In this document: in pieces, positions 1 through 64,000 of the stretch
Position numbering within the stretch: position 1 is the first letter of the stretch
Layout: the number at the start of each line of letters is the position of its first letter
Source of the DNA: Mobula hypostoma
Taxonomy: Eukaryota
Reading direction: 5' to 3'
Length of the DNA stretch: 64,000 bases
Assembly: GCF_963921235.1 (NCBI RefSeq)
Contig: NC_086106.1
Coordinates: 23,126,001-23,190,000 of the forward strand
Position numbers and translations under genes: made by a program
The notes under the pieces: model-generated
The model's input: only the letters and a program-made list of their open reading frames with translations
Told to the model about the DNA's origin: nothing
Databases searched by the model: none

Positions 1-1808
1 AACTGGTGTTGTAGCTTGATCAGTCATATGGGGAAATGATAAGGTGATCGGCAGGAGGTACAGAGAGATAATAATACCTTGGCTCCAGGTGTCATGTTAA
101 CTGGTAACTCTCAGAGGAAGGTGGGAAAATTCACAACCAGTCCCAAGTTCACACTCCATATGGCTGTTCCCCTCCATAATAACTTTCATGGCGAAAACGT
201 ACTAGGGGACAGCCATTTTAATAGAACTCTGGCACTGATTCTGGTGCTTGGCTCAGAAGTGCAGCGAAATGAGGAGGACTGCATGGTTTCTACGAGACCG
301 CTGATTGTGAGGAACAATGTGAGTGTGTGTGGACGCCATAGAAATTTTGGGACTATGTTATCTCCGTCGTGCCAGGGTCAGCAATGTCTCGTTTGGGGTC
401 CTTAATTTGCTGAAGGGTAACGGGCTGGATACCTTGTTGCATATTTGCAACAATGAAATAGCTGGACAAGTTGAGCAGGTCCTGAAGAAAGAACTTCAGG
501 GGCTCGGTATAATGCCGAGAAACAGGAAATCTATGGTATTAGTCTTTGGATTGTTGCCCGTACCATATGCCATTGCGGGCGAGAATCGAGTCATTTGACA
601 GGTGAAAGCGTTGCACCGGAAATGGTGAATGGACAGTTGTTTAGATTTCTGTATGATTGGGATTCTTCTTTCAAATGTATGACCTATAGAAATGAGACGG
701 GATGCAGCTGATTCGGAGGGGATCCAACCCCTTGGCAGCATGTTAGCTAGAGGTATGTTGATTCGTTAAACTAACTTAGCAGGGCGGTATGAACCTCAGT
801 CATAGGGCTGGAAATGAGGTAATAAATTTGCAAACGAAGGCAATCTGTCTTCAGACCTCAAACACGTACAGGCCGAAGCTAGGAGCAAACGTACGGTCAA
901 CAGGATATGACACAATGTATCAATGGGAAACATTTCAAAATGACTGAACATGCTGTGTTTGAATGCGCGCAGCAGACAAAATATGCAACTTGCAGCGCAG
1001 ATTGGTATGCACGATGTTGTAGGCTTAATTTCCAAGAATACATATTCATTCAAAAAGTCAGGCAGGAAGGAAAAGGGGTTGGCGTTGTTCCATGAGAGTA
1101 TGCCTGACCGTTAGAGTACATTGTTGTTGACCTCTTAGGGGAACATCCTTTATGAGTTCAATGTTTTGGTTCGATACGGAATTCATTAGATTGTATTCGG
1201 TGAAATAAACATTAGGGGCAAGTGATAGAGTTCACCTCGAATTTTGAGAAGAAGGAGCTAAAGACAGATGTATCATTATTTCAATGGAGCAAAGGGAATT
1301 GGAGAGGCATGAGAGAAGTGTGGGAGGAGTTGGACGGAATTGATTGGAAAATATCATTAGCAAAGATTAGAAAGGATAGAGGGAATGCCGCTCAGAAGGA
1401 AAAATTGCTGCAGAGAAATAATTGAGTACAGGGAAATGGCGGGTGTATGTGAAAAAAAAAATTGCATCAGCTTTCAATGGTCAAGACACTTGTAGTGTTG
1501 CGCAATTTCTGTTTTAGCGGGAATGAAGTGTATGAAGTTACAATTAATCTTAAGATTTTTTTTTGGAAAGTGGAAGTTCTGAAGGGAAATATATAACCTG
1601 GATCAAATGCTTTACGCACCAGACTTCAGAAATTGGTGGCTGAAGGGATTGCAGGGTGATTATTAATGATCTTTGAAGTATTACTACATTCTGCGTTGTT
1701 TCTGGAAGACAGCAACATTGAAGCTGCAATTCCGTTTTGAACAGCGGGAGAGGCAGATCAATGGGAATTGTACGCCTGTTAGTTTGATTTCAGTGTTTAG
1801 GAAGATCA
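1..1808 (+). mobile_element. Degenerate CR1 LINE, 5' part (ORF1 esterase, ORF2 endonuclease to start of RT), interrupted by the LTR array at 1809
   Basis: 323-598 translates to RARVSNVS..LLKGNG..LHICNNEI..GLLPVP (CR1 ORF1 SGNH-esterase-like). GNCTPVSLISVFRKI near 1765-1808 resembles RT-proximal GNYRPVSLTSVVGK. Many stops and frameshifts. Confidence 0.75.
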
Positions 1809-3214
1809 TGTCATAAGGGGGCGGCTGGGTACAGATCCAAATGCAAGGTACAGACACTGACGTACAAGGAACAGGACTAGGTAGTCAAGAAAGCAAGGGA
1901 AGTTGGGAACAAAGGATGCAGGACATGACACAGGCCCTGGACGAGACAAGGATACAGGACCTAGGCTAGGACTTCACTAACATAGCGAAACCAGGACATG
2001 GAACTTGGAACTTGGAGCCTGCGGTAGGACTCCGAGACAAACACTATACAGGGACCCAAAACCTGGATCTTGACAAGGGCTGGGAACTCGGAACTAGGTG
2101 AGGAGATGCCGAGGCTTGGATATGGATTCCGAGCCAGAGAGTGGGTAAGGACCCAGAACCTGGGACTTGACTCGGGCTCGGACTCCAGCAGTAGGCGAGT
2201 ACAAGAGGTGGCTACAGGAAGAGTAGTAGAAACAGGACTGGACGTGAGACCCTTGACAGGACAAGGGAACCCCAGCACTAGGCTGGGCAAAGTATTCCTG
2301 GACTGTGCGAGACAAATGGACAAGACAAGAACAATAAGCCGAGGCTTGGACAGCAGAAGATCACTGGACGTGGCTAGGACTGGACGATACCCGGAATTCT
2401 TGACTTGGTCGAGGCAGAGAGAGGAACACAGATCCTTGTTCAAGGGAGAGACAGGAACGCAGAACCCTGCTCGAGGGAGAGAAAGGAACGCCGAGCCTTG
2501 GTCGAGAGTGACAAAAACAAGGAACACAGCGCCTGGTCCCACCCTTGGAAACAGAACGCAGGGCGGAATTCATTGCAGAGAACGCAGAATGTGACAATAC
2601 GATTCCCAACAGAAGGGAGCGGCAGATGGTAGAACATTCCGAGCGAAGGCGTGTACACAGGGGGTTCACAGCATAGGTAGCGGCAAACGGCCGGACCTAC
2701 CTTGCGAATGCCTGGATATAGACGGTTCCGAACACCAGGTAATGGCAAACAACTGAAACGAACTATCGAAGGCGAGGGCAGAAAGACAGATGAAACACAG
2801 GGTAGCGACAAACGGCCAGACCTGCTTAGTGAAGACATGGTCACAGAGACATTTCCAACCAACGATAGACGGTTCCTTATTTTCCTCCAGTAATGGAACT
2901 TGACAGGGTTACAAGCGTGGCAATGTCTCAGGCGAGGCGAGGCAAGACTTCGGTCGAGGAAAGGTCAGGCAAGGCAAGGTAAGGGAAGGCTTCACATGAG
3001 GCAAAAGAAAGCAGCGGCAGGGAATGTATTCAGATTTTGTTTATAGACAGGAATAATCCAGCAACCAGAGACAGAATCCGAAGCTATTTATCAAGCCAGC
3101 ACAAACGAGAATCTGCTGTCTCATCTGGTACTGGGGAAAACAGGAAAACCTGGAACAAAGAACATGGACCGGACAGTGAACAGGAATGCGGATTTCACGG
3201 ACCTGACCATGACA
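1809..3214 (-). repeat. LTR-A (3'-most LTR of the array, 1406 bp)
   Basis: Termini tgtcata...catgaca. On the minus strand it is preceded by the purine tract AAGCGGGGGATAA (3227-3215). Confidence 0.85.
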
Positions 3215-3371
3215 TTATCCCCCGCTTATGGAAGCCCCCTGGCGACCAAAAGTCTTCCCCAGAATATGGACGACACGGACGGTCGTGGGCATTCAACTGG
3301 AGAGAACCAATGATAGCGTGAGTTAAATGACAGGGTCGGTGCCGCTGGGTCTAAGTCTTGCTGGACGGTTC
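3215..3371 (-). other. Internal region 1: PBS-position motif, decayed gag start, PPT
   Basis: Minus strand begins GAACCGTCCAGCAA directly after LTR-B, then TTAGACCCAGCG (ATGGACCCAGCG/MDPA-like), and ends AAGCGGGGGATAA before LTR-A. Confidence 0.7.
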
Positions 3372-4940
3372 TGGCATATGTGGGCGGCCTGGAGCGGACT
3401 CAAATGCAAGAAACAGATACTCAAATACAAGGAACAGACAAGGTAGTCAAGAAATCAAGGGAAGAGGGGAAGAAAGGATGTTGGACATGGCACAGGCCTT
3501 GGACGATACAAGGATACAGGGCCTGTGTTATGACTTCACTTGGATTGTGGAACCAGGACATGGAACTTGGAATTAGGAGTCTGCGCTGGGCTTCCGAGCC
3601 AGAGACTAGTCGAAGACCCAGAACCTAAGGCTTGACTCGGTTTCGGACCCCGGAACTAGACGAGGAGATGACGAGGCTTGGGTTCTGCGAGGCTTGGGTC
3701 CTTTGAGGGTTGGATATTGGCTCCGAGCAGCAGACTGGACAATGAGCTAAAACCTCGAACTTGAAACGGGCTCGGACTCCAGCAGTAGACGAGGAAAAGA
3801 CCTGGGTACAGGAGGAGGAGTGGCAAAAGTACAGGACGTGAGATTCCTGGACAAGACAAGGTATCCCCAGCACAGGACGAGGGAACCACAGCATCAGGCT
3901 GGGCAGAGTACTCCTGGGCTGGACGAGACACATGGACAAGACAAGAACACAAAGCAGTGGCTTGGACAAAACAAGATTCTTGGATGTGTCGAGGACTGGA
4001 CGACACCCAGAAGTCTTGACTTCATTGAGGGAGAGACAGGAACGCAGTCCCTTGGTCGAGGGAGATACAGGAACACAGCGCCTTGATCGAGGGAGAGACA
4101 GGAACGCAGAGCCCCGGTCCTGGGAGTCAAATGAACGCAGAGCCTCAAGCGAGGGAGAGACAGGGAAGCACAGCCTTTGTAGAACGACAGACAGGGACGC
4201 AGTCCCTAGGTCGAGCGAGAGACAGGAACATGGAACACAGAGCCGGGTCCCCACCTTCGAAACAGGACGTAGTGCTTGGATTCATACATAGTACACCGAC
4301 CCAGGACGGCTCCTTGTGTAGACGACGTAAGGCAGGGACTCATTACACAGAACGTAGAATACCACAAGACGGTTCCCAACACAAGATAGCGGCAGACGGC
4401 CGAACCTACCTTGCAAAGGTGAGTACACAAAGACAGATCATAACACTAGGGTGCGGCAAACAGCCAGACCTACCTAGTGAAGGCGTGGACACAGAGACAG
4501 TTCAAAACAACGACAGGCAGTTCTTTCTATTTTTCCAGCGATGGAACTTGATAGGGGTAAATACGAGGCTTTAGGCGAGGCAGGCGAGTCAAGGCTTCAA
4601 ACGAGGTGAGGCGGGCAAGCCTTCAGAAGAGGCGAGGCGAGTCAAGGCTACAGACGAGGCAAGGTGAGGCGAGGCAACGCTTCAGACGAGGCAAGCGAGT
4701 CAAGGCAAGCCAAGGCTTCAGGCGAAGCAAAAGTAGAGAGGCGAAGGGAAATGATTCATACAGGGGGTGTAGATAGGCACAACCCAGCAACCGGAGGGTG
4801 AATACTGAAGCTATTTCTGAAGCCAGCACAAAAGATAATCAGCTGCCTCAGCAGAAACTGGGAGAGAAAGGAAAACCTGGAATAAGGAACTAGACCGGAC
4901 AGTGAACAGGAATGCGGATTTTACGGAGCTGACCATGACA
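3372..4940 (-). repeat. LTR-B (middle, shared LTR, 1569 bp)
   Basis: Termini tggcata...catgaca. Same module order as LTR-A, with more 31-bp units. Confidence 0.85.
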
Positions 4941-5103
4941 TTACTCCCTATTCTATGGGAGCCTCCTGACGACCAAAAACGCTTCACCAGACCATGGACG
5001 ACAAGAGCGGTGGGGTGGGGGCATTTAACAGGAGAGAAGCCAGGATAGCGAGAGTTAAACGACCGTGTCTGTGTCGCTGGGTCCAAGTCTGACTGGTCTG
5101 TTG
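4941..5103 (-). other. Internal region 2 (homologous to 3215-3371)
   Basis: Minus strand CAACAGACCAGTCAGAC-TTGGACCCAGCG...AGAATAGGGAGTAA (PPT) before LTR-B. Confidence 0.7.
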
Positions 5104-7356
5104 TGTGATAATGAGCTAGCTGTGAGCAGACCCAAATGCAAGACACAGACACTGAAGTACAAGGAACAAACTGGGTAGTCAGGAAAGCAAATGAAGTGGG
5201 GAAGAAAGGAAGCAGGTCATGACAGAGTCCCTGGACGAGACAAGGATACAGGGCCTGGGCAAGGATTTCACAAGGATAGCGGAACTAGGACATGGAATTT
5301 GGAATTAGGAGCCTGAGCTAGGACTCCGAGCCAGAGACTAGAACAGTACTCAGAACCTGTGTCTTGACTCGGGCTCGGACCCCGTAACTAGGCAAGAAGA
5401 TGACAAGGCTTGGGTTCTTCGAGGACTGAGTTCTTTGAGTGTTGGATATAGACTCCGAGACAGAGACTGGACAAGGACCCAGAAACTGGGACTGGATTCG
5501 GGATCGGACTCCAGAAGTAGGCGTGGAAAATACGTGGGTACAGGAAGAGGAGTGGCAACCGGACTGGACTTGAGACTCCTGGACAGGACAAGCGAACCGC
5601 AGCACCGGGTTCTTGGATGTGGCTAGGACTGGACGAGAGCCCGAAGCCTTGACTTCTTCGAGGGAGAGAATGGAACGCACAACCTTGGTCGAAGCTGAGA
5701 CAGGAACGCAGAACCTTGGTCGAGGGAGAGACAGGAACGCAGAGCCTTGGTCGAGGGAGAGACAGGAAGGGAGAACCCTGGTCGAGGGTGGGACAGGAAC
5801 ATGGAACACAGAGCCGGTTCCCCTCCTTGGAAAGAGGACGAGGGCCGGGATTCATTGCATAGAACGCAGAATACGACAAGACGGTTACCAAAAGAAGCCT
5901 GCGGCAGACGGCCAGACATTCCCAGAGAAGGCGTGGAAGCAGACTAGACAAGGACCCAGAACCTGGGTGTTGACTCTGGCTCGGACCACGAAACTAGGAG
6001 AGGAGATATCGAGATTGGGTTGTTGACGCCTGGGTTCTTTGAGGCTTGGATATGTTCTCCGTGCCAGAGACTAAGCAAGGACCCAGAACCTGGGTCTTAA
6101 CTCGGGCTCGGACTTCAGAAGTAGGCGAGAACAAGACGTGGCTACGGGAAGAGTAGCGGCAACAGGACTGGACGTGACACTCCTGGACAGGACAAGGTAT
6201 CCCCAGCACCAGGCTGGGCAAAGTACTCCTGGGCTGGACAAAACACATGGACAAGACAAGAACATAAAGCCGTGGCTTGGACAGTACATGTTCTTGGATG
6301 TGGCTAGGACCGGACGAGTCCCCTAAGCCTTGACATGTTTGACGGAGAAACAGGAATGCAGAGCCGTGGTCAAGGGAGAGACAGGAACGCACAATATTGG
6401 TCGAGGGAGAGAAAGTAACGCAGAGTTTTGGTCGAGGGAGAGACAGGAACGCAGAGCCTTTGTCGAGGGAGAGACAGGAACGCAGAGCCGTTGTCGAGGG
6501 AGAGACAGGAACGCAGAGCTTTGGTCGAGGGAGAGACAGGAACATGGGTCACAGAGCCCGGAACCCTTCTTTGAAAAGAGAACGTAGGTCCGGGACTCAT
6601 ACACAGAACACAGATCCGGCACCCCTCCTTGGGTATAGGAAAGAAGAATGGGGCTCATTAAGCAGAACGCAGAATGCGACAGGACGGTTCCCAACACAAG
6701 GTAGAGGAAGACGGCCGAACCTACCTAGTGAAGGCGATGACACAAAGACAGATCACAACACTAGTTAGCTGCAAACGGCCTGAGCTACCTAGTGAAGGCG
6801 TGGACAACAGAATGTTCAAGAAAACGATAGACAGTTCCTGATCTTGCTCCAGCGATGGAACTTGTCAGGCGAGTCAAGTCCTCAGGCGCACGGAGGAGGC
6901 AGGCGAGGCGAGGCAAGGCTTCAGACGAGGCAAGTTGACGCAAGGCTTCAGACGAGGCAAGGCTAGGCGATGCAAGCATCAGACTGTGCAAGGCGAGGCC
7001 AGGCAAATCTTCACACGAGGCAAAACGAGGCGAGGCAAGGCGTCAGACGAGTTAAGGGGCGAGGCGAGGCAAGGCTTCAGACGAGGCAAAGCGAGGAAAG
7101 GCGAGACAAGGCTTCAGACGAGGCAACAAAATGCAGGCGAAGGGAAAGTTTTCAGACAGTGGGTATGAACTGGAACAATCCAGCAACCAAGGCTGAATCC
7201 TGAATTTATTTATGAAGCCAGCAGAAACGACAATCACATGCCTCAACAGAAACTGGGATAAAACAGAAAACCTGGAATAAGGAACGTGGACCGGACCGTG
7301 AACCGTGATTATTTTATTTTAGTTTTTTTTTTATAATTTGCCTACGGACCATGAGA
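5104..7356 (-). repeat. LTR-C (5'-most LTR, 2253 bp, with internal duplication)
   Basis: Termini tgtgata...catgaga. The block at about 5340-5940 recurs at about 6060-6760. Confidence 0.8.
6345..6545. repeat. 31-bp minisatellite (GAGGGAGAGACAGGAACGCAGAGCCTTGGTC) inside LTR-C
   Basis: Unit starts at 6345, 6376, 6407, 6438, 6469, 6500, 6531 (period 31). Further clusters near 2410-2510, 4026-4230 and 5640-5810. Confidence 0.9.
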
Positions 7357-7361
7357 GATGA

Positions 7362-8190
7362 TGGATTTGATTTATGAGTATGTGGTTTCACTGTACCTGG
7401 AGGCAAATGATAAAAAAAAAACAGTTGTAGGCGTCGATTCGTCATGTGGAAAGCTTGTCAAACAAATCTGTTGCAATTCTATGAAGATATAGTAAGCAGG
7501 ACAGAAAATCAGTTGGTTTGGTATATTTGTATTTTGTAGAACGCTCGGTAGAAGGCGTCACCTGAGGCTGCTCTGCTGCTACGAGTCCATGGTATTACTG
7601 CACAGGTCCTGACATGGTTCAAACAGTGGCTGACTGACAGGACGCAAAGAGTGAAAGTAACGTGAATCTGTTTTTGGTTTACTGCAGGTCACTGGCGGTG
7701 TTACACAGGGGACTGTGTTGGAACTGGTTATTATTATTTTTTTCCTTTAATTGTTAATGACTTAGATTATGGTATTAATGTATTTGCCGTACACGAAGGT
7801 ATGTAGAGGGACAATAAAATTTTTAGAATTTAAGGAGGCTACGGATGGACTTAGCCAGTTTAAAAGAAAGGGCAAAAAAGGAAATATGGAACATAGTGTG
7901 GGGAATCGTAAGGGAAATGAATGTTTTGACAATTTACTAAAGGGAGACAACAGAGGTCAAACAGTCAGCCAAAGGAAGTAGGGAATGCTAGTCCACAATT
8001 CCCTAAAGGTTCATATACAGGTTGAGTCTTTAATGAGGAAGGCAAATGCGATGTTAACATTCATTTCAACAGGTATAGAATATATTAAAAAAACAAGGTT
8101 GTAATGTTGAGACTTTATAAAACACTGCTGAAACATCAATTGGAGTATTATGAGCAGCTTTATACTACGTATCTTAGAAAGGAAAGTATC
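7362..8190 (+). mobile_element. Degenerate CR1 LINE, RT and 3' part (continuation of 1-1808)
   Basis: Decayed KSCQTNLLQFYED and GVTQGTVLELV motifs, followed by a C-terminal LYKTLL..QLEYYEQ-like region. Confidence 0.7.
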
Positions 8191-8261
8191 GGCTGAAATC
8201 TATGGCAATACTGCACAAAGCGCAATAATTCTTAAATCAGAGGTCCTTGTATATATTATAC

Positions 8262-8548
8262 TGTGACGACCCATTTTCTGGCACCCACGAACCGGCACAC
8301 GAAACAGCGCGCGCAGGCAGAGCGCCGACAGCAAAAAGGGCGCCAGGCCATCTTCACCAGCAGGGAGAAAATCCCGCGCGCAGAAAGGGTCTGGGAATAT
8401 GCATTCCCCACAGTAGTCCCGCCCAGGGAGGGCGGGAACGGGAAGGCTTTAAAGCGGGCCGCGAAGTTTGAATAAATCTCTGTCATCGCAACTCTAACTC
8501 ACCGACTCCGTGTGGTTATTCTAGCGCCGTATGTAGCACATCGCTACA
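8262..8548 (+). repeat. 5' LTR of Gypsy
   Basis: tgtgacgac...tcgctaca; contains AATAAA; direct repeat of 12345-12631. Confidence 0.97.
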
Positions 8549-8550
8549 AT

Positions 8551-8562
8551 TGGTGACCCCGA
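8551..8562 (+). promoter_or_regulatory. Primer-binding site complementary to tRNA-Trp
   Basis: TGGTGACCCCGA is the reverse complement of the vertebrate tRNA-Trp(CCA) 3' end ...UCGGGGUCACCA; it lies 2 nt after the LTR. Confidence 0.85.
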
Positions 8563-8588
8563 AGGCCCAAACGATATTTGGACCAGAG

Positions 8589-9662
8589 ATGACCGACGCT
8601 GCATCTGTTCACGCAGTTTCGTTAAAACTGCCAAGCTTCTGGACGCTGCGACACCATTTATGGTTCGAACAAGCAGAAGCACAATTCCACATTCGGCAGA
8701 TAACCTCGGAGTCCACTCGCTACTACTACGTGCTGAGCTCCCTCGACCAGGAGACTGCTGCACAAGTTGAGGAGTTTATACAGTCGCCCCCGGAGGACGG
8801 CAAATACACAGCATTCAAAGCCCTGCTCATAAGGACTTTTGGACTCTCACGGCGCGAACGAGCACGCCGCTTAATGCACCTGGATGGTTTGGGAGACAGG
8901 CCGCCGTCAGCATTAATGAAAGAGATGCTGGCCCTGGCTGAAGGACACAAGCCCTGCCTCATGTTTGAGCAGGCGTTCCTAGAGCAACTGCCCGAGGACA
9001 TATGCCTGCTGTTGTCCGACGCAGATTTCAGCAACCCCCGGGAGGTGGCGGCCCGAGCAGATGTGCTGTGGAATGCCAGGAAAGAGAGAGGAGCAAACAT
9101 CGCACAGATCACCAAGCCGCGTGCCCAACGACAGACCAGACCAGGCCCGGCAGCAGAGCCTACAAAACCCGGCGACGGGAGTGAGGAGCCCAACGAACAA
9201 TGGTGTTCCTACCACCAGCGGTGGGGCACGGAGGCCCGCCGCTGCAGACCGCCCTGCAAATTCCCGGGAAACACCAAGGCCCAGCCGCCGCCGATCGCTA
9301 CGTCGGCTGGCCATCAGGACAGCCTCCTGTACGTCTGGGACAAGCAGTTGGGACGCCGCTTTTTGGTCGACACCGGAGCGGAGATCAGCGTCTTACCTCC
9401 AACGAGTTACGACACCCGCAACAGAGAACCGGGACCCACCCTGAGGGCCGCTAATGGCAGCACAATACGAACCTACGGCACCCGCACGGTGTGGCTACAG
9501 TTCAGCGCCAGCCGGTCCACGTGGGACTTCACACTGGCCGCCGTGGCCCAACCACTGCTGGGGGCAGATTTTCTACGAACCCACAGCCTGCTGGTCGACT
9601 TGCAAGGGAAGCGATTAGTCCACGCCAAGACTTTTCAAACGTTCTCCCTGGGTGAAGCATAG
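8589..9662 (+). CDS. Gypsy gag plus aspartic protease, ending at an in-frame TAG
   Basis: MTDAASVHAVSLKLPSFW..WFEQAEAQF (gag), WCSYHQRWG..ARRCRPPC knuckle-like motif, FLVDTGAEISV protease site. Confidence 0.9.
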   Translation: MTDAASVHAVSLKLPSFWTLRHHLWFEQAEAQFHIRQITSESTRYYYVLSSLDQETAAQVEEFIQSPPEDGKYTAFKALLIRTFGLSRRERARRLMHLDGLGDRPPSALMKEMLALAEGHKPCLMFEQAFLEQLPEDICLLLSDADFSNPREVAARADVLWNARKERGANIAQITKPRAQRQTRPGPAAEPTKPGDGSEEPNEQWCSYHQRWGTEARRCRPPCKFPGNTKAQPPPIATSAGHQDSLLYVWDKQLGRRFLVDTGAEISVLPPTSYDTRNREPGPTLRAANGSTIRTYGTRTVWLQFSASRSTWDFTLAAVAQPLLGADFLRTHSLLVDLQGKRLVHAKTFQTFSLGEA

Positions 9663-12340
9663 TTGCCAGCCCCACACCTGGACTCCATCACGCTGTCCGA
9701 CGATGAATTCACCAGGGTCCTGGCGGATTTCCCATCAGTACTGACACCGCAGTCCACGGCAGCCTTGCCCAGACACGGAGTACAGCACCACATCCCGACC
9801 CAGGGACCACCCCTCCACGCCCGTGCTAGAAGGCTTCCCCTGGACAAGCTCCGACTGGCGAAGGAGGAGTTCAAGAAGATGGAGGAATTAGGGATCATAC
9901 GACGGTCCGACAGCCCATGGGCTTCCCCCCTTCACATGGTGCCCAAGGCAACGGGGGGCTGGAGACCATGCGGAGACTACCGCAGACTGAACGAGGCTAC
10001 AACGCCAGACCGCTACCCTGTGCCGCACATTCAAGACTTCGCAGCAAACCTACACGGCGCAAGGATCTTTTCCAAGGTAGACCTCGTCCGGGGATACCAT
10101 CAAATCCCTGTACATCCGGACGACATCCCCAAAACAGCACTTATCACCCCGTTCGGACTTTTCGAATTCCTCCGAATGCCGTTTGGTCTAAAGAATGCCA
10201 CACAGACTTTCCAGCGGCTAATGGACGCAGTGGGACGCGACCTGGACTTTGCATTCATCTATTTGGACGACATCCTCATAGCCAGCAGTAGTCGGCAGGA
10301 GCATCTGTCCCACCTCCGCCAGCTCTACTCCCACCTGAGTGAATTCGGCATTACAATCAATCCAGCCAAATGCCAGTTCGGACTTGACACCATCGACTTC
10401 CTTGGCCACAGGATTACTAAAGACGGGGCAACCCCGCTGCCCGCCAAGGTAGACGCGGTCCGCCACTTCCCCCGACCCAACACAATCAAAGGCTTGCAGG
10501 AATTCGTGGGTATGGTGAATTTCTACCACCGTTTCCTCCCCTCAGCAGCCCGAACCATGCGCCCCTTGTTCACTCTAATGTCGGGTAAGGGCAAGGACAT
10601 TACCTGGAACGAAGAGGCCGCAACCGCTTTCGTTAAAACCAAAGAAGCCTTGGCAAACGCCGCGATGCTAGTGCACCCCAGAACGGACGTTCCTACTGCC
10701 CTCACGGTGGACGCATCCAACACAGCAGTCGGTGGAGTGCTGGAAAAACTTATCGAGGGTCGCTGGCAACCCCTGGCGTTCTTCAGCAACACCTACGACC
10801 ACCCGAACTCAAATGCAGTGCTTTCGACTATACCTGGCAATTCGGCATTTCAGGTACTTCTTAGAAGGTAGGCCCTTCACCGCGTTCACAGACCACAAGC
10901 CGCTTACCTTTGCGTTCACTAAGGTGTCCGACCCCTGGTCGTCCCGCCAGCAGCGACATCTGTCCTACATCTCCGAGTACACGACGGACATCCGGCATGT
11001 CTCTGGAAAGAACAATGTCGTGGCAGACGTACTTTCCAGACCTACCATACAGGCCCTGTCCCAGGGGGTGGACTATGCAGCGCTGGCAGAGGCACAGCAG
11101 GCAGACGCTGAGATCCCCAGTTACAGGACTGCAGTCTCCGGTTTGCAGCTCCAAGACCTCCCCGTAGGCCCAGGTGAGAGGACCCTATACTGTGTGACGT
11201 AGCTACCGGCCAACCCCGCCCCGTTGTCCCAGCAGCCTGGCGCCGGCGGGTGTGCGAATCCATTCACAAATTAGCGCACGCCTCCATCAGGACAACTGTC
11301 CGGCTGGACTCCAACAAGTTCGTGTGGCATGGACTTCGTAAACAGGTCAGTGAATGGGCCAAAACGTGTATGCAGTGCCAAACAGACAAGGTGCAGCGGC
11401 ACACCAAGGCTCCACCGTAGCGGTTCGAACCCATCCGCCGGAGGTTCGACCACATCCATGTGGATATCGTGGGGCCTCTGCCAGTGTCACGAGGAGCGCG
11501 GTACCTCCTAACTATGATAGACCGGTTCACCAGATGGCCAGAGGCAGTCCCGCTCAGCGACACCACCTCCGAATCCTGCGCCAGAGCACTGATCGCAACC
11601 TGGGTAGCACGCTTTGGGGTACCGGTCCACATTACCTCCAACAGGGGCGTCCAGTTCACCTCCAGCCTGTGGTCGGCTATGGCCAGAGTTTCAGGAACAC
11701 AGCTACACCACACAACTGGCTACCACCCACAGTCGAACGGACTAGTGGAGCGCTTCCACCGTCACCTGAAATCGGCTCTCATGGCACGCCTGGAGGGGCC
11801 TAACTGGGTGGACGAACTTCCCTGGGTCCTGCTCGGAATCCGCACGGCGCCCAAAGAGGATCTACACAACTCGTCGGCCGAGTTGGTGTACGGCGCACCC
11901 CTGGTCGCCCCAGGAAAGTTCATACAAGCCCCAAGGGGGCAAAATGAAGAACCCACAGCAGTCCTGGACTGACTACGGGAGAGGCTCGGTAACCTGGTCC
12001 CCATACCCACTTCACAGCACGGACAGAGCCCGACCTTCGTACCCAAAGACCTGCAGAACTGTAAGTTTCTTTTTGTACGACGGGGCGGACACCGGGCACC
12101 GCTACAGCGGCCCTACGAGGGGCCGTTTAAGGTGATCAGGAACAACGGGTCCACGTTCGTGCTGGACATTGCGGGGGGAAGAGGAGGTTTTCACGGTGGA
12201 CCGACTCAAACCGGCCCATGTGGACTTGGCGCAACCGGTCCAGGCTCAGGCACCGCGGCGCAGGGGCAGACCTCCCAAACAGAGGCCGATCCAGACTGTG
12301 GACATTGGGGAAGGTATCGCCGGTTCTGGGGGGCGGGGGG
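9663..12340 (+). pseudogene. Gypsy pol (RT, RNase H, integrase) with frameshifts and stops
   Basis: [25 protein letters not shown]; RNase [11 protein letters not shown]; integrase DIVGPLP..TMIDRFTRW..SNGLVERFH. Indels near 10787, 10818 and 11187; stops at 11418-11420 and 11970-11972. Confidence 0.93.
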
Positions 12341-12341
12341 G
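12328..12341 (+). promoter_or_regulatory. Polypurine tract (G-rich)
   Basis: GGGGGGCGGGGGGG, 3 nt before the 3' LTR. Confidence 0.85.
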
Positions 12342-12344
12342 TTA

Positions 12345-12631
12345 TGTGGCGACCCATTTTCTGGCACCCACGAACCGGCTCACGAAACAGCGCGCGCAGG
12401 CAGAGGGCCGGCGGCAAAAAGGGCGCCAGGCCATCTTCACCAGCAGGGGGAAAATCCCACGCGCAGAAAGGGTCTGGGAATATGCATTCCCCACAGTAGT
12501 CCCACCCAGGGAGGGCGGGAACGGGAAGGCTTTAAAGCGGGCCGCGAAGTTTGAATAAATCTCTTTCATCGCAACTCTAACTCACCGACTCCGTGTGGTT
12601 ATTCTAGCGCTGTGTGTAGCACATCGCAACA
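12345..12631 (+). repeat. 3' LTR of Gypsy
   Basis: tgtggcgac...tcgcaaca followed by TSD ATAC. Confidence 0.97.
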
Positions 12632-12956
12632 ATACTATTAGCTTAGTCCTATACACGACTTAATGTGCAGAGGTACGGGGAAATACAGAGAAAGCAAATA
12701 CAATCTCATTTTTCCTCTCCAAAAGAAAACCATAAGAATTTGCAAACAAAGCGAGATATTATAAGCCAAGAAATCCACTATTTGTTCAAGTAAATCTTTA
12801 CAATTCAGAGATTTCGTACATTGAAAAATAATAAGAATTATATATAAAGTAAAAATGGACAGTTACCACAAAGTATCCAAAGACTGTTTAAAATGCGAGA
12901 ACGTCAACATGATTAGAGAGGAACATGTATATTTCAAACACAAAGCATAAGAAGAA

Positions 12957-12971
<15 letters not shown>

Positions 12972-12999
<28 letters not shown>
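12972..12999. repeat. (AT)14 microsatellite
   Basis: Directly visible. Confidence 0.95.
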
Positions 13000-13002
<3 letters not shown>

Positions 13003-13362
13003 ATTTCAGTCAGAGGGGTGAATCTATGGAACAGTTGTAGTAAGAATTCAAAAACATGCGCCACACTTAATAAGTTTAACAAAAGAGAATACTTCAACGT
13101 ACAGAAATAAAACACATGATTTTAAATGAATGAGAGTAATGTAAACAAGTGATGCCTCGAATTGGATTTAGGTAGGAGGGTGCTATTTAAAAAAAAATAA
13201 ATGTGCTAGATTTTCAAAATGTATTTCTTCTTTCTTAGGCCCCTAGGCCACGAACTTATCAATCACCCCTGATAGGTAGGAGGGGTAGGGGTAATAAGCT
13301 GTAGCTTCAGCCTGAACCCGTTCGGTCTGTTTTAGAGATTTTTATCTATGAAATCATCCTTA

Positions 13363-16097
13363 TGTCATAATGGGGACGGCGCTGGGAGCGCACGCAAATA
13401 CAAGGCACAGACACTGAAGTACCAGGAAAAGGCTAGGGCTAGAGGCTAGGATTAGGGATGTGACTGGATGCTGTCTAGGAGCTGGGACAGGAACACAGAC
13501 CTGGGCGAGGGCATTGGCTAAGCTAGCGGGACTAGGACAACGGACTTGGAACTAGCAGCCTGGGCTTGAACTCCAAGCAAGAGACTGGACAAGGACCCAA
13601 AACCTGAGTGTTGACTCGGGCTCTGAACCCTGAACCATGCGAAGACTTGACGTGGCTACAGGATTGGACATAGCATGGTTTCATCCGGGCTTGGATTGTT
13701 CCTGGCTTGGGCTCCTCGAGGCATGGTTTCCTCGAGCCTTGGGTTCCTCGAGGCGAGGACATGACGAGGCTTGGATTCTTCAAGGCGAGGACATGATGAG
13801 GCTTAGTTTCTTCGAGACGAGAACATGAAAAGGCTTTGGTTCGGACTCCGAGCCAGAGACTGGACAAGGTCCAAGAACCTAGGTCTTGACTCGGGCTCGG
13901 ACTCCGGAACTAGGCGAGGACATTTCGTGGCCTTATGAGAAAGAAACCTCGGAACACAAAACCGGAAGCCTTGACTTTACCTTGGCGAGGACAGGAAAAC
14001 ATAGCCTTGGTCTGGAGCACCGGAACACGGAGCTTTGGACTTGAAGGACAGGAACATGGAACACAGAGCCAGGACCACTCCCTGGCAACAGGACGTAGGG
14101 CCGGGACTCATTCAAAGAATGTTGAATACGACGAGACGGTTCCCAACACTAGCGGCTAACTGTCGGAACATGTTCTTTATTCCAGGCATTACAGTTTTCC
14201 CCATTTCCTACTGAGGCAGCTGATTCTCATTTGGGCTGGCTTCATAAATGCCTTAGGGATTCAGCTTCTGGCTGCTGGATTGTTCCTATCCATAACCCCT
14301 CTCTGAATACCTTCTATTTGTTGCCTCGCCTTGCCTTGTCTGAAGCCTTGACTCGCCTTGCCTCTGTGAAGCCTCGCCTTGCCTCGCCTGTAGACATGGT
14401 TCGCCTGTAGCCTTGCCTCGTCAAAAGCCACACCTGAAGCCCTGCCTCGTCTGAAGCCTCGCCTGAAACCTTGCATCGTCTGAAGCCTCGCCTGAAGCCT
14501 TTCCTAAAGGCTTGCCTCATTTGCAGCCTCTCCTCGCCTTGACTCGTCTGAAGCCTTGCCACGCCTTGCTTGTCTGAAGCCTTGCCTCGCCTGTAACCCT
14601 CGCCTACACCGCTGCCACGTTCCATAGCCGAAGCAAGATAAGGAACTGTCTGCTGCTGTTTTGAACAGTCTCTACGGCTGCGCCTTCGCTAGGTAGGCTA
14701 TACCTAGTGTGAGATCTGTCTTTGTGCCCTTGCCTTCGCTAGGAAGGTCTGGCCGTTTGCGAGGACCTGGCGTTGGGAACCGACTGTCTCCACGTTTCAC
14801 TGGGTAGGTCCGGCCGTCTGCCGTTGGGAGCCGTCGTGTCGTATTCTGCATTCTGTGTAATGAGTTCCGGCCCTACGTCCTGTACCCAAGGAGGGCTCCC
14901 GGCTCTGTGTTCAATGTTCCTGTCTCACCCTCGACCAAGGCTCTGCGTTCCTGTCTCCCCCTTTGAAAAAGGCTCTGCTTTCTGTCTCGCCCTCGATCAA
15001 GTAAAGGCTACCGGGTCTCGTCTAGTCCTAGCCACGATATAAGAACCTTGTCCGGTCGAAGCTACGCTTTGTGTGCTTGTCTTTTCTATGTGTCCGGCCA
15101 AGCCCAGCAGTACCTTGCCCCGCCAGATTCTGGGGATCCTTCGTCCTCTGCCGGGGTTCCCTTTTCCGGTCCAGGAGTCTCACGTACAGTCCTGTTGCCA
15201 CTCGTCATCCGGAAGGTACGTATTGTCCTCGCGAGGTTCTGGGTCCTAGACCGTTCTCGGCTTGGAGTCCATACCCAAGTCTCGAAAAACCAAATACTCG
15301 TCATGTCATCACCCAGATCTGTGGTCCGAGGCCGAGTCAAGACCTAGGTTCTGGATTCTTCTCCAGTCCCTGGCTCGGAGTCCAAGCTCAGGCTCCTCGT
15401 TCAAATTTACACGTCCTGGTTCCGCTGTGCTAGTGAAGCCCTAGCCCAGGCCTTTTATCCTAGTCCCGACCAATGCCTCTGTCAGGTCCAGCGTCCTTTC
15501 TTCCCCGCTTCCCTTTATATCTTGACTAACCTAGTTCTGTTCCTTGTACTTCAGTGTCTGTGCATTGCATTTCGGTCCGTCCCAGCGCCCCCCATACTAT
15601 AACAGACACAGAGACAGTTCCGAGCACTATGTAGCGGCAGACAGCTGGAATGGACTCGCGGAGACGTGGACACAGAGACATTTCCAACACAACGATAGAC
15701 AGTTCCTTATCTTGACACAGCAAAGCTCCGGTTTCGCTACGTTGTTTGAATTTGACAAGGTTGCCGGCAAGGCTCCAGGCACAGGTTGCAGGCAAGGCTC
15801 GAGGCACTGGCTGCAAGCAAGACTTCATAAGGAAAGGGAAGAGAAGTGAACAGTCCAGCTTCAGGGTAACGGCAAAGACTGCCTGGCTTACCCAACGGAA
15901 GCGCGGACAGGATACTGACGAGACGAGCCAGCCACAACACTCGAACCCAGGGCCACTTATATTCCTAGCCTAAGACGAGTGTCAGGTTCCGATGATTAAG
16001 CCTAACTGAAAGAATGGACAGTCGGAAGACATGGAGTCCGGAGTCCACGGACCGAACCCTGAACCTGAACGCGGAAATCACGGACCGGACCATGCTA
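13363..16097 (-). mobile_element. Solo LTR of the miniature-LTR family, host to a nested copy
   Basis: tgtcataatgggg...ggaccatgcta, homologous to LTR-A/B/C. Perfect 5-bp TSD CCTTA at 13358-13362 and 16098-16102. Confidence 0.88.
14161..15604 (+). mobile_element. Oppositely oriented LTR of the same family nested in the solo LTR
   Basis: Reverse complement of the LTR modules, ending ...catactataaca. About 37 bp are missing at the left end and there is no TSD. The host LTR resumes at 15605. Confidence 0.82.
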
Positions 16098-16411
16098 CCT
16101 TATGAAATAATCGTAGAAAATTATGCTTTCTGGTACGTTTGTACTGACAGAAATAAAACTTCATGCGTTCATTCATTCATTCAAAATCAAAAGGATTCAG
16201 ACTACGTTCACGAATATCATTCCGGGTTTGAAAGGCTTGCCATTTGAGGCGTGTTTAATGATTCTGTGTGCATAGTCGTATGAAGTCGGAAAGAAGAGGG
16301 GTGATCACATTCAAATCTTTCCAATCTTGAAAGCCTTGAGAGAGCGGGTATAGGGAGGCTGTTTCCCTTGATGGGAGAATCTAAGACCAGAAGACATCAC
16401 CTCAGAATAAA

Positions 16412-16526
16412 TGGTGAACATAGCAGGCCAGGCGGCATCTCTAGGAAGTGGTACAGTCGACGTTCCGGGCCGAAACGTCGACTGTACCTCTTCCTAGAGA
16501 TGCTGCCTGGTCTGCTGCGTTCACCA
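16412..16526. repeat. 115-bp near-perfect palindrome derived from a Penelope-type terminal repeat
   Basis: Arms tggtgaac...cagtcgacgtt and aaacgtcgactg...gttcacca with about 6 mismatches in 54 bp. The arm matches the sequence near 63225-63270. Confidence 0.85.
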
Positions 16527-16533
16527 GAAACTT

Positions 16534-18770
16534 AGAACCATAGAACCATATAAACTACAGCACAGAAACAGGCCTTTGAGTGTTTCTTGGCTGTGCTGAA
16601 ATATTTACTGCCCAGTCCCACTGACCTGCACACGGAACATATCCCTCCATACACCTCCCATTCACGTATCTGTCCAAATTCTTCTGAAATGTAAAAAAAA
16701 ACGCATTTACCACCTCGTCTGGCAGCTCATTCCGCACTCCCAACACTCTTTGTGTGAAGAAGGCCCCTCCCCCAATATGTTCTATAAACTTTTCCCCCCT
16801 TCACCCTTAATCCATGTCGTCTGTTTTTTTTTTCTCCCCTTGCCTCAGTGGAAAAAAGCCTGCTTGCATTCACTCTCTCTATACCCATCATAATTTTATA
16901 TACCTCTATCAAATTTCTTCTCATTCTTCGACGCTCCAGGGAATAAAGTCCTAACCTATTCAACCTTTCTCTGTAACTGAGATTGTCAAGCCCCGTCAAA
17001 ACCCTTGTAAACCTTCTGTGCACTCTTTCAGCCTTTTTAATATCCTTCCTGTAATCTGGTGACCAAAACTGAACACAATACTCCAGATTCGGCCTCACCA
17101 ATGCCTTATACAACCATATCATAATATTCCAGCTCCTATACTCAATACTTTGATTAATAAGGCCAGAGGAGACTGAGCAGCGCGCCTGCGCGTGCGCAGC
17201 CCTCCGGCGAAAAAATGATATCATATCCGTTAAATAGGTGCCGTGGACAATTCTGATTTGATGGAGAATGGACGTGAAAGGACAGAGGAACATTTGGAGA
17301 ATTTTTTGAAACACTCGTTTGCTGCCGTCGTTACTGCGTGGTCGGGAATTCTTCGGTGGGTAGGCCTCAAAATCCCCGGCTTTGCATGCTGTTGGCGAAC
17401 GAGGTTGAGGTCGAATCGTTCGGACAGATATGGCGCTCAGTACTCGGTGTCGGAGGGCTGATCAGAGCTCGAAGTTTTCGGATGACTCAGAGTCGGACTG
17501 TGGTCGGCATGGCAGGGAGAGTTTTTCTTCCTTCTTCCGTCTGCGTGAGATGTAGGACATTTGAGAGATTTTGAACTTTTACTGTGATCATGGACTTCTT
17601 CATCAAGTTATGGTATTGTTGCACTTTTGTTACAATATGTTATTATTATGTGGTTCTGTCGATTTTTCTTTTTCAGTCTTGTGTTTTCTGATATCACACC
17701 GGAGGAAATATTGTATCATTTCTTAATGCATGCATTAAGAAATGACAATAAAACAGGACTACGTGGCATCATATTCTAATAAAGGCCGGTGTACCAAAAG
17801 CTCTCTTTACGCCCCGTCTACCTGTGACGCCACTTTTAGGGAATTTTGTATCCCAGATCCCTCTGTTCTACTGCATTCCTCAGTGCCTTACCATTTACCC
17901 TGTATGTTCCACCTTGGTTTGTCCTTCCACAGTGCAGTAGCTCACACGTGTCTGTATAAAATCTATCTACCATTTTTCAGCACATTTTCCAGCTGGTCCA
18001 AATCCCTCTGCAAGCTTTCAAAACCTTCCTCACTGTCCACTACACCTCCAATCGTTGTATCATCAGCAAATTTGCTGATCCAATTTAACACATTATCATC
18101 CAGATCATTGATATAAATGGCAAATAACAATGGACCCAGCACTGATCCCTGTGGCACACTACTAGTCACAAGCCTCCGCTCTGAGAAGCAATCCCTTACT
18201 ATCACTCTTTGGCTTCTTCCATTGAGCCAATGTCTAATCCAATTTACCACCTCTCCATTTACACCTAGCGACTGAATCTTCCTAGCTAACCTCCCAGGCG
18301 TGACCTTGTCAAAGCCCTTACTAGACAACATCCACTGCCTACTCTATCCATTTTCCTGGTAATGTCCTCGAAAAACTCCAATAGAATGGTCAAACATAAC
18401 CTAACCCGCACAAAGCCATATTGACTCTCCCTAATAAGTTCCTGTCTATCGAAATGCTTGTAGATTCTGTCTCTTAGTACTCCCTCCAAATACTTATCCA
18501 CTATCGACGAAAACTTACCGGCCTATAATTTCCCGAATTACTTTTAGATCTTTTTTTTTAAACAGCGGAACAGCATGAGCCATTCTTCAATCCTCCGGCA
18601 CCTCAACCCGTAGACACCGACATTTTGAATATATCTACCAGAGCCCCTTGCAATTTCAACACTATTCTCCCTCAAGGTCCAATGGAATACCCTGTCTGGT
18701 GCTGGGAATTTATCCACTATAATTTGCCCTAAGATAGCAAGCACAGCCTCCTTTTCAATCTGTAACAAGC
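16534..18770 (-). mobile_element. 5'-truncated CR1 LINE with (CTATGGTT)n tail, interrupted at 17165-17776
   Basis: [30 protein letters not shown] (ORF 17963-18331); C-terminal LYKALVRPNLEYCVQFWSP; tail agaaccatagaaccata at about 16534-16550. Confidence 0.92.
17165..17776 (+). mobile_element. About 610-bp non-coding retroposon (SINE-like, no evident tRNA head)
   Basis: TSD-like TAATAAGGCC (17155-17164) and TAATAAAGGCC (17777-17787). A homologous copy lies at about 41035-41675. 3' end ATGCATGCATT..GACAATAAA. Confidence 0.8.
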
Positions 18771-19129
18771 ACCTCCTAATTTTCAATCTTCGATATGTGT
18801 TGCTTGATTTTCCAGCATCTGCAGATTTCCTTGTGTTTGCATCAGAACAAATGGTATCCTTTAAGAAAGCAGGTGCGGATGAATTTATTTCGCCAAAGAG
18901 CGATGACTCTCAGTAAATCTTAGCTATACGCAGTTGTGGAGGACAAGATTGAATGCAGATTTAAGACAAACATTTACATATTACAGACTCGTCAGGATTT
19001 GGGGGTAAATTGGCAGAAGACACAAGACTGGGGCAGAGAATAAAATTGTATCTGCCATTATGAAATGTGGCAGCAGATTTGATGGGTCAAACATCGTCAG
19101 GAAATGGCAGACGAGTTATGAGAACTGGC

Positions 19130-19330
19130 AAGAACACATCTCAGGGCATGTAGTCAGGGTGTGTGCACACTTGCCCACTGATATCTTTACGGACTTCTTC
19201 AATACTTCACTTATTCAGATTTCGTATTATCCGCGATCATCCCAGTAACAAATAGATAACAACTTTGAGACCAAATGACTTAAACAACTACAGCTAGATA
19301 GCATTGACTCCATAGTGTCCAGTGCCCTGA
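19130..19330 (+). mobile_element. Rex1/Babar-like LINE RT remnant
   Basis: Decayed GHVVRVCAHL.TDIFTDFFNTSL..NDLNNY..IALT, matching the Rex1-type RVCA.QLAGVFTDIFNLSL...LNDYRPVALT. Confidence 0.55.
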
Positions 19331-19499
19331 ATTGGTTTGGCGACACTGGACACTGACCATTATTTTGAACGACTGAATCTCTCTAACTTGGAGCGTTTTC
19401 TATGTGTCTGAATACATAAGTATTAGGAGAGACACTGACCAATAAGGAATACGCAGGCTGTCTTCGTTGTCCCAGCAACCTTATTGAGTTTTACTTTTT

Positions 19500-20310
19500 T
19501 TAAGAGAACTACCAGAAATATTAATGAAGGTACTACATTGTCTTTAGCAAGGCAATTGACAAGGTCCCACAGGGAAGTCTGTCAAGAAGGTTCAGTAGTA
19601 TTAAATTGGATAAGGTATTGGCTTTGAGGGAGGATCTGCAAAGTGAGAGTAGATGTTGCCTCTCTGATGGGAGTACTGCGACTACTGGAGTAGCACACGG
19701 GAGTTGTGTGTAATCTATATCGCGGATCCTGTTGTCAATGTGGATAACTGCATAAGAAATTTGCTGATGACTACGATATTTAGGTCTAATGGACAGCGTG
19801 GAAGGTTATCATGGGTTGTAGGGAGCCCTGCAGCAGCTGGAAACATGGGTAGGAAAATGACAGGTGAGATGTGTTGCACTTTACCAGCAGGTTAATCTTA
19901 CAGAGTGAAAGGTAGGAAACAGACGAATGCGGTTGAAAAAAAAAAGGAATCTGAGATAATAGGTTCTCAAATCTTTGAAAGTTGTATCACAGGTAGATTG
20001 GAACTCAAAGGAAGCTCTTGTCACAGTAGCTTTAAAAAAAAATAATATATGGTACAGGAGCGGGATGGCACGTTAACTTTGTATAAGGCGTTGGTGAGGA
20101 ATAATTCGGCTTATTGTCGGCTGTTCTGGTCAGCTATCGGCTGGAAAGTTGTACGTAAGGTTGAAATGGTGCAAATAATATTGATAAGAATGTCTCCAGG
20201 TCTGGCAGTCCTGAGTTATGAGGAAAGAATGAATAAGTTAGGACTTTATTCCTCAGAACTTAGATATTTGAGAGGAGATTTAACAGAGGTACAGAAACTT
20301 ATGAAGGATA
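19500..20310 (+). mobile_element. Highly decayed CR1 RT/3' fragments
   Basis: Remnants of FSKAIDKVP and TLYKALVR...MNKLGLYSSELRYLRGDL. Confidence 0.6.
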
Positions 20311-20311
20311 T

Positions 20312-20780
20312 TGTCGTGGAAACACTAGTTAAGAAGACCAGTGACTTCAAGTTTCGTTTTATAAGTTTATTTACATGATCATGGAGAGTCTCCAGCAGTC
20401 TCCACCCCCACCTGAGCTCTGATTTTTAGGTTTACAGAACTCATATTCATACAGCATGATAATCAACTTTAGATAACTTTGTTTGGCATCTCACAGCCAG
20501 TACATGATCATTTGTTCAAAAAACACGTGAATTATCTCTCACCGTGAGTCCAGCAGTTACTCCTGACTCGTGATATCGGGACTCATAAGTTACCCCCAGA
20601 AGCAGCACCCCTCCTGTTTCCAGAAACCTTTTACTTTTTTTTTATTTTGAGTTTCTGATATTGCGCTTATAATCCAAGGTTATTCTCAGCATGCATTAGC
20701 AGTCGTAAACCCAGAATCTCCAGAATTGTCCAGTATCCCAATCAGGCTTACATTCACTTCGCTTGGCTGAGAATATAACA
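20312..20780. repeat. Possible LTR-like insert in CR1
   Basis: Starts tgtcgtgg and ends tataaca, and interrupts CR1 homology. No TSD was found. Confidence 0.3.
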
Positions 20781-21049
20781 AAACGTAATGTTTTAAGGAT
20801 GAAACAACAAAAGTTTTAGGGAAACATGAGAGGAAACCTCTTCAGTAAGAGGTCGTGAGATTATATAATCAGTTGTCAGCACACATGGTGCATGTGAAAT
20901 CGATTTAAAAGAAAGCGAAGTATTGATAGTTACATGGATTCTGTCGTATGGAGAGCTGTGATCCGGGTGCAGGTCCAAATGACGAAGTCGTTTATGACTC
21001 CTCGATTTTATACGTTTATAGCTCTAAGGCCACGTGTCATTATACCTAA

Positions 21050-21400
21050 CATACAACAGGCCGCACCACGTCTTGAAAAGAGGAAATTTTGTGTCCGAAT
21101 TTTGTTTCTAGATTTTCGTTCGGTATTCAACACTGTTGTCCCACAGACATTTGCCAGGAGACCGTTACTGCTCATTTTAAGTATACTACTGCAAAATTGT
21201 ACTGGACTACCGAATCAACGAACTACAGGTAGACAGGACGCACAACGTTACGCCATCTCCAGCATTTTTAACATGAGTGCCACTCAGAATTGTGTGCTGA
21301 CTCAACTGTTGTACGCTCGGTTCACAAACTACCACAAGGCCAATGTTCTGAACAAAAATATGGAGACACGGCAATGGTGAGACTCACCACCAAACGCCCT
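21050..21400 (+). mobile_element. Rex1/Babar-like RT remnant
   Basis: VRILFLDFRSVFNTVVP..ATQNCVLTQLLYA resembles VRMLFIDYSSAFNTIVP..GAPQGCVLSPLLYS. Confidence 0.65.
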
Positions 21401-21471
21401 GTAGAGAGTAGGTGCAAGAGCCTGCAACCGGGATCCATGGAATTAATGTCTTCATAAAAGTTACCAAAATA

Positions 21472-22060
21472 CCAGGGCTAGAGTTTAAGAGTCGCGATGT
21501 AATGATGCAGCTCTATAAATCTCTGGTTAGGCCACACTTGGAGTCCTATGTCCAGCTCTGGTCACCTCTACTATAGGAAGGTTGTGGAAGAATTGGGAAG
21601 GGTACAGAGGAGATTTACCAGGATACTGCCTGGTTTAGAAAGTATGCATTATGATCAGAGATTATGGGAGCTAGGGCTTTACTCTTTGGAGAGAAGGAGG
21701 ATGAGAGGAGACATGATAGAGGTTTACAAGATAATAAGAGGAATAGATAGAGTGGATAGCCAGCGCCTCTTCCCCAGGGCACCACTGCTCAATACAAGAG
21801 GACATTGCTTTAAGGTAAGGGGTGGAAAGTTCAAGGGGGATATTAGAGGAAGGTTTCTCACTCAGAGAGTGGTTGGTGCGTGGAATGCACTGCCTGAGTC
21901 AGTGGTGGAGGCAGATACACTAGTGAAGTTTAAGACACTACTAGAAAGGTATATGGAGGAATTTAAGGTGGGGGCTTATATGGGAGGGAGGGTTTGAGGG
22001 TCGGCACAACATTGTGGGCCGAAGGGCCTGTACTGTGCTGTACTATTCTATGTTCTATGT
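21472..22060 (+). mobile_element. Young 5'-truncated CR1 3' end with (TTCTATG)n tail
   Basis: Open CR1 ORF2 C-terminal frame 21548-21997 (LGRVQRRFTR..LGLYSLERRRMRGDMIEVYKI). Tail ttctatgttctatgt. Confidence 0.92.
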
Positions 22061-22399
22061 AAATTGATATTCAGTGCAAAGTACACCATTAAACGTTCCC
22101 ATCCATAATAAACTTTAGCTACAATTTAGTGTGAAGAATTATACAGGGAATAGCCATAATGACTGGCTGCTGTGGATCAGATGAGATGAGAGCTGAAGAG
22201 GGCCTCAGTTTTGGCAGAAGCAGTGTTCACAGGAACACTCTCGAGGTTCCGTAGGTGCCATATAGCCATCGGGATGGTGTGTCGCCTCGCTGTTGACGGT
22301 AGCAGCGACGACACACTTGGGTCCATAATATTCTGAACGGCAAATTGAGCAGCCAGACGCCTTTATCAAAATTGGCGTTAAAACATCGGCTGAACATAT

Positions 22400-24036
22400 G
22401 AGGAAATCATGGAGAGGGATTTTAGCAAACAGCGCACAAAGCTGACAAACACGAACATTAGGGTAGCCGTCACTGGATTACTGTCTGTGCCATATGGCAG
22501 TGAGTGTATATATAGAATGATTGTCAGATGAATACGTGGCGGAAGAACAAATCAGGGGCAGGGGTTCAGATGTATTGATCACTGGGATCTCCTGTGTAAA
22601 GTATAGCCTCTGAAAATCGGGCGGATTGCATCGAAGCTTCTGCGATACAATATCGTTGCGGGAAGGTGGAATACAATTAATTTACGAGCGGGTTGTGAGC
22701 CTGAGTGATATTGCTGAATGAAAGTGATTTAGTTTGCAAACCAAGACAATAAGTATTAGAATGCTAAGTAAGAGGAGTATAATGATGGGGCAAAATGCCA
22801 ACAACAGGATGAGTTACAATGTAAAAAGTGTGCAAATTGTTTAAACAGCAGGTGAATCCAGTGCTGAGTTTTTATATTTGAAATCGCATAGTATATGGAA
22901 TAAGGAACGCAGCAACATTACACATATGCATATATGATGTTGTAGGCATTACTGAATCAGGGTTGAGAGAAGATTATATCTGGGAGCTTACTGACCGTGG
23001 ATAAAATTGTATCGAAAAGACAGGCAAGAAAAGATCCGGGTTAGCATTGCTCTGTGGGTAAAGAAAAAAGAAAGAAGAAATCTTTAGGGGAAGGTGAGAA
23101 GGGGATGGGATGTTTGAATGATTGCGGGTAAAGCTAAGGAACTGCAACGGTAAAAAAAAATAGAGCAAACGGAACAAAAGTCCTAACTATTGTTATACAG
23201 ACACCCAAACAATAGCTTAGATGTGGTTTACAAATAACAACTAGAGATAGAAAGTACATGACAAATGTGCAATAGTTTAGAGCTCGATTCCAGGATGGAA
23301 AAAAAAAATCGAGAATGCCTGCGATATAGGATTCTTAGACCACTTCCTTGTTGAGTCAAAAGGTATCAGATATACTGGACTGAGCGTGATAGAATGACAC
23401 GGAATGAACTGGAGAGCTTAAAGGCAAAGAAACATTAGGGGAAAGTGAACACTGTACGACCTTGTCAACCATAAATTTTAAGGAGAATCTAAAGTCAGAT
23501 GTATCATTCTTACGGTTGAGTGAGGCACTGTAGAGCGGCATGAGAAAGATGAGAGGCGATACCGTCAGAGATGATTGGGAAAAAAAACGTATTAGCACCG
23601 ACGACGGCAAGGCATTAATGGCTGGCATTCTGAATCTCAGAAAACACATAATATGTTCAAGCCCAGGAAGAAGTGTTCTAAACGCAAGATAACCCAGCCA
23701 CAGCTAACAACAGAAGTCAAAGCCAACACAAAAGCCTAAGAGATGGCATATAATAATACAAGAATTATTGGAAAACTGGAGGAATAAGAGGTTTTCAAAT
23801 ATCAACAAAAGACAACCAAATTGGCATTAAGAATGTAAAGGTGGGACCGGCTGGTAGTGCAACGACGTCAGCGCCGGACCCAGGAGCGGAGGGTTCGTGG
23901 TTCGAAGCTGGTCGAGTGCGCTTTCGAGTACGCTTTCCATCCGTGCAGGGTTGAGAGTCCAGATCGCAACTCGGCCTCGTAAAATAAAGGTAAAATACAA
24001 CGAATAAATCTGTGTGAGGAGTGGCGCGCCCCACAG

Positions 24037-24075
<39 letters not shown>

Positions 24076-24340
24076 ACGCCTTATGAAATTCATCATCACG
24101 GACGAACGCACGCACGGACAAGCAGACGCACACGCACACGCACAGATGCGCAGGCACGCAAACGCAGGCACACACGAACAGACTTGCACGCAGCGCAGGC
24201 ACACCACACCCCAGCAAAAAAAAAAGAATGTAAAGGTGGTATATCAAAGCAAACCAGAGAATAATATTAAACAGATTACTGAAAGTTTCTTCTGATAACT
24301 AAAGTATAACAGAAAGTGTACAATGCGTAGAGGCTTATCC
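22400..24340 (+). mobile_element. Decayed CR1 (ORF1 end and endonuclease), interrupted by a SINE
   Basis: Remnants of YDVVGITES and GVALW-type endonuclease motifs and the CR1 tether region. Confidence 0.55.
23845..24223 (+). mobile_element. tRNA-derived SINE with simple-repeat body and A10 tail
   Basis: 16-bp TSD AAGAATGTAAAGGTGG (23829-23844 and 24224-24239). B box GGTTCGAAGC at 23899-23908 and an A-box-like motif near 23852. (CT)15 at 24040-24070 and GCAC/ACGC repeats. Confidence 0.85.
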
Positions 24341-24479
24341 GGCGCTAGTAAAATGCTTACATTTGACTGGTAGTGATCCAAAGACATTGTGTTTTGACCA
24401 GTTGTTTTCACGATATATGCTAATTACTGCATTTCGAAATAATGGCTTTGTAGCAAACTTTGCAGACGATACGTAGTCT

Positions 24480-25485
24480 GGAAGAGTGGCAGGTAATTTT
24501 CCAGAAGTCGATTTGCTAAGTGGCATGATCTCCGGGGTGGCGCTGGGTGCGCAGCTAATGCCCCCAAACAACTCTCACCCGCGTCCTCCTGGCAGGCCAC
24601 CATGCGCCTCCTCACCAGCAGGGTGTTGGTGCCCTCCAGAAACGCATCACAACCCGTCGCACCAGGGTCCGTTCACATCAGTATTAACGATTCACGACCC
24701 TCTGACACCCACACATTGGCCTGCAACAGCGCCAGTTACACTGACCAATAACTGCCACCCGGACAATTACTGTCACTGCTACGCCAAATCTCCAGTTCCC
24801 TTACTATTGTCAAAGATGAATGCACTGCAAGCAATTTAGTTGCCGCCATAGCCGGAAAGATGCACTGACAAATTTCCACCGATCACCTGACACCGATATG
24901 GAGGTGTTGTTTGTCACTTCTAGTCGAATGAATTGCAATTCCCTACGCTTTCAGATTGCTGGCAGCTCTCACTACGGGGTAATTGACCCTAACAGTTCAA
25001 CAACCGTCACAAGCCCGGCTGCTCAAACTTTCAACCAATCCCTTCCGCTCTTCCGCAACCGAGCATTGCCACTCATATAACAAACTGAGAGATCCGTTCA
25101 GCCCACGTCTAGTACGCCTTCGGCCCTTCCCACCTGATAGTATGGACAGCCCCTGGCCCCGCCTCACCCGGGGCACCAATACACAATGCCAATCCCACCT
25201 CTCTGACGTCAGCGCAAGCTCGTGCTGAAGCTAGGACCGAGCCCGCCATTTTATCCAACTCTTGTGCCATAGTGTCAACTTCGCCATCAGCGGAAACCAG
25301 ACTCAAAAATCGTATTAGCAATTCATGCAGGGTAGGAATATTCACCTCACCTAGCCCGTTACTCACCGCAATCCCACAGAGGCAGACATCACTAACCGCA
25401 ATCCCACAGGGACACACCAGCACCGATTTCAATAGGGCAATCATACAGCACCCCACTGAATCAAATCGACGGTGGAAGCCACACC
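24480..25485 (-). mobile_element. Gypsy internal remnant X (PNMA-like gag, post-protease linker), internally deleted
   Basis: IPTLHELLIRFLSLV..CIGAPGEAGPGAVH (gag N-terminus) and LYEWQCS..LVESLS (PNMA-like core). About 75-80% similar by eye to 27690-28470. Confidence 0.75.
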
Positions 25486-26092
25486 TGTAACACTCGCTTT
25501 GCCAAGTGGCGTGATCTTGGGGGTAGCGCCCCGTGCCCGACCAAACCTTAGCACTCTTGTTTGGCTGGAGGCTGCGTGTTGTGCTCCCTGTTTAACATCA
25601 GTACCCCGAAATAACATTCAGACCACAATGTGCCGTTAACCGATTAAGATTTTATATTTATGTATGTGGTTAGGAGAGAAAGAAAAGAAAAGGAAAACAA
25701 ATAAAAGGCGCCAATAAACTCAGAAAACCTGTCCAGTGCACAAACATTTGAGCTCACGGATTTCCTTTCGCTGATCCTCCTTCACTAGCAGTCGATCCAG
25801 GGCTTCCGCCCCGAGCCCAGGCCCAGCGGGTTCGGCACCCGTCTCCTCAATCCACCTTTTCTCTCTTCATCCTGTTCGCGCTTCCTCCCCCATGCCCGCG
25901 CAAACTAACAGCTTACACACAAACAGAAAGAATAACATCTATCCCAATTAGTTAGCAAACGAATGCGAGTCCACTTATCACTAATTATAATCCAAACATG
26001 CTGCTACAGAGAACATTACCTCGTCAGTTAAAGTTACAGATAAACCATTTTATTAGCCTTAGCAAGTAACATGAAAGGAGAAACGCCTTACA
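25486..26092 (-). repeat. LTR shared between Gypsy copies Y (upstream) and X (downstream), 607 bp
   Basis: Minus strand tgtaaggcg...gagtgttaca (TG...CA), preceded by the pol 3' tail of Y and followed by the gag of X. Confidence 0.65.
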
Positions 26093-28470
26093 GTCTCCAG
26101 CTACACAATTTAGTGATGTCCTCATGACTTCTGAATAACTCTCAACCCCTTCCTGCAGACAAAAAAAGAACATTCTAATTACAGAACAGTGACATTGTTT
26201 CCCAAAGAGTAGACCTAACGCCCTGTTCCTCATGTACCACTTAGGCCAACCTCTTTGGGAGTTTCCTTATCCTCCGAGACTTCCGTACCCCCTCACCTAC
26301 ACCCTTCAGACTCGGAAACTACTGGGAGTACTCTGGGTCGGCTTGCCAAATCCTCTCTCAATCTCTCACTCATGCTCCACACTGCAACTCGGAGCTCCCT
26401 GTCCCGTGTCCAGGGGCCCTCGACTTTTCCTTCAGGGTCCTGCTGTAACCGGGATGCCCAGACACACCCCTCCTCACTACCCCTGACTCATTGGGAGAAA
26501 TGGCAAATATATCTTCACGATGTGGGCATGTACCAAATATCCAGCACATCATCCTTCTAATACTTATTCTTCCCCATTTTCTCGATTGTTAGCTGCTGGT
26601 TGATTTTCTTCCAACTGAAGCATTTACCCTGGGCTGCCTCTGCAGCCACTTCAGCCTCCTGCAAACGAGACGTCAGCTTCTTCTTTCACTCCTCTGCCTC
26701 CACCCGCAGACGCAGAAGTTCGGATCACGCTTCGTGTTCATCTCCATCTAGGACACAATAACACCACCAGCTCCTTCTAATCTGTTCTGGGTCGATTTCT
26801 TGAGTTGGTCATTGCTTCGTCTCTCTGGATTAATTCATCAGTAAATGACCGCAGTTTCGGCTCGGAATTCGGTTTCGCCGTCTCCTCTGCGAAGAGCGTG
26901 GACTCCCATTGTTCAATGGTTGTCAAAAATTGCAGCACTAGGTCTCCTGCATTTCTGAGCGTTCAAATGAGCGGTGCAAATGTCCTCACTCAGAAGCTGC
27001 GTCCTTCTTCAGAAATGGCACTGGTCCAAAGAAAAGTTTACTTCGTGAATCCCTAGTCGCCCTGGATCCCTCAGTCGCTTCGCTTCAAAGTTTTCCAAGG
27101 CGAATCCCAATGCTAAGAGATCATCCAAATACAGCAAAACTCCAAACACCTCCACGCCCCACATGGTCTTCCTCATGCCCCGCGGGCAGGTTGCAGGGGC
27201 TCCGGATATGCCCTTTGGCATACTTTCGGACCGGAAGAATCCTACGGGATCTATAAAGGCGGTCTTCATGTCGGCCTTCATCTTCACTTGTCGGCCTCAC
27301 TCATCGGAGTCTGGCAACATCCACTCTTCAAATCCAGCACATTACACCACGTCGCACCGCTGTGACAGACCATAGCGCCTTAGGTACTTAGGACCGTATA
27401 CTGGTCAATAACGGTGCTCCTGTTCAGAGTCCTATAATCCACACACATATTCTGCATATGATTTCCACGGCAGCAGTGGCCTGTCGCAGTAGACGCTCTC
27501 TCACTGACCTATCTTCAGCGTGAACTCTTCTCCCTGTGGTATATCGGAGCTTCTACAAAGTGGGTCTCACCCTCAGATACTTCCCCCGTGCCGAAAAGCC
27601 ACCGGCTCTCGTTTAAATTTGGTACCGGCCCTGTGCTGCTACACACGTCCCCACAAGGAGCTCTAAACACTGGGTGCACAGAAAATGCCCCCAAACAGCT
27701 CTCACCCGCCTCCACCAGGCAGGCCCACATGCGCCTCCTCACCAGCAGGATGTTGGTTCCCTCCAGGATCGAAACACTACCCGTCGCACCAGGGTCCGTT
27801 CACATCAGCATTCACAATTCACGACCCTCTGACACACATGCATTGTCCTCCAAGAGCTCCAGTTTCACTGACCAATAACCGTATTTTGGATAATCACTGG
27901 CACAAGTACCCCAAATCTCTGGTGCCCATGAACTGTACAACAACTTGATCTGCGCCCCAACGTCGAGGATGACTTTAGCATAGCTTCCATCTATCCGGAA
28001 CGACAACCGTGGAGTGGTCCCTCTAAGCCTTCAGGAATAGGGTTTTTCCTTTCGGGAGTTACTTGGTACATTGCTGGGAACATGCTCCCCCAGAGTCCCC
28101 AAGCCGTTCCCCCACTGGGCCTCTATTAAGTTTCCCAACACCTCTATGATCAGCTGAACAACTGAGTGAGGGGCTGATCACTTTAATGGATTCTCCCGGC
28201 ACTGCAAGCAATTTAGCTGCTCCCCCCACCCCGCAGCCGGAGAGACACACTAAAAACGTTCACCAATCTCCTGACACCGGTATGCAGGTGCTGAATGTTA
28301 CTTCCAGAGGAATCAAATGCATGTTCCCACGCTCCGAGATAGCTGGCAGCTGTCACTACGGGGTAACTGACACTGACAGTTCTAACACCATCACAAGCCC
28401 GCCTACTCAAACTTTCAACCAATCCCTGCCCTTTTCGCACAACCGCCCACTGCCACTCATATAACACCAC
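26093..28470 (-). mobile_element. Gypsy internal remnant Y: gag core, protease, RT, myosin-like insert, 3' tail
   Basis: LYEWQWAVV..LVESLS (gag); AKVILDVGAQ..IWG..DYP..GY.SVKLE (protease); KTAFIDPVGFF..MPKGISGAPAT..LYLDDL (RT); VRKSRRIRKLPKRLA (typical pol C-terminal tail) near 26290-26245. Confidence 0.82.
26581..26985 (-). pseudogene. Intronless fragments of a sarcomeric myosin heavy chain rod (MYH/MYH16-like) inside Gypsy Y
   Basis: Minus strand: IEQWESTL..E..K..SEPKLRSFTDEL..RDE (26917-26805), RLEGAGGVIVS*MEMNTKRD.ELLRLRVEAEE (26783-26689), KKKLTSRLQEAEVAAEAAQGKCFSWKKINQQLTIE (26685-26581). These are colinear with three separate myosin rod regions. Confidence 0.78.
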
Positions 28471-28619
28471 CAAAAATATGTGGATAAATGGGTACCGGGA
28501 AAAAAAAATGTTGGTAGTCAACCTCGCGATAGACTGGCGTTTCATGCAGGGGAGGGAGTGGAGTCTTGTACTCTCAGTTGCTTCACGGCAGCCTGATGAG
28601 CCACAAAGGTTCGGGCTAG

Positions 28620-29600
28620 GACTTTGATTGTGTACTTCCGACAGCCCCCCATACTATCCACAGACCACGCAACGTCTGTGTCATCAGCAAATTTACTAAC
28701 CCATCCTTCCACTTCCTCATCCAGGTCATTTATAAAAATTACAAACAGTAGTGGTCCGAGAACAGATCCCTGAGGCACACCACTGGTCATAGGCCTCCAT
28801 GCAGAATATGACCCGTCTTCAACTACTCTTTGCCTTCTGCGGGCAAGCCAGTTCTGTATCGACAAAACAATGCCTCCTTCGATTCCATGCCGCCTTAGTT
28901 TCTCAATAAGTCTTGCATTGGGTACCCTATCAAATACCTAGCTAGAATCCATATATACTACATCTACGTCTCTACCTTCATCGATGTGCTTAGTGACATC
29001 CTTAAATATTTAATCAGGCTCATAAGGCATGACCTACCTTTGAAAAAGCCATGTCGACTATTCCTCATCAAATTATTCCGCAGCAAATGTGTATAATCCA
29101 TGCCTCTGAGAATCTTCTCCATCAATTTACCAACCACTGAAGTAAGACTCACTGCCGTATAATTTCCCGGGCTATCCCTATTCACTTCCTTGAATAAGGG
29201 AAGAACAGCCACAACCCTCAAATTCTCCGGAACCTCTCCAGTCTTCATTAATGATGCAAAGATCATTGCCAGAGTCTCAACATTCTCCTCCCTCGCTTTC
29301 CACTGTAGTATGGGGTTCATCCCATTCGTTCCTGGTGACATATCCAACTCGATGCTTTCCAAAAGCTTCAGCACATATTTTTTTAATATCTACATTCTCA
29401 AGCTTTTCACTCCACTGCAAGTCATCCCTACAATCGCCAAGATCCTTCTCAATAGTGACCATTGATGCAAAGTATTAATTAAATTTCTCCACTATTTCCT
29501 CCGGTTCCATACACACTTTACCATTGTCACACTTAATTGATCCTATTCTCTTACGTCTTATCCTCTTGCTCTTCACATAGCAGTAGAATGCCTTGGAGTT
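28620..29600 (-). mobile_element. CR1 LINE fragment (tether and RT)
   Basis: [29 protein letters not shown]; PGNYTAVSLTSVVGK. Confidence 0.88.
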
Positions 29601-29606
29601 TTCCAT

Positions 29607-31570
29607 AAAGGCCATCTCAAACCCTACCTCCCATATAAGCCCCCACCTTCAATTCCTCCATATACCTGTCTAGTAGTCTCTTAAACTTCACTAGTGTATC
29701 TGCCTCCACCACTGACTCAGGCAGTGCATTCCAGGCACCAACCACTCTCTGAGTAAAAAAAAACTTCCTCTAATATCCCCCTTGAACTTCCCACCCCTTA
29801 CCTTAAAGCCATGTCCTCTTGTATTGAGCAGTGGTACCCTGGGGAAGAGGCGCTGGCTATCCACTCTATGTTTTCCTCTTATTCTCTTGCACACCTCTAT
29901 CATGTCTCGTCTCATCCTCCTTCTCTCCAAAGAGTAAAGCAGTAGCTCCCTTAATCTCTGATCATAATGCATACTCTCTAAACCAGGCAGCATCCTGGTA
30001 AATCTCCTCTGTACCCTTTCCAATGCTTCCACATCCTTCCTATAGTGAGGTGACCAGAACTGGACACAGTACTCCAGGTGTGGCCTAACCATAGTTTTAT
30101 AGAGATGCATCATTACATCGCGACTGTTAAACTCTATCCCTCGACTTATGAAATCTAACACCACATAAGCTTTCTTAACTACCCTATCCACCTGTGAGGT
30201 AACTTTCAGGGATCTGTGGACATGTACTCCTGGATCCCTCTGCTCCTCCACACTACCATGTATCCTACCATTGACTTTGTACTTTGCCTTGGAGTTTGAC
30301 CTTCCAAAGTGTACCATCTCACACTTCCCTGGGTTGAACTCCATCTGCCACTTCTCAGCCCACTCCTGCATCCTATCAGTGTCTCTCTGCAATCTTTGAA
30401 AATCCTCTAAACTATCTACAACACCACCAACCTTTGTGTCGCCTGCAAACTCTCCAACCCACCCTTCTACCCCCACATCCAGGTCGTTAATAAAAATCAC
30501 GAGAAGTAGTGGTCCCAGAACAGATCCTTGTGGACACCACTAGTTACAATCCTCCAATCTGAATGTACTCCCTCCACCACCACCCTCTGCCTTCTGCAGG
30601 CAAGCCAATTCTGAATCCATCTGGCCAAACTTCACTGCATCCCATGCCTTCTAACTTTCTGAATAAACCTACCGTGTGGAACCTTGTCAAATGCCTTACT
30701 AAAATCCATATAGTTCACATCCACTGCACTACCCTAATCTATATGCCTGGTCACCTCCTCAAAGAACTCTATCAGGCTTGTTAGACACGATCTGCCCTTC
30801 ACAAAGCCATGCTGACTGTCCCTAATCAGACGATGATTCTCTACATGTCTATAGATCCTATCTCTAAGAATATTTTCCAACAGCTGTCCTACCACAGACG
30901 TAAGGCTCACTGGTCTATAATTACCCGGACTATCCCTACTAAGTTTTTTGAACAAGGGGACAACATTCCCCTCCCTCCAATCCTCCGGTACCATTCCCGT
31001 GGACAACGAGCACATAAAGATCCTAGCCAGAGGCTCAGCAATCTCTTCTCTCGCCTCGTGGATCAGCCTGGGGAATATTCCGTCAGGTCCCGGGGACTTA
31101 TCTGTTTTAATGTATTTTAACAACTCCATCACCTCCACTCCCTTAATATCAACATGCTCCAAAACATCAACCTCACTCATATTGTCCTCACCATCATCAA
31201 GTACCCTCTCATCGTGATTACCGAAGAGAAGTATTCATTGAGAACCTCGCTCACTTCCGCAGCCTCCAGACACATCTTCGCACCTTTATCTCTAATCGGT
31301 CCTACCTTCACTCCTGTCATTCTTTTTTTCTTCACATAATTGAAAAATGCCGTGGGGTTTTCCTTTACCCTACTCTCCAAGGCCTTCTCATGCCCCCTTC
31401 TTGCTCTTCTCAGCCCCTTCATAAGCTCCTTTCTTGCATCCCTATAATCCTCAATAGACCCAACTGATCCTAAACCTCATGCCTGCTGCCTTCTTACACC
31501 TGACTAGATTTTCCACCACACGTCACCATGGTTCCTTCACCCTACCATTCTTTATATTCCTCACCGGGAC
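29607..31570 (-). mobile_element. CR1 LINE fragment (RT to 3' end), terminal tail lost
   Basis: ORFs 30734-31180 (KSPGPDGIFPR..PGNYRPVSLTSVVG..SQHGFVKGRSCLT) and 29691-30500 (269 aa, FINDLD..FAGDT). Confidence 0.92.
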
Positions 31571-31668
31571 AAATGTATCCTGGGTAAATGTGTTCCGGGA
31601 TTTGACTGCTACTTCTGTCCCTTATTTGGGAGCGAGAAGGTATGCAACCGTAACTGTAAAAGGCATGT

Positions 31669-31793
31669 TGAGGAGGGTTTAACCGTACTTGAACATCACC
31701 CTTCCCCCCCTCCCAACCCCCCGGTCGGCTGGTCCGCAAGAATGTTTTCAAAATTGAACAGGTCCGTGATGTAAAAACGGTTGGGGACCCCTG
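31669..31793. mobile_element. Right half of a hAT-type MITE
   Basis: Ends in GGTTGGGGACCCCTG, the inverse of the CAGGGGTCCCCAACC hAT-MITE terminus. The left TIR was not found. Confidence 0.45.
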
Positions 31794-31799
31794 ATCTAG

Positions 31800-34700
31800 C
31801 GACCCCAGTCTTGGAATTACACCACTATTACATTGTTTAAAAAATATTCGCATTTCTTGAGTCTAATTTGTTCAGGGATTAGATCGATCAAGTTATATTC
31901 TGCAAATTTTAATGATATACAAACAGATAAATACACATGGCTAAGGAAAATAAGTAAAAAAAAAATCTTTTAATGTCAATCGGCTGTTGAATCTAGTCAC
32001 GCGCAGTAAAATTCTATCAAAAATGAAAAAAAAGAAAACAAGCCCATGTAGTATATTTACAGCAAAATCACTTAATATGATACTTGATAATGAGCATGGA
32101 GAATTAAAGAAAATGGGCTTCGCTAATTTATTTTACTGCTCATATACATCAGGATATAAAAGAGGAGTTGCTATTCTCATCTCAAGTAAACTACATTTTG
32201 AAAATGTATTCGAAATGGGAGATAAGGAGCGCAGATATATTCTGGTAAGGGGGAATATAGATGGAAATCCAGTTACTTTATTGAATATATACGCACCCCC
32301 AGGAAATGATATTAGTCTCTTCCAGAAAATTACTAATATTGTGGTTACGGAAACAGAAGGTCTCTTGACGTGTGGGGGAGCCCTAAGTTTATATTTAACC
32401 AACGTTGGACTCCTCCAATAGGAAAACTTATCAAACAAAGTCCTTACATAAGAAAGTTAAATCTCTCGTTGAGGATGTTGGATTAATTGATATATGGAGG
32501 GACCTTTCCCTGACAGAAGGGATCACACTCATTACACTCCCTCCCCCCCCCCCCATTCAGTATATACAGGAATAGACTATTTAACAACATTTGGAAACGG
32601 AAGAGACAAAATAATCATCTATGGAATTCGGACAATAGATGTAAGTGACCATGCACCTATGTATTTCTCTTTTGATTTTTACCTACAACCAAAGAATACG
32701 ATATGTAAAATAAATTTAAGTCTACTCAATGATCCCTATTTTAAGGAACAAATTTAAAAAGAAATTGGTCTTTACTTAGAATTCAATGATTCTGAAGAGA
32801 TTTCCCCTCCCATTCTGTGGGATGCTCTGGCGTCTGTCTTAGGGGGGAAAATTATAGTGATATCTTCATATAAGAAAAAAAATATTAGAACATTGCAGAC
32901 ATTTTTAAAAAAGCTGAAAGAACTAGAAACAAATAAACACAAATTGAGTTTGGCGCGGGATACACGAGAAGAAATTTAAAAAAAAAGAATGTAATTAATA
33001 GTTTGGCTGCACAAGAAATTATAAAAAAAAAGTAATGTTTCTCAAACAGATGCACGACGAAAGTGGACCTAAATCTATAAAAAATAATACTGCCGTGGAA
33101 ATTGGAAAATAAAGATAGCAGAAAATACAATTCATTTTAATTAGGGATCCAGGAACAAAAGTGACAAAAATAATCTATGTGAAATTCATGAAGCTTTTGA
33201 AGTGGTTTACAAAGCTCTATATTCCAAAGTTCCAGGAGAGAAACTTAACCCATACCACACCTTCCTGAATTCTTTAGATTTACCCACTTTAAGCACAGAA
33301 CAAAATAGAAAGATGACTTCTCACATAACTGAAGCTGAACTGAAATCTGCCATTAGTAGGCTGAAAATAAGCAAGAAACCAGGAGGCGATAATCTCAGCT
33401 ATATCGAAAGAAGGCAAGGATAAAATGGAATGTGGGTCATTTAGACCAATATTTGTTTTTACTGTGGATTATAGAATATTTACCTCCATCATGGCCAAAC
33501 GATCAGAAGAGTTTCTACTCGTACTGATACATAATGATCAGACAGGTTTCAGACAACAACGCCAAGCACAGGACAATATACGAAGGACACTTCAGATTAT
33601 GGATTATAAAAAAATGAAATTGAAGCAATAGTGGTAAACGTGGACGGTGAAAAATCATTTGATTCGGAAATTGGAATTTTCTCTATAGAGTTTTACATAG
33701 ATGTGTCTACATGACACAAATATTAAAACTATACAGGCATTATACGACAATCCTGAAGCCAGGATTAAAATCAATGGATATCTATCTAATAGTTTTGCCC
33801 TAGAAAGGTGCACGAGACAGGGTTGTGCATGGTCAACGCTACTCTTTGCATTGTATCAGGGACCATTAGCTCAATACATCAGACAAAAGGAATATATCAA
33901 GGGAATTACTATTAAAGGGACAGAGTATAAATTGACCTGTTACGCGGATGACATTTTGATCTATCGATGGCAACCAAAAGACTCTTTACCTAAATTGATG
34001 CAATGCTCTGAACAATATGGCCACTTATCAAGATACAAGATCAACATAGATAAAACCCAACTGCTTCCATATAATTATAGCCCACCAAGAGAAACTGAAA
34101 GTAGATTCACTTGGGCATAGCAAACAAAGTCCGTCAAATATGTGGGCATCATTATGCCAAAAGATTTGGCAAAATTATCAGAAGGCAATTATCATCCAAT
34201 ATATATATATAAAGGAAGATATAACAAGGTGGAACTATTTTTCTTTTTTTTTTGGTCGCAGTTCGAGGATTGAATGTATTAAAAAGAATATACTGCCCAG
34301 ACCACTATATCTTTTTCAGACCCTACCAGTAGTGGTTAAACAAAATCAATTCAATGAATGGAACAAGATGCTATCATTATATATATATGGCAAGGTAAAA
34401 GGCCTAGGGTTCGTCTCAAACCTTTGCAATTCGCCTACGAAACGGGGGGTGGGGCATACTGCCTGTTAGGGACTATTATTTTCAGCAGAGTTGTGCGCTG
34501 TGGTATGCTGGTGCAACCCATCATATGACGCTCAATGAAAAAAAAAACATTGAGGAGAGGATATTTTCCATCCCCGTACAGGCACTTCTGGCTGATAACA
34601 ACCTACAAAATTACATAAATAATATTGACAACCCGTGGCTGAAATGGACTCTTAAAATATGAAAAAAAATTATAAAAGAATATAAACTAGTGAGAAACAT

Positions 34701-35856
34701 TGCAAGTATTAAATTGTGTGCATATGACTTGGATTTTATGCCGAATAAACTGGATGCTAGATTTAACGAATGAACTGCTGAAGGGATGACAGCTTTTTGC
34801 AATATAACGAAAGAAGGAACACTGTTCAGTTTTGAAATGCTCAAAGAGAAACTCATATTCTAAAAACAGGACTTTTAACGGTATTTACAGATGCGACAGT
34901 ATGTTAACAGGACCGTTAAGAATGTAACCAAGGCAATTACATGTCTGATACAGCTGTTTAGACAACGATATAATTCAGACAACGATAGTAAAATCGTTTC
35001 AAGACTTTATAAAGGTTTGCCAAATCTTAAAACACATTCGACTGCATACATTAAAACAAAATGGGGGAAGGAAGGAGGGATAATAATCTCTGAGGAGGAA
35101 TGGACAATAATATGGAGGTATCAATGGAAGTGTACCAGTTCACAGAAATGGAGGGAGTTCTTCCGGAAAGACTTGATAAGATGTTTTATTACACCCTCTC
35201 AGAAATCCCATTATGATAATAACCCCCCTGTTTCCTGGATAAATTGTGGAAATCAAAATGCAAACCATTATCATATTTTCTGGGAATGCCCCGTTATCAA
35301 CGCTATTGGAGCGGGAAACATTATACCCTACAAGAAATACCGTTAGAGAGTAAGATCATATATGTTGGCTATATAACTCAAGAATGGTTGAAAAGAGATA
35401 AATATTTAATGAATATACTGCTGGTGGCTGGTAAAAAGAACCGAACCAGGAAATGGTTATCACAGAAGAGCATAACTCTAAATGTATGAATGGAAATTAC
35501 AGTAGGCATTTACAAAATGGAGAAGATAACAGCATTTGTTAATCATAAGTTGGAACAATTTTATTCATACTGGAAAAATTGTTTACCTACATAACAAATC
35601 ATAGGCCCGATTTTATTCTCACAAGTCAACGAATATGTCGTAAAAATATATATATCACTCCCTACTAAGTAAATAGTTCTCTTCTTTCTATTGTTCTTTC
35701 TTTCCTCTCCTTTCTATAAATGTATACCTTATATAAATATTGTTTGGAGATTTATGACAAATAAGATTATAGGATATATATGTACAGTATCTGCAATACA
35801 TCTTATGGAAATGTTTGTTTGATGATGCAATTCAATAAAAAATAAATTACAAAAAA
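31800..35856 (+). mobile_element. L1-clade LINE, near-complete ORF2 pseudogene with 3' UTR and A-rich tail
   Basis: APE endonuclease SFNVN...KRGVAILIS..LLNIYAPPG; [25 protein letters not shown]; C-terminal CGNQNANHYHIFWECP; AATAAA at 35834 then an A-rich tail. Many frameshifts. Confidence 0.92.
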
Positions 35857-35899
35857 GAGAGAAAACTAGCATAGATTTTTTGAACGAAATCATAATTAC

Positions 35900-36420
35900 G
35901 AATCAGTGCTTTCCCGGCGTATATGCCGAATATATTTTCTTCGGGCTTCCAAACCGTTCCAGGTATAGATTTCTTGCAACGTTTCGAGGCCAAACACGAC
36001 ATCTTCGAAAGCAATGATGCCTCGGCATTTCTAATCACGTGGTATATATTCCCGTCTCGTCCGTGCTTCCTCTTGGGTTAGTCCTCATACAATCGGACTT
36101 CCGGTGTCCACCATGTTTATAACTTCATTTCAGTTCTTATTTAAAGGGAGATATTTGTGTTTGACAAAAATAATTATCTCTAGTTTTATTTTAATGGCTT
36201 CCTTCAGCACACTGTTCCAATGCCACTGGCGACACAAAATAATTTTGCGCCTTCCAAATCAATCCGATGGCCATTCTGAATGCAATGTTTTGCTTCCGCT
36301 GATTTCTCCTGAGTACCTGAACGAATACACCACTTTGTGAATGTTTGTTTTACTTTCTCGTGTATTTCAGAAATTGTGAATTTGCACAATTTTGACTTGC
36401 CAAATGCTTAGATTGAAAGC
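35900..36420 (-). mobile_element. Penelope-like element 3' remnant (GIY-YIG end and terminal repeat)
   Basis: IRSGTQEKSAEAKHCIQNGHRIDL..KEAI resembles the Penelope GIY-YIG C-terminus. Decayed hammerhead-like ..GAAGA..GAAACGTT at 36014-35974. Confidence 0.65.
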
Positions 36421-37353
36421 TGAGGAATTGTTGACATGACTGGCTTGGCGTTTCCACCATTTTTTATTTAGCGAAATCGAGGTGTGACAATCATGAACTG
36501 ATCAAGAAACTATTTGCAAATGTGCAAATTATAGAGACATTTCAGCATTTTACACTAAAATGATATGTCATTTGACGTTTATATGATGTAAAAATGCGCT
36601 GGGTAAGTCAGGCCGGCCGTGAAGGAGCATAAACGCCTGCTGAAACTATTCTGTCTCCAGTTCAGCATCCTAATTTTGTTTCTTTTCAAAAATAATGTAA
36701 CGTAATTTCAAGGAATGCACGATTTAAGTTGAACTACTCTAATAAAGACAAATAGATGACGCTGTTTAAGATGAAGACAGGCTCAGGATGAGGGATTATT
36801 TCTAGAGTTAAACCTGGGCTACATAAATCCCGTTGAATTTACAAGCCTGCAGACTAACATCCTTATTTTGAATACTGATATTTGGTCAAGATTACTCGAA
36901 CTGAAACTGTCATGGTCTGGTCCATGAAGTCTGTGTTCCGGTTCACGATCCGGGCCATGGTTCCTTGTTCTGGGGTTTCTGGTTTTCCCCACTTTCTGTT
37001 GTGGGCACAGGTTTCTCGTTTCGGGGCTGAAACATAAATACCTCTGCAAATCAGGGCTTCCCTGCCGGATTGTTCTGTTCCCTCCTTATCTCCTACCCCC
37101 CTTGTCTGACTCTCTGCCTGCTCACCTAGCTTGGATACCCAGCCTGTATCACTGAAGTCTTACCGCCGGAGCAAGACCGGAGAGTTGTTGGACAAGATAA
37201 GGATCTGTCTTTCGTTGTGTGCAATTGTCTCTCTGTGTCTACCCCTCGGCTAGGTGGGTCCGGCCGTTTGCCGCTACCTAGTGTTGGGATCTTTCTCTGT
37301 GTCCTCGCCTTCGCTAGCTGGTTCCGGCTGTTTTGCCGCCACCATATGTTGGG

Positions 37354-37633
37354 AACACAAAATACTCTGCAGATGCACGTTGGAGGAACTCAGTAGGTTG
37401 GGCGGCATCCGTGGAAAAGATCGGTCGACGTTTCGAGCTGGAACCCTTCGTCAGGACTGTAGAGGGAAGGGGCAGAGGGCCTATCTCTCGAGGCTTGGGT
37501 TTGATAGGGCCGCTGCCCCTTCTCTCTACAGTCTTTACGAAGGGTTCCGGGCCGAGACGTCGACCGATCTTTTCCACGGATTCTGCCCGATCTGCTAAGT
37601 TCCTCCAGCGTGTTGTGAGTGTTAGTATGTGTT
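37354..37633. mobile_element. Foldback element built from two inverted Penelope-type terminal repeats, inserted in the solo LTR
   Basis: Arms of about 110 bp in inverted orientation around a short spacer; ends aacacaaaatact...agtatgtgtt. Confidence 0.8.
37421..37460 (-). ncRNA. Minimal type I hammerhead ribozyme motif with intact core
   Basis: Minus strand ACAGUC CUGACGA AGGGUUCCAGCUC GAAA C GUC / GACCGA. Core, stem II and palindromic ACGU stem III are present; stem I is only partly paired. Confidence 0.6.
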
Positions 37634-40288
37634 GAGATCTGTCTCGTCAAGTTCGGTGTTCTGTGTATGAGTCCTGGCCCCACCTCCTGTTCCCAAGGAG
37701 GGGTTCCGGCTCGGTGTTATGTCTCTAAGTCCCGGCCCTTAGCCCTGTACCCTAGGAGGGGCCCCGGCTCTATGTTCTATGCTCCTCTTTGATATAGTCT
37801 AAGGTTCCGTGCTCCTGAAGGACTTAGTCCAATCAGTGCCCAATACCGTCCTATCCGAGTCCTGTCCATGTGCCTTTACCTGTCCTTGTGTTTCGCCTTA
37901 CCTAGAAGTTCCTCACTCAAGCCAATCCAGTCCTGTAACCCCGTCTTATTCTCGCTTAGCTCTGGAGTCCAAGCCCGAGTCAAGTCCCATGTTCTGGGTC
38001 CTTGCCCAACCTTTGGTTCGGAGCCCATGCCCAAACCAGCCTGCAGGCCTCAAGACCAAGACCTCAAGCCTGCATGCAGGCCTCCAGCCTCAAGACACCA
38101 ATCCAGCCTGCAGGCTTCAAGCCTCATGACACCAAGTCCACCTGCAAGCCTCAAGCGTCAAGACCCCAAGTCTGCCTGCGGATTGAAGCCTCCAGACCCG
38201 AAGCCTGGCTGCAAACCTCAAGCCTCAAGAACAGAAACCTCCAGGATCCCAAGCCAAGCTCCAAGAACCCAAGCCTCGAGGATCCCAAGCCAAGTTTCAA
38301 GACCCCAAGCCTCCAAGATCTCAAGCCAAGCTCCATGAATCTCAAGGATCCCAAGCCTGAAGTCCCCAGCCTCCATGCCTCTAGAGCAAGACCACAGCCT
38401 CCATGCCTTCAGACCAAGACCCCAGCCACTATGCCTCAGCCTCTAGACCCCAGCCACGTCCTGTCCTGAAGCCATGTCATGTGCTTGCCTGTTCGGGGTC
38501 CAAGCCCAAGGAAAGACCCAGGTTCTGGGTCTTTGTCCAGTCTCGTGCTCGGAGTCGAAGCCTTGTCTCCTAGTCCATGGTTTTTAGGTTCGGTCCCGCT
38601 TTCCCTAGCTCAAGTTTGTGTTCTTGTCCCTGCTCCTTGCCTGTATCCTGTCACGTCCCTACTGTAGTCAAGTCCTGTTCCGTGGACTTTAGTGTCTGTG
38701 TCTTGCATTTGGGGCCGTTTCCAGCCCCCGCATTCTGACAGAAACATTGAATAGGTGTCCTCCTCTGAAAGTTTGCGTCCCGACCTCATGATGAAGGAAA
38801 ATAGTCTGGGTTTCATGAAGGTTTTTTTGTTTGTTTGTTTCTTGCTGGTTTACAGGTTTATTTTTGTCTGTTGCTACATCAGAGTAATTGTGTTGATTAA
38901 CATAATTATACCAATGTGCGCATGGTTGAATGGGGTAAGTTCTTAAATATTTGGCATTAGATTTCATATAAGTTTATTTAAAAATGTCCTTCGAAGGTCT
39001 TCGTGTCAAATCCGCATGCTGAAAGGACATATTATTGGACACTCGACAGTTAAAATACGTTTCTATGCACATAATGACGCACTCTGCCGAACATGCGGTG
39101 GACGAATAAGGGTTTACAGGAAAGATAATTTACTATTCGGGTATCAAAAAGAAGCACGCGGACAAAATGCTGCTCCACATACTGAAACGGCAGCAGCTGA
39201 CAGAAATGGTGGTTAACGTACACAGGGTGAAACAGCAATCAGCTTCAGAATCCCTCTGCATCGGCACATGTCCTACTGCCTCTTTTAAACCACTGCGTGT
39301 AACATACAAGATATGACGGAAAGGTTTCACTATAATAAAGTCGTCTGGTGATGTTGAAGGATTTAAATGTGTTTTTTCAGAATTTCTTCAGTGGAGATTG
39401 GGAACGGACGATTCTTATTGAAACACATTTATACGCACGATTTTTTGTTTGTCTCTGTTTTCTTCTTGCGGCAGAGGCGCTATCTCATGAGCACATGTCA
39501 CTGGTTGCATTCCTTTTCCTTGTACAATGTTGTTTTAGGGCATGGACAAGCACGTTCTAGGTAGATATGAACTTTTGTAGATCATTAGTTGAGTGCCTAT
39601 CGCAGATTACAAATATGCTAAGTAAAGTTAATTGGCCCCGCATACCCGTTAACCGCACTTCGTCCGAAATTCGCAGGTACTGCAGAAAGGCCTGGCGATA
39701 ACAGTCTTCTTGTGTCGTTTTCCTCCTTTCTGGATTTAATTATAAACTACTAAGCGACAATCCTCTCAATTTTCTGTTGTTTCCTGCGCTTGGTTGTTGT
39801 TTTGTCTTCAGAATGTTCTCAAATGCTTCAGTGGAAAATAAAGTAAAAATAACAGTAGCGTTAAACAACTACATTAAACAACGCTGCAAAAAATATCCTT
39901 ACTATTTTGTTCTTTCTCTCTTTGTGGTACCGACCTAGAGTCCGTTGATCTCTTTTCAGAGAGATATATCTCCTTATCACAGATTGAAATCCGGAGACAT
40001 TGCACTTCTGAGCTGACGGAACGATACAATGAACAAAAAAACTGTCTATGATCCACCAAAATGTGTTTAGTGGCCTGCGGGTATTTTAAATATTTTTCTA
40101 TTCTGTCGTTTAAAAAAAAACAATGATTATATGGAATTAGCTCTTGTGTTACGAAAACAATATTTATAATTGCATCTGACTGTTTTTGGATATAAGCTAC
40201 TTCAGCAATCACCACATCTTTAAAGGTTTTCACCATAAACTCGCCAGCAGAGGTTTCCTGTAAAGTCACTGCAAATAGCTAACGGTAC

Positions 40289-40372
40289 TAGGCAGAAAAT
40301 GGTTCGGCACAGCCAAGAAGGGCCAAAAGGCCTGTTTCTGTGCTGTAGTTTCTATGGTTCTGTGGTTCTATT
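40289..40372 (+). mobile_element. Extremely 5'-truncated CR1 3' tail
   Basis: aggcagaaaatggttcggcacagccaagaagggccaaaaggcc...ctatggtt, nearly identical to 47780-47866. Confidence 0.85.
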
Positions 40373-40869
40373 GTATGGTTATTAAATTAGTTTCCAACCA
40401 TCCGGACCTATGATATGATAGGGTGTCTCTTTGAAACTGTAAGTGGAAAAGTGCACGAAATTGACATGGAACAAACCTCTCTTCATATTCTATTCCTTTT
40501 GCAAGAGATATTTCTGGCTATAGACATTTACATAATTATATTCATGTTTCCAAACAGTAGCCACAATAGATTTGTTGAAATCGAATACATAGGCAAAAGA
40601 TCTATAAGGGTAAAACGAACACTTTTGAAAGGTATTTGCAAACCGCCGAATAGTAGACAAAATATCGCGTCCAAATGACAGCCGGGAATAGAAATAAATA
40701 TAAAAGGACGATGTTATATGTCACGTGTGATTTCAAAATTCCTGTAGATTGGACAGAATAAGGCTGGTGCTTTATCACAAAACATGGAGCCAATGAGATT
40801 GAAATTTTAGATCAGATTCTAGTCGATCGGGTGCTCTGATTCGAAATACATTTGATTAGAGTATCTATA

Positions 40870-43800
40870 GTCAAGTGGAGAGCAGCCAGAGACTGAGTGG
40901 AGCTTTGAGGTATTGGCTGGAGATGTTTTGGCAGTTGGATTGTGCGATCAAGTCAATCAGGACTTCAATAGCTCAGACTCAGCAGAAAGCAACTGATTGG
41001 GCAATCGAATATTGAAAAGCTCAAACAAATGGAGGGAGGAGAAGATAGCAGCGCGCCACGCGCGTGCAGCTCTTCGGTCAAAATGATATCGTCTCTGTTT
41101 AATAGCGGCCCTGGACAATTCTGATTTGGTGGAGACAGAGTGAAAGCACAGAGGAACATCTGGAGAAATGTCTGAAACGCCCGTTCGCTGCTGTTGTTAC
41201 TGCACGATCTAGAATCTCCGGAGATATATGCCCCAAAATCCTTAGATTTCCCTGCTCCTAGCGAGCGAGATTGAGGTCGAATCGTTCGGATAGAGATGAT
41301 GCTCGGTACTCAATGTCGGGGGCTGATCAGAGGCTCGGCGTTTTCGGATGACTCAGAATCGGACTGTGGTCGGGCATGGCAGGGAGAGTTTTCTTCCTTC
41401 TCCCGTCTGCGTGAGATGTGTGACATTCGAGAGTCTTTGAACTTTTACTGACCATGGTCTGTTCTTCATCAAGTTATTGTATTCTTGCACTGTTGTAACT
41501 ATATGTTATAATTCTGAGGTCTTGTTAGATTTTTTTCAGTCTTGGTTTGTCCTGCGTTTCGTGGAGGAATAATGTATCACACTGGAGGAATAATGCATCA
41601 TTTCTATGTGCATGCATTACTAAATGACATTAAAAAGAGGACTACGTGTCCTCATAATCTAGTATAATCTAAACATAAAAAAAGGGGTAGCTCAAGCGAG
41701 GAAGTGGGGCCAGTGAAGGGGTGGAGGTTTGAGGCTTTGGTTGGAGAGGGTTCTGCAAAAAGAAGCAGATGACGACCTTGCTCCCAGTGAGGTAAGGCCG
41801 GATTGGTTTCTTTATTAATTTAATAAAATTAGGTGTATAATGGAGGCAGTAAATAGGGCAGTCCAATTCTCCGATTTTAGGATGTGGCAAGTCAGGCACA
41901 GCACAAATGTCTCAGATGTCTGCACCTGCAAAAGCTGCATCGAGCTGCAGATCCAGTCAAACCGAGTTTGGAAACTGGACTGGAGCTGGATAAACTTCGG
42001 ATCATTCGGCAGGCAGAGGCTGTAATAGACCGGAGTGTCAGGGAAACAGTCACCCCTAAACGTCAAGAGACAGGTAACTGGGTGACAGTCAGCAGAGGGA
42101 AGGGGAATAGACAGAAAGAGCAGAGCACCCCTGTGGCCGTTCCCATCAACAATAAGTATACTCTTTTGTATACTGTTGGAGGGGACGACCTACCAGGCAC
42201 AAGTTGTAGTTGTTGTGGTCGAGTCTCTGACACCGGGACTGGACCCTCCACTCAACAAAGAAGGAGGGAAAAGCCGGGAGTACCTCTGATAGGGGATTCG
42301 ATAGTTAGGGGGACAGATATGAGGTTCTGTGCGAGGAATATGTTGTCTGCCTGGTGCTAGGGTCAGCGATATCTCGGATCCAGTTCTCGGTACTTTAAGG
42401 AGAGAGGGTGAGCAGCCGGATGTCGTGGTCCAGGTGGGGACCAATAACATAGATAGCAGTCGGGATTAGGTCTTGAGGAATGTATATAAGGAGTTAAGAA
42501 AGAACTTAAAAAGCAGGACCTCAAAGGTGGCATTCTTGGGATTTTTGCTAGTGCCACGAGACAGAAAGGGTAATAACGGGACGTTATGGCAGATGAATAG
42601 TGGCTGAAGAGTAGGTGCAGGGGGCAGATGTTCCGATTTCTAAATCTTTTAGATCTCTTCCCGTGAAGGTCTGATGTATAAAAAGGACGTGCTGCGCCTG
42701 AACTGGAAAGGGACCAATACGCTGGTGGACACATTTGCTAGAACTGTCGTTTGGGGTATTAAGTAGTTCGGCGGGGGTGGGGGTGGGAGGTTGGGAATCA
42801 GAATGTGAGCGCAGAGATCAGGGTAGAAGGACAAGAGTATGATACTATGCGTTCTGAGCTGGTGAGGAAGGACAGGCAGGGAACACAACTTAAATATAGC
42901 CAGTTAGAGGGGTTCGAATGTGTCTATTTCAACGCCAGGAGTATCAGGAATAAAGGGGATGAAGTTAGAGCATGGATCATGAGAATTATAGGGGAGCTAG
43001 GAAGGAGCTTGAGAAAGGATTTAGCAGAGCTCGAAGGGGGCATCAGAAGGCCTCGGCATGTATGATTAAGGAGTACCCCAAGGCGTTCCATGCGTATGTG
43101 AAGGACAGACAGATGGCAAGAATGAGGTTGGGACCGCTAAATGATAACGAAGGCGACATGTACCTGGAGGCGAAGGAGGTTGGGGAGGTTCTCAGTGAAT
43201 AATTTGCTTCAGTATTCACAAGAAAAAAAAAATCTTAATCAGGGTGAGGACGAAATAGAACAGGCCTGTGTGTTGGACAATGTGGAGATTAAGGAAGAAG
43301 AAGTGTTGTATCTTCATAAAAACAGCAATATTGATCAGTCTCCAAGGCCAGACATGATATACCAGAGGTTGCTGTGGGAAGTGAGCGAAGAGATAGCTGG
43401 AGCAGTAGGTATGATCTTTGCATCCTCTTTGGCTGCAGGCGGATGGAAGAATGGCAAATGCCGTCACCTAGTTTATGAAAGGTAATAGGGAGAATCCTAG
43501 GAATTATAGACCGGTGAGTCTTACGTCAGTGTTCTGCAGACTATTGGAAATTATTCTTAAGGATAGGATCTACAAGCATTTGGAGAAGTACAGTCTGCTC
43601 ACAGATAGTCAGCATGGCTCTGTGATGGAAGGTTGTGTCTTACGCACTTAATTGAATTTTTTGAGGAGATAACAAAATAAATTGATGAGGGCAGAACGAT
43701 AGATGTGGTCTACATGGAATTTAGCAAGGCATTTGACAAGGTCCCCCAGGAGATACTCATCCACAAAATGAGGAGGCATAGGATCAGTGGAACCTTGGCT

Positions 43801-44895
43801 GTATGGATAAAAAAAAAGTCATTCAGGAAGGAAGCGGAGGGTAGTAGTGAAAGGAAAGTATTCTGCCTGCATGTCAGTGACTAGCGGAGTGCAGCAATGA
43901 TCTGTCTTGTCACCCCTGCTCTTTGTGATTTTCGAAATGACCTGGATGACAAGGCGAAAGGCTGTGTGAGTAACTTTCCGGACGACACGATTATTGCAGG
44001 AATTGTGGATAAAGCTGTTGGATGTGGAAGGTTACAAGAGGAGTTAGACAAGATGCAGAGTTGGGCAGAAAAGTGGCAGATGGCGTTCCATCCGGATAAG
44101 TCTGAGTTGATGCATTTTCGAAGGTAAAACCATAATGCTGAGCACAGTGTAAATGGTTGGTTACTTAAGAGTGTGGATGAACAGAGGGATCTTTGGGTTC
44201 AAATCCATACATCCCTCAAGATCGCTGCTCAGGTTGACAGGATAGTTAAGAATGCCTGTGGGCTGCTGGGCTTCATTAATAGGAAGATTGTGTTCAAGAG
44301 TAGAGAGGCCATGCTGCAACTCTACAAATCTCTGGAGAGACCACACTTGCAGGAAGAAAGTGTGTTCAGTACTCATCACCTCATTATAGGAAGGATGTGG
44401 AAACTATGGAGAGGGTGCAGAGGAGATTTAACAGGATGTTGCCTGGATTGGGAAACAAGTCGTATGAGCAAGGTTAGCAGAGCTGGGACTTTTCCCTTTG
44501 GAGTTTAGAAGGATGAGAGGAGACTTGATAGAGGTCTATAAGATTATATGAGGGAGAGAGATTGGATGGATAGCCAGTGCCTGTTTCGGAGGGCACGAAT
44601 AGCAGGCACTGAATGGCATATGCACAAAGTTAAGGAAGGGAAATTTATGGGAGACATCAGGGGTATTTTTTTTAACACAGAGGAATCTGGGTCCCTGGAC
44701 TGACTTGCCAGGGATGGTGTTGGAGGGTAAAACATCAGGTCTATTTAAGAGCCTCTGCGACAGGCACATGGATGAAAAACGATAGAGTGTTACGGAGTAG
44801 AGTGGGTTTCGTACCTTTTATTTTAAATATAAAAATATATGGGTCGGCAAAAATCGAGGGCCGAAGAGCCTGTACTGGGTTGTCGTGTTCTAGTT
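40870..44895 (+). mobile_element. Near full-length CR1 LINE (5' UTR, ORF1 zinc finger and esterase, ORF2 lacking most of the endonuclease)
   Basis: MEAVNRAVQFSDFRMWQV..CTCKSCI (ORF1 N-terminus), LIGDSIVRG (esterase), YFNARSIRNKGDE followed by a jump to the tether region, RT remnants, and the 3' gggccgaagagcctgt end. Confidence 0.85.
41035..41675 (+). mobile_element. Second copy of the about 610-bp non-coding retroposon
   Basis: Colinear with 17165-17776; tail ataatctagtataatct. Confidence 0.8.
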
Positions 44896-45439
44896 TACAA
44901 GTCTTCTCGTGAAACGTAGCAGTCAGTAATCGTATTCAGTTTGGAGCAAAGTCAAGGTTGCAGTAAAAAGAGAGCCCTTTGCTTGTGACTCCGAACCAGC
45001 TCTATTTTGTTTTTTGACATCTTTTTTCTCTCCCCCCCCCCCCCCTTCTTTTTGAAGTTTCTTTTGAAGACCCTGAACTGGAGTTACAATCTGATCTCTG
45101 TTCTTCTGCGGGAATGGGATCAGCTATCAGGACCTCACAAACGACAGTTTTTTTTTTTATTCCGAGGACGTTGCATGAAAGACTTGCGCACATTCAGGTG
45201 GCCCGATAAGCGTGGCTGAGGGACTAATTCAAGGCCTGTGCCCTAGATTGCTGAGACAGCGGGGAAAAGAACGTACGTATTTCTGAACGCGCAGAAGAGA
45301 GCATAGTAGACATAACAAAGAGTCCTGGAAAGCTAAAATCTCTGGTTAGACAATTCAATTGGTTCAGATGCACAACACGTGAACGTTGAGATGGCAGCAT
45401 TAGGCTGTGGAGGCGGCGTTTCTGTTTGAGAAAGGAGTC

Positions 45440-47866
45440 TAGATGGTTTAGAGTTTGTAAAATGTGTTCAGGAATGTTTTCTAAATCAGTATATAGAGGG
45501 ACCAACTGGAGGGGATGCAATATTGGATCTCCTCTTAGGAAACGAATTAGGGCAAGTGACGGAAGTCTGTGTAGGGGAGCACTTTGGTTCCAGTAATCAT
45601 CCGCCATTAGTTTCATTTTGATCATGGACAAGGATAGATCTGGTCCTAGGGTTGAAGTTCTGAACTGGAAGAAGGCCGAATTTGAAGAAATGAGAAAGGA
45701 TCTAAAAAGCGTGGACTGGGACAGGTTGTTCTCTGGCAAAGATGTGATTGGTAGGTGGGAAGCCTTCAAAGAGGAAATTTTGAGAGTGCAGAGTTTGTAT
45801 GTTCCTGGCAGGATTAAAGGCAAGTTGAATAGGAATAAGGAACCTTGGTTCTCTTGGGATATTGCAACTCTGATAAAGAAGAAGAGGGAGTTGTATGAAA
45901 TGTATAGGAAACAGGGGGTAAATCAGGTGCTTGAGGAGTATAAGAAGTGCAAGAAAATATTTAAGAAAGAAATCAGGAGAGCAAAAATAAAACATGAGGT
46001 TGCCTTGGCAGTCAAATTGAAGGATAATCCAAAGAGCTTTTAAAAGTATATTAAGAGCGAAAGGATTTTAAGGGATAAACTTGGTCCTCTTGAAGATCAG
46101 AGTGCTCGGCTTTGTGCGGAACCAAAGGAAATTGGGGAGATTTTAAATAGGTTTTTTGCGTCTGTATTTACTAAGGAAGCTGGCATGAAATCTATGGAAT
46201 TGACGGAATCAAGTAGTGAGACCATGGCAACTGTACAGATTGAAAAGGAGGAGGTACTTGCCGTCTTGAGGAAAATTAAAGTGGATAAATCCCCGGGACC
46301 TGACAGGGTGTTCCCTCGGACCTTGACGGAGACTAGTGTTGAAATTGCGGGGGCCCTGGCAGAAATATTTAAAATGTCGCTGTCTACGGGTGAAGTGCCG
46401 GAGGATTGGAGAGTGGCTTATGTTGTTCCGTTGTTTAAAAAAAGGATCGAAAAGTAATCCGGGAAATTATATGCCGGTGAGTTTAACGTCAGTTGTAGGT
46501 AAATTATTGGAGGGAGTACTAACAGACAGGATCTACAAGCATTTGGATAGATAGGGGCTTATTAGGGAGAGTCAACATGGCTTTGCGCATCGTAGGTCAT
46601 GTTCGAACAATCTATTGGAATTTTTCGAGGAGGTTACCAGGAAAGTGGATGAAGAGAAGGCAGTGGATATTGTCTACATGGACTTCAGTAAGGCCTTTGA
46701 CAAGGTCCCGCATGGGAGGTTAGTTAGGAAAATTCAGTCGCTAGGTATACATGGAGAGGTGGTAAATTGGATTGGACATTGGCTCGATGGAAGAAGCCAG
46801 AGAGTGGTGGTAGAAAACTGCTTCTCTGAGTGGAGGCCTGTGACTAGTGGTGTGCCACAGGAATCAGTGCTGGGTCCATTGTTATGTGCCATCTATATCA
46901 ATGATCTGAATGATAATGTGGTAAATTGGATCAGCAAGTTTGCTGATGATACAAAGATTGGAGGTGTAGTAGACAGTGAGGAAGGTTTTCAGATCCTGCA
47001 GAGGGATTTGGACCATCTGGATAAATGGGCTGAAAGATGGCAAATGGAGTTTAATGCTGACAAGTGTGAGGTGTTGCACGCTGGAAGGACAAACTAACGT
47101 AGAACATACAGGGTTAATGGTAAGGCACCGAGGAGTGCAGTGGAACAGAGTGATCTGGGAATACAGATGCAAAATTCCCTAAAGGTGTCGTCACAGGTAG
47201 ATAGGGTTGTAAAGAGAGAGTTTGGTACATTGGCCTTTATTAATCGTAGTATTGAGTATAAGAGCTGGAACGTTTTGATGAGGTTGTATAAGGCATTGGT
47301 GAGGCAGAATCTGGAGTATTGAGTTCAGTTTTGGTCACCAAATTACAGGAAGGATATAAATAAGGTTGAAAGAGTGCAGAGAAGGTTTACAATGATGTTG
47401 TTGGGACTTGAGAAACTCCATTACAGAGCAAGGTTGAATAGGTTAGGCCTTTATTCCCTGGAGCGTGGAAGATTGAGGGGAGATATAATAGAGGTATATA
47501 AAATTATGATGGGTATAGATAGAGTGAATGCAAGCAGACTTTTTCCACTGAGGCACGGGGAGAAAAAAAAACAGAGGACATGGGTTAAGGGTGAGGGGGG
47601 GAAAGTTTAAAGGGAACATTAGTGGGGGCCTCTTCACACAGATAGTGGTGGGAGTATGGAATGTGCTGCCAGACGAGGTGGTAAATGCGGGTTCTTTTTT
47701 TAAAATTTAAGAATAAATTGGACAGATACATGGAAGGGAGGTGTATGGAGGGATATGGTCCGTGTGCAGGTCAGTGGGACTAGGCAAAAAATGGTTCGGC
47801 ACAGCCAAGAAGGGCCAAAGGGCCTGTTTCTGTGCTCTAGTTTCCATGGTTCTATGGTTCTATGGT
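45440..47866 (+). mobile_element. 5'-truncated CR1 LINE with (CTATGGTT)n tail
   Basis: KSPGPDRVFPR, GNYMPVSLTSVVGK, VYMDFSKAFDKVPH, WISKFADDTK; tail ccatggttctatggttctatggt. Confidence 0.93.
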
Positions 47867-48653
47867 AAGGAATTTCTGAGAGGCATTCTGAAAAAAAAAA
47901 AGAAGCATCTGTGTGTTTGGGGGTTCGTAATAAATTAGGCTGAGGCGATTACGGATTACTTGAGGGTACATATTGTCCAACAAAATAGGCTGGAAATAAT
48001 TGAGAACTTTGCAGGCAGGATTGGTTTATGAGAGTTTGCAAATGACGTTAAGGCAAAAACGTTTTGGAAGTCTGTTGACAAGTGCTGAATATTCGCTGCT
48101 GAACAAAAGCTCATTGCTATTACACGAAATGATAGAAGCACCAAAAGGGTCATAATATGTAGGAGGCAAGCATTGGAAATAAATGGATATTTCTGTCGGG
48201 CTGCTAGTGAGTACGGTTGTTTACCGGTGCCGGTTTTCTGACCGCTTCATTCCTTGCTGTATGTCAATGATCTGAGAGACCTAGTTGACTCTCTCTCAAC
48301 AATCCTGCAGACGATACCAAAAATAAGTTGAGGGCTGGTTAGTGTTGATGATTCGGAGAGAGTGTGCAATTCCGACAAAAAGCACACAGAATGCAGTTAG
48401 AATGCAGTGCAGGAAGATCTATGTACATGTACATTGGTAAAGGGAATAAAGGAGCATTTTGTGTTCTCAACCGGTTAAAATTTAGAAACCAGAGATACAA
48501 AGCGACTTGGGAGCCCGGGTTCACGATTCCCAAAACAATAACCTGCAAGTTTAGTCTCTAATAATTAAAGCAAATGCAACATTACTATTTATTCCGAGAG
48601 GACAAACATATCCATCTATCTATCTATATAAATAATTAATTAAATAAATAAAT

Positions 48654-48657
<4 letters not shown>

Positions 48658-48703
<46 letters not shown>
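48658..48703. repeat. (GT)23 microsatellite
   Basis: Directly visible. Confidence 0.95.
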
Positions 48704-48705
<2 letters not shown>

Positions 48706-49597
48706 ATAGATACATAGATACATTGATAAATAGATCGATATATACGCAACGGTTTAATATTTTAGGCTCGCATTAGCAAATTTCGAGTGCAATGAGCAAT
48801 TCTGTTCAGCTCATTAGGCAAAATGTTTTTTGGGCTTTGGAAGGTCTCCACGAACGTTCCCCGGAAATAGAACATTAACGAGTGAGAAGCATCTCATCGT
48901 TCTGGTTCTGTACTCCCTGGAGTTTAGGACAATATGAGAGCAGAGAGGGAACACTTTGAATCTATTGCAATAATAAAAAGTACAGATAGAATTGAACGTC
49001 GGAGGGTGTTTCCTGCACTGGGATAGTCTACGAACAGAACACAGATTCAGCCTATCAATACGTGCCAAAGGAACGGAGATAACGGGAAATATTTTGAGAC
49101 AGAGGGTAGCTGAAATACGCGAATTCAGAAACAATTGTGGAGTTCAAGATGCTATATATATTTAACTTCGTTGATAAGATCTTGATTATCACGTACATCA
49201 ATGATTACATGGAAAATACATTGGAATTACATTGAGGGGCAATGAAACAGACATGACCGAATAATTGAGCAGTCTTGCTGTTGGACTGCCATAAATCTGC
49301 TATTATGTCTTAGGGTCCGACTAATGTTATATGTGTTACTCCATTGATGATCGACGATATGAAATACTATCTCACCCTCGTTCGATATGATTAGTGTTTG
49401 AATGCAAGTAAAGGGACAGTTAAGTTTCAATGCAATCAGAGTTCTGCGCCACAGTTAATAAGCACTTTTCTAAATAAGGTCTCAATTGAAGATCGAAAGC
49501 AGAAGGTCAATAAATATAAGACCTTTCTATATTTCATTTTCACGTTCCTTTTGATTAGTTCGCCATCTAGCGAAACCTCACTGCATTAGCAGTTATA

Positions 49598-49636
49598 GAT
49601 TTTTGTCTAGGTTCACAATGGTGCTGCAACACTATG
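49598..49636 (-). other. 23-spacer recombination signal sequence with variant heptamer
   Basis: Minus strand CATAGTG (49636-49630), 23 nt spacer TTGCAGCACCATTGTGAACCTAG, then ACAAAAATC (49606-49598), abutting the V coding end. Confidence 0.9.
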
Positions 49637-50127
49637 AGATTCATGGCACAGAGATACACGGCAGAGTCGGAGACGACAGTGTCGTCGATCCTGAGCTCTG
49701 CAATTTTGGTAGTTTTATTGAATGTAGACGAGATTCGGTGGGTGAGAATACTATTTCTGGTCAGCAGTCCTGCTACAATACGAAGCGGATAAATTGGATA
49801 CTGGCCGGAGCGTTGGCTATACCAATAAACGTCTGGGTTTGTATTGGTTGTTTGGAACGTGCATTTAAGTGTTATTTTACTTTTCCCTTCGATACACATG
49901 TTAGTGACCAACTGGAGTACATTGTCTTCAATGCTATAGATTACAACAGAAAACAAAATCAGATCTGTCAGCAACATTGCTTTCTTCAGTTTTGTCAAAG
50001 ACATATCACCAAGAAAATAGCAGTGGTATCGTTGAAAATATGAAATGTTTGAATTTATCGGAAGGAAATATTTACCGAAAAGTGACATAAGTATGAGAAG
50101 CAATACCAGGTGTTTTTTTATGTTCAT
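49637..50127 (-). pseudogene. T-cell receptor alpha/delta-type V gene segment (leader exon 50127-50076, intron, V exon), likely ORF/pseudogene
   Basis: Leader MNIKKHLVLLLILMSLF plus phase-1 G/GTAAAT donor. V domain DNVLQ..TLKC..DVYWY..ELRI....SDSAVYLCAM with the canonical Cys/Trp/Cys, followed by a 23-RSS. Confidence 0.82.
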
Positions 50128-50231
50128 TCTTGAGTCCCGGTAACAAACTGTCGGAGTAGAGATGCAGATCAGCCTGCCCAGCAGCATGCTGAATGAACGA
50201 ATCAGAGATAGCGACACGCTATTACGGTGCA

Positions 50232-50278
50232 ACGTCAACTTGTAATGGGAGGGGTTCAATGCATTTGCAGTCATGTGA
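50232..50278 (-). promoter_or_regulatory. Candidate V promoter motifs (CRE-like TGACGT, octamer-like, E-box)
   Basis: ACGTCA at 50232-50237, ATTTGCAG (1 mismatch to the octamer) at 50263-50270, GTCATGTGA at 50270-50278; 105-150 bp upstream of the ATG. Confidence 0.3.
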
Positions 50279-50959
50279 TTTTAATCGTCCAATAGAGCCT
50301 GCAGCGCAAAGTTTGAAAGTGTGTTCATTCTAAACTAATTATTTTGCCACCATTCACTTCAAATTGTAGTCACTTTTTTTTTTTTTTGTCCAAATTCGTA
50401 CTCCAAGGAGAAACTTGTATGTATGGGTTTTTACTCAAGTTTGATTAGATTCTGCGCCTGTGAGTTGGGTCAATGGGCAGAGCTCCATGTCGCAGTCAGA
50501 GTGCACAGCTTCACCGATCGTTAGATCAGTATATATATATCGTTCCTCATAGGTAGATGAAAACCTGTCACTGCCACTAGAAATCTACTATTTCCGTTCC
50601 CCGCGATAATAATAATAATAATAAAAAATCATGTGGATGGCGGCCGTCAGGTGTGCTGTTTGTACCTTGAACTGTCGGTAGGACATTGTTTTTTTTATTA
50701 CAATTTAATGTGATATTACTTTCATTATCGAACGTCTGTTTACCGAAAGACTGTTCAACTAACTTTTGCAGGCCCTAGTTGAAGCGTAGGAAAATAGCAA
50801 TCAAAATCATTACTTTCAGAATGGATAACCTATTTACGTAAACCTTGAGTGAAAGAGATCGAAGGAAGTACGTTTGATCAAACCGGCCATTTTGTCCCTT
50901 CGGCACCTCCGTAAACATCAGGTCTAAAACTTTTACAAAGTTCCATAGAATTGAGCTGC

Positions 50960-51250
50960 CGACTAAATTGACTAATTACAACATGGCCTGGCGTGGCAAC
51001 AACACAGCCCTTGAACAGTAAACCCTATAAAAAAAAACGTTGTGGATTAGGTAGAGGCCATTCCTGATAAAGTATCCCCACCATTCAGCACAGCTACACG
51101 GAGTGTTGTTGCAGGAAAACAACATTGATTATCAAGGGGTCACAACACTCAGGGCCCGCTCTCTCCTCGCGGCTGCCATTTGGCAAACGGTATAAAGCCA
51201 CATTGGAAACACCAGCAAGATAAGGAAATTAATTACTTCTGAACTATTAG
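50960..51250 (+). mobile_element. Decayed Rex1/Babar-like 3' end
   Basis: Remnant ITTWPGVAT.QPLN..TL and the following 3' coding region, homologous to 52990-53400. Confidence 0.45.
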
Positions 51251-51829
51251 GGTCTTGAATTAAAGTTTGCAACTTCATTAGATTCACTCACTCCATCACC
51301 GAACTGTTCGATTTTCATTGACGTGGGATTTCGAAAGGTTTTTTGTTTGTTTTTGTTCTTAAATCTATGTTGCTTATTGAGCAACCCACGGCGATGGTTG
51401 TAATCCATGTCATGGCGTCCTAAGCACGATTATTTGGTTATGCCCTAGGGGACTACACGGAGAGAAATGCCCCTTGATGCCGTCTACCATTTAAATGTAA
51501 AGTTATAAATTCAATTTAATCCGGCAGCAGCAGGTGACAGTCGTTTCAATAACATGCGTGTCATGGTGTCCCGAAGTTCGAATAGAGGCGACGAAATTTC
51601 CTCGAAATTTATGGCGATATTAGGGGATCATCCGATAGTTCGAAGAGAAAATTATAATCCAGCAATAAGCAATGTGGATATCACAGTACACTCTGCTGTC
51701 GTTTGAGGATAACCTTAAAACCACGGAGCAGCTCTTATTTAAATCTTTTTTACAAACCTGTCGTTGAAAGTCTTCTGAATCGTGCGAGGTTCAGACCTCC
51801 AGTTAAGAGAGGTACATTTCCGATACCAG

Positions 51830-52871
51830 CAAGTAATGCAGCAAGTCAGGATGCTCTCATTTGTGCCCTGTAGAAAGTTCATCGGATTTGGGGCCGACAC
51901 TAAACTTAATAACGGCTATGTTGAAAGAGGTGCTGTTGTGCCTTTTTCACCACACAGCTAGCGTGTACGTACCACGTGAGTTCCTCCGTGATGAGCATGC
52001 CGAATAATTTAAAGCTGTTTTCCCTCTCAACTCCAGATCCATTGATGTGAACAGGGGTTAGTCCGTCATCATTCCCCGTGTAGTCCACAAGCAGCTGTTT
52101 TTTTTTTTGCAACATTCAGAGAGAGCTTGTTTACTTGACACCACTGCGTGAGATATATGACTTCCTCCCTGAAAGCCACCTCGTTATTGTTTGAGGTAAG
52201 AACCAATCAATGTAGTGTCATCAGAAAATGTAACTACCAGATAGAAGCTGTGGATGATGATACAGTCACGGATATACAGGGGCTCCTTGTTGAGACTCAG
52301 AGGTTTGGGGGTCAGGGAGCCCACTTTTACGAAGTGTGGCGATCTGAATGGAAGTTCACGATCCAGCTGCACATGGCAGGGTCAAAGGCGAGGTCTCTGA
52401 AATTCTTCCCGAGCCTGGATGGAACTCTGCAGTTGAATGTGTTACTGTAGTCCAAGAACAGCATTCTCACATATGCATCATTATTCCCCAGATGTGTAAG
52501 GACGGTATGTAGAGCAGTGGCTATTACTGTATCTGTCCATCGGTTATGTCAATTGGAGAACTATTGGGGGCCAGCTTGGGTGGGAGGAAGGAGCAGATGT
52601 AATCCTTGACCAATATCTGAAAGCATTTACTTATTATTGAGATGAGTGTGACAGGACGCCAGTCATTCAGGCTTGGTCTTTTATGGTACAAAATGAATGG
52701 TGGATAATTTGAAGCAGTGGGGCACTTACACTGGGAGAGGGAGAGATTAAAAATGTCAGTAAACTCGCCTGCCACTTGTGCTGCGCACATCCTGAGTACT
52801 CGCCCGAGGATGCCTTCCGGTCCCACGGCCTTGCGATTGTCCACTATTGAATTTCCCTCCTGAAGTGGCAA
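51830..52871 (-). mobile_element. Rex1/Babar-like LINE RT fragment
   Basis: GPEGILGRVLRMCAAQVAGEFTDIFNLSL..LNDWRPVTLISIISKCF; PVHINGSGVERENSFKLFG..LTW..VVKKAQQHLF. Confidence 0.8.
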
Positions 52872-52989
52872 CTACCGCATTTCAAACTCCTCGGAGTGCA
52901 TACAACACAAATTAACGTTCTGCTGAAACACCCTACATAGGGAACAGAGCTAATCAACACCTTTAGATTTTGAGAAGGTAGATGAGACC

Positions 52990-53500
52990 ATAATGTTGCA
53001 CATTAATATTTCATTAGTTCTGCAGAAGCGCTGTAGAGAACATCCTGAACGGCCGCGGAGTTGTTTGAAATAAAATATGGAATGCGACGACAGGAAGGGT
53101 TACTACTGCGTAGCTAAAACTTCCCAGCGCACACCGAGACCAGCTTATCCACCAACAAGAACATAAATGCTGAAAAGTGCGAAAACAGGGGCGCTAATGT
53201 CCGGAAGCATTCCACCCATTCTGCTCACATCTAATCGTTCCACTCCCATCACGAAGAAGCTAAATGGTATCCAGGCCAAGGCCACAAGAATCAAATTCAT
53301 TTACATTCCCCTGGCATTAAGACACCTCTACCTAATCACTTCACAGCTAGGTCTTCGTTCCTGTCAGTTATATATGTAGCTTTATACATTTTGCGTTCTT
53401 TTGTGAATAAACAGTTACTGTATTGGATGAGCTGTTGTATGTGGTTGTATTTATTGCGATTGTATTTTTTTTTTGGAATTATTTTCAATCTCTTACTGCT
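52990..53500 (+). mobile_element. Decayed Rex1/Babar-like 3' end
   Basis: Remnant VENILNG.....C..DRK.LL..AKT region followed by a 3' UTR-like AT-rich tail. Confidence 0.45.
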
Positions 53501-53849
53501 GCATTTGGAGCACAAACCAGTTTCAAATAAACAACAATCTTATTGGGGACAAGGAAGAGCAACGTAAGCTGCCTGAACGAATATCGACATTTGGCACTCA
53601 AATCTACTGTGCTGAGACCTTAATACCGTAAGATACAGAATTTGCACAATCAATTCTGCTGCGCCATTTTATCATTGTTGAATGATTTTCTCACAGTTCC
53701 AATCTGCTGCATTCTCTACTCAAACCATGATGCCCTAACTGATAATCAATTTTTGAACGTCTGCCTTCAATATTACCATTGACCTGGCCTCCAGAGGAGC
53801 CTGTGGCAAATATTCCCGAAGACAGACCACACTCTTTCCGACGATTTTT

Positions 53850-54960
53850 TTTTCTCTCCTGAACTTCATTCTCATTGGAACTCTATCTATTCAGCGTCTG
53901 TATCCGCTGATGATAGATTTCCCCGCCATAGGATACATACTCTCCACATGCAGTCTATCAAAGCCTTTCAACCTTTAAGAAGTTTCGATGATATTCCAAA
54001 TCATTTTGCTGTACTCCTGTGAGCACAGTCCCAGAACAATCAGTCAATATCGTTCTCCTGGAGATCCTTCCAACTCTTTCCAAAACCCGGAAACACCTTC
54101 TTTGGTTAGAGTCCAAAAACGGCTCACAATATTGAAGATGAAATCTGCTCAGCGCCTTATGAATACTTAGCATTGCATCACCATCGTTTCAAAATGCAAA
54201 TTGACATTTTTTTTAGAAATTGTAAAGAGGAATCAGAAGCCCCTTTACATCTCAGATTTTATTTGGATATTCTCCTCCTTTAGAAAACTGTCCATGATTT
54301 CTTTTTGATAGCGAAATTCATGACCATACACGTCCAGACACTGCACTGCAGCGTCAACTTCTTTTCAAATTCTTCTAATCTCTCTGAAACCTTCAGTAGC
54401 TTCACTTCTTCCTTAACATCAAGTGCCCCATCCAACTACCCCCATATTGTCCGCAACTGCGGCAACAAATCATCAATTCCGTCTTCCAAATCAATGACAT
54501 ATAACACAGAAAGTAGCCAATGCAACTGAGACCCCCGTGGAAAACGAATAGTCACCGGGAGTTAGACGAATATGCTCCTTTTCTTCCTGTGCTTTGTGTT
54601 CTGTCTGTCAACCAATGAACTAGCGAAACTAGGATCTTTCCTGTAATGCTATGGTCTCTTCGCTTGTTAAGCAGCCTTATGTGGAACTCCGTGGCAAAGG
54701 CCTTCTAAAAATCGACTTCACAATATCCACTGAATATGCTTTGACATTTTTCTAAAATACTTCAAGAGATTGTCAGGCAAGGTTTTCCATTTCCGAAATC
54801 ATGCTGACTTCGAACTATTTTATCGTGTGAATATAGGATCCCGGAAGAATGAACAATCTTCAGCAATGGACTCCAAGTTCTCCGCTAATACAGAGGACAG
54901 ACAAACGGGCTTATTTTTCCCCCTTTATGCTGTCTCGAGTCTTGAAGGGTTCGATGACAT
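53850..54960 (-). mobile_element. Decayed CR1 RT/3' region
   Basis: LSIHKALSRFHLQYC..RVLERVGR; reverse-strand RT remnants. Confidence 0.55.
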
Positions 54961-55199
54961 TCTCAATGTTGTCAGTCCTCGGGTAAATGCCAGAACCTGT
55001 TTCTCCGTGAATGATAAATACTAATGACCCACGATCTCCAGATACACTTCTTTCATAACACTGCCTTACAAACCATCGGCTCCATATAATTTATCGAAAT
55101 TCATAAAGTTCAGATTCCACAGCACCTTCTCCCTTGCAATGGCAAGTTTTGTACCTTATGACGATTTGTGCGTTTTTGTCCGATATGCACGAAGGATAA

Positions 55200-57050
55200 A
55201 GTTGATGGACCTGATATACCTCAGGATGCTGTGGGAAATGAGAGAAAAAATAGCTCGAGCAGTAGCTATGATTTTTCAATCCTCTTTTGCTGCAGAGGAG
55301 GTGCTGGAGGATTGGAGAATCGCAAATGTAGTTTCCTTGTTTAAAATAGGTAATTTAAAGCATCCTGGGAATTATAGGCCGGTGAGTCTTACGTCGGTGG
55401 TCTGCAAACTATTGGAAAAGATTCTTCAGGATAAGATTTACGAGTGTGACGAGAATACACATAAAATTAAGATGTTTGCTGGCCTGGGTTAGCATCAGTG
55501 ACATCAGCAAGTGGTCTGCCACCTGCCCTCAGGGGAAGGAGAGATAAGGTACAATGGAGGAGCGTCTGGAGATGTGTAATGAAGGGACGGGGGAGAGAGA
55601 GCTGTCTGGAGCGGCTCCCCCCTTTGAAACTTGAACTGTTTGAAGTGATGGACAGGTGATACCCCAGCAGGGGGATAAAAAGGGACAGGTTCGCTAAGGC
55701 AGGACACACGCCACCCGAGGTAACGAGACCCTGGAAGCGGTACGCTTCTCACGAGTCGGTGGGAAGTACCAGACAACGGCCAGGGTGGAAAGGTGCGATC
55801 AGCGGGAACCCGGTGTGTGTCCGCCCTTGCCTGGGAGCCGGGTTCACTGCAGAGGATCGACCGCATCTGGAGGAGGGGCCACAGTCGGTGACCTCAGGTG
55901 ACATCACCAAGGACCCGCCCAAAATCTGTTTGTGAGCCATCTCGCCGGTCTGTGAGTGAAGTCGTGGCTGAATGATCAGTTGTTCCTGTTCTCTCTCTCT
56001 CTCTCCCCCCACGTTGTCCATCGCCATGGCAACGATTACTGCGAACTGAACTACTAAACTGGACTGAACTTTGAGTCACTTTGAAATTTGGTCATTTATC
56101 CCTAGACAACGATAGAGCTTGATTGATGCTGTTATCTTAATTCTGTGCACAAGTGTGTTTATCATTGCTAAACTGTTGCATTTATTATCCTTTCGATTAC
56201 TGTGTTGCTTGTTTCTTTAATAAAACTTTGTTAGTTCTAGTACTCCAGACTCCAACTGAATGATCCATTTCTGCTGGTTTGGCAACCCAGTTACGTGGTA
56301 CGTAACACGAGCAATTGGAGAAGTACAGTCTACTCAACGAGAGTCAACATGGCTTTGTAAAGGGAAGGTCGTTCCTCACGAACCTAGTTGAGTTTTTTGA
56401 AGTGGTAACAAAATGAATTGATGAGGTTCGGGCGGTAGATGGAGTCTACATGGATCTTAGCCAGGCATTTCACAAGGTCGCCCATGAAACACTAATCCAA
56501 AACGTCAGGAGGCATGGGATCAGTGGAACCTTCGCTGTTTGGATAAAAAAGAATGGCTTGCAGGAAGAAAGCAGAGTGTAGTATTGGAAGAAAAGTATTC
56601 TGCCTGGAGATCTGTGTCTGGTGGAGTGCAGCAAGGACCTGTCCAAGGACCCCTGCTCTTCATGACTTTTTTTTTAATATAAATAACCTGGATGAAAAGG
56701 TGGAAGGATAGGTGAGGAATTTGCCGATGACACGAAGATTACAGGATTCTGCATGGAGCTGTAGGTTGTCTAAGGTTACAAGAGGATATAGACAGGATGC
56801 AGAGTTGGACAGAAAAGTGACAGATGGAGATCAATCCAGATAAGTGCGGGGTGATGCATTTTGGAAGGACAAACCGGAAGGCTGAGCACAGGGTTAATGG
56901 TCGGTTACTCAAGAGTATGGATGAACAAAGGGACCTTGGGGTTCAAATCGATGCATCCCTGAAGTTCGCTGCACAGGTTGATAAGATAGTAAAGAATGCC
57001 TATGGAATTCTAGCGTCATTAATAGGGGGATTGATTTCAAGAGTAGAGTC
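55200..57050 (+). mobile_element. CR1 LINE RT fragment interrupted by a solo LTR
   Basis: EDWRIANVVSLFK..PGNYRPVSLTSVVCKLLE resumes after 56311 with SQHGFVKGRSFLT. Confidence 0.85.
55445..56307 (+). mobile_element. Solo LTR (863 bp)
   Basis: tgtgac...gtaaca, perfect 4-bp TSD CGAG (55441-55444 and 56308-56311), AATAAA at 56219-56224. Confidence 0.9.
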
Positions 57051-57119
57051 GTCATGTTGCGACGCTCCAAAGCTCTGGAATTTATGGATGCAACATGAAA
57101 ATATAAATAGTAGACGGCC

Positions 57120-58000
57120 TAAAGAGAGCTAGGATCATAGCTGATTCCAGACGCATCCACAAGGTACTGACAAAAGAATAGGAGCAGGCAGAGTTCTGGG
57201 TATAAATTGGTACCAACAACATCGGGGGGGAAAAAAAAAACAGGAGGAGGGCCTGACAAAAGAATATTCAGAGTTAGGAACGAAGCTGAGTAGCTCGACC
57301 TCAAAATAGTGTTCTTGGGATAGCTGTCTGTGCCACGCGAGTGAGGGAGGGAATAGAATGAGTTTGCAGATTAACGGGTGGCTGAAAATTCAAACAGCAG
57401 GCAAGGGTTCTGCTTTCCGGATAATTGAGATCTCTTCTAGGCAGGTAAGTCGCATACAAAAGGGTCGGGTTCCACTTGAATCCGAGGGAAGTATTACACT
57501 TGCGGGCCAATTTACCAGACATTTTAGGAGTTTTTTTTTAACTAATATGTTGCGAATGGGAAGCAGGTTGATAGAGCTGAGGATGAGCCAAGGGCTTACA
57601 AGTAGATAACGGATGTAACATGAAAGTAAGGAAAGGCAAACCACAGAAAAGTTATAAATGCAGAGAGAGCAAACATTCAGAAGGGAGAAAACATAGGACT
57701 GGAGGTTTTGTATTTCAATCATCGTAGACTGATTATGGTGGACGAAATTGCAGCGTAATTGAAGATTGGCGGGTGGGGGTATGACAATGTGGGCTCACTG
57801 AGTCGTGACTGAAAGAATGATATGTTTCGGAGCTTAACATCAAATGATATACTCTTTATAAACGATCAGAGGGGAAGACATAGACCGTGGTGTGGCTCTG
57901 TTGGTACAGACGAAATTATATCTTAATAAAGGGGTGAAGAGCTTCGGAGAGTACTGAATACTTGCGAGTGGACTAGAGAAATTGCAAGGGATCCGAACAA
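57120..58000 (+). mobile_element. Decayed CR1 ORF1 esterase and endonuclease start
   Basis: IGTNNIG motif, QINGWL, and a VLYFN..RL-like endonuclease start. Confidence 0.6.
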
Positions 58001-58649
58001 AAAATGCATTGAATTCCTTTAATGTCCATGAGAGAACAAAGATGCCACGTTGTTATGCGATACAACTTTTTAGAATGGAAGAATGAAGGCAACTGAACTG
58101 AAAGAGTATCACATGGCTGTCCTTACTGAAAATGCATCTGAAGATGCGTTTTATTTCTCCGTTTCAAGCACGATTCGAAAAAGTTGTGACACTATCAAAA
58201 CTTGGATTTGCAATTTCACGAAACACTTTCCCTTAAGAATCCTTTCAAGCTACTACCTGACTACCGAGCAAAATAATTCTGAACCTATTCGAGACAATCT
58301 AGTCAAGTATCTGCACTGGTCGTGCTCAGTGTGGACTGGAACAGGGATATAAAAACTGGAAAGAAAATCTCTTAACAAATAATGTGGTACCTTATTGAAT
58401 AGCTGATTTTTTTCAGGAGCACATATCAGACATCATTCAGAAATTTGCAGCCTCGCAATCCCCGTGCTGTATACAACTGGATGTAACTACAGCCATTTCT
58501 CAGACCACAAAGAACAGAAAATGTGAAGATGCTGGAAATCGGAGCAACAGACACAAAATGGTAGAGGACTGAGCAGGCCAGGCAATATTTTTGAAAAAAA
58601 AATGCACTGTTACATACTCCACGGGTACCCTTTGACTGTATTATGAGCA

Positions 58650-61600
58650 TGTTGTAATGATCCTGTGATGCATTTCTCCCGCCAGTGAAAGGTTACATGA
58701 TGACCTGTTCTCAACAGGTGTAAAGGAGAGCCTTGGTATGACGCTGTTAGTTGTTTTTTTCCGTTGAGTTTTACGCTTTATTGGTTACTCCGTTATGCTG
58801 TACATTTATTTCATGACGCCGTTTAGTTTTAAACAGGAGTTCAACTTTCTGTTGTAAGGAAAAATAGCTGTGCCGGCAGTTTCACCAATCGTTGCCAGCT
58901 TTGTTGGTGTCTCCTTGATTTATCTTTACAGTAGTATTGGAGAGCGAAAACCTTACTAAAGTACGGGAACCTGAAGGACCGGAAAAGTTGCAGTCGTTTG
59001 GCGGTTTAATGAAGGATCTAATGAGGAATCGTTCAAAATATGGTGACCTGTATCTGAGATAACTCCTGCAAGAGCGGATAAGTTTGTACAGGTTAGCTAG
59101 CCAGGACAAGGTCAGTTCCTAGAAGCCGTTGTATTTCCTTCGTCGTGAATCCTTTGTAGAATCGGCAGTAACGACCTGTCTTCGAAGAAATCCGTTTCCA
59201 GAGAAGTCTCTCCTTATTGAATTTGTAAATCACTTGGACTTTCCAATTTACCATTTTGAGACTAAGTTCGAATTCAACACTTTAAGAACTGTTTTCGCAT
59301 TTACCCTTTTAAGAACTGTTCCAGATTTGCCGTGTTGCAGTTAACTTCCGGTTATGTTAGTCGCTTTGAATACATTTTGCTATTTTTGAGCAGAGTTTAA
59401 TAAATGTTTGTTTGTTTTTATAAAACCTGACTCAATAGATATATTCATTGTTACCAATCACCTAACAGAAATGGGGACTTGTGGGCTTGTTCCAATTTTG
59501 AGCTTAATTGCTTGTTTAATTATCAGTCTGATTTGGAAAAGGGAAATATCCGATTCTTTCGTATGATTGGTCTCTGGGTGGTATTCGGCCGCAATGAATA
59601 TTGACGAGTTTATGGATTCACCAGACTAGGTGGTATTGGCGAAGGCGACAAAGGGTGAGGTATCCGAGATTCCTAAAAGGTTGTACCTTAAAGGGAGTAC
59701 GCAGGTTACAACAAAACCAGTAGTTCAGAGGAATGTAGCAGAAAATTATATACTTTCAGGAAATTTTGATGATGAGATGTTAGGGAAGTTTCCAATGACT
59801 ACACTGTAAATGCAGTTATACGTTGGTCAGATATTGTTTGAACAATTTAAAGCAGAAACGGCCGAAAGAGAGGCAAATAAAATAAGGGTATTTGAAGAGA
59901 GAAAGAAAAATAAAATAAGGAAATAGATCAGCCCTCTGGTTCTAGGAAACAGGTTGTTGCTGGTCGAGAAGTTATTTTGAATCCTCTATTTAATGAAACA
60001 TAAGTGGACAAATATTTCCAACATTTTGAGTTTAGCGTGGCCGGAAGATAAATGGCCAGTGATGTTACAAAGTGTAATTAGAGGTAAGGCTCAACAAGTT
60101 TATACAGCTTTAACTGTTGACCAAGCACTTGATTCTGATGTTGTGAAGCAGCATATAATGAAAGCATATGGACTGATTCAAGAAGCTTATAGAGAAAGAT
60201 TCAGGAATTTGATGAAATCTCTGGGGGAAAAAAAAAATCTTACGTGGAATTTGCCTGCGGGAAATATGTGTCTTTTGAGGGATGGGTTTCATCTAAAATA
60301 GTAGATGTTATTGGAGAAATTCAAAAGAAGCATTTGTTGTTGAAGTAAGGGTATACTAAAATTAGAGGCACACTACTACATTGTAGGAGTCTGCTAAATT
60401 AGCTGATGAGTAAGCTTTAATTGATAAGAGTAAAGATTGTCAAGGTAGAACTTTTAAAAGGGAAAAAAAATAGTACAGAGCGTCAAGGTAAACCAGAAAT
60501 TAAATCTGAAGTTAGCGAGAAATGTAAGGATGAAGGGAGACATGTGAAGGAAAACACTTTGGTACTATTTGTAAATATTGTAAGAAACCTGGAGATGTGA
60601 TATCTAACTGTTATCGATTGAAAAAGAAGGAGGAGGAGGTAGTCCCAGATGCTTCTTTGCAGCACATTGAAAGACCTGTGAATCCACAGATTTCAATAAA
60701 TACAAATGAAGCGTTGTCAGAGTTTAGAACCATAGAACCATAGAACCATAGAACCATACAAACTACAGCACAGACAGCCCTTTGGCCCTTCTTGGCTGTG
60801 CCTAACCATTTTCTGCCTAGTCCCACTGACCTGCACACGGACCATATCCCTCCATACACCTCCCATCCATGTATCTGTCCAATTTATTCTTAAATGTTAA
60901 AAAAGAACCCGCATTTACCACCTCGTCTGGCAGCTCATTCCATACTCCCACCACTCTCTGTGTGAAGATGCCCCCCCCCATGTTCCTTTTAAACTTTTTC
61001 CCCCTCATCCTTAACCCATGTCCTCTGTTTTTTTTTTCTCCCCTTGCCTCAGTGGAAAAAGTCTGCTTGCATTCACTCTATCTATACCCATCATAATTTT
61101 ATATACCTCTATCAAATCTCCCATCATTCCTCTACGCTCCAGGGAATAAAGTCCTAACCTATTCAACCTTTTTCTGTAATTGAGTTTCTCAAGTCCCGGC
61201 AACATCCTTGTAAACCTTCTCTGCACTCTTTCAACCTTATTTATATCCTTCCTGTAATTTGGTGACCAAAACTGAACACAATACTCCAGATTCGGCCTCA
61301 CCAATGCCTTATACAACCTCATCATAACACTCCAGCTCTTATACTCAATACTTCGATTAATAAAGGCCAATGTACCAAAAGCTGTCCTTACGACCTCATC
61401 TACTTGTGAGGACACTTTTAGGGAATTTTGTATCTGTATTCCCAGATCCCTCTATTCCACTGCACTCCTCAGTACCTTACCATTGATCAAGTTAAGAGGG
61501 ATATGAACAATTTATAACCGAGGGATTTGTATCCTTTAAATAGGGATCCACTCTAGTGCCAATAAAAATCCTTAGGGATACTGGAGCTTCTCAATCACTA

Positions 61601-61748
61601 GTGCCAGACAGTGTTTTAAAGTTTAGTGATGAATCTGACATTGCTGAGGTAAACAATATACAAGGTGTGCCCTAATACCGATGAGGTTGAACAGAGTAAA
61701 TTTAAGATGAGGGTTAGTTACAGGGCCTGTTAAAGTAGGGCTACAACT
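58650..61748 (+). mobile_element. Gmr1-like Gypsy 5' half: LTR (about 58650-59467), PBS, SCAN-like gag, protease
   Basis: AATAAA at 59399; LTR end ..taaca; TGGGGACTTGT (59472-59482) resembles the tRNA-Pro PBS TGGGGGCTCGT; WPEDKWPVMLQSVIRGKAQQVY..AYRERFR; PIKILRDTGASQSL. Confidence 0.8.
60725..61486 (-). mobile_element. 5'-truncated CR1 with (CTATGGTT)4 tail inserted in gag-pol
   Basis: ORF 61011-61415 LYKALVRPNLEYCVQFWSP; (TAGAACCA)4 at 60725-60756. Confidence 0.93.
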
Positions 61749-64000
61749 CGTCACTCGGCAGTGGCTCTCAAAGCGTTAAATCCGAAAACAGTTCTTAAAT
61801 CGACAGATTTGTACATTCACTTGGGAGAGACTTCCCTGGAGAAGGATTTCTTCATGGACGCGACTTTCCTGCTCCTTCTGTCCACAGGATTCACGATGCA
61901 GTAAATAAACAGTTTACAACAACTGACATTAAAATCCTTTAGAGAGCAAGCACACCTTTGCATGAACCTGTTGGTCTTTTTGGCAAGGGTTGTCTCGATG
62001 CAGGTCACTACTCCTCCAAAGAAGACTCAATAAGGTCGTTCTTTTATTAAATTGCCAAACGATGCCGACTCCTCTCGATCCTTCAGTCCTGTACTTCAAT
62101 ATATTCTTCACCCTCCCTTCTACTGATGGAATTGGGTAAATCAATACATCTAGCAAAAATGTCCGGTCCAATAACATGGTATCTTGCAATAAAACACAAT
62201 ACTCCGCTTTTAAATGAAAATGCGTCACAAAAACAGACACGCAACAGAAACGGAGACACAGCACGCTCTACCTGGAAATCTACAAACTAAAAAAAAAACA
62301 CTGCGTCATCTGGGTCGACCCTTATATATTCTTGGTGCACATGTCATTACGTGACCTCACATCGGCGGGAGAATCACAACAGGTGACCTCCAAAAGACCA
62401 TTACATTATTCTCACCAAAAAAAAAAACACAGATCTCCTTGAGCATGTAACACATCCCTCCAAAACAATTGTCTCTTAAAGGACAAAATTTTAACTATTA
62501 TCAATTTATACAAAAAAATACAAGGGTATAAAATTTACAAAATACAAAATACTTGCAATATTATCTTTAAGCCCTTTACAAACTAATGTACAGTAGGAGT
62601 GTTACAAATTTTAAAATATCACTCCAAAAAAACAAATTTTCATTGTACATTTAACATCTAGACAAACAATCAGCGATCACATTGTCTTTACCCTTAACAT
62701 GAGTGATCAAAATACTGTACTCCTGTAACATTAGACTGTTTTATTAAACTGGAGTGTAATTTCCTTAACCCTTTTCCTTAACAGTCACAGTGGCATGGCC
62801 AGATTCACTTTCTGCTAAGTTAATAAGCCTCCAACCTAATGGCATGAACACTGACTTCTCTAACTTCCGCTAATGCCCCACCTCCCCCTCGTACCCCATC
62901 CGTTATTTATACACACACATTCTTTCTGTCACTCTTCTTTTTCTCCCTCTGTCCCTCTGACTATACCCCTTGACCATCCTCTGGGTTCCTCCACCCCCCC
63001 CCCGGTTTTTCTTTCTCCTGGGCTTCCTGTCCCATGATCCTCTCGTATCCCTTTTGCAAATCACCTGTCCAGCTCTTGGCTCCATCCCTTCCCTTCCTGA
63101 CTTTTCCTATCATTTTGGATCTCCCCCCCCCCCTCCACTTTCAAATCTCTTACTAGCTCTTTCTTCAGTTGGTCTTGACAAAGGGTCCCGGCCTTAAACG
63201 TCTTCCTAGAGATACCTCTTCCTAAAGATGTACCTCTTCCTAGAGATGCTGCCTGACCTGCTGCGTTCACCAGCTACATTGATGAGTGCTGCTTGAATTT
63301 CTAGCATCTGCATAATTCCTCGTGTTTGCGAGGTTAATAGTTAAGTTAGCTTTTGAAAGTCACTCACATAATTACTCCACCGCCGTAATATGTGCTCTCC
63401 ACGTATTATTCCCTGTAATCAAATCATCAAATTAGGCATCTGTATCTTTTAATCCGTGAATCACGCTATTAATCATCCTCTGAAAAGTACCTGGTGTATT
63501 CTTTATACCAACTGGAAGAACGTTACATTCATATAAACCAGATGGGGTTACAAATGCTGAAATCTCTCTAACCTCTTTCCGTCAATAGAACACACCAATA
63601 ACCTTTTAACAAATCAATTCTTGTAAGGAATTTGGCCTGTGCAACTTTATCCACGCAATCATAGACTCTAGGGATTGGATATGCATTGGTCTTGGTACAT
63701 CGTACATAACCTAATACTGTTGTCTGGCTTAGGCACCGTAACACACTATGAACTCCAATTCGATTTCGAATGTCTATTAATAATTACATATACTAACATA
63801 TACTTAATTTCTTGTTCCGCACGTTCGCATTTTTCCCTGTTCATTTGATGCTGATGTTGTTTTATGGGTTTTGGATCTCTAACATCTACATCATGCGTAG
63901 CTATGGTGGTTCTTCTCGGGAAGTCTGGAAATAAATCTCTATATTTTAAAATTAACTGTCTCATCTGCTCTCTCTGCGCTGGCTGTAAATGAGTTAATTT
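61749..64000 (-). mobile_element. Gmr1-like Gypsy 3' half: RT, RNase H end, PPT, 3' LTR (about 62452-61749); runs off the window
   Basis: YPIPRV.DCVDKV..FLTRIDLLKGYW..TPSGLYE..PVGIKNTPGTFQRM (RT); LMLQEY..ITHVKGKDNVIADCLSRC* ends pol; GGAGGGATG precedes tgttacatg at 62452. Confidence 0.78.
62840..63330 (+). mobile_element. Penelope-type 3' terminal repeat inserted in the Gmr1-like pol
   Basis: ttccgctaatgccccacc...gtcttgacaaagggtcccggccttaaacgtc..gatgctgcctgacctgctgcgttcaccagc..cagcatctgca; the hammerhead core is mutated. Confidence 0.7.

Follow-up and report, generated by a model that had tools for sequence, protein, structure and literature searches.

The window analyzed here is a 64,000-nt stretch of the genome of the ray Mobula hypostoma (NC_086106.1, positions 23,126,001 to 23,190,000 of the forward strand; G000:C40:23126001-23190000), and its minus strand carries one member, now decayed, of a ray family of non-autonomous Gypsy LTR retrotransposons; in this copy three pieces of a myosin rod lie within pol. 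The features of this copy, in window coordinates and in the direction in which the element is read, are as follows.

28090..28466, minus: 3′ part of a gag remnant (78% colinear match to the full-length copy L190 from 28466 down)
27617..28012, minus: decayed protease region (tblastn to residues 495-642 of the gag-pol protein P0018, E = 3e-23)
27012..27463, minus: RT remnant through YLDD, C-terminally truncated (tblastn to P0018 residues 866-1010, E = 5e-30; translation)
26784..26996, minus: myosin piece 1, donor exons A (3′ part), B and C (first 3 nt), CDS nt 97-336
26704..26783, minus: myosin piece 2, donor exons G (3′ part) and H (5′ part), CDS nt 766-846
26581..26703, minus: myosin piece 3, donor exon L preceded by the end of exon K, CDS nt 1471-1593
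26370..26580, minus: pol C-terminal tail, common to myosin-free relatives, ending at the family stop codon (26372-26370)
25486..26092, minus: LTR of 607 bp, TG...CA (match to the LTR of copy L119; ends read)
24543..25485, minus: start of a second internal region, truncated and also of this family (78-83% match to L190; repeats D14 and D20)

The element is cut off upstream of gag, where it has no 5′ LTR and abuts CR1-type LINE pieces (a LINE RVT_1 match lies at 29691-30539). RNase H and integrase are absent after the RT remnant, a single LTR is kept with the 5′ half of the copy missing, and the polypurine tract before that LTR is degraded; the second internal region behind the same LTR holds a primer-site-like start, gag and protease. 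Elsewhere in the window, a different and younger Gypsy element occupies 8262-12633 on the plus strand; its 289-nt LTRs are 96% alike, and a few stops interrupt a coding region that comprises a DUF7041 gag, protease, RT, RNase H and integrase. Complex nested repeats lie at 1830-7300 and 13486-15687, with a period of about 1.6 kb and with units of 129 nt, of 64 nt and of short AGGCG-rich sequence, and an immunoglobulin V-set exon (Pfam E = 2e-9; minus strand, 49567-50280), with a possible leader upstream, resembles an antigen-receptor V segment. An Rfam scan of the window returned no match.

A sequence-only reading of this locus had placed three pieces of myosin rod at 26581..26985, between an RT remnant and the pol tail of a PNMA-gag Gypsy element. 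Both the pieces and their Gypsy context are real, and the location was right, although the true 5′ end lies 11 nt further (insert 26996-26581, minus strand). The pieces are scattered across three minus-strand frames by stops and small indels; piece 3 by itself matches MYH7 1379-1422 in the PDB (E = 2e-4), the other two frames searched singly against the PDB gave no match, and a Pfam scan of the short window pieces did not recover Myosin_tail_1. In a less decayed natural copy the 151-aa myosin part matches myosin-4 (E = 1e-11). At the nucleotide level the insert is identical to the spliced host donor at 347 of 416 nt (83.4%), with blastn E-values of 6e-55, 3e-20 and 4e-31 for the three pieces, and all four host splice junctions that it crosses are precisely intron-free (26870 and 26787 in piece 1, 26748 in piece 2, 26684 in piece 3), which bears out the mRNA origin that had been proposed. 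Piece 1 also has private deletions of 4, 1 and 22 nt. Pieces 1 and 2 are joined by a shared 429-nt in-frame deletion and pieces 2 and 3 by a shared 624-nt in-frame deletion; the latter join falls within a 6-nt exact microhomology at an L.EE motif, as the earlier reading had anticipated from an E.EE motif. The three pieces go back to a single capture, of about 1.6 kb of coding sequence, which deletions then shortened step by step.

The donor is a MYH16-like gene at G000:C68:14480490-14737200 on the plus strand (about 14.48-14.74 Mb), whose exons A-M join to 1840 stop-free nucleotides. In copy L119, donor exons A-H and part of K/L are precisely spliced together, nine exons in all that span about 180 kb of the host gene, with identities of 80-96% per exon and 91.8% overall. 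The earlier description of the source as MYH16-like holds, but the gene is a long-branch paralog rather than MYH16 itself: in an 18-sequence rod tree it falls outside the MYH16 clade, as its sister on a long branch, a placement that is unsure for that reason, and the sequence that joins shark MYH16 comes from another locus, on C36. The insert gave short matches alone to this true MYH16 locus (best blastn E = 9e-6). A genome search with a fast-myosin rod exon returned ten typical sarcomeric loci, MYH16-like loci and longer forms of the element; the fast-cluster genes, the genes on C2 and C40 and MYH16 on C36 were rejected as donors, their matches being short or weaker. Nothing was found by blastn and tblastx against the first 30 myosin loci, most of which are non-muscle-type exons.

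No motor exons were found at the donor among the scored candidates for two head exons (54 of 54 and 17 of 17 examined), nor in the 250 kb before the first found exon at 14,480,490. Judged from the assembly, the donor looks like a rod-only (motor-less) MYH16 paralog, with an assembly fault or a very distant head as alternatives; such a paralog would be of separate interest for muscle evolution. The gene appears intact, with very long introns and rod exons continuing to the C-terminus, and lies about 560 kb from the fast myosin cluster, at the edge of which there is a broken fast-myosin rod exon with no matching head exon (L092, G000:C68:16025091-16025348, minus strand). The donor's first exon had no cover in three sequencing runs that we guess to be RNA, which says nothing on its expression. 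A literature search on MYH16 paralogs and sharks, which covered few subscription papers, found no description of the donor. The genome also contains long uninterrupted Myosin_tail_1 matches with stops, at C18:48.745M (L031), C50:30.689M (L032), C184, C157, C21:138.69M, C22:72.797M, C12:196.9M and 197.1M, and C9:98.786M (all G000), which are likely processed pseudogenes of non-muscle myosins; at those of the loci that were tested, no Gypsy flank of the chimeric family was found.

The closest full protein to the element is the PNMA-gag Gypsy gag-pol of Hypanus sabinus (P0018; PF14893, PF00078, PF17917 and PF00665, giving a parent order of gag-PR-RT-RH-IN), and loci L229, L231 and L233 are colinear with this full gag-pol. 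Full chimeric copies have LTRs of about 630-720 bp with TG..CA ends, a purine tract preceding the 3′ LTR and, behind the 5′ LTR, a conserved motif which we take to resemble a tRNA-Pro primer site; L118 and L119 have LTRs of about 630 bp and 4-bp target duplications. Long LTR pairs are about 85-93% alike, and no young copy was seen among those examined. Integrase is absent in all 21 of the 10-kb chimeric loci compared with P0018 (the integrase at L188 belongs to a neighboring element, and L189 has no match whatever to P0018), and RNase H has been lost in the subfamily of the window copy.

The expectation of a multi-copy family in a constant Gypsy context was borne out genome-wide. A 441-nt stretch of the window yielded 802 first-look candidates and 39 other scored places 75-82% alike, and all 29 other loci fetched have Gypsy sequence flanking the insert; the copies are dispersed and differ in the DNA that surrounds them. 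Allowing two mismatches, a 23-nt motif at the 3′ end of the insert occurs at at least 525 places (reversed control, 0); since this motif recovers only 52 of 70 known copies, the family total is roughly 700 or more. A search of the genome with the RNase H end returned five chimeric and 35 other places, and among eight of the latter that were fetched as 10-kb stretches none had myosin, three had integrase, four had an in-frame integrase deletion and one was cut off. The myosin-free, integrase-less sisters (L227, L228, L230 and L232) likewise read from linker into tail in one frame, so that keeping the frame may extend to the wider family, beyond the chimeras.

The myosin part of the chimera also matches uncharacterized predicted proteins of Mobula hypostoma, M. 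birostris and Hemitrygon akajei, and the Hemitrygon protein has the identical piece 2/3 join; because these proteins come from two families of Myliobatiformes, the chimera is either old or was transferred. In one Hemitrygon gene model (P0011) part of the chimera is spliced in among exons unrelated to it, which is probably an error of annotation, although exonization is possible. A search of sequencing runs listed none of RNA that holds the chimera; contigs of three runs guessed to be RNA cover it at mostly less than 95% identity and give neither strand nor start of a transcript, one of them, 988 nt long, spanning the tail, the myosin and the 429-nt join. A literature search that reached few subscription papers and neither Repbase nor Dfam found no description of a myosin-carrying Gypsy family.

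Deletions were scored against the donor in 70 distinct loci, the near-universal 624-nt deletion being present in 55 and the 429-nt deletion of the window's subfamily in 32. All 11 shared deletion clusters of at least 6 nt were in frame, vs. 17 of 35 private ones (Fisher P = 0.003), and comparison with the fraction of donor microhomologies that lie in frame (0.45-0.70 for k = 3-8) gave P-values of 0.0001-0.02. One of the shared clusters merges two 9-nt events, and a further shared deletion of 72 nt is in a separate alignment; 20 further loci, drawn from the matches to the 23-nt motif, added a new shared 120-nt deletion (4 copies) and a newly shared 60-nt deletion, both in frame, for an overall count of 15 of 15 shared deletions of at least 6 nt. 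Among the large private deletions, too, several keep the frame. Of the 16 shared indel clusters, five are out of frame, at 1-2 nt each; we attribute them to repeated slippage at short repeats of different subfamilies and, in one case, to misalignment at the RT junction, across which the frame actually runs on unbroken.

Substitutions point to a frame that is kept open independently of what it encodes. Across the whole frame, none of 230 subfamily-shared codon changes created a stop compared with 128 of 3127 rare changes (P = 0.0002), and at non-CpG sites the corresponding counts were 0 of 192 and 100 of 2509 (4.0%; P = 0.001), with missense/silent ratios of 2.92 for shared and 2.81 for rare changes. 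In gag, pol and tail the stops numbered 0 of 180 shared and 96 of 2499 rare changes (P = 0.003). Within the myosin, shared changes from the donor comprised 34 silent, 71 missense and 0 stop, vs. 253 silent, 576 missense and 39 stop among rare changes (stops P = 0.017; missense/silent 2.09 vs. 2.28, P = 0.74). Copies were chosen by similarity, subfamilies were set by shared deletions rather than by a tree, and columns with fewer than four covering copies of a group were excluded from the stop counts. One CpG codon in the protease-RT linker, a stop in three of three covering copies of one small subfamily (a column under the four-copy threshold) and in two of four of another, is a possible shared stop. 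All subfamilies end at a common stop codon about 280 nt before the 3′ LTR, which is present in 18 of 18 covering copies of the window's subfamily.

The dN/dS within subfamilies is about 1, as expected after insertion, and from one subfamily to another the net dN/dS likewise scatters around 1, though the intervals are wide, in the myosin, gag, protease, RT and tail; the lone exception is a two-copy “full” group, for which the value against the donor was just below (0.32). No selection on the peptide of any of these parts was found. It had been suggested that intact family members might keep the myosin in frame with pol as a cargo domain. The fusion exists, with the RT YxDD, the myosin and the pol tail in one frame in several less decayed copies and with the shared forms of the pol-myosin junction reading in frame, but the myosin is a passenger rather than a conserved cargo domain, because dN/dS is about 1 in every part.

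Taken together, these results suggest that translatability, not the myosin itself, likely helped the element spread, the constraint likely acting on the open frame rather than on the protein, for the stability of the RNA. In RSV, an avian retrovirus with an RNA stability element, unspliced genomic RNA with a long 3′ UTR behind a premature stop becomes subject to NMD (PMC2925335), a case that offers a mechanism for the ray family by analogy; Ty1 packages from translating RNA, without cis preference (PMC3945221). NMD of unspliced RNA with a long 3′ UTR would be the likeliest cause here, with translation-packaging coupling second, and a need for translation at the RNA level, of either kind, is an explanation that we moderately favor. 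The stronger proposition, on which we are evenly divided, is selection on translation itself over tens of millions of years: the 700-codon ORF (gag remnant, protease, RT, captured myosin and tail) would encode nothing needed, yet transposition would require that it can be translated as far as the stop by the 3′ LTR, with the captured piece of a motor-less MYH16 paralog as a neutral reporter.

The same capture could have been followed by frame keeping without any biological cause, through coiled-coil periodicity and few master copies. Coiled-coil periodicity does itself favor in-frame deletion (45-70% of microhomology pairs, the higher share being reached at k = 8), a dN/dS of about 1 everywhere is in keeping with it, and so is the possible shared stop at the CpG codon; nevertheless we consider this explanation unlikely in view of the absence of stops among shared non-CpG changes, the same stop-free pattern in gag, pol and tail, which have no such periodicity, and the single common stop codon near the 3′ LTR. 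A second alternative, that the fusion protein is used, with the myosin coiled coil as a spacer, dimerizer or decoy whose exact sequence matters little, accommodates the kept frame, the in-frame reading of both capture junctions and the retention of some myosin in every sampled form, given that coiled coils tolerate substitutions. The missense/silent ratios of shared and rare myosin changes are nonetheless alike, different subfamilies delete different and partly non-overlapping parts of the myosin, the myosin-free sisters spread too, and gag, protease and RT drift equally, so that we judge a used protein improbable as well.

The ends of the insert point to how the capture of this passenger came about. 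About 60 nt of the integrase-less linker gave way to the myosin, and the 5′ switch (start of exon A) and 3′ switch (exon L) share 10 of 11 nt and 11 of 13 nt, respectively, with the myosin-free sisters, a degree of microhomology expected at about 2 per 100,000 random position pairs at each end. A LINE-made processed pseudogene that landed in a Gypsy copy and then spread with it, imaginable in a genome with abundant LINEs and other intronless myosin-like stretches, is very improbable for an insert that ends at microhomology with no poly(A) or target duplication of its own at either inspected end, replaced element sequence rather than interrupting it, and consists of an internal coding piece only, in sense orientation and in frame.

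A likely single capture by double template switch would fit into a series of six steps. An autonomous gag-pol parent, of which integrase-bearing relatives are observed, would first have lost integrase in frame; this form is seen in the sisters, and the insert most likely entered a lineage already without integrase. A myosin mRNA would then have been co-packaged and, by template switching during reverse transcription as in the model of Tan et al., about 1.6 kb of it swapped in for about 60 nt of the linker. Subsequent spread would have been mobilized in trans by autonomous partners; the repeated in-frame shortening is observed, and selection against early stops would complete the series, most likely because a premature stop at a distance from the 3′ LTR lays the RNA open to NMD, or through translation-packaging coupling.

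Acutely transforming retroviruses likewise arise by recombination with host mRNA, lose pol and depend on a helper; their v-onc products are selected as proteins, unlike the frame-only keeping of the ray family. Maize Bs1 may be a precedent for frame keeping, a 1994 paper on it reportedly naming nonrandom mutation of the captured fragment in its title. As described in a review (PMC13317346), Bs1 is similarly an LTR element with transduced host coding segments and a hybrid ORF, but it is a plant case with three donor genes, described as a new chimeric gene, whereas the ray family has one donor and no amino-acid conservation. The FAM8A1 capture by HERV-K, described in Tan et al. (2016; PMC5131818), shares retroviral-type recombination with a host mRNA, loss of pol and helper dependence; that copy is an untranscribed pseudogene, while the ray family keeps its frame, though not its protein. 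The same paper describes LTR-mediated retrocopies of animals, with a double template-switch model, in which a partial spliced mRNA replaces an internal part of the ORF, both LTRs are kept, microsimilarity is found at both switch points, the result is often in frame, and further retroposition as a non-autonomous element occurs. By all testable features the ray capture itself belongs to this known class. Unlike the retrocopies described there, the ray family is old, occurs at hundreds of places and in two ray families, and has a long deletion series and a stop-free but sequence-neutral frame; what is new relative to the cases compared is scale, age, the completeness of the set of intermediates and the fact that frame can be told apart from protein.

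As a whole, we hold with reasonable confidence that the locus is a relic of a ray Gypsy element carrying a spliced, in-frame myosin passenger, with a frame that was probably held open in the interest of the RNA. Its fossil series is unusually complete for a vertebrate, comprising the parent, the integrase-less sister, the full capture, the deletion ladder and a donor that the genome still contains, and it allows selection on an open frame to be separated from selection on a protein. This is relevant to the question of why ORFs persist in defective LTR elements and to NMD as a means of filtering retrotransposons. For those who annotate genomes it is a warning that an open frame in a transposon should not be taken as evidence that its protein is useful, and that the annotations of rays contain many false myosin-like models.
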